DNA of 50,355 nucleotides, from sequence record PZ871096.1, one strand, 5' to 3'. Below, in pieces: positions 1-50,355 of this stretch. The stretch is from a phage. The number at the start of each line of letters is the position of its first letter. Within the stretch, counting starts at the first letter, position 1. The notes under the pieces are model-generated. The model saw only the letters and a program-made list of their open reading frames with translations. It was not told the origin of the DNA and made no database searches. A program made the translations under genes and the position numbers.

Positions 1-528
1 ATGGCTAAAAATGTTGAGCCTGCTGTAAAGGCATTAAATTTCAAAGAGTTATACAATAAAACTTATGGAGATATTGTTACGCTAAACAACCGCCACAAGT
101 ACACGCCGGAACAGGTTTTTGATATGGCGATCCGCTATTTCACTTGGGCCGAAGAGAATCACATCCAGGCGGCTGAAACTGCTTCCTTTCAGGGTGACGT
201 GCACGAAAGCAGAGTTTACAAGCCTCGCGTTTTCACGGTTAACGGATTCAGCTTGTATCTCGGCGTTACTGAGGCGGCTGTAAGCAAATGGCGTAAAGAG
301 CCTGGATTCTGCGATGTGATGGAGTTTGTTGATAAAGTAATTTACGAGCAAAAATTCCAGCTTGCGGCAAATAACATGATTAACGCTGGATTTATCGGTA
401 AAGAGATCGGAGTAGAGAAGCCAGCAACAGTGAGCGTTGAAGCGAGCGCGGCAGCTAATGCAAGCATTGACGCAGTAACTGCCGATGAGGTGAAAGAGGC
501 TGTGATTGATATTCTGGAGCAACTTTAA
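1..528 (+). CDS. terminase small subunit
   Basis: 175-aa ORF immediately upstream of and overlapping (ATGA) the large terminase; position and size typical of TerS; SD AGGAGG lies at the window end (50343-50348) if the sequence is circular. Confidence 0.6.
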   Translation: MAKNVEPAVKALNFKELYNKTYGDIVTLNNRHKYTPEQVFDMAIRYFTWAEENHIQAAETASFQGDVHESRVYKPRVFTVNGFSLYLGVTEAAVSKWRKEPGFCDVMEFVDKVIYEQKFQLAANNMINAGFIGKEIGVEKPATVSVEASAAANASIDAVTADEVKEAVIDILEQL

Positions 529-2096
529 TGATCATATGGGAAGATTTGACGGCGGCGCAAAAGCGAGCCATTAAAGAAATCAGTGAGCATTCATTCGAAA
601 AGATGATTAGAATCTGGTTCCAGTTATTGCAGGGGCAAAAATTCCAGAGCAACTGGCATTTTAGCTTATTGTGCAGAGAGGTAGAGAAGATCATCAATGG
701 AGAGTCGCAGAATGTGATTTTCAACATTACGCCAGGTAGCGGTAAGACTGAGATTTTCTCGATCCACATGTCACCCTACGCGTCATTGAAAAGCCGGAAG
801 GTGAGAAATCTTAACCTTTCGTTTAGTGATGGCCTTGTCCAGCAAAACAGCAACCGGATAAAGGAGATTATTGGTTCTCCTGAGTGGCAAGAGCTATGGC
901 CTGGGAAACTGGCAAAGGCGAGCGCTAAAGATCTGATAGTCACCGAAGGCGGCAAGGTTAAATTGCAAGCTAACTCACGTTCTATTGGCGGCCAGGTAAC
1001 AGGTTTGCGTGGCGGCTATATGGACGATGGTTTTACTGGTATGCTGGTTCTTGACGATCCAGACAAGCCGGATGACATGCTTTCTAAGGTTAAGCGTGAG
1101 GCGATCCACATGCGGTTAAAAAACACAGTGCGATCGCGTCGAATGAAAGACACCACGCCGATTGTTATGGTGCAACAGCGACTACACGTTAATGATTCCA
1201 CCTGGTTTATGCTTAATGGCGGGATGGGTGGTATTGAGTTTAAAGTTGTGAGCATTCCGGCGCTGGTTACGGAAGAATACCGCGAAACGCTTCCTGATTG
1301 GTTGAAGCCTGAATTTGATCGTGATGTGCTGTCAAGTAAGCCAGTTATGATAGATGGCGTTGCTCATTATTCATTCTGGCCTGCGAAGGAAAGCGCGGAG
1401 GAGTTGCTCGCATTGCGCAATGCAGATCCTTACACGTTCGCCAGCCAATACCAACAGCAACCAATCGCGCTGGGCGGGAACGTGTTTAAAACAGAGTGGT
1501 TCCAGTATTACGGCAGCGGCGAAAAATGCGCACTACCAAAACCGGATCGCTTTGAATACACATTTATTACTGGAGATACCGCGCAGAAGGCCGGAGAGCT
1601 TAACGACTATTCAGTTTTTTGTTACTGGGGGATGTATAAGAATCGCGTTTACTTCATTGATGGCATTCGCGGAAAGTGGGAAGCGCCGGATCTTGAATTA
1701 AATTTTATTGCCTTCGTTAATCAGTGCTGGAAGCGCAATAAGGAGTGTGGCAGCTTGCGACGTATCCACATTGAGGATAAGGCCAGCGGCACTGGTTTGA
1801 TTCAGGGGGCCAAAAAGAAGATCCCGATTGATATAAATCCCGTTCAGCGAAGCAATGACAAGGTAACGCGAGCAATGGACGCCGCGCCAGTGATGAGGGC
1901 CGGACGTGTGGCGCTGCCAGAAAATCACCCCATGCTGCCTGAGATACTGGCAGAGGTTGCAGCATTCACTTTTGATGATTCTCATCCCCATGATGATATT
2001 GTCGATAATATAGTTGATGCTGTTAACGTCGAAATGAACTTGGCAGATGATCCGGTGGCAAGGATGAAAAAGCTGGCTGGTCTACGCAATAAATAG
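528..2096 (+). CDS. terL: terminase large subunit
   Basis: 522 aa; ATPase and nuclease-type motifs (e.g. GMLVLDDPDKPDD Walker B-like); first gene pair of the packaging module. Confidence 0.85.
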   Translation: MIIWEDLTAAQKRAIKEISEHSFEKMIRIWFQLLQGQKFQSNWHFSLLCREVEKIINGESQNVIFNITPGSGKTEIFSIHMSPYASLKSRKVRNLNLSFSDGLVQQNSNRIKEIIGSPEWQELWPGKLAKASAKDLIVTEGGKVKLQANSRSIGGQVTGLRGGYMDDGFTGMLVLDDPDKPDDMLSKVKREAIHMRLKNTVRSRRMKDTTPIVMVQQRLHVNDSTWFMLNGGMGGIEFKVVSIPALVTEEYRETLPDWLKPEFDRDVLSSKPVMIDGVAHYSFWPAKESAEELLALRNADPYTFASQYQQQPIALGGNVFKTEWFQYYGSGEKCALPKPDRFEYTFITGDTAQKAGELNDYSVFCYWGMYKNRVYFIDGIRGKWEAPDLELNFIAFVNQCWKRNKECGSLRRIHIEDKASGTGLIQGAKKKIPIDINPVQRSNDKVTRAMDAAPVMRAGRVALPENHPMLPEILAEVAAFTFDDSHPHDDIVDNIVDAVNVEMNLADDPVARMKKLAGLRNK

Positions 2097-2123
2097 CACT
2101 AATTGCTAAAAAGTTATATAATC

Positions 2124-2149
2124 AAGGCTGGATTTTTCCAGCCTTTTTT
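2124..2149 (+). terminator. intrinsic terminator-like hairpin between terL and portal
   Basis: AAGGCTGGA-tttt-TCCAGCCTT 9-bp stem followed by T6. Confidence 0.5.
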
Positions 2150-2166
2150 ATTATGGAGATTTGACG

Positions 2167-3459
2167 ATGAGTGAAAAAACAAGGCTAGTTAAGGCCGATG
2201 GATACAACGAGATTTTCAAGGGCAGCAAGGGCAATGGGCGTGTAGAGTTGCCTTTCTTTATGCAAGGGTTCGAATACACCACGCACGCTGATTTTTACAT
2301 TCGCGACGGACTAGCAAAACGAATTATCGACGTTGTTCCAGAAGAAATGGTGACGCCTGGATTTAATATTGATGGCGTGGAAGATGAGGAAGGTTTTAGA
2401 TCTTTGTGGGATGAGAAGCGACTAAGCGATAAAATCATTGATGCGCTTTGCTGGTCGCGTCTTTTTGGTGGCGCGGCAATCGTGGCAATCGTTCAGGATG
2501 GCAGGTCGTTAAAGTCACCTGTAGCGCCTGGCGCAATCCTTGAAGATGTTCGCGTTTACGATCGCTTTCAGGTTCGCGTAGAAAAGCGCGAAACTAATCC
2601 ACGCAAGGTACGATATGGTGAGCCGTTAATTTACACCATTTCACCTGGTGCGGACTTGCCAGAATATCAGGTTCACTATTCGCGAGTCTGTATTATCGAC
2701 GGTGAGCGGCTACCAAATCAGCGACGTCAGTCAAATGATGGTTGGGGTGAGTCGATCTTGAATAAGCGACTTGTTGAGGCTATTTGTGATTATAACTACT
2801 GCGAAAACTTAGCAACTCAATTGTTGCGACGTAAGCAACAGGCGGTATGGAAAGCCAAAGGTCTTGCCGATCTTTGTGATGATGATGATGGTGTTAACGC
2901 CGCACGTTTGCGCCTTGCTCAAGTTGATGATGAGGGTGGCGTAGGCCGTGCGATCGGCATTGATGCGGAAGATGAGGAATATGATGTTTTAAATTCTGAT
3001 ATTTCCGGCGTCGATTCATTCCTGGAAAAGAAGATGGATCGCATTGTATCTCTTTCCGGCATCCATGAAATCATCCTCAAAAATAAGAACGTTGGCGGTG
3101 TTAGCGCGAGCCAAAACACGGCGCTTGAAACCTTCTACAAGCTGATCGATCGAAAGAGAAAGGAGGAATACAAACCAATCCTTGAATTTCTGATCCCGTT
3201 CCTGATTCAAGAGGAAGAATGGAGCATTCAGTTTGCGCCGTTAAGCGTTCCAAGTGAAAAGGACCAGGCCGAGATCTTGAACAAGAATATTGATTCTTTG
3301 AGCAAGGCTATTGACGGTCAATTCATGGATACAGAGGAGGCGCGCGACACATTGCGAGCCATTGCGCCTAACGTTAAACTAAAAGACGGCAATAACATTA
3401 AATTACCTGAGCAGGACGTAGAGCCGGAGCCAGGAACAACCGAGGGTAACGATCAATGA
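2167..3459 (+). CDS. portal protein
   Basis: ORF-track frame 2161-3459; first ATG at 2167 with GGAG 8 nt upstream; about 430 aa directly after terminase, canonical position. Confidence 0.8.
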   Translation: MSEKTRLVKADGYNEIFKGSKGNGRVELPFFMQGFEYTTHADFYIRDGLAKRIIDVVPEEMVTPGFNIDGVEDEEGFRSLWDEKRLSDKIIDALCWSRLFGGAAIVAIVQDGRSLKSPVAPGAILEDVRVYDRFQVRVEKRETNPRKVRYGEPLIYTISPGADLPEYQVHYSRVCIIDGERLPNQRRQSNDGWGESILNKRLVEAICDYNYCENLATQLLRRKQQAVWKAKGLADLCDDDDGVNAARLRLAQVDDEGGVGRAIGIDAEDEEYDVLNSDISGVDSFLEKKMDRIVSLSGIHEIILKNKNVGGVSASQNTALETFYKLIDRKRKEEYKPILEFLIPFLIQEEEWSIQFAPLSVPSEKDQAEILNKNIDSLSKAIDGQFMDTEEARDTLRAIAPNVKLKDGNNIKLPEQDVEPEPGTTEGNDQ

Positions 3460-4211
3460 TAGTGAAAGGCGTCGTTAAACAATGGCGCTTTCCTGAAGCA
3501 AGCGAGCGGCAATTGCGCCGCTCAATTCAGGAGGCGATAAGGGATCTTGTTGTGCTGATGCGCAGCAAAACAAAGGAAATGAAATTTGACGCGGACACCG
3601 AAGAAATCAACGCCGCAGAGGATGAGATTAGTAGCTTTGCGTTAAAGCTAATAGCTGGCATTGTCGCATCACTTCCGGCTATCGGCCTTGCTGTTTATAA
3701 GTTCAACGCGAAGCAATTTATTAACGTGGCGAAATCAACGGGAGGCAAGTCAAATCCCGCCGTTATCATCCTTATGGCTATTGGGGCCAATGCGAATGAG
3801 AGTTGGTATAGGACGCTATACGGTCAATGGCATGACATGACGATCGCATCGCTTCAAAAACTATTTGGAAACATCGTGTCTGACTGGTCAACCAATATCA
3901 GATCGGCAAACTTTCGCGGAATGAGAGATAGTCAGATTAATGAGTTGGCTGGTAAGAGGTTCGCAGTGTATAGCTCTTGGGGTAAGACTAGGGCTGAAAA
4001 CATCATAGGCGCTTGGAATAGTAGACTCATGCGCCAGCGTCTGTATGATGCAAAAGTAACTCATTATTTTTGGCATGGTATGCTTGATGACAGAGAGCGA
4101 TTGCAGCATGTACAATGGGAAGGTAAGCGCATTGCGCTAGATTCTGAACATGATTTTCCTGGTGAGCCTTTCGGTTGTCGTTGTTGGGCCATACCAGACT
4201 GGAACAGTTAA
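3456..4211 (+). CDS. head morphogenesis / minor capsid protein (SPP1 gp7-like)
   Basis: 251 aa, ATGA overlap with portal stop; conserved position after portal. Confidence 0.65.
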   Translation: MIVKGVVKQWRFPEASERQLRRSIQEAIRDLVVLMRSKTKEMKFDADTEEINAAEDEISSFALKLIAGIVASLPAIGLAVYKFNAKQFINVAKSTGGKSNPAVIILMAIGANANESWYRTLYGQWHDMTIASLQKLFGNIVSDWSTNIRSANFRGMRDSQINELAGKRFAVYSSWGKTRAENIIGAWNSRLMRQRLYDAKVTHYFWHGMLDDRERLQHVQWEGKRIALDSEHDFPGEPFGCRCWAIPDWNS

Positions 4212-4221
4212 GAGGTATTAA

Positions 4222-5337
4222 ATGAAAGCAAAACAAAGATTTGATAGCGCCAAAGTAAAGGCGCACTTTGATGATAACGGGTTTTTAGTTGATCGCCCTA
4301 TCGTGGCGCGAATTGGTTTACAAGTCTATCAGACTCCTTTCGGTGAGCGCCGAGAATTTCGTCCGGCGTCCGAAGTATTCAAGGCCGACTCGCTCGCCAC
4401 CTTCGCAGGGAAGCCAGTCACGGTTGGTCACGTCACGGTAACGCCAGAAAACGCCGAAAAGGTTGTGGTTGGTTCTTGTGCTGGCGCTGGTGTGCCGAAC
4501 GGGATCGGCGTAGAGGTTCCGTTAAGCATTTACTCAAAACGAGCAATCGAAAGCGCGAAGAAGCGAGACACGGCGGAAATTTCAGTTGGTTATACATCGG
4601 TTGATATTGATAAACCAGGCTGGGGCAATAATAAAACTGGTGAGTACGTTTTCGATGAGGACGTTAGCGAAGACTGGAAACCTGATTCTCCTGATTGGGT
4701 TAAGTTTGATGCAATCCAGACTGAAATCAAGGTAAACCACATCGCGTTAGTTTTCCGAGGTCGAGCTGGCATTGCAAAATTAAACCTTGATAGCCAGCAA
4801 GATTTTCCGTATAGTGACGACGTTATTAACAACAAAGAGGATCAAATCATGACTGTAAAAATTAAACTGGATGGCGCTGTAGAGTTTGACGTGCCGAAAG
4901 CAGTTGCGGATCACATTGAATCACTGAAAGCTGATGCCAAAGCACAGAAAGAAAAGGCGGACGGCCTGGAAGCTGAGCGAGACGCACTGCAAACCAAAGT
5001 AGATGGCATTCAGGATCAGATTGATGCCGCAGTCAAGAAGGCCAAAGAAGATGCCGAGCAATATGCTCAATTAGTGGCAGACGCTAAAGAGTTAGGCATC
5101 AAGTGCGACGGTCTGGATGCGAAAGCAATCAAGGTTGCATACATCAAAGAAGTTATGGGTAATGACGTTTCTGATAAAGCTGATGCCTATATCGAAACAG
5201 CTTTCGACATCGCCAAAAACTCTGATAAAATGGCGGCGCAGCGTAAGAGTATTAAAGGTGACTCTTTCGCTAATGAAAAACAGGATGACGCAGGTTGCAA
5301 GCTGAATCCTAACGCTCGTTTTGAGAAACTGAAATAA
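4222..5337 (+). CDS. capsid scaffolding / maturation protein
   Basis: 371 aa; globular N-terminal half plus long Ala/Lys/Glu/Asp-rich coiled-coil C-terminal half; sits between portal and capsid genes. Confidence 0.55.
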   Translation: MKAKQRFDSAKVKAHFDDNGFLVDRPIVARIGLQVYQTPFGERREFRPASEVFKADSLATFAGKPVTVGHVTVTPENAEKVVVGSCAGAGVPNGIGVEVPLSIYSKRAIESAKKRDTAEISVGYTSVDIDKPGWGNNKTGEYVFDEDVSEDWKPDSPDWVKFDAIQTEIKVNHIALVFRGRAGIAKLNLDSQQDFPYSDDVINNKEDQIMTVKIKLDGAVEFDVPKAVADHIESLKADAKAQKEKADGLEAERDALQTKVDGIQDQIDAAVKKAKEDAEQYAQLVADAKELGIKCDGLDAKAIKVAYIKEVMGNDVSDKADAYIETAFDIAKNSDKMAAQRKSIKGDSFANEKQDDAGCKLNPNARFEKLK

Positions 5338-5349
5338 GGAGTAATTAAA

Positions 5350-5859
5350 ATGGCTAAAATTGGAGCAAGTTATTTTGACACTATGGCGCGCGCGCTTCCT
5401 GGTCAGGTATCCGACACGTCTGCATATAACATCGACGGCGCTTGCGTTCTTGACAAGGAAGACGGCATCCCAATCCTGGTTGGCGTGGCTGTTAAGCTAA
5501 AAGGCGTTGACTCAATGGGTAATAAGCTGATCGACGCTATTTCTGGTGATGGTGATGTTCCTTATGGCGTTGGCATCCGCTCGCACTTTCAAACCACGGC
5601 TGATAATGGGCGAATGGTTTATGAGGCTGGAGGCGGAATCAACGTTATGACCGAGGGCCGTGTTTGGATGATTGGCGATGATTCCGACAAGAACAAAAAT
5701 CCATTGTATCGTGAGCCTGTAAAAATTGATGAAAACACTGGCAAGGTGAAAAGTACTGGCACTATCAATACTAACTGGATTTACACTGGTGATAAAACCA
5801 CATTTGGAACTGGCGAAGATGCGTTGACTTTGTTTGAAGTTCAAGTCTTCCCAAGCTAA
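5350..5859 (+). CDS. head decoration-like structural protein (paralog 1)
   Basis: 169 aa; shares YNIDG...INV(M/L)T(E/R)G(R/V)VW motifs with the next ORF; located before major capsid gene. Confidence 0.5.
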   Translation: MAKIGASYFDTMARALPGQVSDTSAYNIDGACVLDKEDGIPILVGVAVKLKGVDSMGNKLIDAISGDGDVPYGVGIRSHFQTTADNGRMVYEAGGGINVMTEGRVWMIGDDSDKNKNPLYREPVKIDENTGKVKSTGTINTNWIYTGDKTTFGTGEDALTLFEVQVFPS

Positions 5860-5864
5860 AATAA

Positions 5865-5890
5865 AGGCGCTCGCTTGAGCGCCTTTTTTA
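5865..5890 (+). terminator. intrinsic terminator
   Basis: AGGCGCTC-gctt-GAGCGCCT 8-bp stem followed by T6. Confidence 0.7.
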
Positions 5891-5909
5891 TTATATAAGG
5901 AGAAATGAA

Positions 5910-6692
5910 ATGGATAAAGATTATTCATCTGTCATGGGTCTTTCTTGCCCTGGTTGTTTGGTTGATTCTACTCGCTACAATATTGATGGTACTGGAGTTT
6001 GTGGTTCTGAATCGATCATTGCTGGTAAGGTTGTTTTCTTTAAGGAGAGAATCGGCGGTTACAACATATTTGTTGACCACAAAGAGGAGGACGCTGTGGT
6101 TGCGGGTGTTGCGCTAAGGAGCAACATAACAACGACAGTTAACGAGGAAGACGGGTATTCCGACTACAAGGAAGGAGACGCCATCAACATTTTGACAAGA
6201 GGTGTTGTATGGTGTGTAACTCAAACAATTGAATCTCCCCCTGAGCATGGGGATCTTGTTTATGTTAACAATGATGGTTTTGTAGCAAAGAGTGATGGCG
6301 ATGAAATCGTCGATGGCTGGATTTTTACTGGTGACTTCTACAAGTTTGATGAAACAATAAACATAGTCGGAGTCAGAATAACGCCGCTTTATCATAGAAA
6401 ATATCTTCTCACTGGTGCGATCATTGAAGCTGAAAATGGATACATAGAGGGGACAGAGACGATCAATAACGTTCAATTAAAGGTAACAGTTGTTCCGACT
6501 TGGGCTGATGACAAAACGGGTCAGTGGACAATTACAAACCCACAAGATCCAAAGGTTGCCAGTGTTAGCCGCACAGGTCTTGTTGTTCCTACTGGTGTAG
6601 GAGGCAGAGTTAACGTCAACTGGACTGCTAATGATGGTTCTGGAGTTGCTGACCAGTTTGATATTGTATTTACGAAAACCGCTGGCGAATAA
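5910..6692 (+). CDS. head decoration-like structural protein with C-terminal Ig-like domain (paralog 2)
   Basis: 260 aa; N-terminal similarity to 5350-5859 product; C-terminal Big_2-like stretch (VNVNWTANDGSGVADQFDIVF); SD AGGAG 7 nt upstream of ATG 5910. Confidence 0.5.
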   Translation: MDKDYSSVMGLSCPGCLVDSTRYNIDGTGVCGSESIIAGKVVFFKERIGGYNIFVDHKEEDAVVAGVALRSNITTTVNEEDGYSDYKEGDAINILTRGVVWCVTQTIESPPEHGDLVYVNNDGFVAKSDGDEIVDGWIFTGDFYKFDETINIVGVRITPLYHRKYLLTGAIIEAENGYIEGTETINNVQLKVTVVPTWADDKTGQWTITNPQDPKVASVSRTGLVVPTGVGGRVNVNWTANDGSGVADQFDIVFTKTAGE

Positions 6693-6741
6693 CTAATAGC
6701 ATAAAAAAACATTGCACGTTTAACAAAAAGTGCTATCATCT

Positions 6742-6768
6742 AGGCCGTTACATTTAACGGCCTTTTTT
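6742..6768 (+). terminator. intrinsic terminator immediately upstream of the capsid gene SD
   Basis: AGGCCGTTA-catt-TAACGGCCT 9-bp stem followed by T6. Confidence 0.65.
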
Positions 6769-6782
6769 ATGGAGGGAGCAAA

Positions 6783-7754
6783 ATGGCTAAAAAATATGAT
6801 GAACTAGATGCTACGATTGTAGCGAATCATTTGCAGATTCAGGGTGTTAAGACCGACGCTTCTGATATGGGTATTTGGACCGCTCAAGAGCTACACAAGA
6901 TCCGCTCTACCGCATACGAGAAAGAGTATCCGGCAGGTTCCGCGCTTCGCGTATTCCCTGTAACAAACGAGCTTTCTGATACTGACAAGACTTTCGAGTA
7001 TCAGACTTTTGATAAGGTTGGCTACGCGAAAATTATCGCCGACTACACCGATGATCTGCCGACTGTTGACGCGTTGATGACTTCTGAGTTTGGCAAAGTG
7101 TTCCGCCTGGGTAACGCTTATCTGATCTCCATTGATGAGATTAAAGCAGGTCAGCGAACTGGCAAGAGCCTGTCAACTCGCAAGGCTAACGCTGCGCAAA
7201 ATGCGCATGATCAGTTGATTAACTTCCTAGTGTTCAAAGGTTCCAAGCCTCATAAGATCGTTTCCGTTTTCGATCATCCTAACCTTACGAAAATTGCATC
7301 CAAAGGCTGGATGAGCAATGACGGCAATACCAAGTTCCCGCAGGTAGCAAGCGATGAACTGGAGGCCGCAATCGAAACGATCGAGGAAGTAACAAAAGGC
7401 CAGCACCGAGCGACTAACATCCTGATCCCGCCGTCCATGCGCAAAGTCCTGACGGTTCGAATGGAAAATACCACTGAAAGTTATCTGGAATACTTCCAGA
7501 AGCAAAACGGCGGTATCACTATCGACTCTATCGCAGAGCTTGAGGATATTGACGGCAAAGGTACGAAAGGTTGCTTGGTTTACGAAAAAGATCCAATGAA
7601 CATGAGCATTGAGATTCCAGAAGCGTTTAACATGCTTCCGGCGCAGCCAAAAGACCTTCATTTCAAGGTTCCTTGCACTTCCAAGTGTACTGGCCTTACG
7701 ATTTATCGTCCGTTTACGATGGTGCTTATTACTGGCTTGAAAAAAGCTGAGTAA
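6783..7754 (+). CDS. major capsid protein
   Basis: 323 aa; strong SD GGAGGG; size and position of a lambda-E/T1-type major head protein. Confidence 0.8.
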   Translation: MAKKYDELDATIVANHLQIQGVKTDASDMGIWTAQELHKIRSTAYEKEYPAGSALRVFPVTNELSDTDKTFEYQTFDKVGYAKIIADYTDDLPTVDALMTSEFGKVFRLGNAYLISIDEIKAGQRTGKSLSTRKANAAQNAHDQLINFLVFKGSKPHKIVSVFDHPNLTKIASKGWMSNDGNTKFPQVASDELEAAIETIEEVTKGQHRATNILIPPSMRKVLTVRMENTTESYLEYFQKQNGGITIDSIAELEDIDGKGTKGCLVYEKDPMNMSIEIPEAFNMLPAQPKDLHFKVPCTSKCTGLTIYRPFTMVLITGLKKAE

Positions 7755-7765
7755 TTAGATAACAT

Positions 7766-7794
7766 GGGGAGCCTTAAGGGTTCCCCTTTTTTTA
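7766..7794 (+). terminator. intrinsic terminator after capsid gene
   Basis: GGGGAGCCTT/AAGGGTTCCCC imperfect hairpin followed by T7. Confidence 0.6.
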
Positions 7795-7811
7795 TTTATG
7801 GAGTACACAAA

Positions 7812-8078
7812 ATGAGCAAGACTTTAAAACTTAAAGTAACTGGCGTTTGCATGATTATTATGGACGGTAAGCGTTATCATCCTGGTGATGAAATTGAAAT
7901 TGAATCCGATCGCATTAATGATTCCGCAGTTGAATACCTGATCGCTCGCGGTGATGTGGAAGTTAAAGACAATTCCGAAATTAACGAGCAAATCAAGGCG
8001 AAAGCGGAGAAGAAGCGCAAAAAAGATCCTACCGAGGGTAAGAGCCGCAAAGAGCTAGAGGATGGCGGCGAATATTAA
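7812..8078 (+). CDS. hypothetical protein (head-tail region)
   Basis: ORF-track frame 7764-8078; first ATG at 7812 after the terminator, SD GGAG; 88 aa. Confidence 0.5.
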
Positions 8079-8124
8079 TAATTGGGGCGCTTATGCGCCC
8101 TTTGTCACATCTGGAGAAAACAAA

Positions 8125-8544
8125 ATGGTAGATGAATTTTACACAGACGCTGAAATCGTTCAGCAAATCGTAAAGTTGGCCCCGCCAATGCAACAGGTTG
8201 ATCCCGATTTAATTGTGGCATGGATTGAGCTTGCTAAAGAGTTTGTTTGCAAAAAACGGTTTAAAAACTCATACCCGAAAGCGGTTGCGCTTTACACTCT
8301 TCACCTTATGACCTTAGACGGGGCAATGAAACAGGAAGGTGAAAGCGTAGAGAGCTACTCCCGCCGCGTTGCCTCGTTCACTCTGACTGGTGAGTTTAGT
8401 CAGACGTTTGATCGAATTTCTTCCGATACAAGCGGAAAGCAGATCCGACAAACGCCGTGGGGCAAAATGTACGAAGTGTTAAACCGTAAGCACGGTGGCG
8501 GCTTTGGCCTTGTGACTGGATTGCGCCGGAGATGCTGCCGATGA
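8125..8544 (+). CDS. head-tail connector protein (position-based)
   Basis: ORF-track frame 8062-8544; start moved to ATG 8125 (SD GGAG) because a GGGCGC/GCGCCC hairpin lies at 8085-8100 inside the longer frame. Confidence 0.5.
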
Positions 8545-8912
8545 ACTACAATGAGATTGCAAGAATGGCTACGGCTGGGATTAACTTTTTCAGCGACGCT
8601 AACGGTATGTTTAAGTGCATCACGCAGCAGGGAGGGGTTGAGATTATCGGAGGAGAGGAAGTTACCAAGCCGGAGATTTCAGTGATGATAAAGGGGCTTG
8701 TTAGATCTCCGAGGACTAGAGAGGTTGACGGTGAAACAATCCGAGTAACCGACAAGCTGGGAATATTCACCAATGAAACTGAGATCAAAAATGGTTATCA
8801 GATTGAAATTGATGGTGAACGTTATGTTGTCGTTGAAGCAAGACCAGTCAGGCAGACTAACATCACGGCGGCTTATCGTCCGATATTAAGGAGGATTGCT
8901 GTGCATGGCTGA
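8532..8912 (+). CDS. head-tail joining / head closure protein (position-based)
   Basis: 126 aa; overlaps previous gene; synteny. Confidence 0.45.
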
Positions 8913-9348
8913 TAATTATAAGATCAGGGAATTTCACGGTGATATAAGCAGGTGGATTGATTCAGTAAGCAGCGGCCTTGTTGATTGCGTTGAAATGTTC
9001 GCGACAAACGTCCACGAGGATCTTGTAAATCGCTCGCCAGTTGATACGGGCCGATATAAAGCCAACTGGCAGATAACAGCAAACAAGCCGCCGCTATATG
9101 CGCTCAACCAATACGATCGCGATGGTGGTAAAACCATTGCAGAAGGTAAGCGAGCAATATATGCAATCATGCGTGGCGGTGGCGCGGTGCGATCAATCTA
9201 TTTTTCAAACATGCTCATTTACGCCAACGCGCTTGAATACGGGCATTCAAAACAAGCGCCGTCCGGCGTACTTGGAATCGTGGCGGTAAAGCTGCGATCT
9301 TATATGGCTAAGGCAATAAAGGATTCGAGGGCAAAAAATGCACTATGA
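8905..9348 (+). CDS. tail-neck component (position-based)
   Basis: ATG 8905 preceded by AAGGAGGA; 147 aa. Confidence 0.45.
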   Translation: MADNYKIREFHGDISRWIDSVSSGLVDCVEMFATNVHEDLVNRSPVDTGRYKANWQITANKPPLYALNQYDRDGGKTIAEGKRAIYAIMRGGGAVRSIYFSNMLIYANALEYGHSKQAPSGVLGIVAVKLRSYMAKAIKDSRAKNAL

Positions 9349-9739
9349 TTTAATGTTGGCGGCAAGAAAGGCGCTGGCGGCTGAATATGAATCACGATTT
9401 AAGATAGCCTATGAAAACGTTGATTTTGTTCCGCCTGGAGATGGTTCTATGTGGTTAAAATTTAACTACATGGAAGCAGACACGGATCGCATATCTCTTG
9501 ATAGAAAATGTGTTTCTTATATCGGTTTGGTTCAGGTTGGGATTGTCATTCCTCCTGGCGGTGGCACTGATAAAGCGCGTTTGCTGGCTAAAGAGATTGC
9601 GAGATTTTTCTATGATGGTAGAATGATTGAAACTGGCTATATTAGCGAGGGGGCAAACGTCCACGCATTACTAAAAAGTGAAACAGGTTGGTTATTGCCG
9701 ATCCGTTTCAGTGTTAGGCTTGATACAAAGGAGGAATAA
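9338..9739 (+). CDS. tail completion / terminator-like protein (position-based)
   Basis: 133 aa immediately upstream of major tail protein gene. Confidence 0.45.
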   Translation: MHYDLMLAARKALAAEYESRFKIAYENVDFVPPGDGSMWLKFNYMEADTDRISLDRKCVSYIGLVQVGIVIPPGGGTDKARLLAKEIARFFYDGRMIETGYISEGANVHALLKSETGWLLPIRFSVRLDTKEE

Positions 9740-9741
9740 TC

Positions 9742-10404
9742 ATGCACTTGCCTAATGGTTCTCAAATTTTCATCGGCGTTAATATGGGTAAGCCAATTCA
9801 AGCTACTGATATTTCAAACGCTAAAGATCCGGTTTTTACTGTTAGTGATTCACAGCAGATCAAGAAGGGTGCTTATGTTCTGATTGAAACATCTCCTTGG
9901 GGTAAACTGGTTAGTCGTGTGTTGCGAGTAAAAGAAGTATCTGATAACGCAAGCGTAACTCTTGAAGGTGTAGACACAACCGATCAAAACGTGTTTCCGG
10001 CTGGTTCTAATACAGCAACCTTCCGAGAAGTAAAATCATGGGTAGAGATTCCTTGCGTACAGGATCTTGCGCAGGACGGCGGCGAGCAACAGTATTACAC
10101 TTATCAGTGTTTGGCTGACGACCAGGAGCAGCAGTTACCGACCTATAAGAGCGCCGTTTCTCTTACCTACACTTTCGCGCATGAATATGATAACCCGATT
10201 TATCCGATCTTGCGCGAGGCTGAGGAATCCGGCGACGTAACCGCTTTGCGTATGTACGTTCCGAAAGCTAAAGAGATGCGTTGCTGGGCTGGCGTATTGT
10301 CCTTTAATGACATTCCGCAAACCACTATGAACGAAATGGAAACTGTTTCCCTTTCCGTATCTCTGAAAGGTCGATTTACGCTCTTATCTTCCGACATCAA
10401 TTAA
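9742..10404 (+). CDS. major tail protein
   Basis: 220 aa; SD AAGGAGG; followed by strong terminator and then chaperone/tape-measure genes. Confidence 0.65.
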   Translation: MHLPNGSQIFIGVNMGKPIQATDISNAKDPVFTVSDSQQIKKGAYVLIETSPWGKLVSRVLRVKEVSDNASVTLEGVDTTDQNVFPAGSNTATFREVKSWVEIPCVQDLAQDGGEQQYYTYQCLADDQEQQLPTYKSAVSLTYTFAHEYDNPIYPILREAEESGDVTALRMYVPKAKEMRCWAGVLSFNDIPQTTMNEMETVSLSVSLKGRFTLLSSDIN

Positions 10405-10409
10405 AACAA

Positions 10410-10430
10410 GGGGCGTTGCGCCCCTTTTTT
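10410..10430 (+). terminator. intrinsic terminator after major tail gene
   Basis: GGGGCG-ttg-CGCCCC followed by T6. Confidence 0.7.
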
Positions 10431-10503
10431 CATTCCTGTAAAATCAATCTATCAAATAAATTAATTCCACTTTTAACAAAAAGTGCTATAAGGAGATCTT
10501 GAG

Positions 10504-10821
10504 ATGGCAAAGATGAAACTAACGTTAGGCCCACTGCCTGATTTTAAGCTGCCTGTTTCTTTCGTGCTTCCAAATGGTGATGAGCAAGTTATTGTTTTTA
10601 CCGTGCGCCACAAGAAGGCAAGCGAGATTCACGAACGATACACGGCAGAAAAGCCGATGAGCGACGTAGAAATGATCACCTTCCTTGCTTCCGGTTGGGA
10701 TCTGGAAGATGAATTTAACGAGGAAAACGTTGCTAAATTGCTGGATTATTACCCTTCTGCGTCATTATCGCTGACTGGTCATTATATGAAAGCACTTGCG
10801 GGGCAGCGGGTAAAAAACTAA
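10504..10821 (+). CDS. tail assembly chaperone (lambda G-like)
   Basis: 105 aa directly upstream of tape measure; ends ...GQRVKN*; contains slippery heptamer near its 3' end. Confidence 0.7.
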   Translation: MAKMKLTLGPLPDFKLPVSFVLPNGDEQVIVFTVRHKKASEIHERYTAEKPMSDVEMITFLASGWDLEDEFNEENVAKLLDYYPSASLSLTGHYMKALAGQRVKN

Positions 10822-11138
10822 AGCGGGCGGTTTACCTGTTTTACCTCAAGCCGCCAACTGACGCACAATTAGAGGCCGTCGGCCTATCCCGTTCAGACTA
10901 CGAAGGGGAGGAGCCGCCGGAGGTAATTTTTGATGAATCAATGTTTCAATCTTGGGATCTGTTTTGCGCTATGCAGACGCAATGGAGATCGACTAGCGGC
11001 AGTGTGTATGGGTTCGACTATAACGTTTTGCCTATGCTTTTTGACATTTACAAGATTGAGGATCGGGAGATGGCGCTAAATGATTTGCGCATCATGGAAC
11101 AAAAGGCGCTAGAAATGATTCATTCAAACAAAACATAA
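10504..11138 (+). CDS. tail assembly chaperone G-T fusion produced by programmed -1 ribosomal frameshift
   Basis: Slippery site A_AAA_AAC at 10812-10818 in the G frame; the -1 frame is open from 10818 to the stop at 11136-11138 (verified codon by codon, no stop), matching ORF 10941-11138. Confidence 0.7.
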
Positions 11139-11158
11139 GCGCCGCAAGGCGCTTTTTT
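11137..11158 (+). terminator. intrinsic terminator between chaperone and tape measure
   Basis: AAGCGCC-gcaa-GGCGCTT followed by T6. Confidence 0.6.
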
Positions 11159-11177
11159 AATATCTGGAGGTTTTAAA

Positions 11178-13859
11178 ATGGCTGAGAAATACGCTGGCCT
11201 AACGCTAGGCGTTGACGTGTCGCAGGTCAACAATGCTGTTAAATCATTGCAGCAATTCAAGAAGGCAAACGACGACGCAAAAAAAAGCGTTAATGAATTT
11301 GTTGATTCTGAGGTTGTGGCGCGACAGCAAGCTAAACAGTTTGCCGAAGAACTGGCGCGCCAGAAAGCAGAATTTAAGAAAATCCAGGAGTCAATTGATC
11401 CCACCGCGTCAAAGATGGATAAGCTGCGAAAAGCAGCGACACAGCTTGATGCGCTATGGAAAAAGGGCGTTGTTCCTGATGAGACTTTTTTTGAGCTTGG
11501 GGCAATTCTTGAGACACAGCAAAACAAGCTGATCGCAACCAAAAAGGCGATGACAGAGGAAGGCCGCGCGGCGCTTGAGGAATCAAAGAACAAGGCGCGT
11601 GCAGCGGAAGAGGCTAAAAAATTCATCCAGGCTTTGCGTGAGCAGGAAGAAGCAGCCGGAAAAAGCAAGTCTGAATTGCTGGAAATGAAAGCGGCACAGC
11701 TTGGAGTTAGCCAGGAGGCGTCGCCTTACATCGCAAGACTGAAAGAGCAGGAAAAGCAGATTCAAAAACTTGGGATTTCTACAGGCCAATACAATCAAGC
11801 AATGAAGCTATTGCCAATGCAGATCACAGACGTGGTGACTTCACTTGCTTCTGGTATGCCTGTTTGGCTGGTCGCAATCCAGCAGGGCGGACAGATTAAG
11901 GATTCTTTTGGTGGCGCATCCAATGCTTTAAAAGCGTTGCTATCTTTCCTGAATCCGGTAAACGTGGCTTTTGGCTTGCTTTCCGGCACGCTGGCAATTG
12001 CTGCATATAATGCCTACAAAACACAGACAGAGTTTGAGGCAATTAAAAAAACCGTTCAGGAAACAACTGGCTTGACTGGTGATTTTGCCGAAAAGATTGC
12101 TACAGGAATCCAGGAGCTTTCCGACAAGACGGGAGAAAGCGCAGAAGATCTGGCAAAGGCTTACATCACCACGAAAGACGGCGCGAGCGAGGCGATTAAA
12201 AAACTGGTTGACGTTGGCATGACTTATGATGATGCAAAAAAGAAAGTCAACGAGTACAAAGGCGCGTCTAGCTTTGTCAGCTTGAATAACGAAATTGCAA
12301 ACCACAAAAACAAAGTCCTTGAGTTGGGCGACTCGTGGTATGAAGTTTTGAAAGCGAAGCGTGATTACGCTTCCCCGTCCGGCGGCCTGTTAGGTAAAGA
12401 GCTTGGCTATGTTAATCCTATGCTTAAGTTTGCACTTAACACTTATGAAGACATTGGAAAGGTCGTAAAAGATGCGAATAAGGACATGGCTGAACGAGCG
12501 GAGCGAATCGACAAAGAAAACCTTGCCTTGAACAGAGTGAGAGCAGCGCAGGAGGCTTTAAACAAAGCCATTGAGGATCAGAAGGGCGTGGCGCGTTCGG
12601 CTGATGAAGAACTGAAAAAGCGTGCGGCTGAAAACGTGGAGTTCAGACGCAAAGAGCTTGAGGAGATCAAGAAGCAGGAGCAGAAAAAGAAAGAGGCTAA
12701 AGGCGGAATAGTTCGCGGCCCAACTGAGCAGCTTGATAAAGAGTTGTACGTTTTAAAAGCGCAACTGGAAACGCTTAAAGAGCATCGCACTGTTAACGAT
12801 GTTATTTCTCGCCAGCGTAAATCTTTATGGAGCATCGAAAAGCAGATCGAGATCCTGGAGGATGCGCAGAGCAAGCGTAAATTGACCGGAGCGGAACAGG
12901 CGCTACTAAATGAGCAAAAATCCGTTTTGGAAATGGCAAGGCAAAAGGCTGAATTAGGGGATCAGATTGTTTTGCAGGAGCGCAAAAACAAGCTGGAGCA
13001 AGATAGCATTAAGTTTATCCGTGAAACGCAGGCGGCTATTGATGTGCTTGGACTTAAGCAACTTGGCTACACTGAAAAGCAGATCGAGCGTGAGCTAGAG
13101 TTACGCAAGCTGCGCACCGACTACGAGGCGCAAGGAGGAAGCGTTAGCGATGAAGTTTTTCAGCAAATGGAGTCGAAACTTAAGCTGTATTACCAGACAC
13201 AAGACGAGGCGCAAAGCAACTGGTTAGCTGGAGCAAAGAACGCATGGGAGCTATTCGCGGAAGATGCAAACAATGCCTATGGTAATGTTCAGCAGATAGC
13301 AAGCGAGGCGTTAAACGGCCTTACAAACCAATTAGCGAATTTTATCGCTACTGGCAAGGCAAACTTTAAAGACTTCTCGACGGCTATCATCAAAATGATT
13401 ATTCAGATGATCACGAAAATGGTTGTCTTTAATGCTTTATCTGGCCTGATGGGCGGTCAAACCTGGACGATAGGGAGCTTGCTTAAGAACATTGGCGGAT
13501 TTGCTGGCGGTGGATACACTGGCGACGGCGGTAAGTATGAGCCAGCCGGAATTGTCCATAAAGGTGAATTTGTCATGACGAAGGAGGCGACGCAGCGTAT
13601 CGGGGTAGGCAACTTGTACCGCATGATGAGAGGCTATGCTAACGGCGGCGTTGTTGGTAGTTCCGGCTATACTGGCGGTGGCGCTGTCACTGGTGGAACA
13701 CCTCAGTTTAACATTGGTGGGATTGATGTTAGCATCAATAACGGCAGCGATCCGAAGGGCATCGAAACTGGCGTTAAGATGATCTTTACTGATATGATTA
13801 AACGTTCCTGTATGCAGGGCGGGGAGGTTTACGAATTTGTTATGAGCAAGCGAGGTTGA
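11178..13859 (+). CDS. tail tape measure protein
   Basis: 893 aa, long coiled-coil-rich protein with glycine-rich C-terminal region, downstream of G/G-T. Confidence 0.85.
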   Translation: MAEKYAGLTLGVDVSQVNNAVKSLQQFKKANDDAKKSVNEFVDSEVVARQQAKQFAEELARQKAEFKKIQESIDPTASKMDKLRKAATQLDALWKKGVVPDETFFELGAILETQQNKLIATKKAMTEEGRAALEESKNKARAAEEAKKFIQALREQEEAAGKSKSELLEMKAAQLGVSQEASPYIARLKEQEKQIQKLGISTGQYNQAMKLLPMQITDVVTSLASGMPVWLVAIQQGGQIKDSFGGASNALKALLSFLNPVNVAFGLLSGTLAIAAYNAYKTQTEFEAIKKTVQETTGLTGDFAEKIATGIQELSDKTGESAEDLAKAYITTKDGASEAIKKLVDVGMTYDDAKKKVNEYKGASSFVSLNNEIANHKNKVLELGDSWYEVLKAKRDYASPSGGLLGKELGYVNPMLKFALNTYEDIGKVVKDANKDMAERAERIDKENLALNRVRAAQEALNKAIEDQKGVARSADEELKKRAAENVEFRRKELEEIKKQEQKKKEAKGGIVRGPTEQLDKELYVLKAQLETLKEHRTVNDVISRQRKSLWSIEKQIEILEDAQSKRKLTGAEQALLNEQKSVLEMARQKAELGDQIVLQERKNKLEQDSIKFIRETQAAIDVLGLKQLGYTEKQIERELELRKLRTDYEAQGGSVSDEVFQQMESKLKLYYQTQDEAQSNWLAGAKNAWELFAEDANNAYGNVQQIASEALNGLTNQLANFIATGKANFKDFSTAIIKMIIQMITKMVVFNALSGLMGGQTWTIGSLLKNIGGFAGGGYTGDGGKYEPAGIVHKGEFVMTKEATQRIGVGNLYRMMRGYANGGVVGSSGYTGGGAVTGGTPQFNIGGIDVSINNGSDPKGIETGVKMIFTDMIKRSCMQGGEVYEFVMSKRG

Positions 13860-13861
13860 TA

Positions 13862-14212
13862 ATGAAGCTGGATCAGTTTAAGTGGTGTACGCAGGTTCAG
13901 AACGGCGGCGGGTCCATGACGTCATCAAATAACGATCGAGAGATTGCATTCGGTAACGGATACACACAGGTAGCATCTGGAGGCTTTAACACAATCCGGC
14001 GAGAGTTTAGCATTGTTTACGCTGGGCTTGATTACAGAGATGTTGTCAAGTTCCTGAATGAGCACAGGCTAAAACCTTTCTTGTGGATCATGCCAGATGG
14101 AAGCCCTGGATTGTTTAGGGTTAAAAGCGGTAGCGTCGGGCTTACCCCATTGTCGCCAACCGTTCAGGAAGTAAAAGCCACTTTTACGGAACAATTTACA
14201 TCAATGCAGTAA
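13862..14212 (+). CDS. minor tail protein (lambda M-like)
   Basis: ORF-track frame 13856-14212; first ATG at 13862; about 116 aa right after tape measure. Confidence 0.6.
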   Translation: MKLDQFKWCTQVQNGGGSMTSSNNDREIAFGNGYTQVASGGFNTIRREFSIVYAGLDYRDVVKFLNEHRLKPFLWIMPDGSPGLFRVKSGSVGLTPLSPTVQEVKATFTEQFTSMQ

Positions 14213-14216
14213 TTTA

Positions 14217-14243
14217 AAGCCGCCTTTGTGCGGCTTTTTTCTT
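14217..14243 (+). terminator. intrinsic terminator
   Basis: AGCCGC-ctttgt-GCGGCT followed by T6. Confidence 0.6.
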
Positions 14244-14274
14244 GATGTTACAATGAGCAAAAAGGAGGTAGAAA

Positions 14275-15036
14275 ATGGCTAATAAAGAATCAGGTAGAGT
14301 TGAATTTGAGAACTGCCTACAAAGTTTGTACCCAGGCGAGATTATAACGCTTGTAGAGATTGACGGGACGAAGTTCGGGGCAAATATTTACCGATTTCAC
14401 AATGAGAACATCTCTTATACTGCAGAAGAATTAATGCAAGCGCAGCAAACCGGAATCTTGCCGCCGAAAGATATTATTTTCCGTGGTGAGGTTTACGGAG
14501 CGCGGCCTTTTGGTGTGAGCGGGATTAACTTCACAAGTAACGGCAGGGCAGATAAGCCTCAGCTTATAGTGTCAAACCTTGACAGCAGGGTTAGCTCCAT
14601 GATCAGAAATTACAATGGCATGATGCAAGCAAGGGTGACTTTCTGGATCACGGCAAGGGAATTTATCGGAGAAGACGGAGCAATCAAAGATGGCGCTTAC
14701 AGAAAATTGGTTTATTACATTGAGCGCCCAAGCCAGTATAATAGAGAGGTGGCGAAATTTGACCTGACATCGCCTTACGATATGGATGGATTAATGATCC
14801 CGCCGCGCATCACTCAAAGCGTTTGCTATTGGGCGCAAAGGGGGTGGTACAGGAGCGGAAAGGGTTGCTCTTATAACGGATCGGCAATGTTCGATAAAGA
14901 CAATAAGCCAGTAACAGATCCATCACAAGACTATTGCGCCGGAACTGTAACGGCTTGCAAATTGAGGTTCGGTCAGCAAAACGAATTGGATTTCGGCGGT
15001 TGCGCGGTTGCGTCACTGCTACGGAGGAATCAATAA
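14275..15036 (+). CDS. minor tail protein (lambda L-like)
   Basis: 253 aa; SD AGGAGG; synteny M-L-K-I-J. Confidence 0.65.
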   Translation: MANKESGRVEFENCLQSLYPGEIITLVEIDGTKFGANIYRFHNENISYTAEELMQAQQTGILPPKDIIFRGEVYGARPFGVSGINFTSNGRADKPQLIVSNLDSRVSSMIRNYNGMMQARVTFWITAREFIGEDGAIKDGAYRKLVYYIERPSQYNREVAKFDLTSPYDMDGLMIPPRITQSVCYWAQRGWYRSGKGCSYNGSAMFDKDNKPVTDPSQDYCAGTVTACKLRFGQQNELDFGGCAVASLLRRNQ

Positions 15037-15767
15037 TGATTAGTGCAAAAATTAAACTTGAAATAATGCAGCACGTTAAAGAGGAATACCCTAAAGAGGC
15101 TTGCGGCGTCATAACTCAAAAGTCACGGGTACAGAAATATCACCGCATAACCAACGTGCATGACGATCCAGAAAATCATTTTGAAATGGACGCCGTAGAA
15201 TACGCTGAATCGCTCGACAAAGGCGAATTAATCGCGGTGGTGCATTCCCATTGCGGGGATGGTGCTAGTACGATACCGAGCGCGCACGACTCATGTATGT
15301 GCGATGAAATGGGTGTGTCGTGGATTATAGTGTCATGGCCCGAAGGTGATATGAGAATTGTCGAGCCGCAGGAGAGGCCGCTTATCGGTCGCCCGTGGTC
15401 GCTTGGGTCGTTCGATTGCTGGGGTCTTATCATGGCGTGGCATAAACAGCACGGAGTAGTATTGAATGACTTCCGAAAGCCTTACGAGTGGTGGAAGTCA
15501 GAATATGGTGAAAATCTTTACCAAGATAATTATTTGAAAGAGGGATTTGTTGAAACTAACGAGCCTCCAAAACCTGGCGATATGGTGATTATGCAGCTAT
15601 CATCGCCAGTCTGGAATCATGCGGGGATTTATTTGGGTAACAACCAGCTATTACATCATGCGTTTGGAAAGTTATCTCGCATCGACTTGTATTCTGGATG
15701 GTATCAGGAGCACACTGTAAAAATTTGCCGACATAAGGATCTGAAATATGACATTGAAAGTAATTAA
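15036..15767 (+). CDS. tail assembly protein (lambda K-like; JAMM/MPN plus NlpC/P60-type C-terminus)
   Basis: ORF-track frame 14934-15767; ATG 15036 overlaps the L stop (TAATG); HSHCGDGASTIPSAHD metal-binding-like motif. Confidence 0.65.
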   Translation: MISAKIKLEIMQHVKEEYPKEACGVITQKSRVQKYHRITNVHDDPENHFEMDAVEYAESLDKGELIAVVHSHCGDGASTIPSAHDSCMCDEMGVSWIIVSWPEGDMRIVEPQERPLIGRPWSLGSFDCWGLIMAWHKQHGVVLNDFRKPYEWWKSEYGENLYQDNYLKEGFVETNEPPKPGDMVIMQLSSPVWNHAGIYLGNNQLLHHAFGKLSRIDLYSGWYQEHTVKICRHKDLKYDIESN

Positions 15768-16347
15768 GTTATCTGGTTCCCTGGGTCGTAGATTTGGCGT
15801 CTTTCACAAAATGGCGGTTGACTCATACCCCGAGGCAATACGCGCGTTATCTTCCCAGGTTGAAGGGTTCAAAGACTACATGCAAAGCGAGGTGGGATCG
15901 CGTATGCGTTACGCTGTTATTGTTGACGGCAAAGAGATTAGCCAGCATGACGAACGCACTTGGAAATGCGCGAAAGAGGTCAGGATAATTCCAATTCCCA
16001 CGGGGTCGAAGTCAGGAGGGCTGTTCCAATCCATACTTGGTGTTACCATCATGGCTGTGGCAGTGATTGCAAGTGGCGGCGTGGCGGCAATGATGGCTAG
16101 TTCGTTTGCGTCTTCTGCTTTCCTCATGGGTGGTGCTATCGCACTTGGCGGTGTCATGCAAATGATCTCGCCGCAGCAGGGCGGAATGAAACTGCAAAGC
16201 CAATCAGCAGAAAACAAGCCTTCTTACGCTTTCGGCGGCGCAGTAAATACCACGGCGGCAGGTTATCCGGTTCCTTTGCCATATGGATATAGGACAGTAG
16301 GCGGCGCGATCTGGTCGGCTGGCAGCTACGCAGAAGATAAAGCATAA
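15748..16347 (+). CDS. tail assembly protein (lambda I-like)
   Basis: 199 aa with Gly/Ala-rich hydrophobic C-terminal part; synteny between K-like and J-like genes. Confidence 0.6.
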   Translation: MTLKVIKLSGSLGRRFGVFHKMAVDSYPEAIRALSSQVEGFKDYMQSEVGSRMRYAVIVDGKEISQHDERTWKCAKEVRIIPIPTGSKSGGLFQSILGVTIMAVAVIASGGVAAMMASSFASSAFLMGGAIALGGVMQMISPQQGGMKLQSQSAENKPSYAFGGAVNTTAAGYPVPLPYGYRTVGGAIWSAGSYAEDKA

Positions 16348-16352
16348 AAAAA

Positions 16353-16377
16353 TACCCGCCTTGCGCGGGTTTTTTTG
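16353..16377 (+). terminator. intrinsic terminator after I-like gene
   Basis: ACCCGC-cttgc-GCGGGT followed by T7. Confidence 0.7.
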
Positions 16378-16389
16378 TGCCTTTATAAT
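16361..16389 (+). promoter_or_regulatory. sigma70-like promoter overlapping the terminator, upstream of J-like gene
   Basis: TTGCGC (16361-16366), 17-nt spacer, TATAAT (16384-16389). Confidence 0.35.
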
Positions 16390-16425
16390 GTGCAAACCAA
16401 GAAACAGCACAAAAGGTTAAAAGTC

Positions 16426-19400
16426 ATGGCTAAATATATGATAAGCGGCAGTAAGGGAGGCGGTCAAAAGCCCTACGTGCCAAAAGAGATGGAAGATAAC
16501 CTGATCTCGATAAACAAGATTAAAGTTTTGCTGGCTGTATCTGATGGCGAGTGCGATCCAGATTTTACGTTGCGTGATCTTTATCTTGATGATGTTCCGG
16601 TTATTGCCAGCGATGGCACTGTTAACTACGAGGGAGTTACGGCTGAATATAGACCAGGTACGCAGACGCAAGATTACATCCAGGGTTTTACTGACACATC
16701 AAGTGAGGTTACAGTTGCCAGAGATATTACCGGAGACAATCCTTATGTTATTTCTGTTACAAATAAAAACCTATCTGCGGTAAGAATAAAGATCCTGATG
16801 CCAGTAGGCATTAAGCAGGAGGATAACGGCGATCTTGTTGGCGTAAGGGTTGAGTATGCCGTAGATATGGCTGTTGATGGCGGTTCTTATAGCGAGGTTA
16901 TGAGAGATGTAATTGACGGCAAGACAAGATCAGGATACGACCGCAGCAGAAGGATTGATCTTCCTAAGTTTGATGAGCGCGTTTTAATCAGGGTTAAGCG
17001 ACTTACCCCAGACAGCACATCTTCAAAGGTGACTGATAAAATCAAACTGCAAAGTTACGCTGAGGTTGTGGATGCAAAATTCCGTTATCCTCTGACTGGC
17101 CTTGTATTTGTAGAATTTGACAGCGAATTGTTTCCTACACAAATCCCTAACATTTCTATAAAAAAGAAATGGAAGATTATTAATGTGCCAAGCAACTATG
17201 ATCCAATATCAAGAGAATATCACGGGTCATGGGATGGGACTTTTAAAAAAGCGTGGTCAAATAATCCTGCATGGGTTCTTTATGATCTGGTGACGAATCA
17301 GCGTTATGGACTTGACCAGCGAGAGTTAGGAATACAGATCGACAAGTGGAGCTTATACGAGGCAGGCGTTTACTGTGATCAGAAAGTTCCAGACGGTAAG
17401 GGCGGTACAGAGCCTCGCTACCTATGCGATGTGGTGATCCAGAATCAGGTTGAGGCTTATCAGCTAATCCGTGACATTTGCTCAATCTTTCGCGGAATGA
17501 GCTTTTGGAATGGAGAGAGCTTATCAATCGTAATTGATAAACCGCGCGATCCATCATACGTGTTTACTAATGAAAACGTCATCAACGGTGATTTTCAGTA
17601 CACAGCAGCAAGCGAAAAAAGCATGTACACGCAATGTAATGTGACGTTTGACGACGAACAAAACATGTATCAGCAGGACGTAGAGGGGGTTTTTGATACT
17701 GAGGCGGCATTACGATTTGGATACAATCCAACAAGCATTACAGCGATCGGGTGTACACGCAGGAGCGAAGCGAATCGTCGCGGTCGGTGGGTTTTGAAAA
17801 CAAACCTTAGAAGCACTACTGTAAACTTTTCTACCGGACTAGAGGGGATGATTCCATCCATAGGTGATGTGATTGCTATCGCTGATAATTTTCAGAGCAG
17901 CAATCTAACGTTAAATCTTTCGGGCCGAGTAATGGAAGTTTCAGGCTTGCAAGTTTTCGTTCCGTTTAAGGTTGATGCGCGTCCTGGTGATTTTATTATC
18001 ATCAACAAGCCGGACGGAAAGCCAGTTAAGCGAACGATCTCAAAGGTGAGCGCAGACGGAAAAACCATTGAGTTAAATATTGGCTTTGGTTTTGATGTTA
18101 AGCCTGATACTGTTTTTGCGATTGACCGTACTGACCTTGCGTTGCAGCAATACGTTGTGACAACTATCAGCAAGGGTGATGACGAAAACGAGTTTACCTT
18201 TTCAATCACGGCTGTGGAGTACGATCCGAACAAATACGACGAGATTGATTATGGCGTAAACATTGATGACAGGCCAACTTCAATTGTTCAGCCTGACGTG
18301 ATGGCAGCGCCTGAGAATGTTCAGATCTCATCTTATTCTCGTGTCGTGCAGGGTGTTAGCGTTGAAACTATGGTTGTTTCATGGGATAAGGTTCCTTACG
18401 CATCGCTTTATGAAATGCAGTGGCGAAAAGGTGATGGTAACTGGCTGAACACGCCGCAGACCGCTAACAAAGAGATAGAGGTAGAAGGAATTTATTCAGG
18501 CAACTACCAAGTAAGGGTTAGATCTGTTTCTGCAAGTGGGAACACCTCCCCGTGGTCAAAGATTGTAACCGCCACCCTGACAGGTAAAGTTGGCGAGCCA
18601 GGAGCGCCGATTAATCTTACAGCTTCTGATAATGAAGTTTTTGGCATTCGTGTCAAATGGGGTATGCCGGAAGGATCAGGAGATACGGCTTACATTGAGC
18701 TTCACCAATCGCCAGATGGAACGGTGGAAAACTCAAGTTTGCTTACGCTGATCCCGTATCCTCAATATGAGTATTGGCATAGTACGTTACCAGCGGGGAA
18801 AGTTGTATGGTATAGAATCCGTAGCGTTGACAGAATAGGCAACGTTTCCGGCTGGACTGACTTTGTTCGTGGCATGGCGTCAGATGATGTTGAATCTGTT
18901 TTAGGCGACATTCTGGACAAGATTTTTGATACCGAAGCTGGTCAAGAAATCAAAGAGAACGCCATAGACAGTGCCAACAAAATCAAAGACCAGGCGCAAT
19001 CAATCATCCAGAACGCTTTGGCAAATGATTCTGATGTTAGAGTTATGAAAAAGGAGAATGGGAAACGGAAAGCTGAATTTAGGCAATCTATACAGATGAT
19101 TGCTGATGAAACAGAGGCAAGGGTAACAGCGTTAACGCAATTAAAAGCAGAATTTGATGAGGAGATAACTAGCGAAGTAACAAGACTTGATCAGGCGATC
19201 GCAACAGAATCAGAAACGCGAGCAACAGCTATAGAGGAATTAAAATCACAGATTGGTGATGATATTCAGGGGCAGTTAACGAGAGTTGAGGAAGCGATTG
19301 CAAGCGAAACAGAGGCGCGCGTTTCTGCCGATACTGCATTAACGGCAAAGTTTGGTGATCTTGAGTCGGCACTTACTGAAAAACTTGATTCATGGGCTGG

Positions 19401-19851
19401 CGTTGATTCCGTTGGTGCTCAATATTCAATGAAGCTGGGCCTAACCTATAATGGTCAGCAGTACAGCGCCGGAATGGTTATGCAGTTAACGCAATCACCG
19501 CAAGGATTAATATCACAGATTCTGTTTGACGCTAACAGATTCGCGATCATGACAAGTTCTAGCGGCGGGGCATATACGCTTCCTTTCGTGGTTGAGAATA
19601 ACCAGGTTTTCATCAATAGCTTACTTGTGAAAGATGGTTCAATAACTAATGCCATGATTGGAAACTTTATTCAGTCAAACAATTTTGTTCAAAATCAGCA
19701 AGGTTGGAGGCTTGATAAAAACGGAACATTTGAAAACTACGGATCAACTCCAGGAGAGGGAGCTACTAAATTCACCAACGAAGGATTGAAGGTAAAAGAT
19801 GCAAACGGAGTATTGAGGGTTGAAGTCGGAAGGATTACCGGAAGCTGGTAA
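16426..19851 (+). CDS. central tail fibre / host specificity protein (lambda J-like)
   Basis: ORF-track frame 16375-19851; first ATG 16426; >1100 aa with fibronectin-III-like repeats and coiled-coil segment; last gene of tail module. Confidence 0.8.
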   Translation: MAKYMISGSKGGGQKPYVPKEMEDNLISINKIKVLLAVSDGECDPDFTLRDLYLDDVPVIASDGTVNYEGVTAEYRPGTQTQDYIQGFTDTSSEVTVARDITGDNPYVISVTNKNLSAVRIKILMPVGIKQEDNGDLVGVRVEYAVDMAVDGGSYSEVMRDVIDGKTRSGYDRSRRIDLPKFDERVLIRVKRLTPDSTSSKVTDKIKLQSYAEVVDAKFRYPLTGLVFVEFDSELFPTQIPNISIKKKWKIINVPSNYDPISREYHGSWDGTFKKAWSNNPAWVLYDLVTNQRYGLDQRELGIQIDKWSLYEAGVYCDQKVPDGKGGTEPRYLCDVVIQNQVEAYQLIRDICSIFRGMSFWNGESLSIVIDKPRDPSYVFTNENVINGDFQYTAASEKSMYTQCNVTFDDEQNMYQQDVEGVFDTEAALRFGYNPTSITAIGCTRRSEANRRGRWVLKTNLRSTTVNFSTGLEGMIPSIGDVIAIADNFQSSNLTLNLSGRVMEVSGLQVFVPFKVDARPGDFIIINKPDGKPVKRTISKVSADGKTIELNIGFGFDVKPDTVFAIDRTDLALQQYVVTTISKGDDENEFTFSITAVEYDPNKYDEIDYGVNIDDRPTSIVQPDVMAAPENVQISSYSRVVQGVSVETMVVSWDKVPYASLYEMQWRKGDGNWLNTPQTANKEIEVEGIYSGNYQVRVRSVSASGNTSPWSKIVTATLTGKVGEPGAPINLTASDNEVFGIRVKWGMPEGSGDTAYIELHQSPDGTVENSSLLTLIPYPQYEYWHSTLPAGKVVWYRIRSVDRIGNVSGWTDFVRGMASDDVESVLGDILDKIFDTEAGQEIKENAIDSANKIKDQAQSIIQNALANDSDVRVMKKENGKRKAEFRQSIQMIADETEARVTALTQLKAEFDEEITSEVTRLDQAIATESETRATAIEELKSQIGDDIQGQLTRVEEAIASETEARVSADTALTAKFGDLESALTEKLDSWAGVDSVGAQYSMKLGLTYNGQQYSAGMVMQLTQSPQGLISQILFDANRFAIMTSSSGGAYTLPFVVENNQVFINSLLVKDGSITNAMIGNFIQSNNFVQNQQGWRLDKNGTFENYGSTPGEGATKFTNEGLKVKDANGVLRVEVGRITGSW

Positions 19852-19880
19852 AAAAAGGGGGCGTAGCCCCCTTTAATTTT
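19851..19880. terminator. bidirectional intrinsic terminator at convergent junction
   Basis: A6-GGGGGC-gta-GCCCCC-TTTAATTTT. Confidence 0.75.
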
Positions 19881-20493
19881 AATCATAGTGTGATGCATTT
19901 ATAACCAAAACAGATGAAGCGGTGTAAATACCAACAGGTCCAGGGGTTTGTGCAACCTGCCTGGAAAAAGAGTAGATCCCGTTACCATACGCGGCAGCTT
20001 GAGACTCAAAAATCATAAATCCACCTAAAGCCGGATTAGGTACAGAGTTTAACGCTGTTAGTGATGGCATTATTGCGCAAGGGTAGCCCAGGTTAACATC
20101 AAACGCGATCCCGCTCACACCAACTTGCTTTGCATCAAGCGGCCTCATTTTTCCATGATAAACCATTTCACCATGAGCGTTATAAAACGCTATGCCGTGA
20201 CTACCTGGAGGAGTCACCATGTTACTAAAAGCATAAACAATAACCTCCCCTTGATTATCAGATCTATAAATTCTTATTGCGTGCCTTCCACCATTGTTAA
20301 ATTGCGTAAATGATATGTATGATTTAGCAGTCAATCTAACAAAGAAAAAACATACCCTATCAACAGGAATTGACGAAGTAAAAACGGTTCCGGTATTAGC
20401 AGATATTACGGCCCGATCAATTAGATTAACTGGAGTGAAATCTGGACTTAACCATAACGATCCGTCTGGTTTTTTTATGCTCATCCCGTACAT
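19879..20493 (-). CDS. hypothetical Gly/Ser/Tyr-rich protein
   Basis: ORF-track frame 19879-20505 (TTG start); first ATG at 20493 with GGGGGTGA SD; third gene of leftward lipoprotein operon. Confidence 0.5.
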   Translation of the reverse strand: MYGMSIKKPDGSLWLSPDFTPVNLIDRAVISANTGTVFTSSIPVDRVCFFFVRLTAKSYISFTQFNNGGRHAIRIYRSDNQGEVIVYAFSNMVTPPGSHGIAFYNAHGEMVYHGKMRPLDAKQVGVSGIAFDVNLGYPCAIMPSLTALNSVPNPALGGFMIFESQAAAYGNGIYSFSRQVAQTPGPVGIYTASSVLVINASHYD

Positions 20494-20495
20494 TA

Positions 20496-20774
20496 TCACC
20501 CCCAAAAAGTATATATATATCTTGAATCAGATCCAGAAAGTCCACTCCATGTAACGGTGTCGCCACTTACCCCTAAGTTTGGTGCGCCAGGGTCGCCACC
20601 ACGCCAGGAATTCATGCCAACATATATTGCTTTCAATGATTTACCTGGCGGCCTGTTTTGGTAAGTCTTGCTACCTGATGGCTGAGTGAATTTATCAAGG
20701 AAGAAAACAGGCGTTAAAAGTCCTGTAACTTCCCTCCCTCGATCGTCATATATTGCATAACCATATTGCGCCAT
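20496..20774 (-). CDS. hypothetical protein
   Basis: 92 aa; ATG overlaps the lipoprotein stop (TAATG), translational coupling. Confidence 0.5.
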   Translation of the reverse strand: MAQYGYAIYDDRGREVTGLLTPVFFLDKFTQPSGSKTYQNRPPGKSLKAIYVGMNSWRGGDPGAPNLGVSGDTVTWSGLSGSDSRYIYTFWG

Positions 20775-21043
20775 TAATTACACCTCAAATCAATAAATTT
20801 ACTTTCATTTTGCCAGCGGTTGATAAATTTAACTTCTTTATTGTCAACGCTCAACCTGTATTGCTTTTGGCTGAATCTGTTTTCGCGGACTGCATTAATT
20901 TTAACCTCATGGAATCCGTTAACAGGGAATGTTTTAACGTTAAATTTTGCCGTGCAATCGATCTCTTTGAAGCCGCCAGTAGGCGACGCTGCGCATCCGG
21001 TCAGAGCGGCTACGGTGGCGATAACTGCGATTAATTTTTTCAT
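20774..21043 (-). CDS. outer-membrane lipoprotein, candidate superinfection-exclusion protein (Cor/Llp-like)
   Basis: ORF-track frame 20774-21049; ATG 21043 with AAGGAG SD; signal peptide plus lipobox MKKLIAVIATVAALTG|C; placed next to the receptor-binding tail gene as cor/llp are in T1/T5-type phages. Confidence 0.5.
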   Translation of the reverse strand: MKKLIAVIATVAALTGCAASPTGGFKEIDCTAKFNVKTFPVNGFHEVKINAVRENRFSQKQYRLSVDNKEVKFINRWQNESKFIDLRCN

Positions 21044-21074
21044 CTTCAATACTCCTTAGTTGTCGTTGCCTGTA

Positions 21075-21117
21075 ACTATACACGATCCGACAAGCGGCGT
21101 TTAGCAAAAAGTGCTAC
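21075..21117 (-). promoter_or_regulatory. conserved-box promoter (variant box GTAGCACTTTTTGCTAAAC, 18-nt spacer, TATAGT)
   Basis: box at 21099-21117, -10-like hexamer at 21075-21080 (minus strand). Confidence 0.5.
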
Positions 21118-21237
21118 TTGTTATTTTTTGTTTTCCGGTGTTATCGGATTTAAGACGGCGTAAATTTAGCGCAAATTTTAGCCAACATAAGAACAATAAA
21201 TAATCAATAAAATAGATATATACATATAAAATCAATA

Positions 21238-21400
21238 GTTTATTTATTTATGTATGTATATTTGTTTTTTCTTGTTATCTGTGTTTCTTGTGGTTTTGGT
21301 TGTTTGTGGTGATTTTTCTTTCTGAGTATCTGTATGTGCCATCATTCATGTGTATGTATATAATCCGGCGTATCTGAGAGAACAGGGGAACAAGAAAAAT
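21238..21400. repeat. AT-rich TG/TA-repeat element, copy A (homologous to 40737-40990)
   Basis: shared blocks TTATTTATTTAT, GTATGTATAT, TTGTTATCT, TTGTGGTTTTGGT, GTATCTGTATGTG, GGGAACAAGAAAAA. Confidence 0.6.
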
Positions 21401-21486
21401 AACACATATTAATCATTAACTTACGCGTCAAATTTGTTTTGTTGCCATCTGAGAACGTTTAGAAAACAGAAAAAACAAAACAACTA

Positions 21487-21514
21487 TTGACTAAATCAAC
21501 CAAATGGCTACAAT
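21487..21514 (+). promoter_or_regulatory. sigma70-type promoter for exonuclease-ERF-SSB operon
   Basis: TTGACT (21487-21492), 16-nt spacer, TACAAT (21509-21514); SD GAGGAG; ATG 21545. Confidence 0.55.
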
Positions 21515-21544
21515 GCACACACAAAGCAACGAGGAGCATTAAAG

Positions 21545-22600
21545 ATGAGTGATTTTAACGCCTATACTAGCGAAGAAATGAGCAATGAGCTTTATCATGA
21601 TCCTAACGCGTGGACGGCTGAATACGTCAGCGGTTCCAGCCTGGCGGAGATTTACAGCACTTGCCCGGCGTACTGGAAGTACAAGCCTCGCCAGGAAACT
21701 AAGGCACTTGTTTTCGGTACGCAGTCGCATACCAATTTTGAAAGCAAGGAGTTATTCGAAAAAACATATCGCCGCGCACCGTCGCAGGATGACTTTAAAG
21801 ATCTGATTACAAGCCAAACGGCGTTAGCTTCAAAGCTGAAATCTTTTGGCCTGAAAGGTACGACGGGTAAGCAATACCCTGAACTGCTGGAAATGCTGTA
21901 CAAGTGCGGTGAGGATCTCAATGTATGGTGGCTTATCGAAATGATGGCAGAATGCCAGGCCGCAGCGGACGGAGTGCAGTTAATCGACGCGAAAGATTAT
22001 GATGCCTGTGTAGCGATGCGGCGCGTACTTGAGGCAATACCTGAGCATAATGCTTGCATGAATAGCCCAACCGCGCAGCGTGAAATGTCAATATTCGGGA
22101 TCATCAATGGCGTAAAAGTTAAAGTGCGTCTTGATCACGTTGACGTAAACAAGGATGTAAAGGCCACAATCATTAACGGTTACGACGAAAAAGGACGACC
22201 GATTTATGAAGAAGTAATCTATCCAGAAGCTGTGATTATCACTGACTATAAAACAACGGTTAGCGCAAATCCGGTTGACTTCCAGCGCCTGGCTTACAAT
22301 CACGGCTATTATCTAAAAATGGCTTTGCAGCATGATTTATTTAAAAAGGCGTATCCAGACGAGGAAAGGCCAGTAATTGTGAGATTGCTTGCTCAGGAGA
22401 AGAAAGAGCCTTACTTGCCGCTCGCATTCCGCATGAACATTGAGCAATTGAAGATCGGGCGTATCCAGTACATGAGCGTGATCAACAAGTTCAACGTTTG
22501 CCAACAGTTAGATGAATGGCCTTCGTATGCAAACGGACAACCAGAAATTGATCTTGATACTCATGATTGGGTTCGTGCTCAATTCAGGCAGTATCTATGA
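21545..22600 (+). CDS. PD-(D/E)XK exonuclease (RecE / exonuclease VIII-like)
   Basis: 351 aa; D...DYKT-type nuclease motif (AVIITDYKTT); followed by an annealing protein gene. Confidence 0.6.
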   Translation: MSDFNAYTSEEMSNELYHDPNAWTAEYVSGSSLAEIYSTCPAYWKYKPRQETKALVFGTQSHTNFESKELFEKTYRRAPSQDDFKDLITSQTALASKLKSFGLKGTTGKQYPELLEMLYKCGEDLNVWWLIEMMAECQAAADGVQLIDAKDYDACVAMRRVLEAIPEHNACMNSPTAQREMSIFGIINGVKVKVRLDHVDVNKDVKATIINGYDEKGRPIYEEVIYPEAVIITDYKTTVSANPVDFQRLAYNHGYYLKMALQHDLFKKAYPDEERPVIVRLLAQEKKEPYLPLAFRMNIEQLKIGRIQYMSVINKFNVCQQLDEWPSYANGQPEIDLDTHDWVRAQFRQYL

Positions 22601-22620
22601 CAAACCAAACAAATAGCTAA

Positions 22621-23328
<708 letters not shown>

Positions 23329-23332
23329 TAAA

Positions 23333-23354
23333 CGGGGCGCTTGCGCCCCTTTTG
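23333..23354 (+). terminator. terminator-like hairpin between erf and ssb
   Basis: GGGGCG-cttg-CGCCCC followed by TTTT. Confidence 0.5.
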
Positions 23355-23371
23355 TCATAGGAGAAAACAAA

Positions 23372-23824
23372 ATGCACGTTATTACAGGTGAGATCCGAAA
23401 AGAGCCAAAAGTAAAGCAAATGCCTAACGGTAGCACGCTATATGTTGTTGAGCTTTCCGAACGATATAAAGACCGTGAAGGCAATTGGCAGTATACAAAC
23501 TATGTATTTTTCTTTAACGCGAAAACAGACGGCCTGAATGGTTGGTATGCTGAGGCGTTCCAGGTAGGCAAGGTTATTTCTGTTTCCTGCGACACCTTGC
23601 GGGTTGAAACGCGAGAATACAACGGAAAGATTTACAGCACCGTGCAGCCTGGCGGATTTGCAAACTTGCTATTTAGCCAGCGTAGGGAAAGCCAGCAACA
23701 ATATCAACAGCGAACGCAAGGAGGCTGGTGGCAACCACAACAGCAACAGCAACAAAATACTCAACAGCAACCACAGCAAAGCAATCAGCCTCCGATTGAC
23801 TTTGACGACGATATACCCTTCTAA
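23372..23824 (+). CDS. ssb: single-stranded DNA-binding protein
   Basis: ORF-track frame 23321-23824; ATG 23372 with AGGAG SD; OB-fold-like N-terminus, Gln-rich linker, acidic tail ...DFDDDIPF. Confidence 0.85.
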   Translation: MHVITGEIRKEPKVKQMPNGSTLYVVELSERYKDREGNWQYTNYVFFFNAKTDGLNGWYAEAFQVGKVISVSCDTLRVETREYNGKIYSTVQPGGFANLLFSQRRESQQQYQQRTQGGWWQPQQQQQQNTQQQPQQSNQPPIDFDDDIPF

Positions 23825-23827
23825 CAA

Positions 23828-23858
23828 TAAAAATCCCCGCTTGTGCGGGGATTTTTTT
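23828..23858. terminator. bidirectional intrinsic terminator at convergent junction
   Basis: A6-TCCCCGC-ttgt-GCGGGGA-T7. Confidence 0.75.
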
Positions 23859-25995
23859 ATTCTGTATCTGTTGGATTGTTTATTAATTTCGCTACCGCTT
23901 TTTTTAGATCCTCTATCTCTTTCTCCATTTTCTCAATTTTGTTTCCCATGTAGACCATAGCGCAAGCCATATCAGCCATGATAACGTTATTGTCAAGAGC
24001 TAGTGTATCATCTGCTTTGTCAACCACAATCTGACGATCCACATATTCTTCACCTTCATCATTAACGCCTATAACATCTGCAAAAATGTCCCCTCCAGGT
24101 ATTAGCTTTACATATTCAGGATCTATTTTTAACAGATCCTGAGCTATCATCCCGAATCGCTGGATGTTGCTTCCATTGTATTTAAACATGGTAGGCAGCC
24201 ACTGCATAACGCGATCATAGCTTTCTTTTCCATCTGTATAAATTATATCGTGCTTTAAATCCCTGTCAGAGTTAGCTGCCTTTTGGAAAATGAAATTTCC
24301 ACTTGATGACCATGTAGTTATATCGTTTGATGCCGGATTAAACTGGAAATTGCAGAAAAAACCACCATCACCACGAAGCCTTAGAGAACAAAGTGGCCAT
24401 GCATTATTACCTTGTGCGATAAGACCCCAAGTTGCACGAATCGGGTATCCACCAGTTGATTGTGTAGCCCAAGATAACCCAGGACACCAGCCGCCATCAT
24501 TATTGGTTATAATTTCACCCCAAACAAGAGCATTACCCCAATAATTTGGATCGTCCCACCCCATTTGTTGAGTTTTTCCGGTGTATTGAGCAGAATGCGT
24601 TCTGCCGTCAGGGTAAAACTTGTGCATATAGGACTGTATCCCTGCTTGATACAATTCTATTCCAAAAGATTCAACGTGTGTATCTCCTCTTCTGATTAAA
24701 CCAGCGATAGCGTAATCGTCATACCAGTTGTAACGACTTACACCAGTCCATGTGTTGATTGGTGGACTTGGAATTGAAAACAATTGCGACGCATTTCGCT
24801 CATTCCCATCTACATAAATACCAGCCCCAGGAGCTAAGGAAATGCTTTTCGCTCCTGAAAAAGCACCATTTTCATTAAACTGATAATACTGTGATGCCCC
24901 ATTATGAAATACGCCTATTGTATGCTTTCCTACGCCTACTTGAGTTTCAAAATAAGACTGAGAAGATCCAATATCTTCACCTTGTGTATTCTTTAGTTTT
25001 GAATGGTATATACCTGCGTTTGCAGTAGTTGCATTTTCCGTTTCGTTTTCAACATTAAGACTCAAAAACTTTGGTGCATGTTTTTCGCCAAGTCCTATAT
25101 TGTTTCTGATGCCATTTGCGTCAATAGCTCCAGTGCCACCAGAAGAAATAGCTAAAGGAACAGTTTCAAATGACCCAGACCCTGATACATCCCTCTGGAA
25201 AACAAGAAGACCATCATTTCTGATAACGAGCCTATATTCTCTATTTCTAGAGTACAAGATAGTATGCACGTAATCCTGAAAAAATGAATCAATGCTAAGA
25301 GTACTGCGAGCTTCATCAATGTCAGAAAGATTTTTAAGGTTCTGATCCTTATGCAATAGATTTTCAGGATTTACCTGTTGCGCCCACTGGCGAGCTTCAT
25401 CACGCGCAGTTTCAGCGCCAGCCTTTGCATTATTTGCATCAACGGCATGATTTCCAGCAGCATCACGCGCCAGTTCAGCCTGATCGCGAGCACCGAAAGC
25501 CTCTTGTTTAATGGCTTCAGTTTCGGTTACAGCTGAATCTTTAATCTGTTGCGTTTGAGTTTTGATCGCGTCAGTGTCTGCTTTAATCTGGTTTGTTTCA
25601 GCAACAGCAGATTCCTTAACTTGATTCACCAGATCCTTTAAGCCATCCAAATCAAAATCTTTAAAAAACTCTATTGCTTCTGCAATTTCTGTTTCCTTGC
25701 TCTGGTAATAACGCAAAGTTTCCGCTACATCCTGCGCAAGCCCGTCAACCGTTAACGAGTCATGAAGCAAGATCAGGTAATTTGTCTTCTGGACTACCGC
25801 GCCGCCAGTAGTAATTGCGCGAATGCTTGTATCGCTAATCACCTCTGTGATCACGGCAGCTTGCAAAGGTTGAGTAAGAAAGAAAATAGTTGCACCTTGG
25901 CGAATCAATGTTAATTGCTCGCGCCATTTTGTGTCGTAACCAGTTACATAACCTTGAGCGTCCATAGACGCTTGGCCTTGTCTGTAAATCGCCAT
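23857..25995 (-). CDS. tail fibre protein with C-terminal intramolecular chaperone (peptidase S74-like) domain
   Basis: ORF-track frame 23857-26019; ATG 25995 with AGGAGG SD; coiled-coil N-terminal part; C-terminal [11 protein letters not shown]...[15 protein letters not shown] matches the autoproteolytic chaperone motif of T5 L-shaped fibre and endosialidases. Confidence 0.7.
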
Positions 25996-26012
25996 TTGTA
26001 AAATCCTCCTAA

Positions 26013-26033
26013 ATAGCACTTTTTGCTAATGAC
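26013..26033 (+). promoter_or_regulatory. conserved box in inverted orientation immediately upstream of tail fibre SD
   Basis: ATAGCACTTTTTGCTAATGAC on + strand; on the minus strand GCAAAAAGTGCTAT is followed directly by AGGAGG and the ATG. Confidence 0.4.
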
Positions 26034-26060
26034 AATGCAGATAATAGCATTTTCAAATGC

Positions 26061-26085
26061 AAAAAAAAACCCCGCATAAGCGGGG
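26061..26085 (-). terminator. intrinsic terminator after primase gene
   Basis: minus strand CCCCGC-ttat-GCGGGG followed by T9. Confidence 0.7.
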
Positions 26086-26101
26086 TAATACTAGCGGAGT
26101 T

Positions 26102-27031
26102 TTATAGCAGTGATTCGGGCTTGTAGAGTTTTCTTTCTACGCCCTGTTTAAAATTATCGTTAACAGGCATCATTATGTCAAGACCTCTTTCCTCTGCCGA
26201 GATTATCACATCACGATCATCTTTCCGGCAGACTACACGCATTCTTCTTTCTCCTTTATATCTATGCGCAACCATTTCAAGATTTGAAGGAGTAAAGCAA
26301 GCCCACACCTCTTGACCAGTTGATAAATGAACATGCTGGGAGTCAACCCAATCAAGGCACAAATAGATCGTCTTATCTGTGCTACCTGTTTTAACAACAG
26401 ATCCGCGCGTGTAGTCGCGAGCTAAAAACCAATCCTTTCCATCCTCATCAATGAAAAGCACGTTACACATTTCATCATCCAGCCCGTCATCATGCACCAG
26501 GTGACAAGGTAGCGCGTGAATGTATCGACCATCCTTGACGCCGCAATCATAATAACAATCTTCCGGCGGATATATCCCCTCATAAACGCTTAAGGGTGTG
26601 CGATCGAATTTTAATGTTTTTGCCATCACTTTTTCGCAGCATTCATGACTTGCCTGTTTCCCGAACGAGTAACCAGAAGAACGCGAAGCGCGCTTGTTTG
26701 CTCTGATCCTGTAATCCTGCGGCACTTTTCCGAGGAAGCGGCCCAAAATGTTGATGGCCTCGCTGTAAGGTTCGCCAGTTAATTTCATTAACCAACCGAT
26801 CCCTGTGTCGTTACCGCATACGTTGCAGATAGCGCCGCCGTCGCCCTCTTCATTTAGCTTATCAGTCCATCTAAAACGATCCTTGCCGCCGCAGTGTGGG
26901 CAAGGCTGATGCTTTTTGTTGAAAACATCGCTATGCAGTCCGCAAATGCTTTGTAGTGCTTCACGCCATAACCCCTTCATATATGGCAAAACGTCTTCTT
27001 TCTGATAGGTCATAAAGTTTTCAGTATTCAT
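26102..27031 (-). CDS. DNA primase (zinc-finger containing)
   Basis: ORF-track frame 26102-27109; start moved to ATG 27031 because a terminator hairpin (27041-27080) lies inside the longer frame; CPHCGG...CNVCG zinc-binding motif. Confidence 0.55.
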   Translation of the reverse strand: MNTENFMTYQKEDVLPYMKGLWREALQSICGLHSDVFNKKHQPCPHCGGKDRFRWTDKLNEEGDGGAICNVCGNDTGIGWLMKLTGEPYSEAINILGRFLGKVPQDYRIRANKRASRSSGYSFGKQASHECCEKVMAKTLKFDRTPLSVYEGIYPPEDCYYDCGVKDGRYIHALPCHLVHDDGLDDEMCNVLFIDEDGKDWFLARDYTRGSVVKTGSTDKTIYLCLDWVDSQHVHLSTGQEVWACFTPSNLEMVAHRYKGERRMRVVCRKDDRDVIISAEERGLDIMMPVNDNFKQGVERKLYKPESLL

Positions 27032-27040
27032 GGCAAACCC

Positions 27041-27080
27041 TAATAAAAAAGCCCAGCAAATATTATCATTTCGCTGGGCC
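27041..27080 (-). terminator. intrinsic terminator between regulator and primase genes
   Basis: minus strand GCCCAGC ... GCTGGGC stem followed by T6. Confidence 0.55.
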
Positions 27081-27086
27081 TTATCA

Positions 27087-27563
27087 TTAGCTATTCGTGC
27101 TGTTATCACCTTTGTAGAATCGTCCGCCTGGTTCGTAGTCTGAATTTTTGACTACGCGCAACATTTCGTATTTGTCGCAACGGGTAGTAAGAGGCTTGCC
27201 GTTAGAATCAAACCGCAGATCTGGACGACAAAACGAGGCGCGGTATCCTTTGCATCCATTATATTTGTAGTCGTTATGCACCTTTTGTGCTCCAGCGGCT
27301 GAAATCATACCACGCTTTCGCCACTGGTTAACGACTTGCTGAGATACGCGCAGACGTCGGGCCATAGCAGGAACACCGCCGTAATACTCGATCAGAATGT
27401 CAAGGCGAGATTTCAGGCTTGCTTTTACCTCATCTCGCAGGATAAGAAATCCGGTTCGGTGTTTTCGTGGCTTTTTGTCTTTACCTCGTCGCGTTCCGTT
27501 GTTACCGTTAATAGTGCGCTTGTCGATCTCACCAGTAGATACTGCAATTCGTGCATCTTTCAT
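27087..27563 (-). CDS. HTH DNA-binding protein (Cro/CI / YdaS-like helix-turn-helix)
   Basis: 158 aa; GGVPAMARRLRVSQQVVNQWRKRGMIS HTH signature; GAGGTGA SD; divergent from helicase gene. Confidence 0.55.
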   Translation of the reverse strand: MKDARIAVSTGEIDKRTINGNNGTRRGKDKKPRKHRTGFLILRDEVKASLKSRLDILIEYYGGVPAMARRLRVSQQVVNQWRKRGMISAAGAQKVHNDYKYNGCKGYRASFCRPDLRFDSNGKPLTTRCDKYEMLRVVKNSDYEPGGRFYKGDNSTNS

Positions 27564-27574
27564 CTAGTCACCTC

Positions 27575-27618
27575 ATAGCATTTTTTGTTAAAACAGTTTA
27601 TTGTAATGAGTCTATTAT
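27575..27618 (+). promoter_or_regulatory. conserved-box promoter for helicase operon; box also abuts the SD of the divergent regulator gene
   Basis: ATAGCATTTTTTGTTAAAAC (27575-27594), 18-nt spacer, TATTAT (27613-27618). Confidence 0.5.
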
Positions 27619-27650
27619 ATACTCCAAATGGCATTTTTTAAAGGTTTAAG

Positions 27651-29648
27651 ATGATTCCAAATATCGAAAAACAAATATCAGCGTTAGGCGAGGCAGTAAT
27701 AAAAAGCATCCAAGAGCGATTCACGGTTGGCAATATAGTGCCTTATCCTTATCAGTGCGTTGCGTATGCCGAGATCGCAAAGCGCATGAAAAACTATGAG
27801 CATCCTTTCTTTGTTAAGGCTTCTGTGTCGGCTGGCAAAACATTGATGTTTGCGATGGTTGCGGCGCAATGCCGCAAAATGGGATTGAAAATGATGGTCC
27901 TTGCTCGCCAGGCTGAAATTGTTGATCAGGATTCTGAAGAGATCAGCAATCTTGGCGTGCCAAACTCAATCTATTGCGCCGGACTGAAAACAAAAAGCGC
28001 ATACTTTCCGATCGTAGTCGGTTCTGAGGGCACTGTAGTAAACGGATTGTTTAAGTCTTTAGGTGATTATGTTCCGCACGTTATCGGTATTGATGAATGT
28101 CACCAGGTGGATTGGGAGGATCTCGCGGACGCGATAGAAAATAATGAATCTTACCAGCAGATGACCACTAAGAAGGATTTGCCTGTACTGATTGGAGAAG
28201 AACAGCAATTTGATTCCAATGGCGATCCAATGTTCGGAACAGGACGCACACAGTACACGGTAATAATCATGGAAATGATGCGCAGGTGTCGCGAGGCATA
28301 CGGGCACGAATTGCGAATATTCGGTATGACTGGATCTGAATTTCGCGGCGTGGTTCCAATACTGGTTGAAGATAAGAACAAAAAGGGATTCTGGCGTGAG
28401 CAGGTGACTAACATAGACACAAACTACTTAATCAAATTCGGTTCTGTAGTGCCAACAAATTTCGGCGACGTAGGCGACCTGGGGTATGACCTTTCAGAGT
28501 TCGAAGCCAGTAGCGAGGATGGCGTTTCAGACTTTGACGCTAAAACATTGCGCAAGATGGAAGAAAAGATCCATCAAGACGCAACAATGACACAGAAAAT
28601 CATGGCTAAAGTCCATGAGATATGCAAAGACAGGAACGGAGTTTTAGTTACATGCGCAGGGGAAAGACACTGCAAGGAGGCCGCCGCCGCACTGCCGCCA
28701 GGCGTTGAATACAGGATCATAACTGGCAAGACTGGAGACAATCAGCGTAAAGAGTGGCTGAGGGAGGCATACGAGGGAAAAGTAAAATACATCTTCCAGG
28801 TACAGGCGCTTACCACTGGCGTTAACGTTCCGTTTTGGGATACTTCTGTAATACTGAGAAAGATAGGATCTCTAACATTGCTTATCCAGCTTTTGGGGCG
28901 CGGTATGCGACTGCTTAAGCAATGGCACATTGAGCAGGGATTCAAGAAAAAAGACCATCTTGTATTGGATTTTGCCGGTACTATGGATGAGTTAGGGGAT
29001 TTGTATTTCGATCCAATCCTTGAGCAAGCGCAATTCCAAAAGAGATTTACAAACGGGAAAGAGCCTAAGACTTGTCCGATATGTGGAACGCTAAACAGCT
29101 TTTACGCTCGCCGATGTATGCACGTAGACGATAACGGGAAGAGATGCGAGCATTTTTGGACTTACAGAATTTGCGAGGACCAAGTAGATCCGAGAACGAA
29201 AAAGATAATCAAGCGCGGTTGCGGAACAAAAAACGACGTAGTGGCGAGAGTATGCCGTTGTTGCGATATTTCTCTTGTCGATCCTAACGAGAAGTTAAGC
29301 GGCAAGCACTACACCAAAAACGATTGGTGCAACGTTAAATCTTTCCGCGTTGATATGACGAAAAACCAGAAAGGAATTGTTTTTTGCTATGAGCTTGAGG
29401 CCAACGGCGACACGTTCAAGGCATACGAAAGATTTTTCCCTGAGTCAGAAAGCAACATTTGCCGGACGATATGGAGAAAAATAGCATTGCAGCACATACC
29501 GGATCGCAAGATTGCTGGTATGGTGGCGAGCTATAGAAATGCGCGTAAAATAATGTCATACGCTCATCACATCATGCCTCCTGTACGCGTAACGCATCGC
29601 AAAAACGGCAAAGGTGAGGATAACATTGCAAAACGGGAGTTTGTTTAA
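27651..29648 (+). CDS. superfamily-2 DNA helicase with C-terminal zinc-ribbon
   Basis: 665 aa; Walker A (VSAGKT), DECH box (GIDECHQ), C-terminal CPICG...C..H cluster. Confidence 0.75.
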   Translation: MIPNIEKQISALGEAVIKSIQERFTVGNIVPYPYQCVAYAEIAKRMKNYEHPFFVKASVSAGKTLMFAMVAAQCRKMGLKMMVLARQAEIVDQDSEEISNLGVPNSIYCAGLKTKSAYFPIVVGSEGTVVNGLFKSLGDYVPHVIGIDECHQVDWEDLADAIENNESYQQMTTKKDLPVLIGEEQQFDSNGDPMFGTGRTQYTVIIMEMMRRCREAYGHELRIFGMTGSEFRGVVPILVEDKNKKGFWREQVTNIDTNYLIKFGSVVPTNFGDVGDLGYDLSEFEASSEDGVSDFDAKTLRKMEEKIHQDATMTQKIMAKVHEICKDRNGVLVTCAGERHCKEAAAALPPGVEYRIITGKTGDNQRKEWLREAYEGKVKYIFQVQALTTGVNVPFWDTSVILRKIGSLTLLIQLLGRGMRLLKQWHIEQGFKKKDHLVLDFAGTMDELGDLYFDPILEQAQFQKRFTNGKEPKTCPICGTLNSFYARRCMHVDDNGKRCEHFWTYRICEDQVDPRTKKIIKRGCGTKNDVVARVCRCCDISLVDPNEKLSGKHYTKNDWCNVKSFRVDMTKNQKGIVFCYELEANGDTFKAYERFFPESESNICRTIWRKIALQHIPDRKIAGMVASYRNARKIMSYAHHIMPPVRVTHRKNGKGEDNIAKREFV

Positions 29649-30067
29649 TGGCTATAACTGATAAAGGCGATTATCTTGAGTTTTACGAAAGGGATCCAAC
29701 CGACACGAGAAGGGAAGTTAATCACCAGATAGATAGTTTTCAGTGGTTGACTTATGCTCATCCTTATTTGCTGGCGTGGCATACGGTAAACGAGAATGAG
29801 AAGTCTAAAGTAACGGCGATGATTGATCAGCAGTCCGGCTTGGTTAAGGGAGTAAGCGATTTCATCATCCTGATTGGTTTAAACGGAAAATACCCCTTTG
29901 CAGCGATTGAGATCAAACGAGTGAATAAATCAGGCAAGGGGAAAGCATCACCAGTCAGCGATGAGCAAAAGGCTTTTTTGCGTCGCGTTCGCAGCTTAGG
30001 AGGATTCGCTGCGGTAGCCTACGGATTCAATCAGTTTAAGTTGGCTATTGAATACATGCTTAAATAG
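29648..30067 (+). CDS. VRR-NUC domain nuclease
   Basis: 139 aa; GVSDFIIL...AAIEIK...SPVSDEQ matches the VRR-NUC PD-(D/E)XK signature. Confidence 0.65.
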   Translation: MAITDKGDYLEFYERDPTDTRREVNHQIDSFQWLTYAHPYLLAWHTVNENEKSKVTAMIDQQSGLVKGVSDFIILIGLNGKYPFAAIEIKRVNKSGKGKASPVSDEQKAFLRRVRSLGGFAAVAYGFNQFKLAIEYMLK

Positions 30068-30107
30068 CACTTTTTGTTAAAACTGGCGCGATGGATTGCG
30101 CCATAAT
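30064..30107 (+). promoter_or_regulatory. conserved-box promoter
   Basis: ATAGCACTTTTTGTTAAAAC, 18-nt inverted-repeat spacer (GGCGC...GCGCC), CATAAT. Confidence 0.5.
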
Positions 30108-30147
30108 TCAATAACACGAGATGGCTTTTAATAGCGGAGAAATGAAA

Positions 30148-30873
30148 ATGGCTAAAGATATTTTAGATAAAGACACACATGACGCATTCGTTAGCTTTGA
30201 GCAGTTGGAGAGAGAAACGTTTATAGGGAATGCCCTTGCAACTGGAGGCCATTACCAGGCAGTAAAGCCAAATCAATATTATAAGGTAAGCGGAAACCGA
30301 TACGCTGGAAGCACTACGCCGGACGTTGTGCGAGATATGTGGAGCACGCCTCAAGAGATCGTGGAGTGGATGGAATCAGAATTTGGTGAATACGATCTCG
30401 ACGCGGCAGCAAGCCAGGAAAACGCAGTTTGCGAGAAGTTCTATAGCAAGGAGACAAACTGCTTAAAGCGTTGGTGGGGTAGCAACAAGCACGTATGGCT
30501 TAACCCGCCGTACAGCAACCCAACTCCATTTATCAAGAAAGCAATTGAGCAAATGGAGCACAACAACCAAATTGATGTTTTGTTGCCAGCCGACAACTCT
30601 ACAGCATGGTTTTATGAGGCGCAGAAAAACGCGGCTGAAATCATCTGGATCACTGGTGAGGTTTACGAAGAGGGTGGGGTAGAATACTCCCGCACCGGAA
30701 GAATTGCCTTTGTGTCTGGATTGACTGGCGAGCCTGTGCAGGGCAACAACAAGGGAAGCGTGATTTTTGTCATGCGCAAACTTAAAGAAGGCGAGGAGCA
30801 GAAAACGCGATACGTTAAGATCAGCGATATTTGCCCTTCTGTAACCGAACGTCGCGCACGCAAACGGAGCTAA
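30148..30873 (+). CDS. dam: DNA N6-adenine methyltransferase (phage Dam family)
   Basis: ORF-track frame 30121-30873; ATG 30148 best placed relative to GGAG; catalytic NPPY motif (WLNPPYS). Confidence 0.75.
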   Translation: MAKDILDKDTHDAFVSFEQLERETFIGNALATGGHYQAVKPNQYYKVSGNRYAGSTTPDVVRDMWSTPQEIVEWMESEFGEYDLDAAASQENAVCEKFYSKETNCLKRWWGSNKHVWLNPPYSNPTPFIKKAIEQMEHNNQIDVLLPADNSTAWFYEAQKNAAEIIWITGEVYEEGGVEYSRTGRIAFVSGLTGEPVQGNNKGSVIFVMRKLKEGEEQKTRYVKISDICPSVTERRARKRS

Positions 30874-30877
30874 CACG

Positions 30878-31135
30878 ATGAAAAAAGAGAGAAGCGTTTA
30901 TTTAAATGAAACTGGCGAGTGGTTGTTATTTCGCGCTATGGTGTGCGATGCACTTGATAAAAACCCTAACGTGAAAAAGATGATTGATTGCGATCCGTGG
31001 GAATTTTCAAGCGCATTAGATATGAGCTTTGAGGAGACAAGAAAACTCCCGCTTGAAAAATGGCACGAACAAATCAGAAATGACATGCAAGAGTTTGTCG
31101 ATTCGTGGAATTTTCAGCACGGAATGATCCACTAA
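30878..31135 (+). CDS. hypothetical protein
   Basis: 85 aa; SD ACGGAG. Confidence 0.5.
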   Translation: MKKERSVYLNETGEWLLFRAMVCDALDKNPNVKKMIDCDPWEFSSALDMSFEETRKLPLEKWHEQIRNDMQEFVDSWNFQHGMIH

Positions 31136-31178
31136 TAGCACTTTTTGTTAAAACGCCCGGCCTAGTGTCGGGCATAAT
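31135..31178 (+). promoter_or_regulatory. conserved-box promoter (inverted duplicate of 34351-34394)
   Basis: ATAGCACTTTTTGTTAAAAC, spacer GCCCGGCCTAGTGTCGGG, CATAAT. Confidence 0.5.
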
Positions 31179-31210
31179 TATTTCAACGAAGCAAACATGA
31201 GGAAATAAAA

Positions 31211-31390
31211 ATGGTGGTATTCGATAAACGCGCTTTTAATCTTGCTCAAGAAGTAGCAAAAGGTTCAGTGGATGGCGGTTCAAAGGAAGGATTCCAGTTT
31301 GATTGGGAGATCGCAATGTTTTTACTGAAAGTTGCATACGGTCACGCACCAATTGAACAAGCGGAGGCATATTATAAGCATGAAGGTTGA
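31211..31390 (+). CDS. small hypothetical protein (59 aa, below ORF-track threshold)
   Basis: ATG 31211 with GAGGA SD 7 nt upstream, downstream of promoter; translated by hand MVVFDKRAFNLAQEVAKGSVDGGSKEGFQFDWEIAMFLLKVAYGHAPIEQAEAYYKHEG. Confidence 0.45.
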   Translation: MVVFDKRAFNLAQEVAKGSVDGGSKEGFQFDWEIAMFLLKVAYGHAPIEQAEAYYKHEG

Positions 31391-31622
31391 GCAAGGAAGA
31401 GATGCGGTATGGAATCACGCTAAAGAATGCGGTATTGCCGACGATATAAAGAAGATCGCGCAATACTTTGATATTGCAGATGTGAGCATAATTAGCGGCA
31501 ACAAGATGACTTTCCTCAAGGAAAGGCCGCGAAAAATGGTAAGAGTTCCAGCAGTTCCAACAAAAATTGATTTCAAAGAGGCAATGGCTAAAATCCGAGA
31601 GCCTCGCAAATATTATAAATGA
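31380..31622 (+). CDS. hypothetical protein
   Basis: ORF-track frame 31332-31622; first ATG 31380 preceded by GGAGG. Confidence 0.45.
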   Translation: MKVEQGRDAVWNHAKECGIADDIKKIAQYFDIADVSIISGNKMTFLKERPRKMVRVPAVPTKIDFKEAMAKIREPRKYYK

Positions 31623-31716
31623 GGATAGTTATCATGTGGCGCTTGTTTGTTCTACCGTTACCCGTTATCATCGCTGTTACAGTTATGTACCATATAGTGA
31701 TGAGATAGGTAGCAGA

Positions 31717-32832
31717 ATGAAAAATGTAAAAATTACAGATGAGCAATTCAAGATCGAACGGGCGGCAGGTAAGACATATAAACAGATCGCTCAAGAGTAC
31801 GGAATGAATGTGAGAAGCGTCGAGCGTCGCGCGGCGCGTCTTGCAAAGCAAGGACAGTTATCGACCATCGGAGCGCCTGGTTTTGGTGTTCATGGTGAGT
31901 CAGTAATGACTGACAAAGAAGGAAATATAATCCTCAAGTGGACCAAAACCAGCAAGGATAAAGAGCAATTAGAGGCACTGATGCGCGCAGCTATGGAGGC
32001 GTTTAGCGAGGAAGTGCCGCGATTAGATCCAGTTCCATTGCAGGAGCGTAATTATAATGAAACGCTTTCATTGTATCCGATCTTTGACATGCACTTAGGC
32101 GCTATGGCCCATAAGCACGAATGCGGCGAAAATTGGGATACTGCGACGGCGGAGCGCGTTATGAATAACTTTATCGACTATGCTTTGATGTGCGCACCGG
32201 ACAGCGAAAAGGCTGTTATCCTGATTGGTGGCGATATGCTGCATAGCGACGGCCTGGAGGCGGTGACACCTGCAAGCGGTCACGTACTTGATCAAGATAG
32301 CCGATATGCAAAATTGGTTTACGTTGCAATACGTGCAATGCGCCGCGCAATTAATAAAATGCTGTTAAAGCATAAACATGTTGAGGTGCAGATCGTAGAG
32401 GGTAATCACGACCAATCAGGAATGATTTGGCTACGCGCAGCAATGGCGGCAGCATATGAGAACGAGCCGCGCGTTTACGTTGATGTTTCTCCTCGCGTTG
32501 TTCACCACACGCAATACGGAAAAACTTTCCTTGCGTACCATCACGGGCACACAGTGCGTAAACCGGAGACTTTGCTAATGATGTGCGCGTCAGATTGGCG
32601 GGAGGACTTCGGAAACTCAAAAACGATGTATGCGCACGTAGGGCACTGGCATCACCAGACCGTGACAGAAACGTCGCTTGGCATCGTGGAGGTGCATAGC
32701 ACCCTGGCGGCAAAAGACGCATACGCCGCGCGAGGTGGCTGGAGATCTCGACGCCGTGCAGCGGTTATCATTTACGACAAAGAGCATGGAGAAGTCGGGC
32801 GATTTGTTCACTATCCAGAAATGATGAATTGA
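31717..32832 (+). CDS. calcineurin-like metallophosphoesterase with N-terminal HTH-like region
   Basis: ORF-track frame 31567-32832; ATG 31717; phosphoesterase motifs DMH, GGDMLHSD, VEGNHDQ, YHHGH, GHWHH; N-terminal KTYKQIAQEYGMNVRSVERRAARL. Confidence 0.6.
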   Translation: MKNVKITDEQFKIERAAGKTYKQIAQEYGMNVRSVERRAARLAKQGQLSTIGAPGFGVHGESVMTDKEGNIILKWTKTSKDKEQLEALMRAAMEAFSEEVPRLDPVPLQERNYNETLSLYPIFDMHLGAMAHKHECGENWDTATAERVMNNFIDYALMCAPDSEKAVILIGGDMLHSDGLEAVTPASGHVLDQDSRYAKLVYVAIRAMRRAINKMLLKHKHVEVQIVEGNHDQSGMIWLRAAMAAAYENEPRVYVDVSPRVVHHTQYGKTFLAYHHGHTVRKPETLLMMCASDWREDFGNSKTMYAHVGHWHHQTVTETSLGIVEVHSTLAAKDAYAARGGWRSRRRAAVIIYDKEHGEVGRFVHYPEMMN

Positions 32833-32881
32833 TGAATTTTTATTTAAATCAATGACAAATTAAATCAAAAACTTGCAAAGG

Positions 32882-32906
32882 GGCGGCGTTTGTCGCCTCT
32901 TTTTTT
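32882..32906 (+). terminator. weak terminator-like hairpin followed by T7
   Basis: GGCG...CGCC short stem followed by T7. Confidence 0.35.
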
Positions 32907-32976
32907 GTTTAATTTTTTACCATGTGCGTTTATCATGCGGTCAATATATTGACTTTAATTAATATGGAGAATAAAA

Positions 32977-33192
32977 ATGAAAGATTTTATTAACGCAGCT
33001 ACCGCCGGATCTGGCGGTTCATCTATCGCAAGCGCCGCTACAGGGCAGTTAACCATTGCTATTGCCAGTTTTGTTTTAATGGCTGCATTCGGTGCGTGGG
33101 GCGCTTACCTTCGCTGGCGTGATAGTAAAAAATTCCACGAGGCGATCGAAAAAGGTGATATTCAAAAAGCTATTGAGATCAGGGGCAAGTAA
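32977..33192 (+). CDS. holin (single-TMD class)
   Basis: 71 aa; one hydrophobic helix ([21 protein letters not shown]) and charged C-terminus; immediately upstream of endolysin. Confidence 0.65.
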
Positions 33193-33683
33193 TGAGCATA
33201 AAGAACAGGGTAGCGGCTGCGGCCTTTGGCGTTGCGGTTGCCTTGACTTCTCCACTTCTTGAAGAGATCGAAGGGGTAAGATACAAGCCATACAAAGATA
33301 TTGCGGGGGTATGGACGGTTTGCGCAGGAATCACCGGACCAGATGTTATCCTGGGGAAAACGTACACTAAAAAAGAGTGTGATGCTTTGTTGGCTAAACA
33401 TATCCAGGTTGCTAAAAAAGAAGTTGACAAGCAGGTTAAGGTTGACATTCCTGATAGTATGCGTGCAGCAATGTACTCATTCACTTATAATGCAGGCGTG
33501 GGAGCTTTCAGAAATTCAACAATGCTGAAACTCATCAATCAGGGGAAATTAAAAGATGCTTGCGATCAGCTTTATCGTTGGACGTATTACCATAACCCCA
33601 AAACAGGAAAGCGCGAGAAGTCTAAAGGCTTACTTAACAGGCGCAAGGTCGAACACAAATATTGCACAATGGATCTGAAATGA
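33192..33683 (+). CDS. SAR endolysin (T4-lysozyme-like glycoside hydrolase)
   Basis: 163 aa; N-terminal signal-anchor-release stretch ([17 protein letters not shown]) followed by E-x8-D-x5-T catalytic triad ([16 protein letters not shown]). Confidence 0.75.
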
Positions 33684-34075
33684 TGAAGAAATTTTTACTT
33701 ACACCAATCGCAATGGCTGTGATCTTGTCTGGATGTTCAAGCGTTACGCCACTGACCGGATTAATCGGCAGTAAGCCGGAAATCACAGCACAGGCTGGCG
33801 CGGAGAACGTGAGGCAGACAGTTGGCATTACAGCAAAGCAGGACGCCAGCACAAAACAGGAAACCACAATAAAGGAATCTGCGGTTGACAAGGTGGACAC
33901 GTCCAGCAAGAAGGATTTCACAACATCAACCATTCAGGCCAATACCATCAAGGCAGACAAAATTCAGGTCGTGCAGGGTAATAACGGCAGATGGTACGAT
34001 CCAATAATCATATGCGTGGTTGTGTTAATTGTGCTGATTTGTCTTTACTGGAGAGAAAAGAAAAAGGAGGCTTAA
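33680..34075 (+). CDS. unimolecular spanin (T1 gp11-type)
   Basis: ORF-track frame 33662-34075; ATG 33680 overlapping endolysin stop; N-terminal lipoprotein signal (AMAVILSG|C) and C-terminal TMD ([16 protein letters not shown]). Confidence 0.7.
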
Positions 34076-34090
34076 TGCCTCCTTTATTTT
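34057..34090. terminator. bidirectional intrinsic terminator at convergent junction
   Basis: A-rich run, AGGAGGC-ttaat-GCCTCCT, T-rich run; spanin stop codon lies in the loop. Confidence 0.7.
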
Positions 34091-34314
34091 TATGCGTCGG
34101 GCCACATATGAGTTTCGTTTGTTGGCTTGTTCGATTCGTCGTACTGCCTTACTTCAATTCTGCAAGTGTCGCCGTACATTTCTGCAATCTTGCGCTCATT
34201 TTCAACCGCCGATTGCTCACTCCATCCAAAATCCCTGTCGTAAATTGTCGGGATTTCAGCAGAAGATCCGTTGTCATGATTATATACGCGAACTACTAAA
34301 AACTTGCTGGACAT
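34090..34314 (-). CDS. hypothetical protein
   Basis: 74 aa; first gene downstream of promoter 34351-34394. Confidence 0.45.
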   Translation of the reverse strand: MSSKFLVVRVYNHDNGSSAEIPTIYDRDFGWSEQSAVENERKIAEMYGDTCRIEVRQYDESNKPTNETHMWPDA

Positions 34315-34350
34315 AATTTTACCTTTTGGTTGTTTCGTTTCGATGAAACA

Positions 34351-34394
34351 AATATACCCGACACTAGGCCGGGCGTTTTAACAAAAAATGCTAT
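34351..34394 (-). promoter_or_regulatory. conserved-box promoter (inverted duplicate of 31135-31178)
   Basis: minus strand ATAGCATTTTTTGTTAAAAC, spacer GCCCGGCCTAGTGTCGGG, TATATT. Confidence 0.5.
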
Positions 34395-34511
34395 TCCATA
34401 CGCTTTACCGTAACCAGTAATACACCATCATCATTGCATAAAACATGTTCAGTGGTGCTAAAAGCGCGCATATCTGAATAAAGTAGCGTAAGTAAAGCAT
34501 GAATAAAATCC

Positions 34512-34907
34512 TCATGTGATATTGAATTTACGGCGCAGTGCTTCAAGATCTTGTCTATTAGCTTTTGCCTGGAACAATTCATCATCTCCCATCTCCCCTA
34601 TTCTAGCCATATCCCTGATCCAGTCGTTGCGCATACCATCCAGGCTATACAATTCGAATCCGAAAGGCCGCTTTGACGATCCTTTGGACCAGTATTTTCC
34701 GCAGACCCCATCTATATAACCAGCCGTCATCATTCTTGCGCAAAATTCCTTAGATGCAAGGCTGGCGAACATTCGCGGCGTAAGTCCGGCGGCCCGTGCG
34801 AGCCGCTCACATTCTCTATGCTGATAGATAAATTTGGCTATGTGCTGCCTGTTAAACCAGTCGTATGACTCACACCATTTATACAGATCAAGCAAAAACA
34901 TAATCAT
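34512..34907 (-). CDS. hypothetical protein
   Basis: 131 aa, overlaps stop of upstream ATPase gene. Confidence 0.45.
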   Translation of the reverse strand: MIMFLLDLYKWCESYDWFNRQHIAKFIYQHRECERLARAAGLTPRMFASLASKEFCARMMTAGYIDGVCGKYWSKGSSKRPFGFELYSLDGMRNDWIRDMARIGEMGDDELFQAKANRQDLEALRRKFNIT

Positions 34908-36484
34908 CCCAGCAGTATTGGATTGACAAAAATAACACCATTAATCACACAAACATAATTTCTTTCTTCCAGCATTGGCAGCAAGTGCCCCTCTATCCTC
35001 TTCATTACGCCAGCCTGACCAACGAAAGGTTTTACCTTTCTCGCTGATTCGTACAGGGCGCGAATATTCAGGATCCCTTTGTTAGCCTTGCCGTGCCTCG
35101 TGATCAATTCAATCAATTTACCCATTTCAGCATCATCACCAGCATAACCAGAAGCATTGGCGGCGCTAATGTATGTTTTGCTCAATTCCTGAAACATGAT
35201 CAACGCCTCTTGCATTGTTTCCACGTCGATCTCTTTCGACTTCTGCGGGTATCCGGCAGGATTAAACCAGTTACGGATAACATGCAGGACGGAAGCAAGC
35301 CTGATCACCTGTTTATCCATTTTACCCAGCGCACCGCGTAACATTGTATGAGAATACTTTCCGCCGTCTGCAAGATGCGGTTCCATATCCTGGCGAGCAA
35401 TGTTGAGCACTCGCATAGCTGAACGGCTTATTTTCAGCGATATATTTGATTCGCTCATGATGTTATGCACCAATTGATAATATTGGGCCTTCAATTCAGG
35501 ATCCACCGCCTCATAGGTAGAATCACCATTTTCATCAATGAATGAGCGACGGCCTAAGAATGATTCCTCACGGACCAACAAAAAGCGCTCACTCACACCG
35601 ATACCGCGCGATCCAGCGTCCATGATTCCGCTTATCGTTTCATCCTGTGCTATAACGCTCATACATCCAAGCGCGCGAAAACTCATGTTATTGTCAGCAT
35701 TAGCACGGGCAATTGATACGTGACCATTATCCCACGCCTTAAGCACTAGCTCACTGTTAGTCTTCCTTTCGCTATTTGCATAGGTCAAGCCTAACAGACT
35801 GTTAATACTTGTTGCTTCGTCAGATATTACGGCAAAGTTACCTTGCTTGTTGTTGATTTTCGCCAAGCCTTCTGGAGTTGTATCTGAAACAGGGAAAGTT
35901 ATATCACACATCTTTTCCAGCTTCTCTTCCAGATCCTCTTTTTCCTGGTATAGAGATTCCATATCAGCGCCTGATCTTTCGCTTTTCATCTCTTTTGCAA
36001 GACCTGCCAACTTTGCCTGTATTTTCTTTCTTTCCTTGCGGCGTTGCTCGTTGATCTTCTCAACTTCCGCAATCATCGGAGAAATAGCCATACTGTTGAT
36101 CGCAGATTTACCAGTTGACGGCGGCTGGCTTGTAACGACGTAAAGCGCAGTCGGCTGATCGGTCCCGTGATAGTCAACCGTAAAGCGTCCAAGCATGGCG
36201 GCAGAAATGCAGCCGATAAAGTGCATGTAAGCCGATGATTCAGGGAATTGAACTGATCGCGCAATACTGCGTGATAACTTTCCTACAACATCAATATCAT
36301 TACCAAGAGAAATTACGGGGTAGCGATCGTGACCGCTATTTACATCCTTCACGTCGCCCCAAAAGCTGGACGACTGGCGATAGCCGTTAGCCTGAATTGA
36401 TACGCGAACTGGTGAAAGGTTCTGGCTTTCAGCCATGGCGATTATTTGCTGTGGAGTTAATTTGTTCGTTTCTAATGAAAACAT
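34904..36484 (-). CDS. P-loop NTPase-like protein (degenerate Walker A SQPPSTGKS, Walker B FAVISDE); possible replication-associated ATPase
   Basis: 526 aa; motif spacing typical of P-loop ATPases; AAGGAG SD; first gene after promoter 36513-36556. Confidence 0.4.
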   Translation of the reverse strand: MFSLETNKLTPQQIIAMAESQNLSPVRVSIQANGYRQSSSFWGDVKDVNSGHDRYPVISLGNDIDVVGKLSRSIARSVQFPESSAYMHFIGCISAAMLGRFTVDYHGTDQPTALYVVTSQPPSTGKSAINSMAISPMIAEVEKINEQRRKERKKIQAKLAGLAKEMKSERSGADMESLYQEKEDLEEKLEKMCDITFPVSDTTPEGLAKINNKQGNFAVISDEATSINSLLGLTYANSERKTNSELVLKAWDNGHVSIARANADNNMSFRALGCMSVIAQDETISGIMDAGSRGIGVSERFLLVREESFLGRRSFIDENGDSTYEAVDPELKAQYYQLVHNIMSESNISLKISRSAMRVLNIARQDMEPHLADGGKYSHTMLRGALGKMDKQVIRLASVLHVIRNWFNPAGYPQKSKEIDVETMQEALIMFQELSKTYISAANASGYAGDDAEMGKLIELITRHGKANKGILNIRALYESARKVKPFVGQAGVMKRIEGHLLPMLEERNYVCVINGVIFVNPILLG

Positions 36485-36512
36485 TCGTTAGCTTCTCCTT
36501 TGTGGGCCATAA

Positions 36513-36556
36513 ATTTTAACGGCCCAATACTACCCCGTTTTGTCAAAAAGTGCTAT
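36513..36556 (-). promoter_or_regulatory. conserved-box promoter (box variant ATAGCACTTTTTGACAAAAC)
   Basis: 18-nt spacer then TAAAAT lying in the loop of hairpin GGGCC...GGCCC. Confidence 0.5.
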
Positions 36557-36774
36557 TTGATCCGCTCTATTGCAACCAGAAGTCGATCAGGCTGGCGGTC
36601 GCTGTAGCATTCTCCTGTAATCCCATCCTTAAACGTAAAGTAAAGCGCCTTATGATATGAAAAACCAATCAGCCAACCTACCGCCGTTTTTTTGATGGGC
36701 CTGACTATATCGCCAGGCTTGAAAGTCTTTGTGGTAGAATGCGTTACTTTGTAACGGTTTTCACTGTTTATCAC
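36553..36774 (-). CDS. hypothetical protein
   Basis: 73 aa ORF, operon context. Confidence 0.4.
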   Translation of the reverse strand: MINSENRYKVTHSTTKTFKPGDIVRPIKKTAVGWLIGFSYHKALYFTFKDGITGECYSDRQPDRLLVAIERIK

Positions 36775-37157
36775 AGATATTTACCCTCAAAAAGATAACA
36801 GCCGCCAGCAGAGAATCCGACCTCTTCACGGTACAGGTTCCAGCGGTCGCCGCACTCATCAAAAACATAACCCGCAACGCTTCCAAGCGGTCGCCCTTTC
36901 TCGATCTGGTATCGCTTGCCCTGCTTAAAGTGCTTTTTGCACGGCATGTTATGATCTACAAACGTGCAAAGAACGGTTTTTGTGTTAATGGCGCGGTAAT
37001 CATCTCGTTTTGCTGGAAGCCAGCGGCTACCCTTAACAAGCGTCTTAACCTGGAATTCTTCCACCTCGATCACATCATCACTTCCTGCAATCTTCTGATA
37101 AACCGTTTTAAAACGGCCTTTCATCAATACGTTGGTTTCATTACAGATAACATTCAT
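36771..37157 (-). CDS. hypothetical protein
   Basis: 128 aa ORF, operon context. Confidence 0.45.
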   Translation of the reverse strand: MNVICNETNVLMKGRFKTVYQKIAGSDDVIEVEEFQVKTLVKGSRWLPAKRDDYRAINTKTVLCTFVDHNMPCKKHFKQGKRYQIEKGRPLGSVAGYVFDECGDRWNLYREEVGFSAGGCYLFEGKYL

Positions 37158-37186
37158 GATCAGATCTCCTTTGTTTGTTCGATGTG

Positions 37187-37230
37187 ATTATGCCAGGTTT
37201 TTACACCTGGCTTTTAACAAAAAGTGCTAT
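37187..37230 (-). promoter_or_regulatory. conserved-box promoter
   Basis: minus strand ATAGCACTTTTTGTTAAAAG, hairpin spacer GCCAGG...CCTGGC, CATAAT. Confidence 0.5.
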
Positions 37231-37937
37231 TTTGAGTTTGACTCAAAGACGGCGCGAGCAAATCCGCGCGGAGTGAGGGAGCGGATCATCTTTGTGCGCG
37301 ATGACTTCCCGCCAGTTTTGGCCCAGCCTGGATTATCTTTGTCTTCCTCTTTCGGCAGGATTAAAGCGCGCGGAGGAATAACAAAGCCGTTGCCAGTCCA
37401 GAGGCACGTTTTCTTAAAATAGCGATCCCGTGCCGGAATAATATCAGGGAAGTCGGGATGTTTATCATCTTCCGGCAGATAGCCAGCGTAATCGCACGGA
37501 TGGAACGTATAATCAGGCTTTCGCCATAACGTTGACAACTTGCCAACCGGATTTTCGATCATGTAAGGAACACCGAAATAATCAGCTATATCAGCCGCGA
37601 TTCTGCAAGTGTCGGCGGCCTCATCCTGGAATGATGGATTCTCAAGGCGTTTTTTGGCCCAATGGCGAGATCCGCTATTTGCAAGGTCGGTGCATGGTGG
37701 GAAGGCCATAATAAAATCAGGATTGCCCAACTCATTATTGATTGCCTTAACATAAAAAGCATCATCAATCCAGACGTTAACGTATTCGATATTCTCATGC
37801 TGTATGCGCACTGACTGGTAATCACCGTGATCGCCACCGTCAGCATTAAAGCAAATGCACTTATAGCCATTATCAGCCCAATCTTTAACGGCTTTACCAG
37901 ATCCATCAAATAGGGAGAATATTAAACCTTTATACAT
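37227..37937 (-). CDS. DNA (cytosine-5)-methyltransferase
   Basis: ORF-track frame 37227-38006; ATG 37937 with GAGGT SD; motif I LFDGSG, motif IV FPPC(T), motif VI ENPVG in canonical order. Confidence 0.6.
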   Translation of the reverse strand: MYKGLIFSLFDGSGKAVKDWADNGYKCICFNADGGDHGDYQSVRIQHENIEYVNVWIDDAFYVKAINNELGNPDFIMAFPPCTDLANSGSRHWAKKRLENPSFQDEAADTCRIAADIADYFGVPYMIENPVGKLSTLWRKPDYTFHPCDYAGYLPEDDKHPDFPDIIPARDRYFKKTCLWTGNGFVIPPRALILPKEEDKDNPGWAKTGGKSSRTKMIRSLTPRGFARAVFESNSK

Positions 37938-37947
37938 CGTCATTACC

Positions 37948-38172
37948 TCAAAACGGAAAACAGCGCGCACAACCAGGATCGAAATCGCATCCACAATCAT
38001 TAACAATCATAGTGGGATCTGCAAATATTGCGCTTGATTCAAGATCCATATCCATATCACCTAAAGCCTCATCAAGAGTCTTAATTTTATATGCCACTTC
38101 AAGCGCCGCCTCTTTATTTAGTCCGGCATCTTCTGCCATTTGAAGGCGCTCAAAAAAGCCGTCTTGACTCAT
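37948..38172 (-). CDS. hypothetical acidic protein
   Basis: 74 aa ORF. Confidence 0.4.
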   Translation of the reverse strand: MSQDGFFERLQMAEDAGLNKEAALEVAYKIKTLDEALGDMDMDLESSAIFADPTMIVNDCGCDFDPGCARCFPF

Positions 38173-38285
38173 CGCATAATCCCCTTAATAACAGCCAAGA
38201 TAATAGCCAGGCCAGCAGCAGTAACCAAAAATCCAACCGCGCCAATAATCGAATAAAAAAAGAAATCAATAGCTTTATCTATCAT
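38169..38285 (-). CDS. small membrane peptide (38 aa, below ORF-track threshold)
   Basis: hand translation MIDKAIDFFFYSIIGAVGFLVTAAGLAIILAVIKGIMR; GAGGT SD 5 nt upstream; stop overlaps the next start (ATGA). Confidence 0.45.
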   Translation of the reverse strand: MIDKAIDFFFYSIIGAVGFLVTAAGLAIILAVIKGIMR

Positions 38286-38298
38286 TTTCTACCTCATT

Positions 38299-38320
38299 TA
38301 AAAGGCGGCAAAACGCCGCC
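38299..38320 (-). terminator. terminator-like hairpin
   Basis: minus strand GGCGGC-gtttt-GCCGCC followed by TTTT. Confidence 0.5.
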
Positions 38321-38327
38321 AGATTAA

Positions 38328-38555
38328 TTAAAGAGCGCGCCAACTTTGAATATAGAAAGCGTTTTCTTCCAGTAATTCTTTTACCTGATCTTTATTGTAT
38401 TTGCGCACCTTACCGCCTGGATGGATACCAATAAGATAGCCGCCTTTGCCCTCGGTGATAGTGATTTGGCTAATTCCGCAGGACTTATCAAGTTTTACAG
38501 CCACGCGGTGATGAGCGTCAATAGTTGCCATAATGTTTAAAACTTTTGCTTTCAT
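38328..38555 (-). CDS. hypothetical protein
   Basis: 75 aa ORF. Confidence 0.4.
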   Translation of the reverse strand: MKAKVLNIMATIDAHHRVAVKLDKSCGISQITITEGKGGYLIGIHPGGKVRKYNKDQVKELLEENAFYIQSWRAL

Positions 38556-38663
38556 TTAAATATCCTCAATTGAAATATGAATGACGTGGCGCTCTTTTTC
38601 CGTCGCCGCCGTAATGGTCATTTGCAACCGCCACCATCCAGGCGTTTTTGAAAATAAATAGCC

Positions 38664-38876
38664 TCACTTCTTATTTTTCATCTTAAATTTATGGCCTGGA
38701 ACACCAGAACCAATATAGCCATCGTTGTATTCCATTAAATAAAGGTGAAGGCCATTATCTGAAATTACATGAGGATCTTCTTTGAGATTTCCCATTAGCG
38801 GGTATTCTTTTCCGCGCGTAAATCTCCAAGTTGAGTCATAAGTTTCTACGCATTTAAGTTTTAATTGCTTTGCCAT
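38664..38876 (-). CDS. hypothetical protein
   Basis: 70 aa ORF. Confidence 0.4.
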   Translation of the reverse strand: MAKQLKLKCVETYDSTWRFTRGKEYPLMGNLKEDPHVISDNGLHLYLMEYNDGYIGSGVPGHKFKMKNKK

Positions 38877-39073
38877 TAGATGATCTCCATGTATGTTTCA
38901 AAGCCATTTAACTTGAACAGGCCGTTTTCACATTTGCGAACGTTCCAAGTTAGCCCTGAGTGGTACGCCTCCATATCATCAAGGTCAATGGTGATTTCAG
39001 CACCTTTCTTAAACAAACCTTTTTCGTGAGACTTGTCGCGCTTAACAACTTTAACATCAACCTGATTTTCCAT
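38876..39073 (-). CDS. hypothetical protein
   Basis: 65 aa ORF; SD GAGGA; downstream of promoter 39105-39148. Confidence 0.45.
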   Translation of the reverse strand: MENQVDVKVVKRDKSHEKGLFKKGAEITIDLDDMEAYHSGLTWNVRKCENGLFKLNGFETYMEII

Positions 39074-39104
39074 CTTTAAATCCTCGTTTGTTGTCGATGC
39101 GCTT

Positions 39105-39148
39105 ACTATACCAATCAGCAGCGCATCGTTTTTAACAAAAAGTGCTAT
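39105..39148 (-). promoter_or_regulatory. conserved-box promoter
   Basis: minus strand box, hairpin spacer CGATGCGC...GCGCATCG with TATAGT at fixed 18-nt offset. Confidence 0.5.
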
Positions 39149-39412
39149 TTAGTCCAGGAATTCGATTTCACGCTCTCCAGTTAACGGATCCACAAGCCAG
39201 AATCCGAGCGGTTCGCCGTGAGCACCGCCATAGAATCCAAGAGCCGTCAGATCTTCACCTTTAACGAATACCAGATTTCCGCTACGGCTTACGTGAGACA
39301 CGTTAACGATAACCGGAAATGTGCGATCCTTAAATGCAGGCCGCAGGGCGTAACATCCGTTATTGAGCAAGCGTGCTTTGCGCTTAACTGGAATAGGTGC
39401 ATTAATTTTCAT
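39149..39412 (-). CDS. hypothetical protein
   Basis: 87 aa ORF. Confidence 0.45.
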   Translation of the reverse strand: MKINAPIPVKRKARLLNNGCYALRPAFKDRTFPVIVNVSHVSRSGNLVFVKGEDLTALGFYGGAHGEPLGFWLVDPLTGEREIEFLD

Positions 39413-39424
39413 GGTTATTACTCC

Positions 39425-39637
39425 TTATCGTAAAGATTTAAAGACGTATAGTTTATTGCGGTAACTATATATCCGCATTGTTATTTCTCGCAGTGCAATA
39501 TATTCCTTCCTGTTTTCCGGCAGACTGGCGAGCAACAACAGACAGTATTTATAAGCGCGGTCAAGATTTCTTTCCGTGCCCCTGCAATATCCCTTGTTGC
39601 GCCTGGAACGGTACAGCCATAACAATTTCTTGAACAT
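39425..39637 (-). CDS. hypothetical basic Cys-rich protein
   Basis: ORF-track frame 39425-39727; start uncertain, ATG 39637 chosen because it directly follows the upstream stop. Confidence 0.3.
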   Translation of the reverse strand: MFKKLLWLYRSRRNKGYCRGTERNLDRAYKYCLLLLASLPENRKEYIALREITMRIYSYRNKLYVFKSLR

Positions 39638-39638
39638 T

Positions 39639-39848
39639 TCAGATACGCCCATACAGATCGCAAACTTCATTGATAAAACAGCGTTGAGACTCTTTATCCT
39701 GCTTCTCAAAAATTGCGCGGCATTCAAACTTAAGATTATGCACGATGACTACAACCATATTTTCAGGCATTGAGCGGTTATAGCGTCGCGCGTCAGTGAT
39801 TAAAACATCCATACCCATCTCACGGGCTTTCTTGATCACATCCAACAT
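39639..39848 (-). CDS. hypothetical protein
   Basis: ORF-track frame 39639-39872; ATG 39848 with AGGAG SD. Confidence 0.4.
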   Translation of the reverse strand: MLDVIKKAREMGMDVLITDARRYNRSMPENMVVVIVHNLKFECRAIFEKQDKESQRCFINEVCDLYGRI

Positions 39849-40102
39849 TTTTTCTTCTCCTGCAATAAGCAAACATCATTGATAAAATCAGCACGGCCCT
39901 TAATGTTGCTGATGTGGAACGTCTTTTCAGCGTACAGGCCATCACCTTCAATCACGATCATTACGCGAGTCGGTTTATTCACGGGCGCACACGAAAAGAG
40001 TGGTCGCGCCGGAAGAAATTTAGTGGTCACATCCAGGTTAGCCCTGGCGGCCCTGCAAAACGCCTCCGCCAGATCCAAATCATTTTCGGTAATCACCGCC
40101 AT
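39836..40102 (-). CDS. hypothetical protein
   Basis: 88 aa; TAATG overlap with upstream gene. Confidence 0.4.
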   Translation of the reverse strand: MAVITENDLDLAEAFCRAARANLDVTTKFLPARPLFSCAPVNKPTRVMIVIEGDGLYAEKTFHISNIKGRADFINDVCLLQEKKKCWM

Positions 40103-40374
40103 TACTTTTTGATCTCCTTACTGATAAATTTCAGCACCTGGCGCAAGAAAACTTCGTTGTTGATAGTCGCTGGCAATTCTTCTTTCACTTCTTGCGGCAG
40201 ATAGATATTGCCGTGCCAGGTCAAGCAATCGTAGTTGATACGATAAGAGCAAAGCCACTCGCAATCGTTATCTGCTTCCCAAATGCAGAGTTGCAGAACA
40301 TCGCCAAAATCTTCAACAGTCAGATCCAGACCGTGACGCTTAGCGAAATTGAAAGTGGTTTTGCTGATGTTCAT
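40102..40374 (-). CDS. hypothetical protein (first gene of leftward early operon)
   Basis: 90 aa; AGGAGA SD 6 nt upstream. Confidence 0.45.
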   Translation of the reverse strand: MNISKTTFNFAKRHGLDLTVEDFGDVLQLCIWEADNDCEWLCSYRINYDCLTWHGNIYLPQEVKEELPATINNEVFLRQVLKFISKEIKK

Positions 40375-40409
40375 TTAATATCTCCTGAGCGGTTCGTTTC
40401 GATGTGTGT

Positions 40410-40453
40410 AATGTACCCGATCAGGTGGCCTGAGTTTTAACAAAAAGTGCTAT
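40410..40453 (-). promoter_or_regulatory. conserved-box promoter heading the leftward operon
   Basis: minus strand ATAGCACTTTTTGTTAAAAC, 18-nt spacer, TACATT. Confidence 0.45.
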
Positions 40454-40460
40454 TTGACGG

Positions 40461-40575
40461 TTATCGCCAGGATTGCGATAGAAATAATCAAAAGTAATCA
40501 TTCGTAATCAAATCACGTCAAAATGATGATTGCCTTTGCAAATTTGATGAGAAAAGTAATCACGTTTAATCATTG
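40461..40575. repeat. palindrome TATCGC-N7-GCGATA plus five TAATCA repeats (iteron/operator-like)
   Basis: TAATCA at 40486, 40495, 40505, 40558, 40567; AATCACG twice. Confidence 0.5.
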
Positions 40576-40736
40576 GTTGCAGGGGAGATAGTGAAACCTT
40601 CCCCTCTTGCCTCACTTTTCCGCCTGGCTGTCAGTGGTTGTTATGTTCCGTTCCCGCCTGTTCTTTTGTTGACCTTCCGCAAAATACGATAACAAAAAAT
40701 AACAAACAGTACCTATATAATACATTGAAAAATAAG

Positions 40737-40990
40737 GATTATTTATTTATATGTATCTATATATTCTCTTTTGTTATCTTGGTTATTGTGGTATTTGGTG
40801 GGGGTATATAGTTTTTGTGTATCTGTATGTGTGTGTGGGTATGTATGGGCATATATATCTATATGGCACTTTCCGCGAGAAAACTTCGATAACAGGCAAT
40901 GATAACATTGATTTATAAGGAAAAATAACGCCCATATTGTTATTGTGCCACCATATAAAATTGATAAAACACGCGGGAACAAGAAAAAAC
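40737..40990. repeat. AT-rich TG/TA-repeat element, copy B (homologous to 21238-21400)
   Basis: same blocks as copy A in the same order, same strand. Confidence 0.6.
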
Positions 40991-40992
40991 AG

Positions 40993-41021
40993 TTGACACA
41001 TTAAATAGCATTATTGATAAT
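40993..41021 (+). promoter_or_regulatory. strong sigma70-type promoter for rightward operon
   Basis: TTGACA (40993-40998), 17-nt spacer, GATAAT (41016-41021); spacer contains a degenerate copy of the conserved box (ATAGCATTATTGATAATG). Confidence 0.6.
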
Positions 41022-41050
41022 GCCCACACCTAACAACCAGGAGGTAGAAA

Positions 41051-41515
41051 ATGAGCGAGCAATCATTCACTGACACGCTGCGCCGTGCCGCTATTATGCT
41101 GGCTAATGGCGAGGAAGAGACGATCAAGATTCCTGACGCGTATTTGCAGGTCCACATGTTCGGCAAGAAGTCGGCAAGCAATCCTGCGGCCTACATTCGC
41201 CAGATCATGAGTCGAGTGCCAGAAGTCGCCGAGCGGGGGCGCGTATCCGTTACCCGTGGCGTTTACGGGCCGGAAGATGAAAACTTCGGTAGCACTTTCT
41301 ACGAGGTGCGGATTGTTGAAGGCCGTCGCAAGGTTTACAACAAAGAAGCACTGGAAAGGGCAGTGCGCCAGGCTAAGCGCAAGGTTGCAGAGGCGATCAT
41401 TGATATGTCACCAAACCTGGCAAACTATGCGCCGGAAGAGTACGAAACATTATCAAAGGCCGTCGCTGACTTTCACGCGATGATCAAAAAAACTTTCCTG
41501 GATGATGAGCAATGA
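41051..41515 (+). CDS. hypothetical protein
   Basis: 154 aa; SD AGGAGG. Confidence 0.5.
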   Translation: MSEQSFTDTLRRAAIMLANGEEETIKIPDAYLQVHMFGKKSASNPAAYIRQIMSRVPEVAERGRVSVTRGVYGPEDENFGSTFYEVRIVEGRRKVYNKEALERAVRQAKRKVAEAIIDMSPNLANYAPEEYETLSKAVADFHAMIKKTFLDDEQ

Positions 41516-41784
41516 AAAAGGCATTAATCAGCGTTTTGGCGGCAATGGCATTCCTGACCGGATGCAAAGAAGATGGCGCGCATGTTGGCAATGTGCAGAT
41601 GGCTAACCCTGGCGATGACTACAGCGTAAGGGAGCTATTCACCGCTGACGGTTGCACCGTTTACCGATTCTATGACGATCGCACTGTTTACTTCACCAAC
41701 TGCAAGGGCGCTACTAGCTGGGAAGTGTCGAAAAGCAATGGCAAAGGCACGAAGACAGAACATATGACCGTCGAGACAAAATAG
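41512..41784 (+). CDS. lipoprotein (second lipobox protein in genome)
   Basis: 90 aa; signal peptide and lipobox MKKALISVLAAMAFLTG|C. Confidence 0.55.
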   Translation: MKKALISVLAAMAFLTGCKEDGAHVGNVQMANPGDDYSVRELFTADGCTVYRFYDDRTVYFTNCKGATSWEVSKSNGKGTKTEHMTVETK

Positions 41785-41824
41785 CACTTTTTGTTAAAAC
41801 GCCAGGCGCGAAGCCTGGCATAAT
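41781..41824 (+). promoter_or_regulatory. conserved-box promoter
   Basis: ATAGCACTTTTTGTTAAAAC, spacer hairpin GCCAGGC-gcgaa-GCCTGGC, CATAAT. Confidence 0.5.
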
Positions 41825-41856
41825 AGCCTCATCGAAACGAGATTGAGGAAACAAAA

Positions 41857-42042
41857 ATGGCACGTCGCATCACCAAAGACCTTAAAGTCCTGAACAAAGA
41901 AAACGTAGTTAAAATCCTGGTTATCTGGGGCTACAACGAAGAAACAGCAAAGCAGAAGGTAGAGGCAGGTTATGACCTGGCTGTAAAAGCAATGCCAAAC
42001 GACGACGCCAAAGGCATTGCAAACTATGTAGCGTTCTTTTAA
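41857..42042 (+). CDS. hypothetical small protein
   Basis: 61 aa; SD GAGGA. Confidence 0.45.
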   Translation: MARRITKDLKVLNKENVVKILVIWGYNEETAKQKVEAGYDLAVKAMPNDDAKGIANYVAFF

Positions 42043-42057
42043 TTAGCGGGTGAATAA

Positions 42058-42243
42058 ATGAAAACGAAATTAGTCCATAAATCAGAAATCAAGATCGGCG
42101 ATACTGTGATTCACAACGGCGAGCTTAGAACGGTTGGCAAAGAGTCAATAAGCCACGATGAATTTATGGGGATCTTGTTGTTCGGTGACTCTTATCGTCT
42201 TGGTTACAAGATGGTTGAGCTTGTGGAAGAGGTAAAATTCTAA
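42058..42243 (+). CDS. hypothetical small protein
   Basis: 61 aa ORF. Confidence 0.45.
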   Translation: MKTKLVHKSEIKIGDTVIHNGELRTVGKESISHDEFMGILLFGDSYRLGYKMVELVEEVKF

Positions 42244-42287
42244 ATAGCACTTTTTGTTAAAACTCAAAAACGATAACCAGGCATAAT
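42244..42287 (+). promoter_or_regulatory. conserved-box promoter driving a long GC-rich leader
   Basis: ATAGCACTTTTTGTTAAAAC, 18-nt spacer, CATAAT (42282-42287). Confidence 0.5.
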
Positions 42288-42293
42288 ACACAC

Positions 42294-42489
42294 ATAGACG
42301 GGCGGCAAGGATTGCTGCGGGAGAGGAGCGACGCAGGGGCTTGATCGAAGTGTCAGGATTCCCAACCGTGAGGCCAGAACTATCACACTCGCCACCAGGC
42401 AGAACGCTAGATAGGTCACTGAGCTGAGGCTGCCGACGAAGTGAAGCCCGTCACCAAAGATTAAACGGTTATTTATGTGAAAGGGGTTA
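42294..42489 (+). other. GC-rich ~195-nt untranslated leader, candidate structured RNA element
   Basis: no ORF with SD in any + frame; long-range complementarity GACGGGC (42297-42303) / GCCCGTC (42446-42452); local stem CTGCG/CGCAG. Confidence 0.35.
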
Positions 42490-42672
42490 ATGATGGATAA
42501 GATCATCAAAATGAGCGAAGTCAAGCCGGGAATGATGGTTAAGTTTGCTGGCAAATATCGCCTAGTGCTGGATAACTGCCGCAAAGAGAACATTCTTACA
42601 ATTCGTGTAAATGGCAAGGCGCAGCTATTCGCCCCTAACGCAGATATTGACGTTGAAGTTAGAATTAAGTAA
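42490..42672 (+). CDS. hypothetical small protein
   Basis: 60 aa ORF. Confidence 0.45.
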   Translation: MMDKIIKMSEVKPGMMVKFAGKYRLVLDNCRKENILTIRVNGKAQLFAPNADIDVEVRIK

Positions 42673-42687
42673 TTAGGAGAAATCACC

Positions 42688-43581
42688 ATGTTAAAACTTG
42701 CTGACATTAAATTCCCGATCACCTTCGAATCTCGCGGCATTGGTCATTACATTTTTACCGATGAAAAAACATGCCATAAGGTTGATATGAATAGCGACAA
42801 ACTAAGCCCATCAGACATGGAGATTGAACACTTTATTGATGCGCACAATACGCAGTACAACGCACTTAAAGACTATGGCTATGCAATGCCAGGATATACC
42901 AGCTTCCACTACAAGCCATATAAAGGCCAGGTGTTGCCAGTGCGCTCACCGGAACGCGCAGAGATTCCGATGGTCGAGATGAAAACATGCGACTATAAAA
43001 AGCTGTGGTGCTTAAGTGTTGACAATATCAAGTATCCGATCACGTTCTACACGGTTGGTAATTCAACGATTCGCTTCACATCGCGCGACAATGGCGTTTA
43101 TAGCGATGGTCAGAAATCAGAGTTGAAAGTTGATTTCTTTGTCAACGGTCACAATAGATACAATCCGCACAACGAAAAAGATAAAGTGTATTACGTGGAA
43201 GATATTACAAAACACTTGTTTGGAGAAACTCCATTCGGCGGCGGTAAGACGTCAATTCAAAAAATCATTGGCGATGAGATCCACAAAGCGGCTGCCGAAA
43301 TGAAAGCGCCTGGAGGCTGGCGCATTGACAAGAGCGCATTTGCAAATCAAGAAATCGTAACGCAGGGCGCAATTGAAGATATGCCAGTTGCAGCCACTCT
43401 AAAAGGAGTCCGGCTTGATGACGGCACCTGGTATGAAGTAACGGCTACGCCAAAGACGATCGAGATTCATGATGACGTTGTTATCCTTCTGCTTCACTAC
43501 GGCGGCTATAAAAACCGGACGATTGCAGGTGAGATCAGCATTAAGCGCGGAACGATGGTTAAGTGGAAGGTCAAAGTGTAA
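42688..43581 (+). CDS. hypothetical protein with internal repeat
   Basis: 297 aa; SD AGGAG; repeated segment IKFPITFESRG / IKYPITFYTVG. Confidence 0.5.
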   Translation: MLKLADIKFPITFESRGIGHYIFTDEKTCHKVDMNSDKLSPSDMEIEHFIDAHNTQYNALKDYGYAMPGYTSFHYKPYKGQVLPVRSPERAEIPMVEMKTCDYKKLWCLSVDNIKYPITFYTVGNSTIRFTSRDNGVYSDGQKSELKVDFFVNGHNRYNPHNEKDKVYYVEDITKHLFGETPFGGGKTSIQKIIGDEIHKAAAEMKAPGGWRIDKSAFANQEIVTQGAIEDMPVAATLKGVRLDDGTWYEVTATPKTIEIHDDVVILLLHYGGYKNRTIAGEISIKRGTMVKWKVKV

Positions 43582-43625
43582 ATAGCACGAATTGTTAAAA
43601 CTCAAATGTGGGGCCAGGTATAATG
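43582..43625 (+). promoter_or_regulatory. conserved-box promoter (box variant ATAGCACGAATTGTTAAAAC)
   Basis: TATAAT in loop of hairpin GGGCC...GGCCC. Confidence 0.5.
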
Positions 43626-43654
43626 GCCCTACTTTCAACGAAGGAGATAAAACG

Positions 43655-43876
43655 ATGTACATTAAAAAGAAGATGAAATGCGTTTCCGTTAACTATGCTT
43701 GCTCTGGTATGTTCAAGCCTGGCGAAATCTATACGGCGCAAAAACTGAAATCATCAACCGGATCTTTTTACGTGAGCAATAGCAAGGGGCATCGCATGTT
43801 CCTGAACGGCGGCGAAGGCACTAAGGTTATGGCGCACGCTATGGTAATGGCTGAATTTGAGGAAGTGAAACAATGA
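43655..43876 (+). CDS. hypothetical small protein (tandem paralog 1)
   Basis: ORF-track frame 43592-43876; ATG 43655 with AAGGAG SD; similar to next ORF (F-PG-Y...FLNGG-GT...AEFE). Confidence 0.5.
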   Translation: MYIKKKMKCVSVNYACSGMFKPGEIYTAQKLKSSTGSFYVSNSKGHRMFLNGGEGTKVMAHAMVMAEFEEVKQ

Positions 43877-44118
43877 TCATTGAAAACAATTTTCTTTGCG
43901 TTAAGAGCAATAGACCATTCTTCACGCCTGGCAAGGTGTACCAGGGCAAGAAGGACACAAGAGATGGTCACTCTTATTATGTTCACTGCAACAACGGATA
44001 CAAGTTTTACCTTAACGGCGAGAATGGAACAGAGATCGTTGCGTTTGAAAATGTAGTTGCCGAGTTTGAGCAGATTACAGACGCGGAATTTGAGGAAGTG
44101 AAAGATGAAAACAAATAA
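43873..44118 (+). CDS. hypothetical small protein (tandem paralog 2)
   Basis: 81 aa; ATGA overlap. Confidence 0.5.
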   Translation: MIIENNFLCVKSNRPFFTPGKVYQGKKDTRDGHSYYVHCNNGYKFYLNGENGTEIVAFENVVAEFEQITDAEFEEVKDENK

Positions 44119-44326
44119 GCGCGTCAAGCACAGGTTTACTGATAACCACGGCGACGCGATTGATGTATACAAGTTTGGCGATCGAGTTTTTATTGATGGC
44201 ACGTTTGAAGGTGGGCGTAGGCCGGATTTTAGGTCGATACTTACCGTTGACCAAGTGCGCAAGCTGGCAGATAAGTTAAATGATCTGGCAGATGAAATAG
44301 AATACAAGCAAATCCATTTTAATTGA
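44105..44326 (+). CDS. hypothetical protein
   Basis: 73 aa ORF. Confidence 0.45.
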   Translation: MKTNKRVKHRFTDNHGDAIDVYKFGDRVFIDGTFEGGRRPDFRSILTVDQVRKLADKLNDLADEIEYKQIHFN

Positions 44327-44337
44327 TAGGTTTTATA

Positions 44338-44874
44338 ATGAAAAAATACACTTTCGAACTATGGGGCAAGAAGTACGAATTAATGACCAGCAAGCCGATT
44401 GTTATCGTTGATCTCGACGGCACACTATCGGACGGATCGCATCGCTTGCACTTGCTGCCAACTGAAAACTTGCACCTTACGGAATCGTGGCGCGAGTTTA
44501 ACAGGGCCGCCGCCGGAGATTCACCGATTAAAAGCACGATCGCGGTTATTAACGGTTTATGGGTGTCGGGATTTGCCATCGTCATCTTGACCGGACGCAG
44601 CGACGAGGTTCGCTATGAAACCTTCAAATGGTTGAATGAGAACGGCGTGAAGTTTGACGAAATCATCATGCGCCGCCAGGAGGACAATCGAAAGGATACG
44701 GTTATTAAAGAAGAAGCCTTGCGCGCTATTGGCCTGGACAACATTGTTTGCGCCTTTGACGATTCGCCTAACGTGGTTAAGCACTTCCGCAGCTTGGGGA
44801 TCACAACCTATCAGGTCACGGAATACGACAAGCCACACGCTCACATACAATCTCACGGCGTGGAGAAATTATAG
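44338..44874 (+). CDS. HAD-superfamily phosphatase (polynucleotide 3'-phosphatase-like)
   Basis: ORF-track frame 44323-44874; ATG 44338; motif I IVIVDLDGTLSDG, C-terminal AFDDSPN. Confidence 0.6.
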   Translation: MKKYTFELWGKKYELMTSKPIVIVDLDGTLSDGSHRLHLLPTENLHLTESWREFNRAAAGDSPIKSTIAVINGLWVSGFAIVILTGRSDEVRYETFKWLNENGVKFDEIIMRRQEDNRKDTVIKEEALRAIGLDNIVCAFDDSPNVVKHFRSLGITTYQVTEYDKPHAHIQSHGVEKL

Positions 44875-45066
44875 ATGGCTGACTTTATGCATCAAATGAT
44901 TGTTGTATTTAAGGGCAGTGAAGATGAAGAGGTTCGCGAATGCTTCACCATTGAGAAATCATACAGCGCATCTTTAACCAGTTTTGGCAACATATCTATG
45001 ATTGATGATAATGGCGATCCGTGGATTTTTGAAGATGATACGGATTGCTTTGAGATTAAAGAATAG
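44875..45066 (+). CDS. hypothetical acidic small protein
   Basis: 63 aa; SD GGAG. Confidence 0.45.
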   Translation: MADFMHQMIVVFKGSEDEEVRECFTIEKSYSASLTSFGNISMIDDNGDPWIFEDDTDCFEIKE

Positions 45067-45106
45067 CACTTTTTGCAAAAACAGATTATCGGGCTTGCGG
45101 TATAGT
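45063..45106 (+). promoter_or_regulatory. conserved-box promoter
   Basis: ATAGCACTTTTTGCAAAAAC, hairpin GGGCTT...AAGCCC with TATAGT in loop. Confidence 0.5.
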
Positions 45107-45137
45107 AAGCCCATCGACAACGAAAGAGGAAACGGCG

Positions 45138-45437
45138 ATGTTAGTACGCAATGCGATTTATAAATTCACAAACGAGATGGGGGTTCACCTTTACCACGTA
45201 AACCATCAAGGCAACACCTCAATCGCGATGTATCGCGACGCTCGCGGGAAGTGTAGGCCTTCTCTGCGTGGCAGAATTTCTCCTGCGTTCTTCATGTTTA
45301 GATGGCATGCAACAGAACAAAGCAACCATAACCATTGGAATAAAGTATTGATTGCAGGAGGCCGAATTGTTGCCAGTCACGTAGTCGATCCGCGCAAACT
45401 AACCAGCCGCCAGCTTCGCAAAATGGCGCGCAAATAG
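45138..45437 (+). CDS. hypothetical basic protein
   Basis: 99 aa ORF. Confidence 0.45.
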   Translation: MLVRNAIYKFTNEMGVHLYHVNHQGNTSIAMYRDARGKCRPSLRGRISPAFFMFRWHATEQSNHNHWNKVLIAGGRIVASHVVDPRKLTSRQLRKMARK

Positions 45438-45477
45438 CACTTTTTGTTAAAATCAACTTTACGGCCTGCGGTATAGT
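45434..45477 (+). promoter_or_regulatory. conserved-box promoter
   Basis: ATAGCACTTTTTGTTAAAAT, hairpin GGCCT...AGGCC with TATAGT in loop. Confidence 0.5.
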
Positions 45478-45508
45478 AGGCCCATCAACAATAAACGAGG
45501 ATTAAATC

Positions 45509-45772
45509 ATGGCTAACAAGATCGAATTTTTTAAAGCGGTAGACATTATCGACGGCGCGCCTAGCTTCTTCGCTATCCATTCTATTGACGGCAAGGATAT
45601 TGGGTACAACGTTATCCGTCGAGATGGAATCTCAAAACTTAGTGACCTGGTAGGCCATATTGTGTCAATCGGGAAATGCGCATGGCCCGATTCGCCACGA
45701 GAGCCGCGCCGCCGCGACATGATTAATCCTGAATTGCTTTACACGCTGGTAGTAGAGGGAGAAAATAAATGA
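45509..45772 (+). CDS. hypothetical protein
   Basis: 87 aa; SD GAGGA. Confidence 0.45.
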   Translation: MANKIEFFKAVDIIDGAPSFFAIHSIDGKDIGYNVIRRDGISKLSDLVGHIVSIGKCAWPDSPREPRRRDMINPELLYTLVVEGENK

Positions 45773-45954
45773 TTTGGTTACTTGCTTTTTTGGTTGTTTT
45801 TCTTTACATTTCAGGCTTGTTTACGTTTCGCGCGTTGGTGAAATATTCTGACGCGACAGACAAAGACGATAAAATCGTTCTCGCTTTCTGGTTTGTTTGG
45901 GTGTGGTTAGCAATTTACGAGATCATCAGAGACAAACAGAAATTTGAGTGGTGA
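45769..45954 (+). CDS. small membrane protein (two predicted TM helices)
   Basis: 61 aa; hydrophobic segments LLAFLVVFLYISGLF and IVLAFWFVWVWLAIY. Confidence 0.45.
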   Translation: MIWLLAFLVVFLYISGLFTFRALVKYSDATDKDDKIVLAFWFVWVWLAIYEIIRDKQKFEW

Positions 45955-46013
45955 TTCTTGCTATGGCGCATTCATGCAGTGCGCCATGTTGAGAAAACCT
46001 AAAGGGGGAAATG

Positions 46014-46154
46014 ATGCGTAACTTTGAAAAAATCATTACCAAAAAGAAGCGTCGCGGATACGATGAGCATGTAGAGTTTGTGAACAAGCAACGCAAGAAG
46101 CGCCATAGACGCGAAATGCTGCATAATATCAACTCACGCTATGGAGAAAAATAA
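46014..46154 (+). CDS. small basic protein (46 aa, below ORF-track threshold)
   Basis: hand translation MRNFEKIITKKKRRGYDEHVEFVNKQRKKRHRREMLHNINSRYGEK; SD AAGGGGG 5 nt upstream; stop abuts next start. Confidence 0.4.
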   Translation: MRNFEKIITKKKRRGYDEHVEFVNKQRKKRHRREMLHNINSRYGEK

Positions 46155-46346
46155 ATGCAATTGCCACCATTTAACGAAAAAAGCGAAGAGATTGCAAAAA
46201 CTGCAAGTCACCTTCGAGAGCTTGCCGATATGATAGAGCGCGGTCAGGTTATGATTGTCAATATGACGATTAAAAGCGAGAATAGAAATTTCAAGGTTTT
46301 AAGCGAGACAACAGAAATTACTGTGTTGAAAGCAAGGGGAGAATAA
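46155..46346 (+). CDS. hypothetical protein
   Basis: 63 aa ORF. Confidence 0.4.
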   Translation: MQLPPFNEKSEEIAKTASHLRELADMIERGQVMIVNMTIKSENRNFKVLSETTEITVLKARGE

Positions 46347-46348
46347 TC

Positions 46349-46939
46349 ATGAAACGAGACATTATTATCCTTAATGGGCCGCCTGGTTGTGGAAAGGACA
46401 CTATTGCAGCTTACCTAACGGGCCATCGTTACCCAGCGGTTAAGGCATCATTCAAGCAACCTATGTTCGACATTGCTTTTTCTATGCTTGGCCCGACTCG
46501 ATACGATGAATTTATGGACCTGTACAACGACCGAGAGCAAAAAGAAAAGCCTCAAGTTATCTTAGGCGGCAAGTCACCTCGACAATTCATGATCTGGATT
46601 AGCGAGGATGTAATGAAGCCAGTTTTTGGGGATCACTATTTCGGGCGTCGAATGGTTGAAGAGATTCACGAGATGTACCGAGATTTGGCGGTTGTGATCA
46701 GTGATGGCGGATTCCCCGAAGAAATCAAGCCGCTCGTTAAGGCGGGGCATGAGGTGCATATTTGCCGATTGCATCGCGACGGCTTCACGTTTGCTGGCGA
46801 TTCGAGAGACTATATTGACCTGAGCGGTTATCACTATCGAATCCACCACTATGATTTCCACTTGCAGGACGGCAAGCCGGAACTGGCTGTAAGCGAGATC
46901 GTCAATGCAGTCAAATGGAAGCACACACAGATTAAATAG
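46349..46939 (+). CDS. P-loop nucleotide kinase (T4 dNMP-kinase-like)
   Basis: 196 aa; N-terminal Walker A ILNGPPGCGKDT resembling the SGKDT loop of phage dNMP kinases. Confidence 0.5.
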   Translation: MKRDIIILNGPPGCGKDTIAAYLTGHRYPAVKASFKQPMFDIAFSMLGPTRYDEFMDLYNDREQKEKPQVILGGKSPRQFMIWISEDVMKPVFGDHYFGRRMVEEIHEMYRDLAVVISDGGFPEEIKPLVKAGHEVHICRLHRDGFTFAGDSRDYIDLSGYHYRIHHYDFHLQDGKPELAVSEIVNAVKWKHTQIK

Positions 46940-46979
46940 CACGAATTGCTAAACGCGGGGTTATCGGCCCCGCTATAAT
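46936..46979 (+). promoter_or_regulatory. conserved-box promoter (box variant ATAGCACGAATTGCTAAAC)
   Basis: hairpin GCGGGG...CCCCGC then TATAAT. Confidence 0.5.
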
Positions 46980-47009
46980 GCTCACATCAACAATCAAGAG
47001 GAAATCACA

Positions 47010-47390
47010 ATGGTTAACATCAGAAAAATTCGCGTCGGCACTAAATTCTTAGTTACTTACGCAATTCCAGATAGCGGAATGAAGAAGGGCCAGATTGTTA
47101 AGGTTGATAGCAAAAGATTCGGAATCCCTGGTATCAATGGCTATCTAATCAATAGAGATCTTGGATTCGACGGATTCGCTATCCGTGCGCTTGAGGGTAT
47201 TGTTGCCACGCTTAAACGAATCACTAATCATCGCGGCTGCCCAATCAAGACGATTAAAGCGCCAATAAATTACGGCAAACTGGATAATCGTCGAATCCGC
47301 CGCCTGGCGCGTAACGCGTTAAAATTCCGTGGCGTAGGCGATGATTTCTACTATGGATACAAGAGGATTGCGCGCAATGCTGGGAAATAA
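47010..47390 (+). CDS. hypothetical protein
   Basis: 126 aa ORF. Confidence 0.45.
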   Translation: MVNIRKIRVGTKFLVTYAIPDSGMKKGQIVKVDSKRFGIPGINGYLINRDLGFDGFAIRALEGIVATLKRITNHRGCPIKTIKAPINYGKLDNRRIRRLARNALKFRGVGDDFYYGYKRIARNAGK

Positions 47391-47489
47391 CAATAACGCA
47401 ACGAATCCTAAGCCACCTTTTGATTTTCATTCCGCAATGATTGCGGTATTATCAATGCTACTTTTTCTTTATAGCATGAGGGCGCTACT

Positions 47490-47738
47490 ATGGTTTTTAA
47501 CGCATTGAAACGACTGTTTAAGCCGGAATACCGGATCGTATTTTGCCGCGACTGTTCTACTTATCATGTGCAGCGACGCAGCTTAGGCGGCAATTGGCAC
47601 TATGTTACAGATGACTTTTTCGGCATCATTGCCACTGAATTTAAGTATTACAGTGATGCTTATATGTACGTGAAGAAGCGCCACCGCTTACGCAAGTGTC
47701 GTTTTTCCGTGCTGATTCACGTTAATGATTGTTACTGA
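47490..47738 (+). CDS. hypothetical Cys-containing protein
   Basis: 82 aa; SD GAGGG. Confidence 0.45.
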   Translation: MVFNALKRLFKPEYRIVFCRDCSTYHVQRRSLGGNWHYVTDDFFGIIATEFKYYSDAYMYVKKRHRLRKCRFSVLIHVNDCY

Positions 47739-47745
47739 GGTGAAA

Positions 47746-47928
47746 ATGAAAACTGGTATTATTATTCTTTTCCTGATCCTTTTCGGTAGCCATTTAACCA
47801 TTAACTATGAGGGCATTATGGCCTTTTGGGGCAACTTGATGATTTTTGCCGCTGGTTCAATTACTGGCTACTCTGACGGGAAAAAGGACGGCGTTCGCAA
47901 GATGCTGATGGGACTTAAACAAAAATAA
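47746..47928 (+). CDS. small membrane protein
   Basis: ORF-track frame 47725-47928; ATG 47746 with GAGG SD; hydrophobic N-terminal half. Confidence 0.45.
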   Translation: MKTGIIILFLILFGSHLTINYEGIMAFWGNLMIFAAGSITGYSDGKKDGVRKMLMGLKQK

Positions 47929-47939
47929 GGGGATCTGAA

Positions 47940-48230
47940 ATGGCAAACAAAACTTACCGCAAACTACTGGTTAACGCTTTTGAAAACATTGCGCAGTGTA
48001 ACAAGTGGAACGACTCTAAACACTCGCCAGTCACAATGAAGCGCGCCGGATTCAAAAATGCTCGTTCATGGGCGCGAGCTTTCGCAGCTTGCTATATGCC
48101 GGATGGTGGACTAGGAGTGATGAACGATTTCTTGATCAACATGATAGAGGAAGCGGCGCGAGAGGATCGACCGCTGACACAGCGAGATTTTGACGACTTC
48201 GCGCGCGATGAGCTTTACTATCTGAGCTAA
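47940..48230 (+). CDS. hypothetical protein
   Basis: 96 aa ORF. Confidence 0.45.
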   Translation: MANKTYRKLLVNAFENIAQCNKWNDSKHSPVTMKRAGFKNARSWARAFAACYMPDGGLGVMNDFLINMIEEAAREDRPLTQRDFDDFARDELYYLS

Positions 48231-48273
48231 TAGCACTTTTTGTTAAAACTTCCGCAAGGGCATTTGATAAAGT
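48230..48273 (+). promoter_or_regulatory. conserved-box promoter
   Basis: ATAGCACTTTTTGTTAAAAC, hairpin AAGGGCA...TGCCCTT, TAAAGT at fixed offset. Confidence 0.45.
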
Positions 48274-48305
48274 GCCCTTATTGAAGCGAAACAGAGGAAA
48301 GCGCA

Positions 48306-48518
48306 ATGAAAATCAAAATCACCAAAATCGACACTATCAACGGCGACGGATCAATCACTCTTGAGCAATGTGGTTTGGTTGTTGGTGATGTGCTGGAAGT
48401 TGACGGCCATTTCAGCGACGGATCTTATTGTGTTATTGCGCCGCGTAACAGCGAGTTTATCAAGGCTGGCGACAATATTAGTGTTAACCATGACGAATGC
48501 GAGGTAGTAGAAGAATGA
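48306..48518 (+). CDS. hypothetical small acidic protein
   Basis: 70 aa ORF. Confidence 0.45.
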   Translation: MKIKITKIDTINGDGSITLEQCGLVVGDVLEVDGHFSDGSYCVIAPRNSEFIKAGDNISVNHDECEVVEE

Positions 48519-48778
48519 TCACGATTAACCTGTCAGAGCAGCAAGCGCGCATTATGTTAGCGGCCTTTGGTTGGCGAGATGATGACGGCATCAAGGCAAC
48601 TGTTAAAATTCCTGAGACGGTAGCGCGTGAAGTTTTTAACCAGCTTGAACACGCATTTGTTCCTGTTGGCACTGATCAGGCAGAAACAGCGGCTTGGTTC
48701 GGTGAGAACGGATACAGAGATCAGCAAGTCGAAAACTGGAAGCGCATAAACGAGACTATGGAGGAATCAGGTTTATGA
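48515..48778 (+). CDS. hypothetical protein
   Basis: ORF-track frame 48497-48778; ATG 48515 overlapping previous stop (ATGA). Confidence 0.45.
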   Translation: MITINLSEQQARIMLAAFGWRDDDGIKATVKIPETVAREVFNQLEHAFVPVGTDQAETAAWFGENGYRDQQVENWKRINETMEESGL

Positions 48779-49089
48779 TTTATATTCACTACTACCAAAT
48801 CGGAACTAACGAGAACAAGAAAGAGCATCGTTTCATCCATGATGATTTGGACAAGGCAAAGGCCCAGCAACAGGTTTTAGGCGGTGTCATTCAGGCTTTT
48901 GAGCCTGTAGAAAATATTGAGTACCGCGAGCATTTAAAAGATGTTGTTATTGATGAGATCTCTTGCTTGATTGATGATATGACAAATCACGGCCCTGGTT
49001 CCCCGTGGGAAGACGCAGGATCTGTAACGTGGGACAAGGCCAAAGTTAAGACGCTAAACAACTTTCGAGAGATTCTCGACGGTTTTTAA
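48775..49089 (+). CDS. hypothetical protein
   Basis: 104 aa ORF. Confidence 0.45.
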   Translation: MIYIHYYQIGTNENKKEHRFIHDDLDKAKAQQQVLGGVIQAFEPVENIEYREHLKDVVIDEISCLIDDMTNHGPGSPWEDAGSVTWDKAKVKTLNNFREILDGF

Positions 49090-49102
49090 TTAAAAACGCA
49101 TA

Positions 49103-49140
49103 GCCGTTAGAGCGCCTCAATCGCATTCTAACGAGCTATT
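49103..49140 (+). terminator. terminator-like hairpin
   Basis: CGTTAGA...TCTAACG stem followed by T-rich tract. Confidence 0.35.
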
Positions 49141-49159
49141 TTTCTGGTAAGGTGATTTA

Positions 49160-49288
49160 ATGGATGAGTACAAACAACCTTCGCAGTGGTGCAAAGAGAA
49201 GCAAGAAGAGGCACTGGAGCGCGGAGATGTAGAAGAAGCTATGAACTATTTCAAACTTGCGGAAGAATGGAAGGGGAGAGGGTACTGA
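49160..49288 (+). CDS. small acidic protein (42 aa, below ORF-track threshold)
   Basis: hand translation MDEYKQPSQWCKEKQEEALERGDVEEAMNYFKLAEEWKGRGY; stop TGA overlaps next ATG (TGATG). Confidence 0.4.
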   Translation: MDEYKQPSQWCKEKQEEALERGDVEEAMNYFKLAEEWKGRGY

Positions 49289-49518
49289 TGTTCGGCATGA
49301 ATGAGGCGCAATTCAACGCAGCTAAACGCCAGGCTAAAAAGTGCGGCGAGGCGATGAAAGCGGATGTGGAAAAGCGCGGGAAGTATGTTGATGAAGTAAT
49401 GAAGGGCATCATTGCAGAACACTACCAGCCAATCGCGCCAATGTTGACGATCACTCAATTCATTTGGCTATGTGGTTACTTGCGCGGACGTTGGGGGAAC
49501 GCTTTCGACAGGGAATGA
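49288..49518 (+). CDS. hypothetical protein
   Basis: ORF-track frame 49186-49518; ATG 49288 with GGGGAGAGGG SD. Confidence 0.45.
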   Translation: MFGMNEAQFNAAKRQAKKCGEAMKADVEKRGKYVDEVMKGIIAEHYQPIAPMLTITQFIWLCGYLRGRWGNAFDRE

Positions 49519-49547
49519 TTGACAACTCTTTCCTGATTGGTTAGCAT
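49519..49547 (+). promoter_or_regulatory. sigma70-like promoter
   Basis: TTGACA (49519-49524), 17-nt spacer, TAGCAT (49542-49547). Confidence 0.4.
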
Positions 49548-49607
49548 GGCGTCGTTTACATAAGAGCGGCTTAGTCCGAACGCGTGACGCGATAGTCACA
49601 CAACAAC

Positions 49608-49666
49608 GGCGATATGCAGGAGGTTTTTGCAATGCAAGATAATCCGTAAGACGTATCGCCTTTTTT
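49608..49666 (+). promoter_or_regulatory. candidate leader-peptide attenuator (mini-ORF inside terminator-like stem)
   Basis: stem GGCGATA (49608-49614) / TATCGCC (49654-49660) followed by T6; between them SD AGGAGG and mini-ORF ATG CAA GAT AAT CCG TAA (49632-49649). Confidence 0.3.
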
Positions 49667-49680
49667 AATGGAGATTCAAA

Positions 49681-49914
49681 ATGATTAAATACAAATTAAC
49701 CGTTTCTTTCCGTGATACCGTTATTCATCCTTTCTACAATAGCTTTGTTAACAGCTTTACAGTAGAAGCTACAGAGGATCAGCTAGACGGTGACGAAACT
49801 TGCATTTCTATCGGTAATGTTGCTTACCCGATTCACAACATTACCAGCATTAAGCGTGAGGTTGTCGCTGATGAATTACAAAGTGAAGATGACGATCCGG
49901 CGAATGGGGCGTAA
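49681..49914 (+). CDS. hypothetical protein
   Basis: 77 aa; SD GGAG. Confidence 0.45.
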   Translation: MIKYKLTVSFRDTVIHPFYNSFVNSFTVEATEDQLDGDETCISIGNVAYPIHNITSIKREVVADELQSEDDDPANGA

Positions 49915-50056
49915 TTGCCAATCATGCAAACAGGAATATGAATGCGTAGTTGATGCTCTTGATGAACTGGAGGCAGTAGCAAAAGCAAAAGAGCAATCGG
50001 GCGCTAATCCTGAAACACATCAATTTTCAATTAACCTTGTGAGGGCTTTACAATGA
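49871..50056 (+). CDS. hypothetical protein with CxxC pair
   Basis: ORF-track frame 49790-50056; first ATG 49871; CQSCKQEYEC. Confidence 0.35.
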   Translation: MNYKVKMTIRRMGRNCQSCKQEYECVVDALDELEAVAKAKEQSGANPETHQFSINLVRALQ

Positions 50057-50277
50057 TCGCATTATCTTTCTGCATTGGTTTTATCATGGCTATCATTATC
50101 TTTTCCGTTGTCATGCGCTTTGCTTATAAGTTCGTGATTAATAAAGGTTGGTACGCTTCTGCCATCTGGAGCGAAAAACAAAAGAAATGGCTTGTACGTG
50201 GTCAATACCTGATGATCGGCAGCAAGATCCTAAATTCCATTCGAGCCAAAGATGGAAAAGTAAAATATACAGCTTAA
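50053..50277 (+). CDS. small membrane protein
   Basis: 74 aa; N-terminal TM helix FCIGFIMAIIIFSVVM. Confidence 0.45.
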   Translation: MIALSFCIGFIMAIIIFSVVMRFAYKFVINKGWYASAIWSEKQKKWLVRGQYLMIGSKILNSIRAKDGKVKYTA

Positions 50278-50282
50278 AAATT

Positions 50283-50305
50283 ACCCGCCGCACGGCGGGT
50301 TTTTT
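50283..50305 (+). terminator. intrinsic terminator
   Basis: CCCGCC-gcac-GGCGGG followed by T5. Confidence 0.7.
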
Positions 50306-50318
50306 ATTGCCCGTTGTC

Positions 50319-50327
50319 TGGTATAAT
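50319..50327 (+). promoter_or_regulatory. extended -10 promoter element feeding the gene at position 1 across the window junction
   Basis: TGGTATAAT; followed by AGGAGG at 50343-50348, 7 nt before the window end. Confidence 0.4.
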
Positions 50328-50355
50328 CAGGCATCTAACAAAAGGAGGATTAACA

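What the first reader, a model, noticed from the sequence alone, without database searches (positions are those of the whole stretch)
49519..49680. Leader with mini-ORF enclosed in a terminator-like stem: possible translation-coupled attenuator
Seen directly: after a sigma70-like promoter (TTGACA-17-TAGCAT) the 127-nt leader contains hairpin GTGAC-gcgata-GTCAC (49586-49601), then stem arms GGCGATA (49608-49614) and TATCGCC (49654-49660) followed by T6. Between the arms lie an AGGAGG SD and a mini-ORF ATG CAA GAT AAT CCG TAA (49632-49649; also readable from ATG 49614 as an 11-codon ORF ending ...DNP-stop). Inference: peptides ending Pro-stop are known to terminate slowly, and ribosome occupancy of the loop would prevent the terminator stem from forming, a classic attenuation logic, controlling the gene at 49681.
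Basis: inference. Interest (0 to 1): 0.5.

Follow-up and report, generated by a model that had tools for sequence, protein, structure and literature searches.

The report
Conserved T1-like phage leader RNA with terminator
The promoter, hairpins and terminator-like stem are real and belong to an unannotated structured leader RNA shared by T1-like phages, but the tiny ORF inside the stem is a lineage-specific accident rather than the sensor of a translation-coupled attenuator.

Summary
The window is a complete T1-like phage genome (Drexlerviridae, Warwickvirus). The promoter TTGACA-17-TAGCAT, two small hairpins (P1, P2) and the long terminator-like hairpin P3 plus T-run are conserved in relatives. 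Base-pair covariation is strong: 97.7% of cells paired, 16 pairs with compensatory changes, and 0 of 500 shuffles reach the observed value.

The 5' half (promoter, CGTnnACAnAAGAG, P1, AACG, P2 with a GCGATA loop) and a last hairpin whose loop ends in CCGTAA recur at the same position, 2-4 small genes upstream of terS. This holds in Tlsvirus, Tunavirus (T1 itself), Eclunavirus and tRNA-carrying relatives; Webervirus has a reduced form. There is one copy per genome, no Rfam match, and no annotation in the T1 record or the TLS promoter list.

The mini-ORF sits in a ~17-nt apical insert that most relatives lack. Its changes preserve pairing, not peptide. No alternative antiterminator fold exists.

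Best reading: a sigma70 promoter drives a structured cis-acting leader whose last hairpin is, in this lineage, an intrinsic terminator. It releases a ~113-nt RNA and gates read-through into genes 49681-50277. The leader's molecular function is unknown.

The parts
49519..49547 (+). Sigma70-type promoter: -35 TTGACA (49519-49524), 17-nt spacer containing the conserved CTGATTGG, -10 TAGCAT (49542-49547).
   Evidence: TTGAC and TAnnnT are kept in every relative across six genera. The stop codon of the upstream gene (49516-49518) abuts the -35.
49553..49566 (+). Conserved 5' end of the transcript, CGTTTACATAAGAG. Family consensus is CGTnnACAnAAGAG. The predicted start is near 49554.
   Evidence: There is a single exact match in the window. 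The motif is conserved in Tempevirinae, Tunavirus, Webervirus and Eclunavirus. The start site itself is inferred, not mapped.
49567..49578 (+). Hairpin P1 (CGG / CCG here; 4-5 bp in relatives), followed by the invariant linker AACG at 49579-49582.
   Evidence: Across 33 distinct sequences, all 4 pairs show compensatory changes and 97.6% of cells are paired. That alignment was fitted to the model.
49584..49599 (+). Hairpin P2: GTGAC-GCGATA-GTCAC, a 5-bp stem with a conserved 6-nt loop.
   Evidence: RNAalifold predicts it independently. 100% of cells are paired in A2 and 99.4% in A3, and 4 of 5 pairs show compensatory changes.
49600..49607 (+). A/C-rich single-stranded linker ACAACAAC.
   Evidence: Conserved as CAACAAC or AAACAAC in group A.
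49608..49660 (+). Hairpin P3 (terminator stem). The lower helix is 49608-49616 with 49652-49660 (9 bp). The middle helix is GGA 49619-49621 with TCC 49643-49645. The apical helix is 49625-49630 with 49634-49639. The invariant 3' bulge GTAAGA is at 49646-49651.
   Evidence: -19.8 kcal/mol. In the lower helix, 6 of 9 pairs show compensatory changes and 98.9% of cells are paired.
49621..49642 (+). Lineage-specific apical insert of ~17 nt (exact borders depend on the alignment). It carries part of AGGAGG (49618-49623) and the start of the mini-ORF (49632-49649).
   Evidence: Absent from 15 of 20 group A sequences. It resembles the SD plus start (TTGCATAATGCAAAACAAT) of the gene that follows the leader in Tunavirus.
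49661..49666 (+). T6 run directly after the stem: the predicted transcript 3' end, giving an RNA of ~113 nt.
   Evidence: A U-rich run of 4-9 follows the stem in all group A sequences. It is absent in Tlsvirus, Tunavirus and Eclunavirus.
49670..49914 (+). SD GGAG (49670-49673) and the 77-aa gene (49681-49914), the first gene downstream of the leader.
   Evidence: No Pfam or PHROG match.
49871..50277 (+). Two further small genes of the same unit: a CxxC protein (49871/49904-50056, phrog_2919) and a DUF7299 membrane protein (50053-50277).
50283..50327 (+). Strong terminator (50283-50300 plus T6), then an extended -10 promoter TGgTATAAT (50319-50327) for terS, which starts at window position 1.
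   Evidence: Annotated as a terminator in phage Sip and in T1.

Best explanation
The region is a promoter plus a structured, cis-acting 5' leader RNA that is conserved across T1-like phages (Drexlerviridae). In this lineage (Warwickvirus, Hanrivervirus, Henuseptimavirus-like) the last hairpin has been built into a factor-independent terminator. Host sigma70 RNA polymerase starts near 49554 and transcribes the conserved 5' motif, P1, P2 and P3. Most polymerases, including those arriving from upstream early promoters, then release the transcript at the T-run (49661-49666). This gives a ~113-nt structured RNA. The fraction that reads through expresses the three small genes 49681-50277 and stops at the terminator at 50283-50306. 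How much reads through is set by the terminator. It may also be set by a factor (a phage protein, or RNA polymerase itself) that recognises the conserved loops and bulge (GCGAUA, GUAAGA/CCGUAA). Translation of the mini-ORF does not set it. The mini-ORF is a by-product of an apical insert that merely lengthens the hairpin. Shown: sequence features, conservation, covariation, single copy per genome, and absence of the ORF in relatives. Inferred: the start site, termination, read-through, and any factor binding.
For: Genome context: the window is a Warwickvirus genome, and the element lies in the 162-nt gap between a T1p59-like gene and the small genes before terS. Promoter, P1, P2, P3 and the T-run are conserved in 20 diverse group A sequences. 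There, 97.7% of cells are paired, 16 of 27 pairs show compensatory changes, 0 of 500 shuffles reach the observed value, and slid controls give 27-54% paired. RNAalifold finds P2 and P3 on its own. G.U pairs make the structure strand-specific, which points to RNA. P3 has a stem of -19.8 kcal/mol followed by U6. The U-run is present in every group A sequence, and in L102 it is inserted in front of the ACCCATTCAGGAG tail that follows the hairpin in terminator-less genera. No promoter lies between the T-run and ATG 49681. A covariance model finds exactly one copy in the genome at 108 bits, with the next hit at E = 0.18. It also detects the 5' half in Tlsvirus, Tunavirus, T1, Eclunavirus and tRNA-linked relatives. 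The last hairpin with a CCGTAA loop occurs with 7 different fully complementary stems. The gene after the leader differs between genera and is a tRNA in L117, LF82-12 and Phleasolo. The leader therefore serves whatever follows it. That favours a role in transcription or RNA metabolism over control specific to one ORF.
Against: No transcript data exist for any T1-like phage in the searched literature, so the start site, the 3' end and termination efficiency are unverified. Several genera have no U-run after the last hairpin, so termination cannot be the family-wide function, and the purpose of P1, P2 and the conserved loops stays unexplained. No antiterminator or RNA-binding homologue was found among 19 proteins scanned, 18 from the early region plus TerS. 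That scan was not exhaustive. The wide loop (35 nt between the arms of the lower stem) could make the hairpin a slow-folding, weak terminator.
Confidence: 0.5

Rival explanations
1. Translation-coupled attenuator. A ribosome on the mini-ORF MQDNP, slow to terminate at Pro-stop, keeps the terminator stem open and lets polymerase reach gene 49681.
For: A perfect AGGAGG lies 8 nt before the ATG, and the stop codon is 2 nt before the 3' arm. A ribosome at the AUG or the stop codon would cover part of an arm. Slow termination at Pro-stop is established knowledge.
Against: The ORF is absent from 15 of 20 related leaders that keep all other parts. L103 has the apical extension without an AUG. Substitutions are non-synonymous and preserve pairing. 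SD and AUG are partly buried in the apical hairpin. There is no alternative helix or upstream pause hairpin. The ORF lies inside the terminator loop, so it emerges only when the polymerase has already reached the T-run (inference).
Confidence: 0.05
2. Stand-alone trans-acting small RNA. The promoter-to-terminator unit makes an abundant ~113-nt RNA early in infection that acts on host or phage RNAs or proteins, for example through its conserved single-stranded 5' end or as an Hfq-type RNA.
For: The unit has its own near-consensus promoter and a terminator with a U6 tail. It has a conserved single-stranded 5' end (ACAUAAGAG) and an A-rich AAC-AAC linker. Different lineages could release the leader by different routes: a terminator in group A and Webervirus, or an abutting tRNA 5' end (RNase P site) in L117, LF82-12 and Phleasolo.
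Against: In Tlsvirus, Tunavirus and Eclunavirus nothing ends the RNA before the next SD and ATG. The element is always in the same orientation, immediately 5' of the next gene. No complementary target for the conserved motifs was found in the phage genome. It has no similarity to any E. coli sequence or Rfam sRNA.
Confidence: 0.2
3. Processive antitermination signal (put-like RNA acting on RNA polymerase, or a nut-like site that recruits a phage or host factor). Polymerases that have transcribed the leader become terminator-resistant. They then read through P3, the terminator at 50283 and the many terminators of the packaging and structural genes.
For: The element is a promoter-proximal multi-hairpin RNA with conserved loops and covarying stems. 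It sits at the entrance to terS and the late genes, which carry many intrinsic terminators: 24 are annotated in Sip and 21 were predicted in TLS. It also precedes untranslated tRNA genes. A terminator right behind a strong promoter is the lambda PR'-tR' layout.
Against: There is a single copy per genome, unlike putL plus putR. It has no sequence resemblance to put, boxA or boxB. terS has its own promoter after the 50283 terminator. Webervirus has only P1 plus a terminator-like hairpin. No Q or N homologue was found among 19 proteins scanned. No conserved -10-like pause element occurs in the initial transcribed region.
Confidence: 0.15
4. Unrelated promoter and terminator that happen to be adjacent. 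P3 simply ends the upstream early operon, and the rest of the leader has no function of its own.
For: T1-like genomes are described as series of units flanked by terminators. P3 would also stop transcripts coming from the upstream promoter near 48230.
Against: This does not explain the compensatory changes in P1 and P2, the invariant loop, bulge and 5' motifs, or the retention of the leader in genera that lack the U-run.
Confidence: 0.07

Closest known systems
Lambda late promoter PR' with 6S RNA and terminator tR' (and the StxS RNA of Stx phages)
   Same: A strong sigma70 promoter is followed within ~100-200 nt by an intrinsic terminator, just upstream of late genes including terminase. By default it produces a short RNA (PMC7547250, listed).
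   Different: No Q homologue, Q-binding element or conserved -10-like pause element was found. Here the leader RNA itself is highly structured and covarying. terS has a further promoter of its own.
HK022 put RNAs
   Same: Promoter-proximal, protein-independent multi-hairpin RNAs in a phage that uses only host polymerase (PMC9378689).
   Different: put is ~70 nt with two stem-loops and occurs twice per genome. This element is 70-170 nt with 2-5 hairpins and occurs once. It shows no recognisable sequence resemblance to put (judged from memory; the put sequences were not retrieved or aligned), and in this lineage it ends in a terminator. RNA polymerase binding was not testable.
Leader-peptide transcription attenuators (trp, his, pyrBI)
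   Same: A leader with an intrinsic terminator lies in front of the structural genes. In this phage a short ORF is present in the leader.
   Different: There is no conserved leader ORF, no regulatory codons, and no alternative antiterminator or pause hairpins. The ORF lies inside the terminator loop rather than upstream of it.
Riboswitch-type transcription attenuators
   Same: Covarying stems with conserved loop and junction nucleotides are followed by a terminator.
   Different: There is no match to any Rfam family at E <= 10 and no switching helix. The terminator is missing in several genera, and the downstream genes are unrelated to one another.
T1 'transcriptons' (promoter-gene-terminator units proposed for T1 by Roberts et al. 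2004, as cited in PMC11447400)
   Same: The unit is bounded by Rho-independent terminators and driven by an RpoD-type promoter.
   Different: This promoter is not among the three sigma70 promoters listed for TLS. Nothing is annotated in the corresponding T1 gap 7591-7754. The structured leader had not been noted.

Membership tests
Leader-peptide (translation-coupled) transcription attenuator | A leader ORF with a functional start, conserved among relatives | tested here: not met
   The mini-ORF is present in only 5 of 20 group A leaders. L103 has the extension without an AUG. ATG 49614 is not conserved and has no SD.
Leader-peptide (translation-coupled) transcription attenuator | Mutually exclusive antiterminator and terminator helices, with a pause hairpin that couples ribosome and polymerase | tested here: not met
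   Folding the nascent RNA up to 49631 or 49651 leaves the 5' arm unpaired, with no competing helix. No covarying alternative pairing is visible in the alignment.
Leader-peptide (translation-coupled) transcription attenuator | An intrinsic terminator between the leader and the first structural gene | tested here: met
   A 9-bp GC-rich stem plus U6 ends 14 nt before ATG 49681.
Intrinsic (Rho-independent) terminator | A GC-rich hairpin immediately followed by a U-tract | tested here: met
   The stem is -19.8 kcal/mol, followed by U6. Stem and U-run are conserved, with compensatory changes, in group A.
Intrinsic (Rho-independent) terminator | Transcripts actually end at the U-tract | not testable with these tools
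   No transcriptome of a T1-like phage was found.
Sigma70 promoter | -35 and -10 hexamers at 16-18 nt spacing, conserved in relatives | tested here: met
   The match is 10/12 with a 17-nt spacer. TTGAC and TAnnnT are kept across genera. The start site is not mapped.
Known riboswitch or other Rfam RNA family | A match to a curated covariance model | tested here: not met
   There are no hits at gathering score in the window. Around the element the only hit is a chance SNORD26 match at E = 6. ARAGORN finds no tRNA or tmRNA.
Lambda-type Q antitermination module (PR'-qut-tR') | A Q-family protein encoded by the phage | tested here: inconclusive
   None was found among 19 proteins scanned with Pfam and/or PHROGs, 18 from the early region plus TerS. 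The remaining genes were not scanned.
Lambda-type Q antitermination module (PR'-qut-tR') | A conserved -10-like (TAnnnT) pause-inducing element in the initial transcribed region | tested here: not met
   The conserved motif CGTnnACAnAAGAG contains no conserved TAnnnT.
HK022 put RNA | About 70 nt, two stem-loops, two copies per genome downstream of the early promoters | tested here: not met
   There is one copy per genome, with three or more hairpins and a length of 113 nt here. put features are taken from PMC9378689.
HK022 put RNA | Binds the RNA polymerase beta' zinc-binding domain and suppresses termination in cis | not testable with these tools
   This requires in vitro transcription or reporter assays.
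Hfq-type trans-acting sRNA gene | Own promoter and own terminator with a U-tail in all members | tested here: not met
   This is met in group A and Webervirus. Tlsvirus, Tunavirus and Eclunavirus have no U-run before the next SD.
Hfq-type trans-acting sRNA gene | A conserved seed with complementary targets | tested here: inconclusive
   No complement of the conserved motifs occurs elsewhere in the phage genome. Host targets could not be scanned.

The most novel reading that the evidence does not exclude
The leader is a previously unrecognised, family-wide regulatory RNA of T1-like phages that acts on the transcribing polymerase. It would work either alone, like put, or by recruiting a phage or host factor to its conserved GCGAUA and CCGUAA loops. 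This would license read-through of its own terminator and of the many terminators in the packaging and structural genes. That would supply the missing early-to-late switch for phages that use only host RNA polymerase.
Probability: 0.15. Interest if true: 0.75.

Novelty: new member of a known kind. Interest (0 to 1): 0.45.

Why it matters
T1 is one of the classical coliphages, yet how it orders its gene expression using only host RNA polymerase is unknown. The TLS reannotation paper still lists open questions about transcription signals in these phages. A single-copy, strongly covarying leader RNA sits behind a near-consensus promoter at the entrance to the packaging genes. It is present in hundreds of sequenced Drexlerviridae and absent from Rfam and from the T1 record and the one T1-like genome paper checked (TLS). 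That makes it a concrete, testable candidate regulator. The result also corrects an annotation error: 100-aa CDSs that start inside the terminator stem in four GenBank records. Finally, it shows that a textbook-looking SD-ATG-stop inside a hairpin can be a fossil rather than a sensor.

Tried and rejected
- **Rfam.** Searches at gathering score and at E <= 10 found nothing.
- **tRNA or tmRNA.** The ARAGORN scan found none in the window. The Tunavirus leader has a D-arm-like hairpin loop UAGUGGUUAA, but ARAGORN calls no tRNA there.
- **Host origin.** BLAST of the element against 5,426 E. coli genomes gave no match.
- **Bacterial and archaeal genomes.** The promoter-plus-motif pattern gave 18 hits. 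All are chance, since none scores with the covariance model.
- **Extra copies in the phage genome.** There are none.
- **Trans-acting seed.** No complement of ACAUAAGAG, CCGUAAGAC or the linker occurs at any phage translation start.
- **Riboswitch-like switching.** No alternative fold was found.
- **Pseudoknot or long-range pairings.** I considered the 5' GUUUAC with GUAAG, and the P2 loop GCGAUA with the 3' arm UAUCGC. Neither covaries in the alignment, so both were rejected.
- **boxA resemblance.** The 5' motif is complementary to lambda boxA CGCUCUUA only in group A and lies on the wrong strand, so I treated it as coincidence.
- **RfaH ops resemblance.** GGCGATAGC against GGCGGTAGCGTG matches only 7-8 of 12, so it was rejected.
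- **N-terminally extended CDS.** The frame from the ATG in the stem is broken by T-run length variation in Henu8, KarlJaspers, JLBYU41 and grams, so it was rejected.
- **Q- or N-type antiterminator.** None was found among 19 proteins scanned.
- **Literature.** Searches for T1-like phage transcriptomes or sRNAs found none.

Full report
**What the window is.** The last 1.25 kb of the window is 98-99% identical to many Escherichia phages of the genus Warwickvirus (Drexlerviridae, Tempevirinae), such as MikeNSara, atuna and tunus. The 50,355-bp window is a whole T1-like genome written so that terS starts at position 1. The finding lies in a 162-nt gap. Upstream is a 76-aa gene (49288-49518, phrog_303, the homologue of T1 ORF59). 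Downstream is a 77-aa gene (49681-49914), the first of three small genes that precede a strong terminator (50283-50306) and terS.

**Checking the observation.**
- TTGACA at 49519-49524, a 17-nt spacer, and TAGCAT at 49542-49547.
- Arms GGCGATA 49608-49614 and TATCGCC 49654-49660, then T6 at 49661-49666.
- AGGAGG at 49618-49623.
- ATG CAA GAT AAT CCG TAA at 49632-49649, and the 11-codon frame from ATG 49614.
- The gene ATG at 49681.

The one error is the small hairpin GTGAC-GCGATA-GTCAC, which lies at 49584-49599, two bases left of the stated position. The promoter is the best consensus match (10/12) in the last 4.3 kb and one of about 19 such sites genome-wide. ViennaRNA folds 49608-49660 into one extended hairpin of -19.8 kcal/mol. 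It has a 9-bp lower stem, an asymmetric internal loop (CA / GUAAGA), a GGA/UCC helix, and an apical 6-bp helix with the AUG in its loop. The pattern terminator scanner missed it only because it allows loops of 3-8 nt.

**Relatives within Tempevirinae.** A blastn search found the region in 132 phage records spanning 99% down to 69% identity. Alignment of 19 loci, and then of 20 non-redundant 'group A' sequences from GenBank and IMG/VR, shows the following.
- The -35, the -10 and part of the spacer (CTGATTGG) are conserved.
- So are a 5' motif CGTnnACAnAAGAG, a first hairpin P1, the linker AACG, the hairpin P2 and an A/C-rich linker.
- So are the long hairpin P3 with an invariant 3' bulge GTAAGAC, and a U-rich run directly after the stem.
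- The stems change by compensatory substitutions.
  - P2 occurs as GTGAC/GTCAC, GTGGC/GCCAC, GTAGC/GCTAC and CCAG/CTGG.
  - The P3 lower-stem 5' arm occurs as GGCGATATG, GGCGCTATG, GGCGGTGTG, GGTGATGTG and GCGCCGCG, each with a matching 3' arm.

RNAalifold predicts P2 and P3 without guidance, and 12 of its 16 pairs show double changes. For my five-helix structure, 97.7% of 433 cells are standard pairs and 16 of 27 pairs have compensatory changes. No shuffle out of 500 reaches the observed values for four of the five measures. Sliding the partners by 1-3 columns drops pairing to 27-54%. Conserved G.U pairs make the fold specific to the + strand, which points to an RNA structure.

**The mini-ORF.** The SD and ATG sit in a ~17-nt insert at the top of P3. 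The insert exists only in Warwickvirus and in two Hanrivervirus records (JLBYU41, grams). Most Hanrivervirus, Henuseptimavirus-like and other relatives have GCAGG-TTTTTA-CCGTAAGAC instead, and keep everything else.
- One metagenomic relative (L103) has a different apical extension (UCCGC-AAG-GCGGA). It fills the same helix columns by compensatory changes and has no AUG.
- Within the insert, codon 3 is GAT, AAT or TAT. G-to-A turns a U.G pair into U-A. The G-to-T change in JLBYU41 is matched by U-to-A on the other strand. Selection therefore acts on pairing, not on Asp/Asn/Tyr.
- The ATG at 49614 has no SD and becomes GTG or disappears in several relatives.
- In the short forms that ATG runs in frame into the next gene. 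It has been annotated as a 303-nt CDS in slyngel, G29-2, pSf-1 and egaa. T-run length differences (T6, T7, T8, T9) break that frame in Henu8, KarlJaspers, JLBYU41 and grams, so it is an annotation artefact.
- The insert resembles the SD plus start-codon hairpin of the gene that follows the leader in Tunavirus. GAGG..TTGC..AATGCAAAATAAT compares with GAGGATTGCATAATGCAAAACAAT. It may be a captured fossil of that translation start; this is inference with low confidence.
- Folding of the nascent RNA shows no alternative helix that could compete with the terminator.
- The ORF lies inside the terminator loop. Its initiation region only emerges from the polymerase when the polymerase has reached the T-run, and nothing upstream could synchronise ribosome and polymerase (inference from the known footprints of RNA polymerase and the 30S subunit).

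The translation-coupled mechanism is therefore not supported.

**The element is family-wide.** I used the upstream protein as an anchor; 835 phage records carry it. I then read the downstream gap in other genera. Tlsvirus (Sazh, 011D2, TLS), Tunavirus (SH2 and T1 itself), Eclunavirus (Ec_L1) and further relatives share these parts, either right after that gene or one gene further on:
- TTGAC-N17/18-TAnnnT, then CGTnnACAnAAGAG.
- P1 with the stems GGCTC/GAGC, GGCGC/GCGC and GGCCC/GGGT, then AACG.
- P2 with a GCGATA-type loop, then a variable middle part.
- A last hairpin whose loop ends in CCGTAA, with seven different fully complementary stems.
- The tail AAcnATTCAgGAG.

Webervirus has a reduced version: the 5' motif, P1 and a terminator-like hairpin. 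A degenerate pattern retrieved 70 IMG/VR stretches of DNA; the sequences extracted from them and from loci fetched earlier were all Drexlerviridae-like contigs of ~50 kb, apart from two chance sequences (three stretches).

The covariance model built from group A finds one copy in the window at 108 bits, with the next hit at E = 0.18. It recovers the 5' half in the other genera at E of 1e-5 to 1e-8. On that model-fitted alignment, P1 and P2 are 98.6% paired, and 8 of 9 pairs show double changes.

In these other genera no U-run follows the last hairpin, and the next SD follows directly. In L117, LF82-12 and Phleasolo the leader abuts a tRNA gene instead. In group A the old last hairpin has been merged into the larger P3, and a U-run has been added. 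L102 still carries the ACCCATTCAGGAG tail behind its U-run.

The element has no Rfam match and no E. coli match. It has no real match in 185,579 bacterial and archaeal genomes. It is not annotated in T1. It is not among the three sigma70 promoters listed for TLS.

**How it most likely works.**
- *Shown:* a conserved promoter; a conserved, covarying, single-copy leader RNA; and, in this lineage, a stable GC-rich stem plus U6 with no promoter between it and the next gene.
- *Inferred:* host polymerase starts near 49554. Most transcripts, including those coming from upstream promoters, end at 49661-49666 and release a ~113-nt RNA. Read-through supplies the three small genes up to the terminator at 50283. 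terS then has its own extended -10 promoter (TGgTATAAT, 50319-50327).

P1, P2 and the conserved loops are kept in genera without a terminator, and in front of unrelated ORFs or tRNAs. The leader must therefore do something beyond terminating. A role acting on transcription or RNA fate in cis seems most likely.

No Q- or N-type protein was seen among 19 proteins scanned, 18 from the early region plus TerS. No transcript data for any T1-like phage were found.

**Comparison and novelty.** In layout it is closest to lambda PR'-6S-tR'. As a promoter-proximal structured RNA it is closest to HK022 put. It fails the defining tests for leader-peptide attenuators, known riboswitches, put and Q modules (see the membership table). 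It is best filed as a new, undescribed structured leader RNA family of a known general kind. The mini-ORF part of the finding is ordinary. The conserved leader is moderately interesting, because it offers a testable handle on gene regulation in T1-like phages.

Noticed in passing
window, 22 sites, e.g. 2093, 30064, 31135, 41781, 42244, 43582, 45063, 45434, 46936, 48230 (+) and 6736, 10489, 34394, 36556, 37230, 39148, 40453 (-): The 19-nt repeat ATAGCACTTTTTGTTAAAA occurs 22 times, against 2.6 expected. It is the 'DR' repeat of unknown function reported for TLS and T1. Here each copy is followed, after ~15-20 nt, by a TATAAT-like -10 (CATAAT, TATAGT or TATAAT). A variable inverted repeat often brackets that -10, and a conserved CATCGAAAC/CATCAACAA leader and an SD follow. 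The copies look like a phage-specific promoter class with non-canonical -35 spacing.
   Followed up: partly
window 50283-50327: A strong terminator (ACCCGCCGCACGGCGGGT plus T6) is immediately followed by an extended -10 promoter TGgTATAAT for terS. Genes 49681-50277 therefore form a separate unit bounded by two terminators.
   Followed up: partly
L009 745-1047, L010 747-1049, L017 747-1049, L019 740-1042: GenBank records of slyngel, G29-2, pSf-1 and egaa annotate a 303-nt CDS that starts at the ATG inside the 5' arm of the terminator stem and runs through the T-run into the next gene. The frame is broken in sister phages by T-run length variation, so this is probably a mis-annotation.
   Followed up: yes
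L117 1045-1275; L126 337-588; L061 ~1000-1219: In some Drexlerviridae the conserved leader is followed directly by a tRNA gene instead of an SD and ORF: tRNA-Arg(UCU) in L117 and Phleasolo, tRNA-Ser in LF82-12. The tRNA 5' end abuts the leader tail ATTCA(A/G)G, so RNase P would release the leader.
   Followed up: partly
L062 1030-1060, L127 688-715, L126 452-475, L071: Tunavirus-type leaders (T1, SH2, LF82-12) carry an extra hairpin with covarying stems (GTTGC/GCAAC, GTGC/GCAC, GGGC/GCCC) and a conserved loop (A/G)TAGTGGT(T)AA that resembles a tRNA D-loop. ARAGORN calls no tRNA there.
   Followed up: no
window 49614-49652 compared with L062 1086-1110: The apical insert that carries the mini-ORF resembles the SD plus start-codon hairpin and first four codons (MQNN) of the ORF57-family gene that follows the leader in Tunavirus and Tlsvirus. 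It may be a captured remnant of that translation start.
   Followed up: partly
L012 (MG065663) and about 20 further 'UNVERIFIED: Campylobacter phage' records: Records labelled as Campylobacter jejuni phages carry this Tempevirinae region at ~77-81% identity to the window and are classified as Drexlerviridae. The host label looks doubtful.
   Followed up: no
window 40993-41021 (+), 26181-26153 (-), 21487-21514 (+): Other near-consensus sigma70 promoter-like sites sit in intergenic positions. TTGACA-17-GATAAT at 40993 lies at the head of the rightward early cluster, matching the position of P01 in TLS. A second TTGACA-17-GATAAT lies at 26181 on the - strand, and TTGACT-16-TACAAT lies at 21487.
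   Followed up: no
window 44323-44874 and 46349-46939: The early region encodes a polynucleotide kinase/phosphatase (HAD_PNKP) and a dNMP-kinase-like protein. The first could be RNA- or tRNA-repair related.
   Followed up: no
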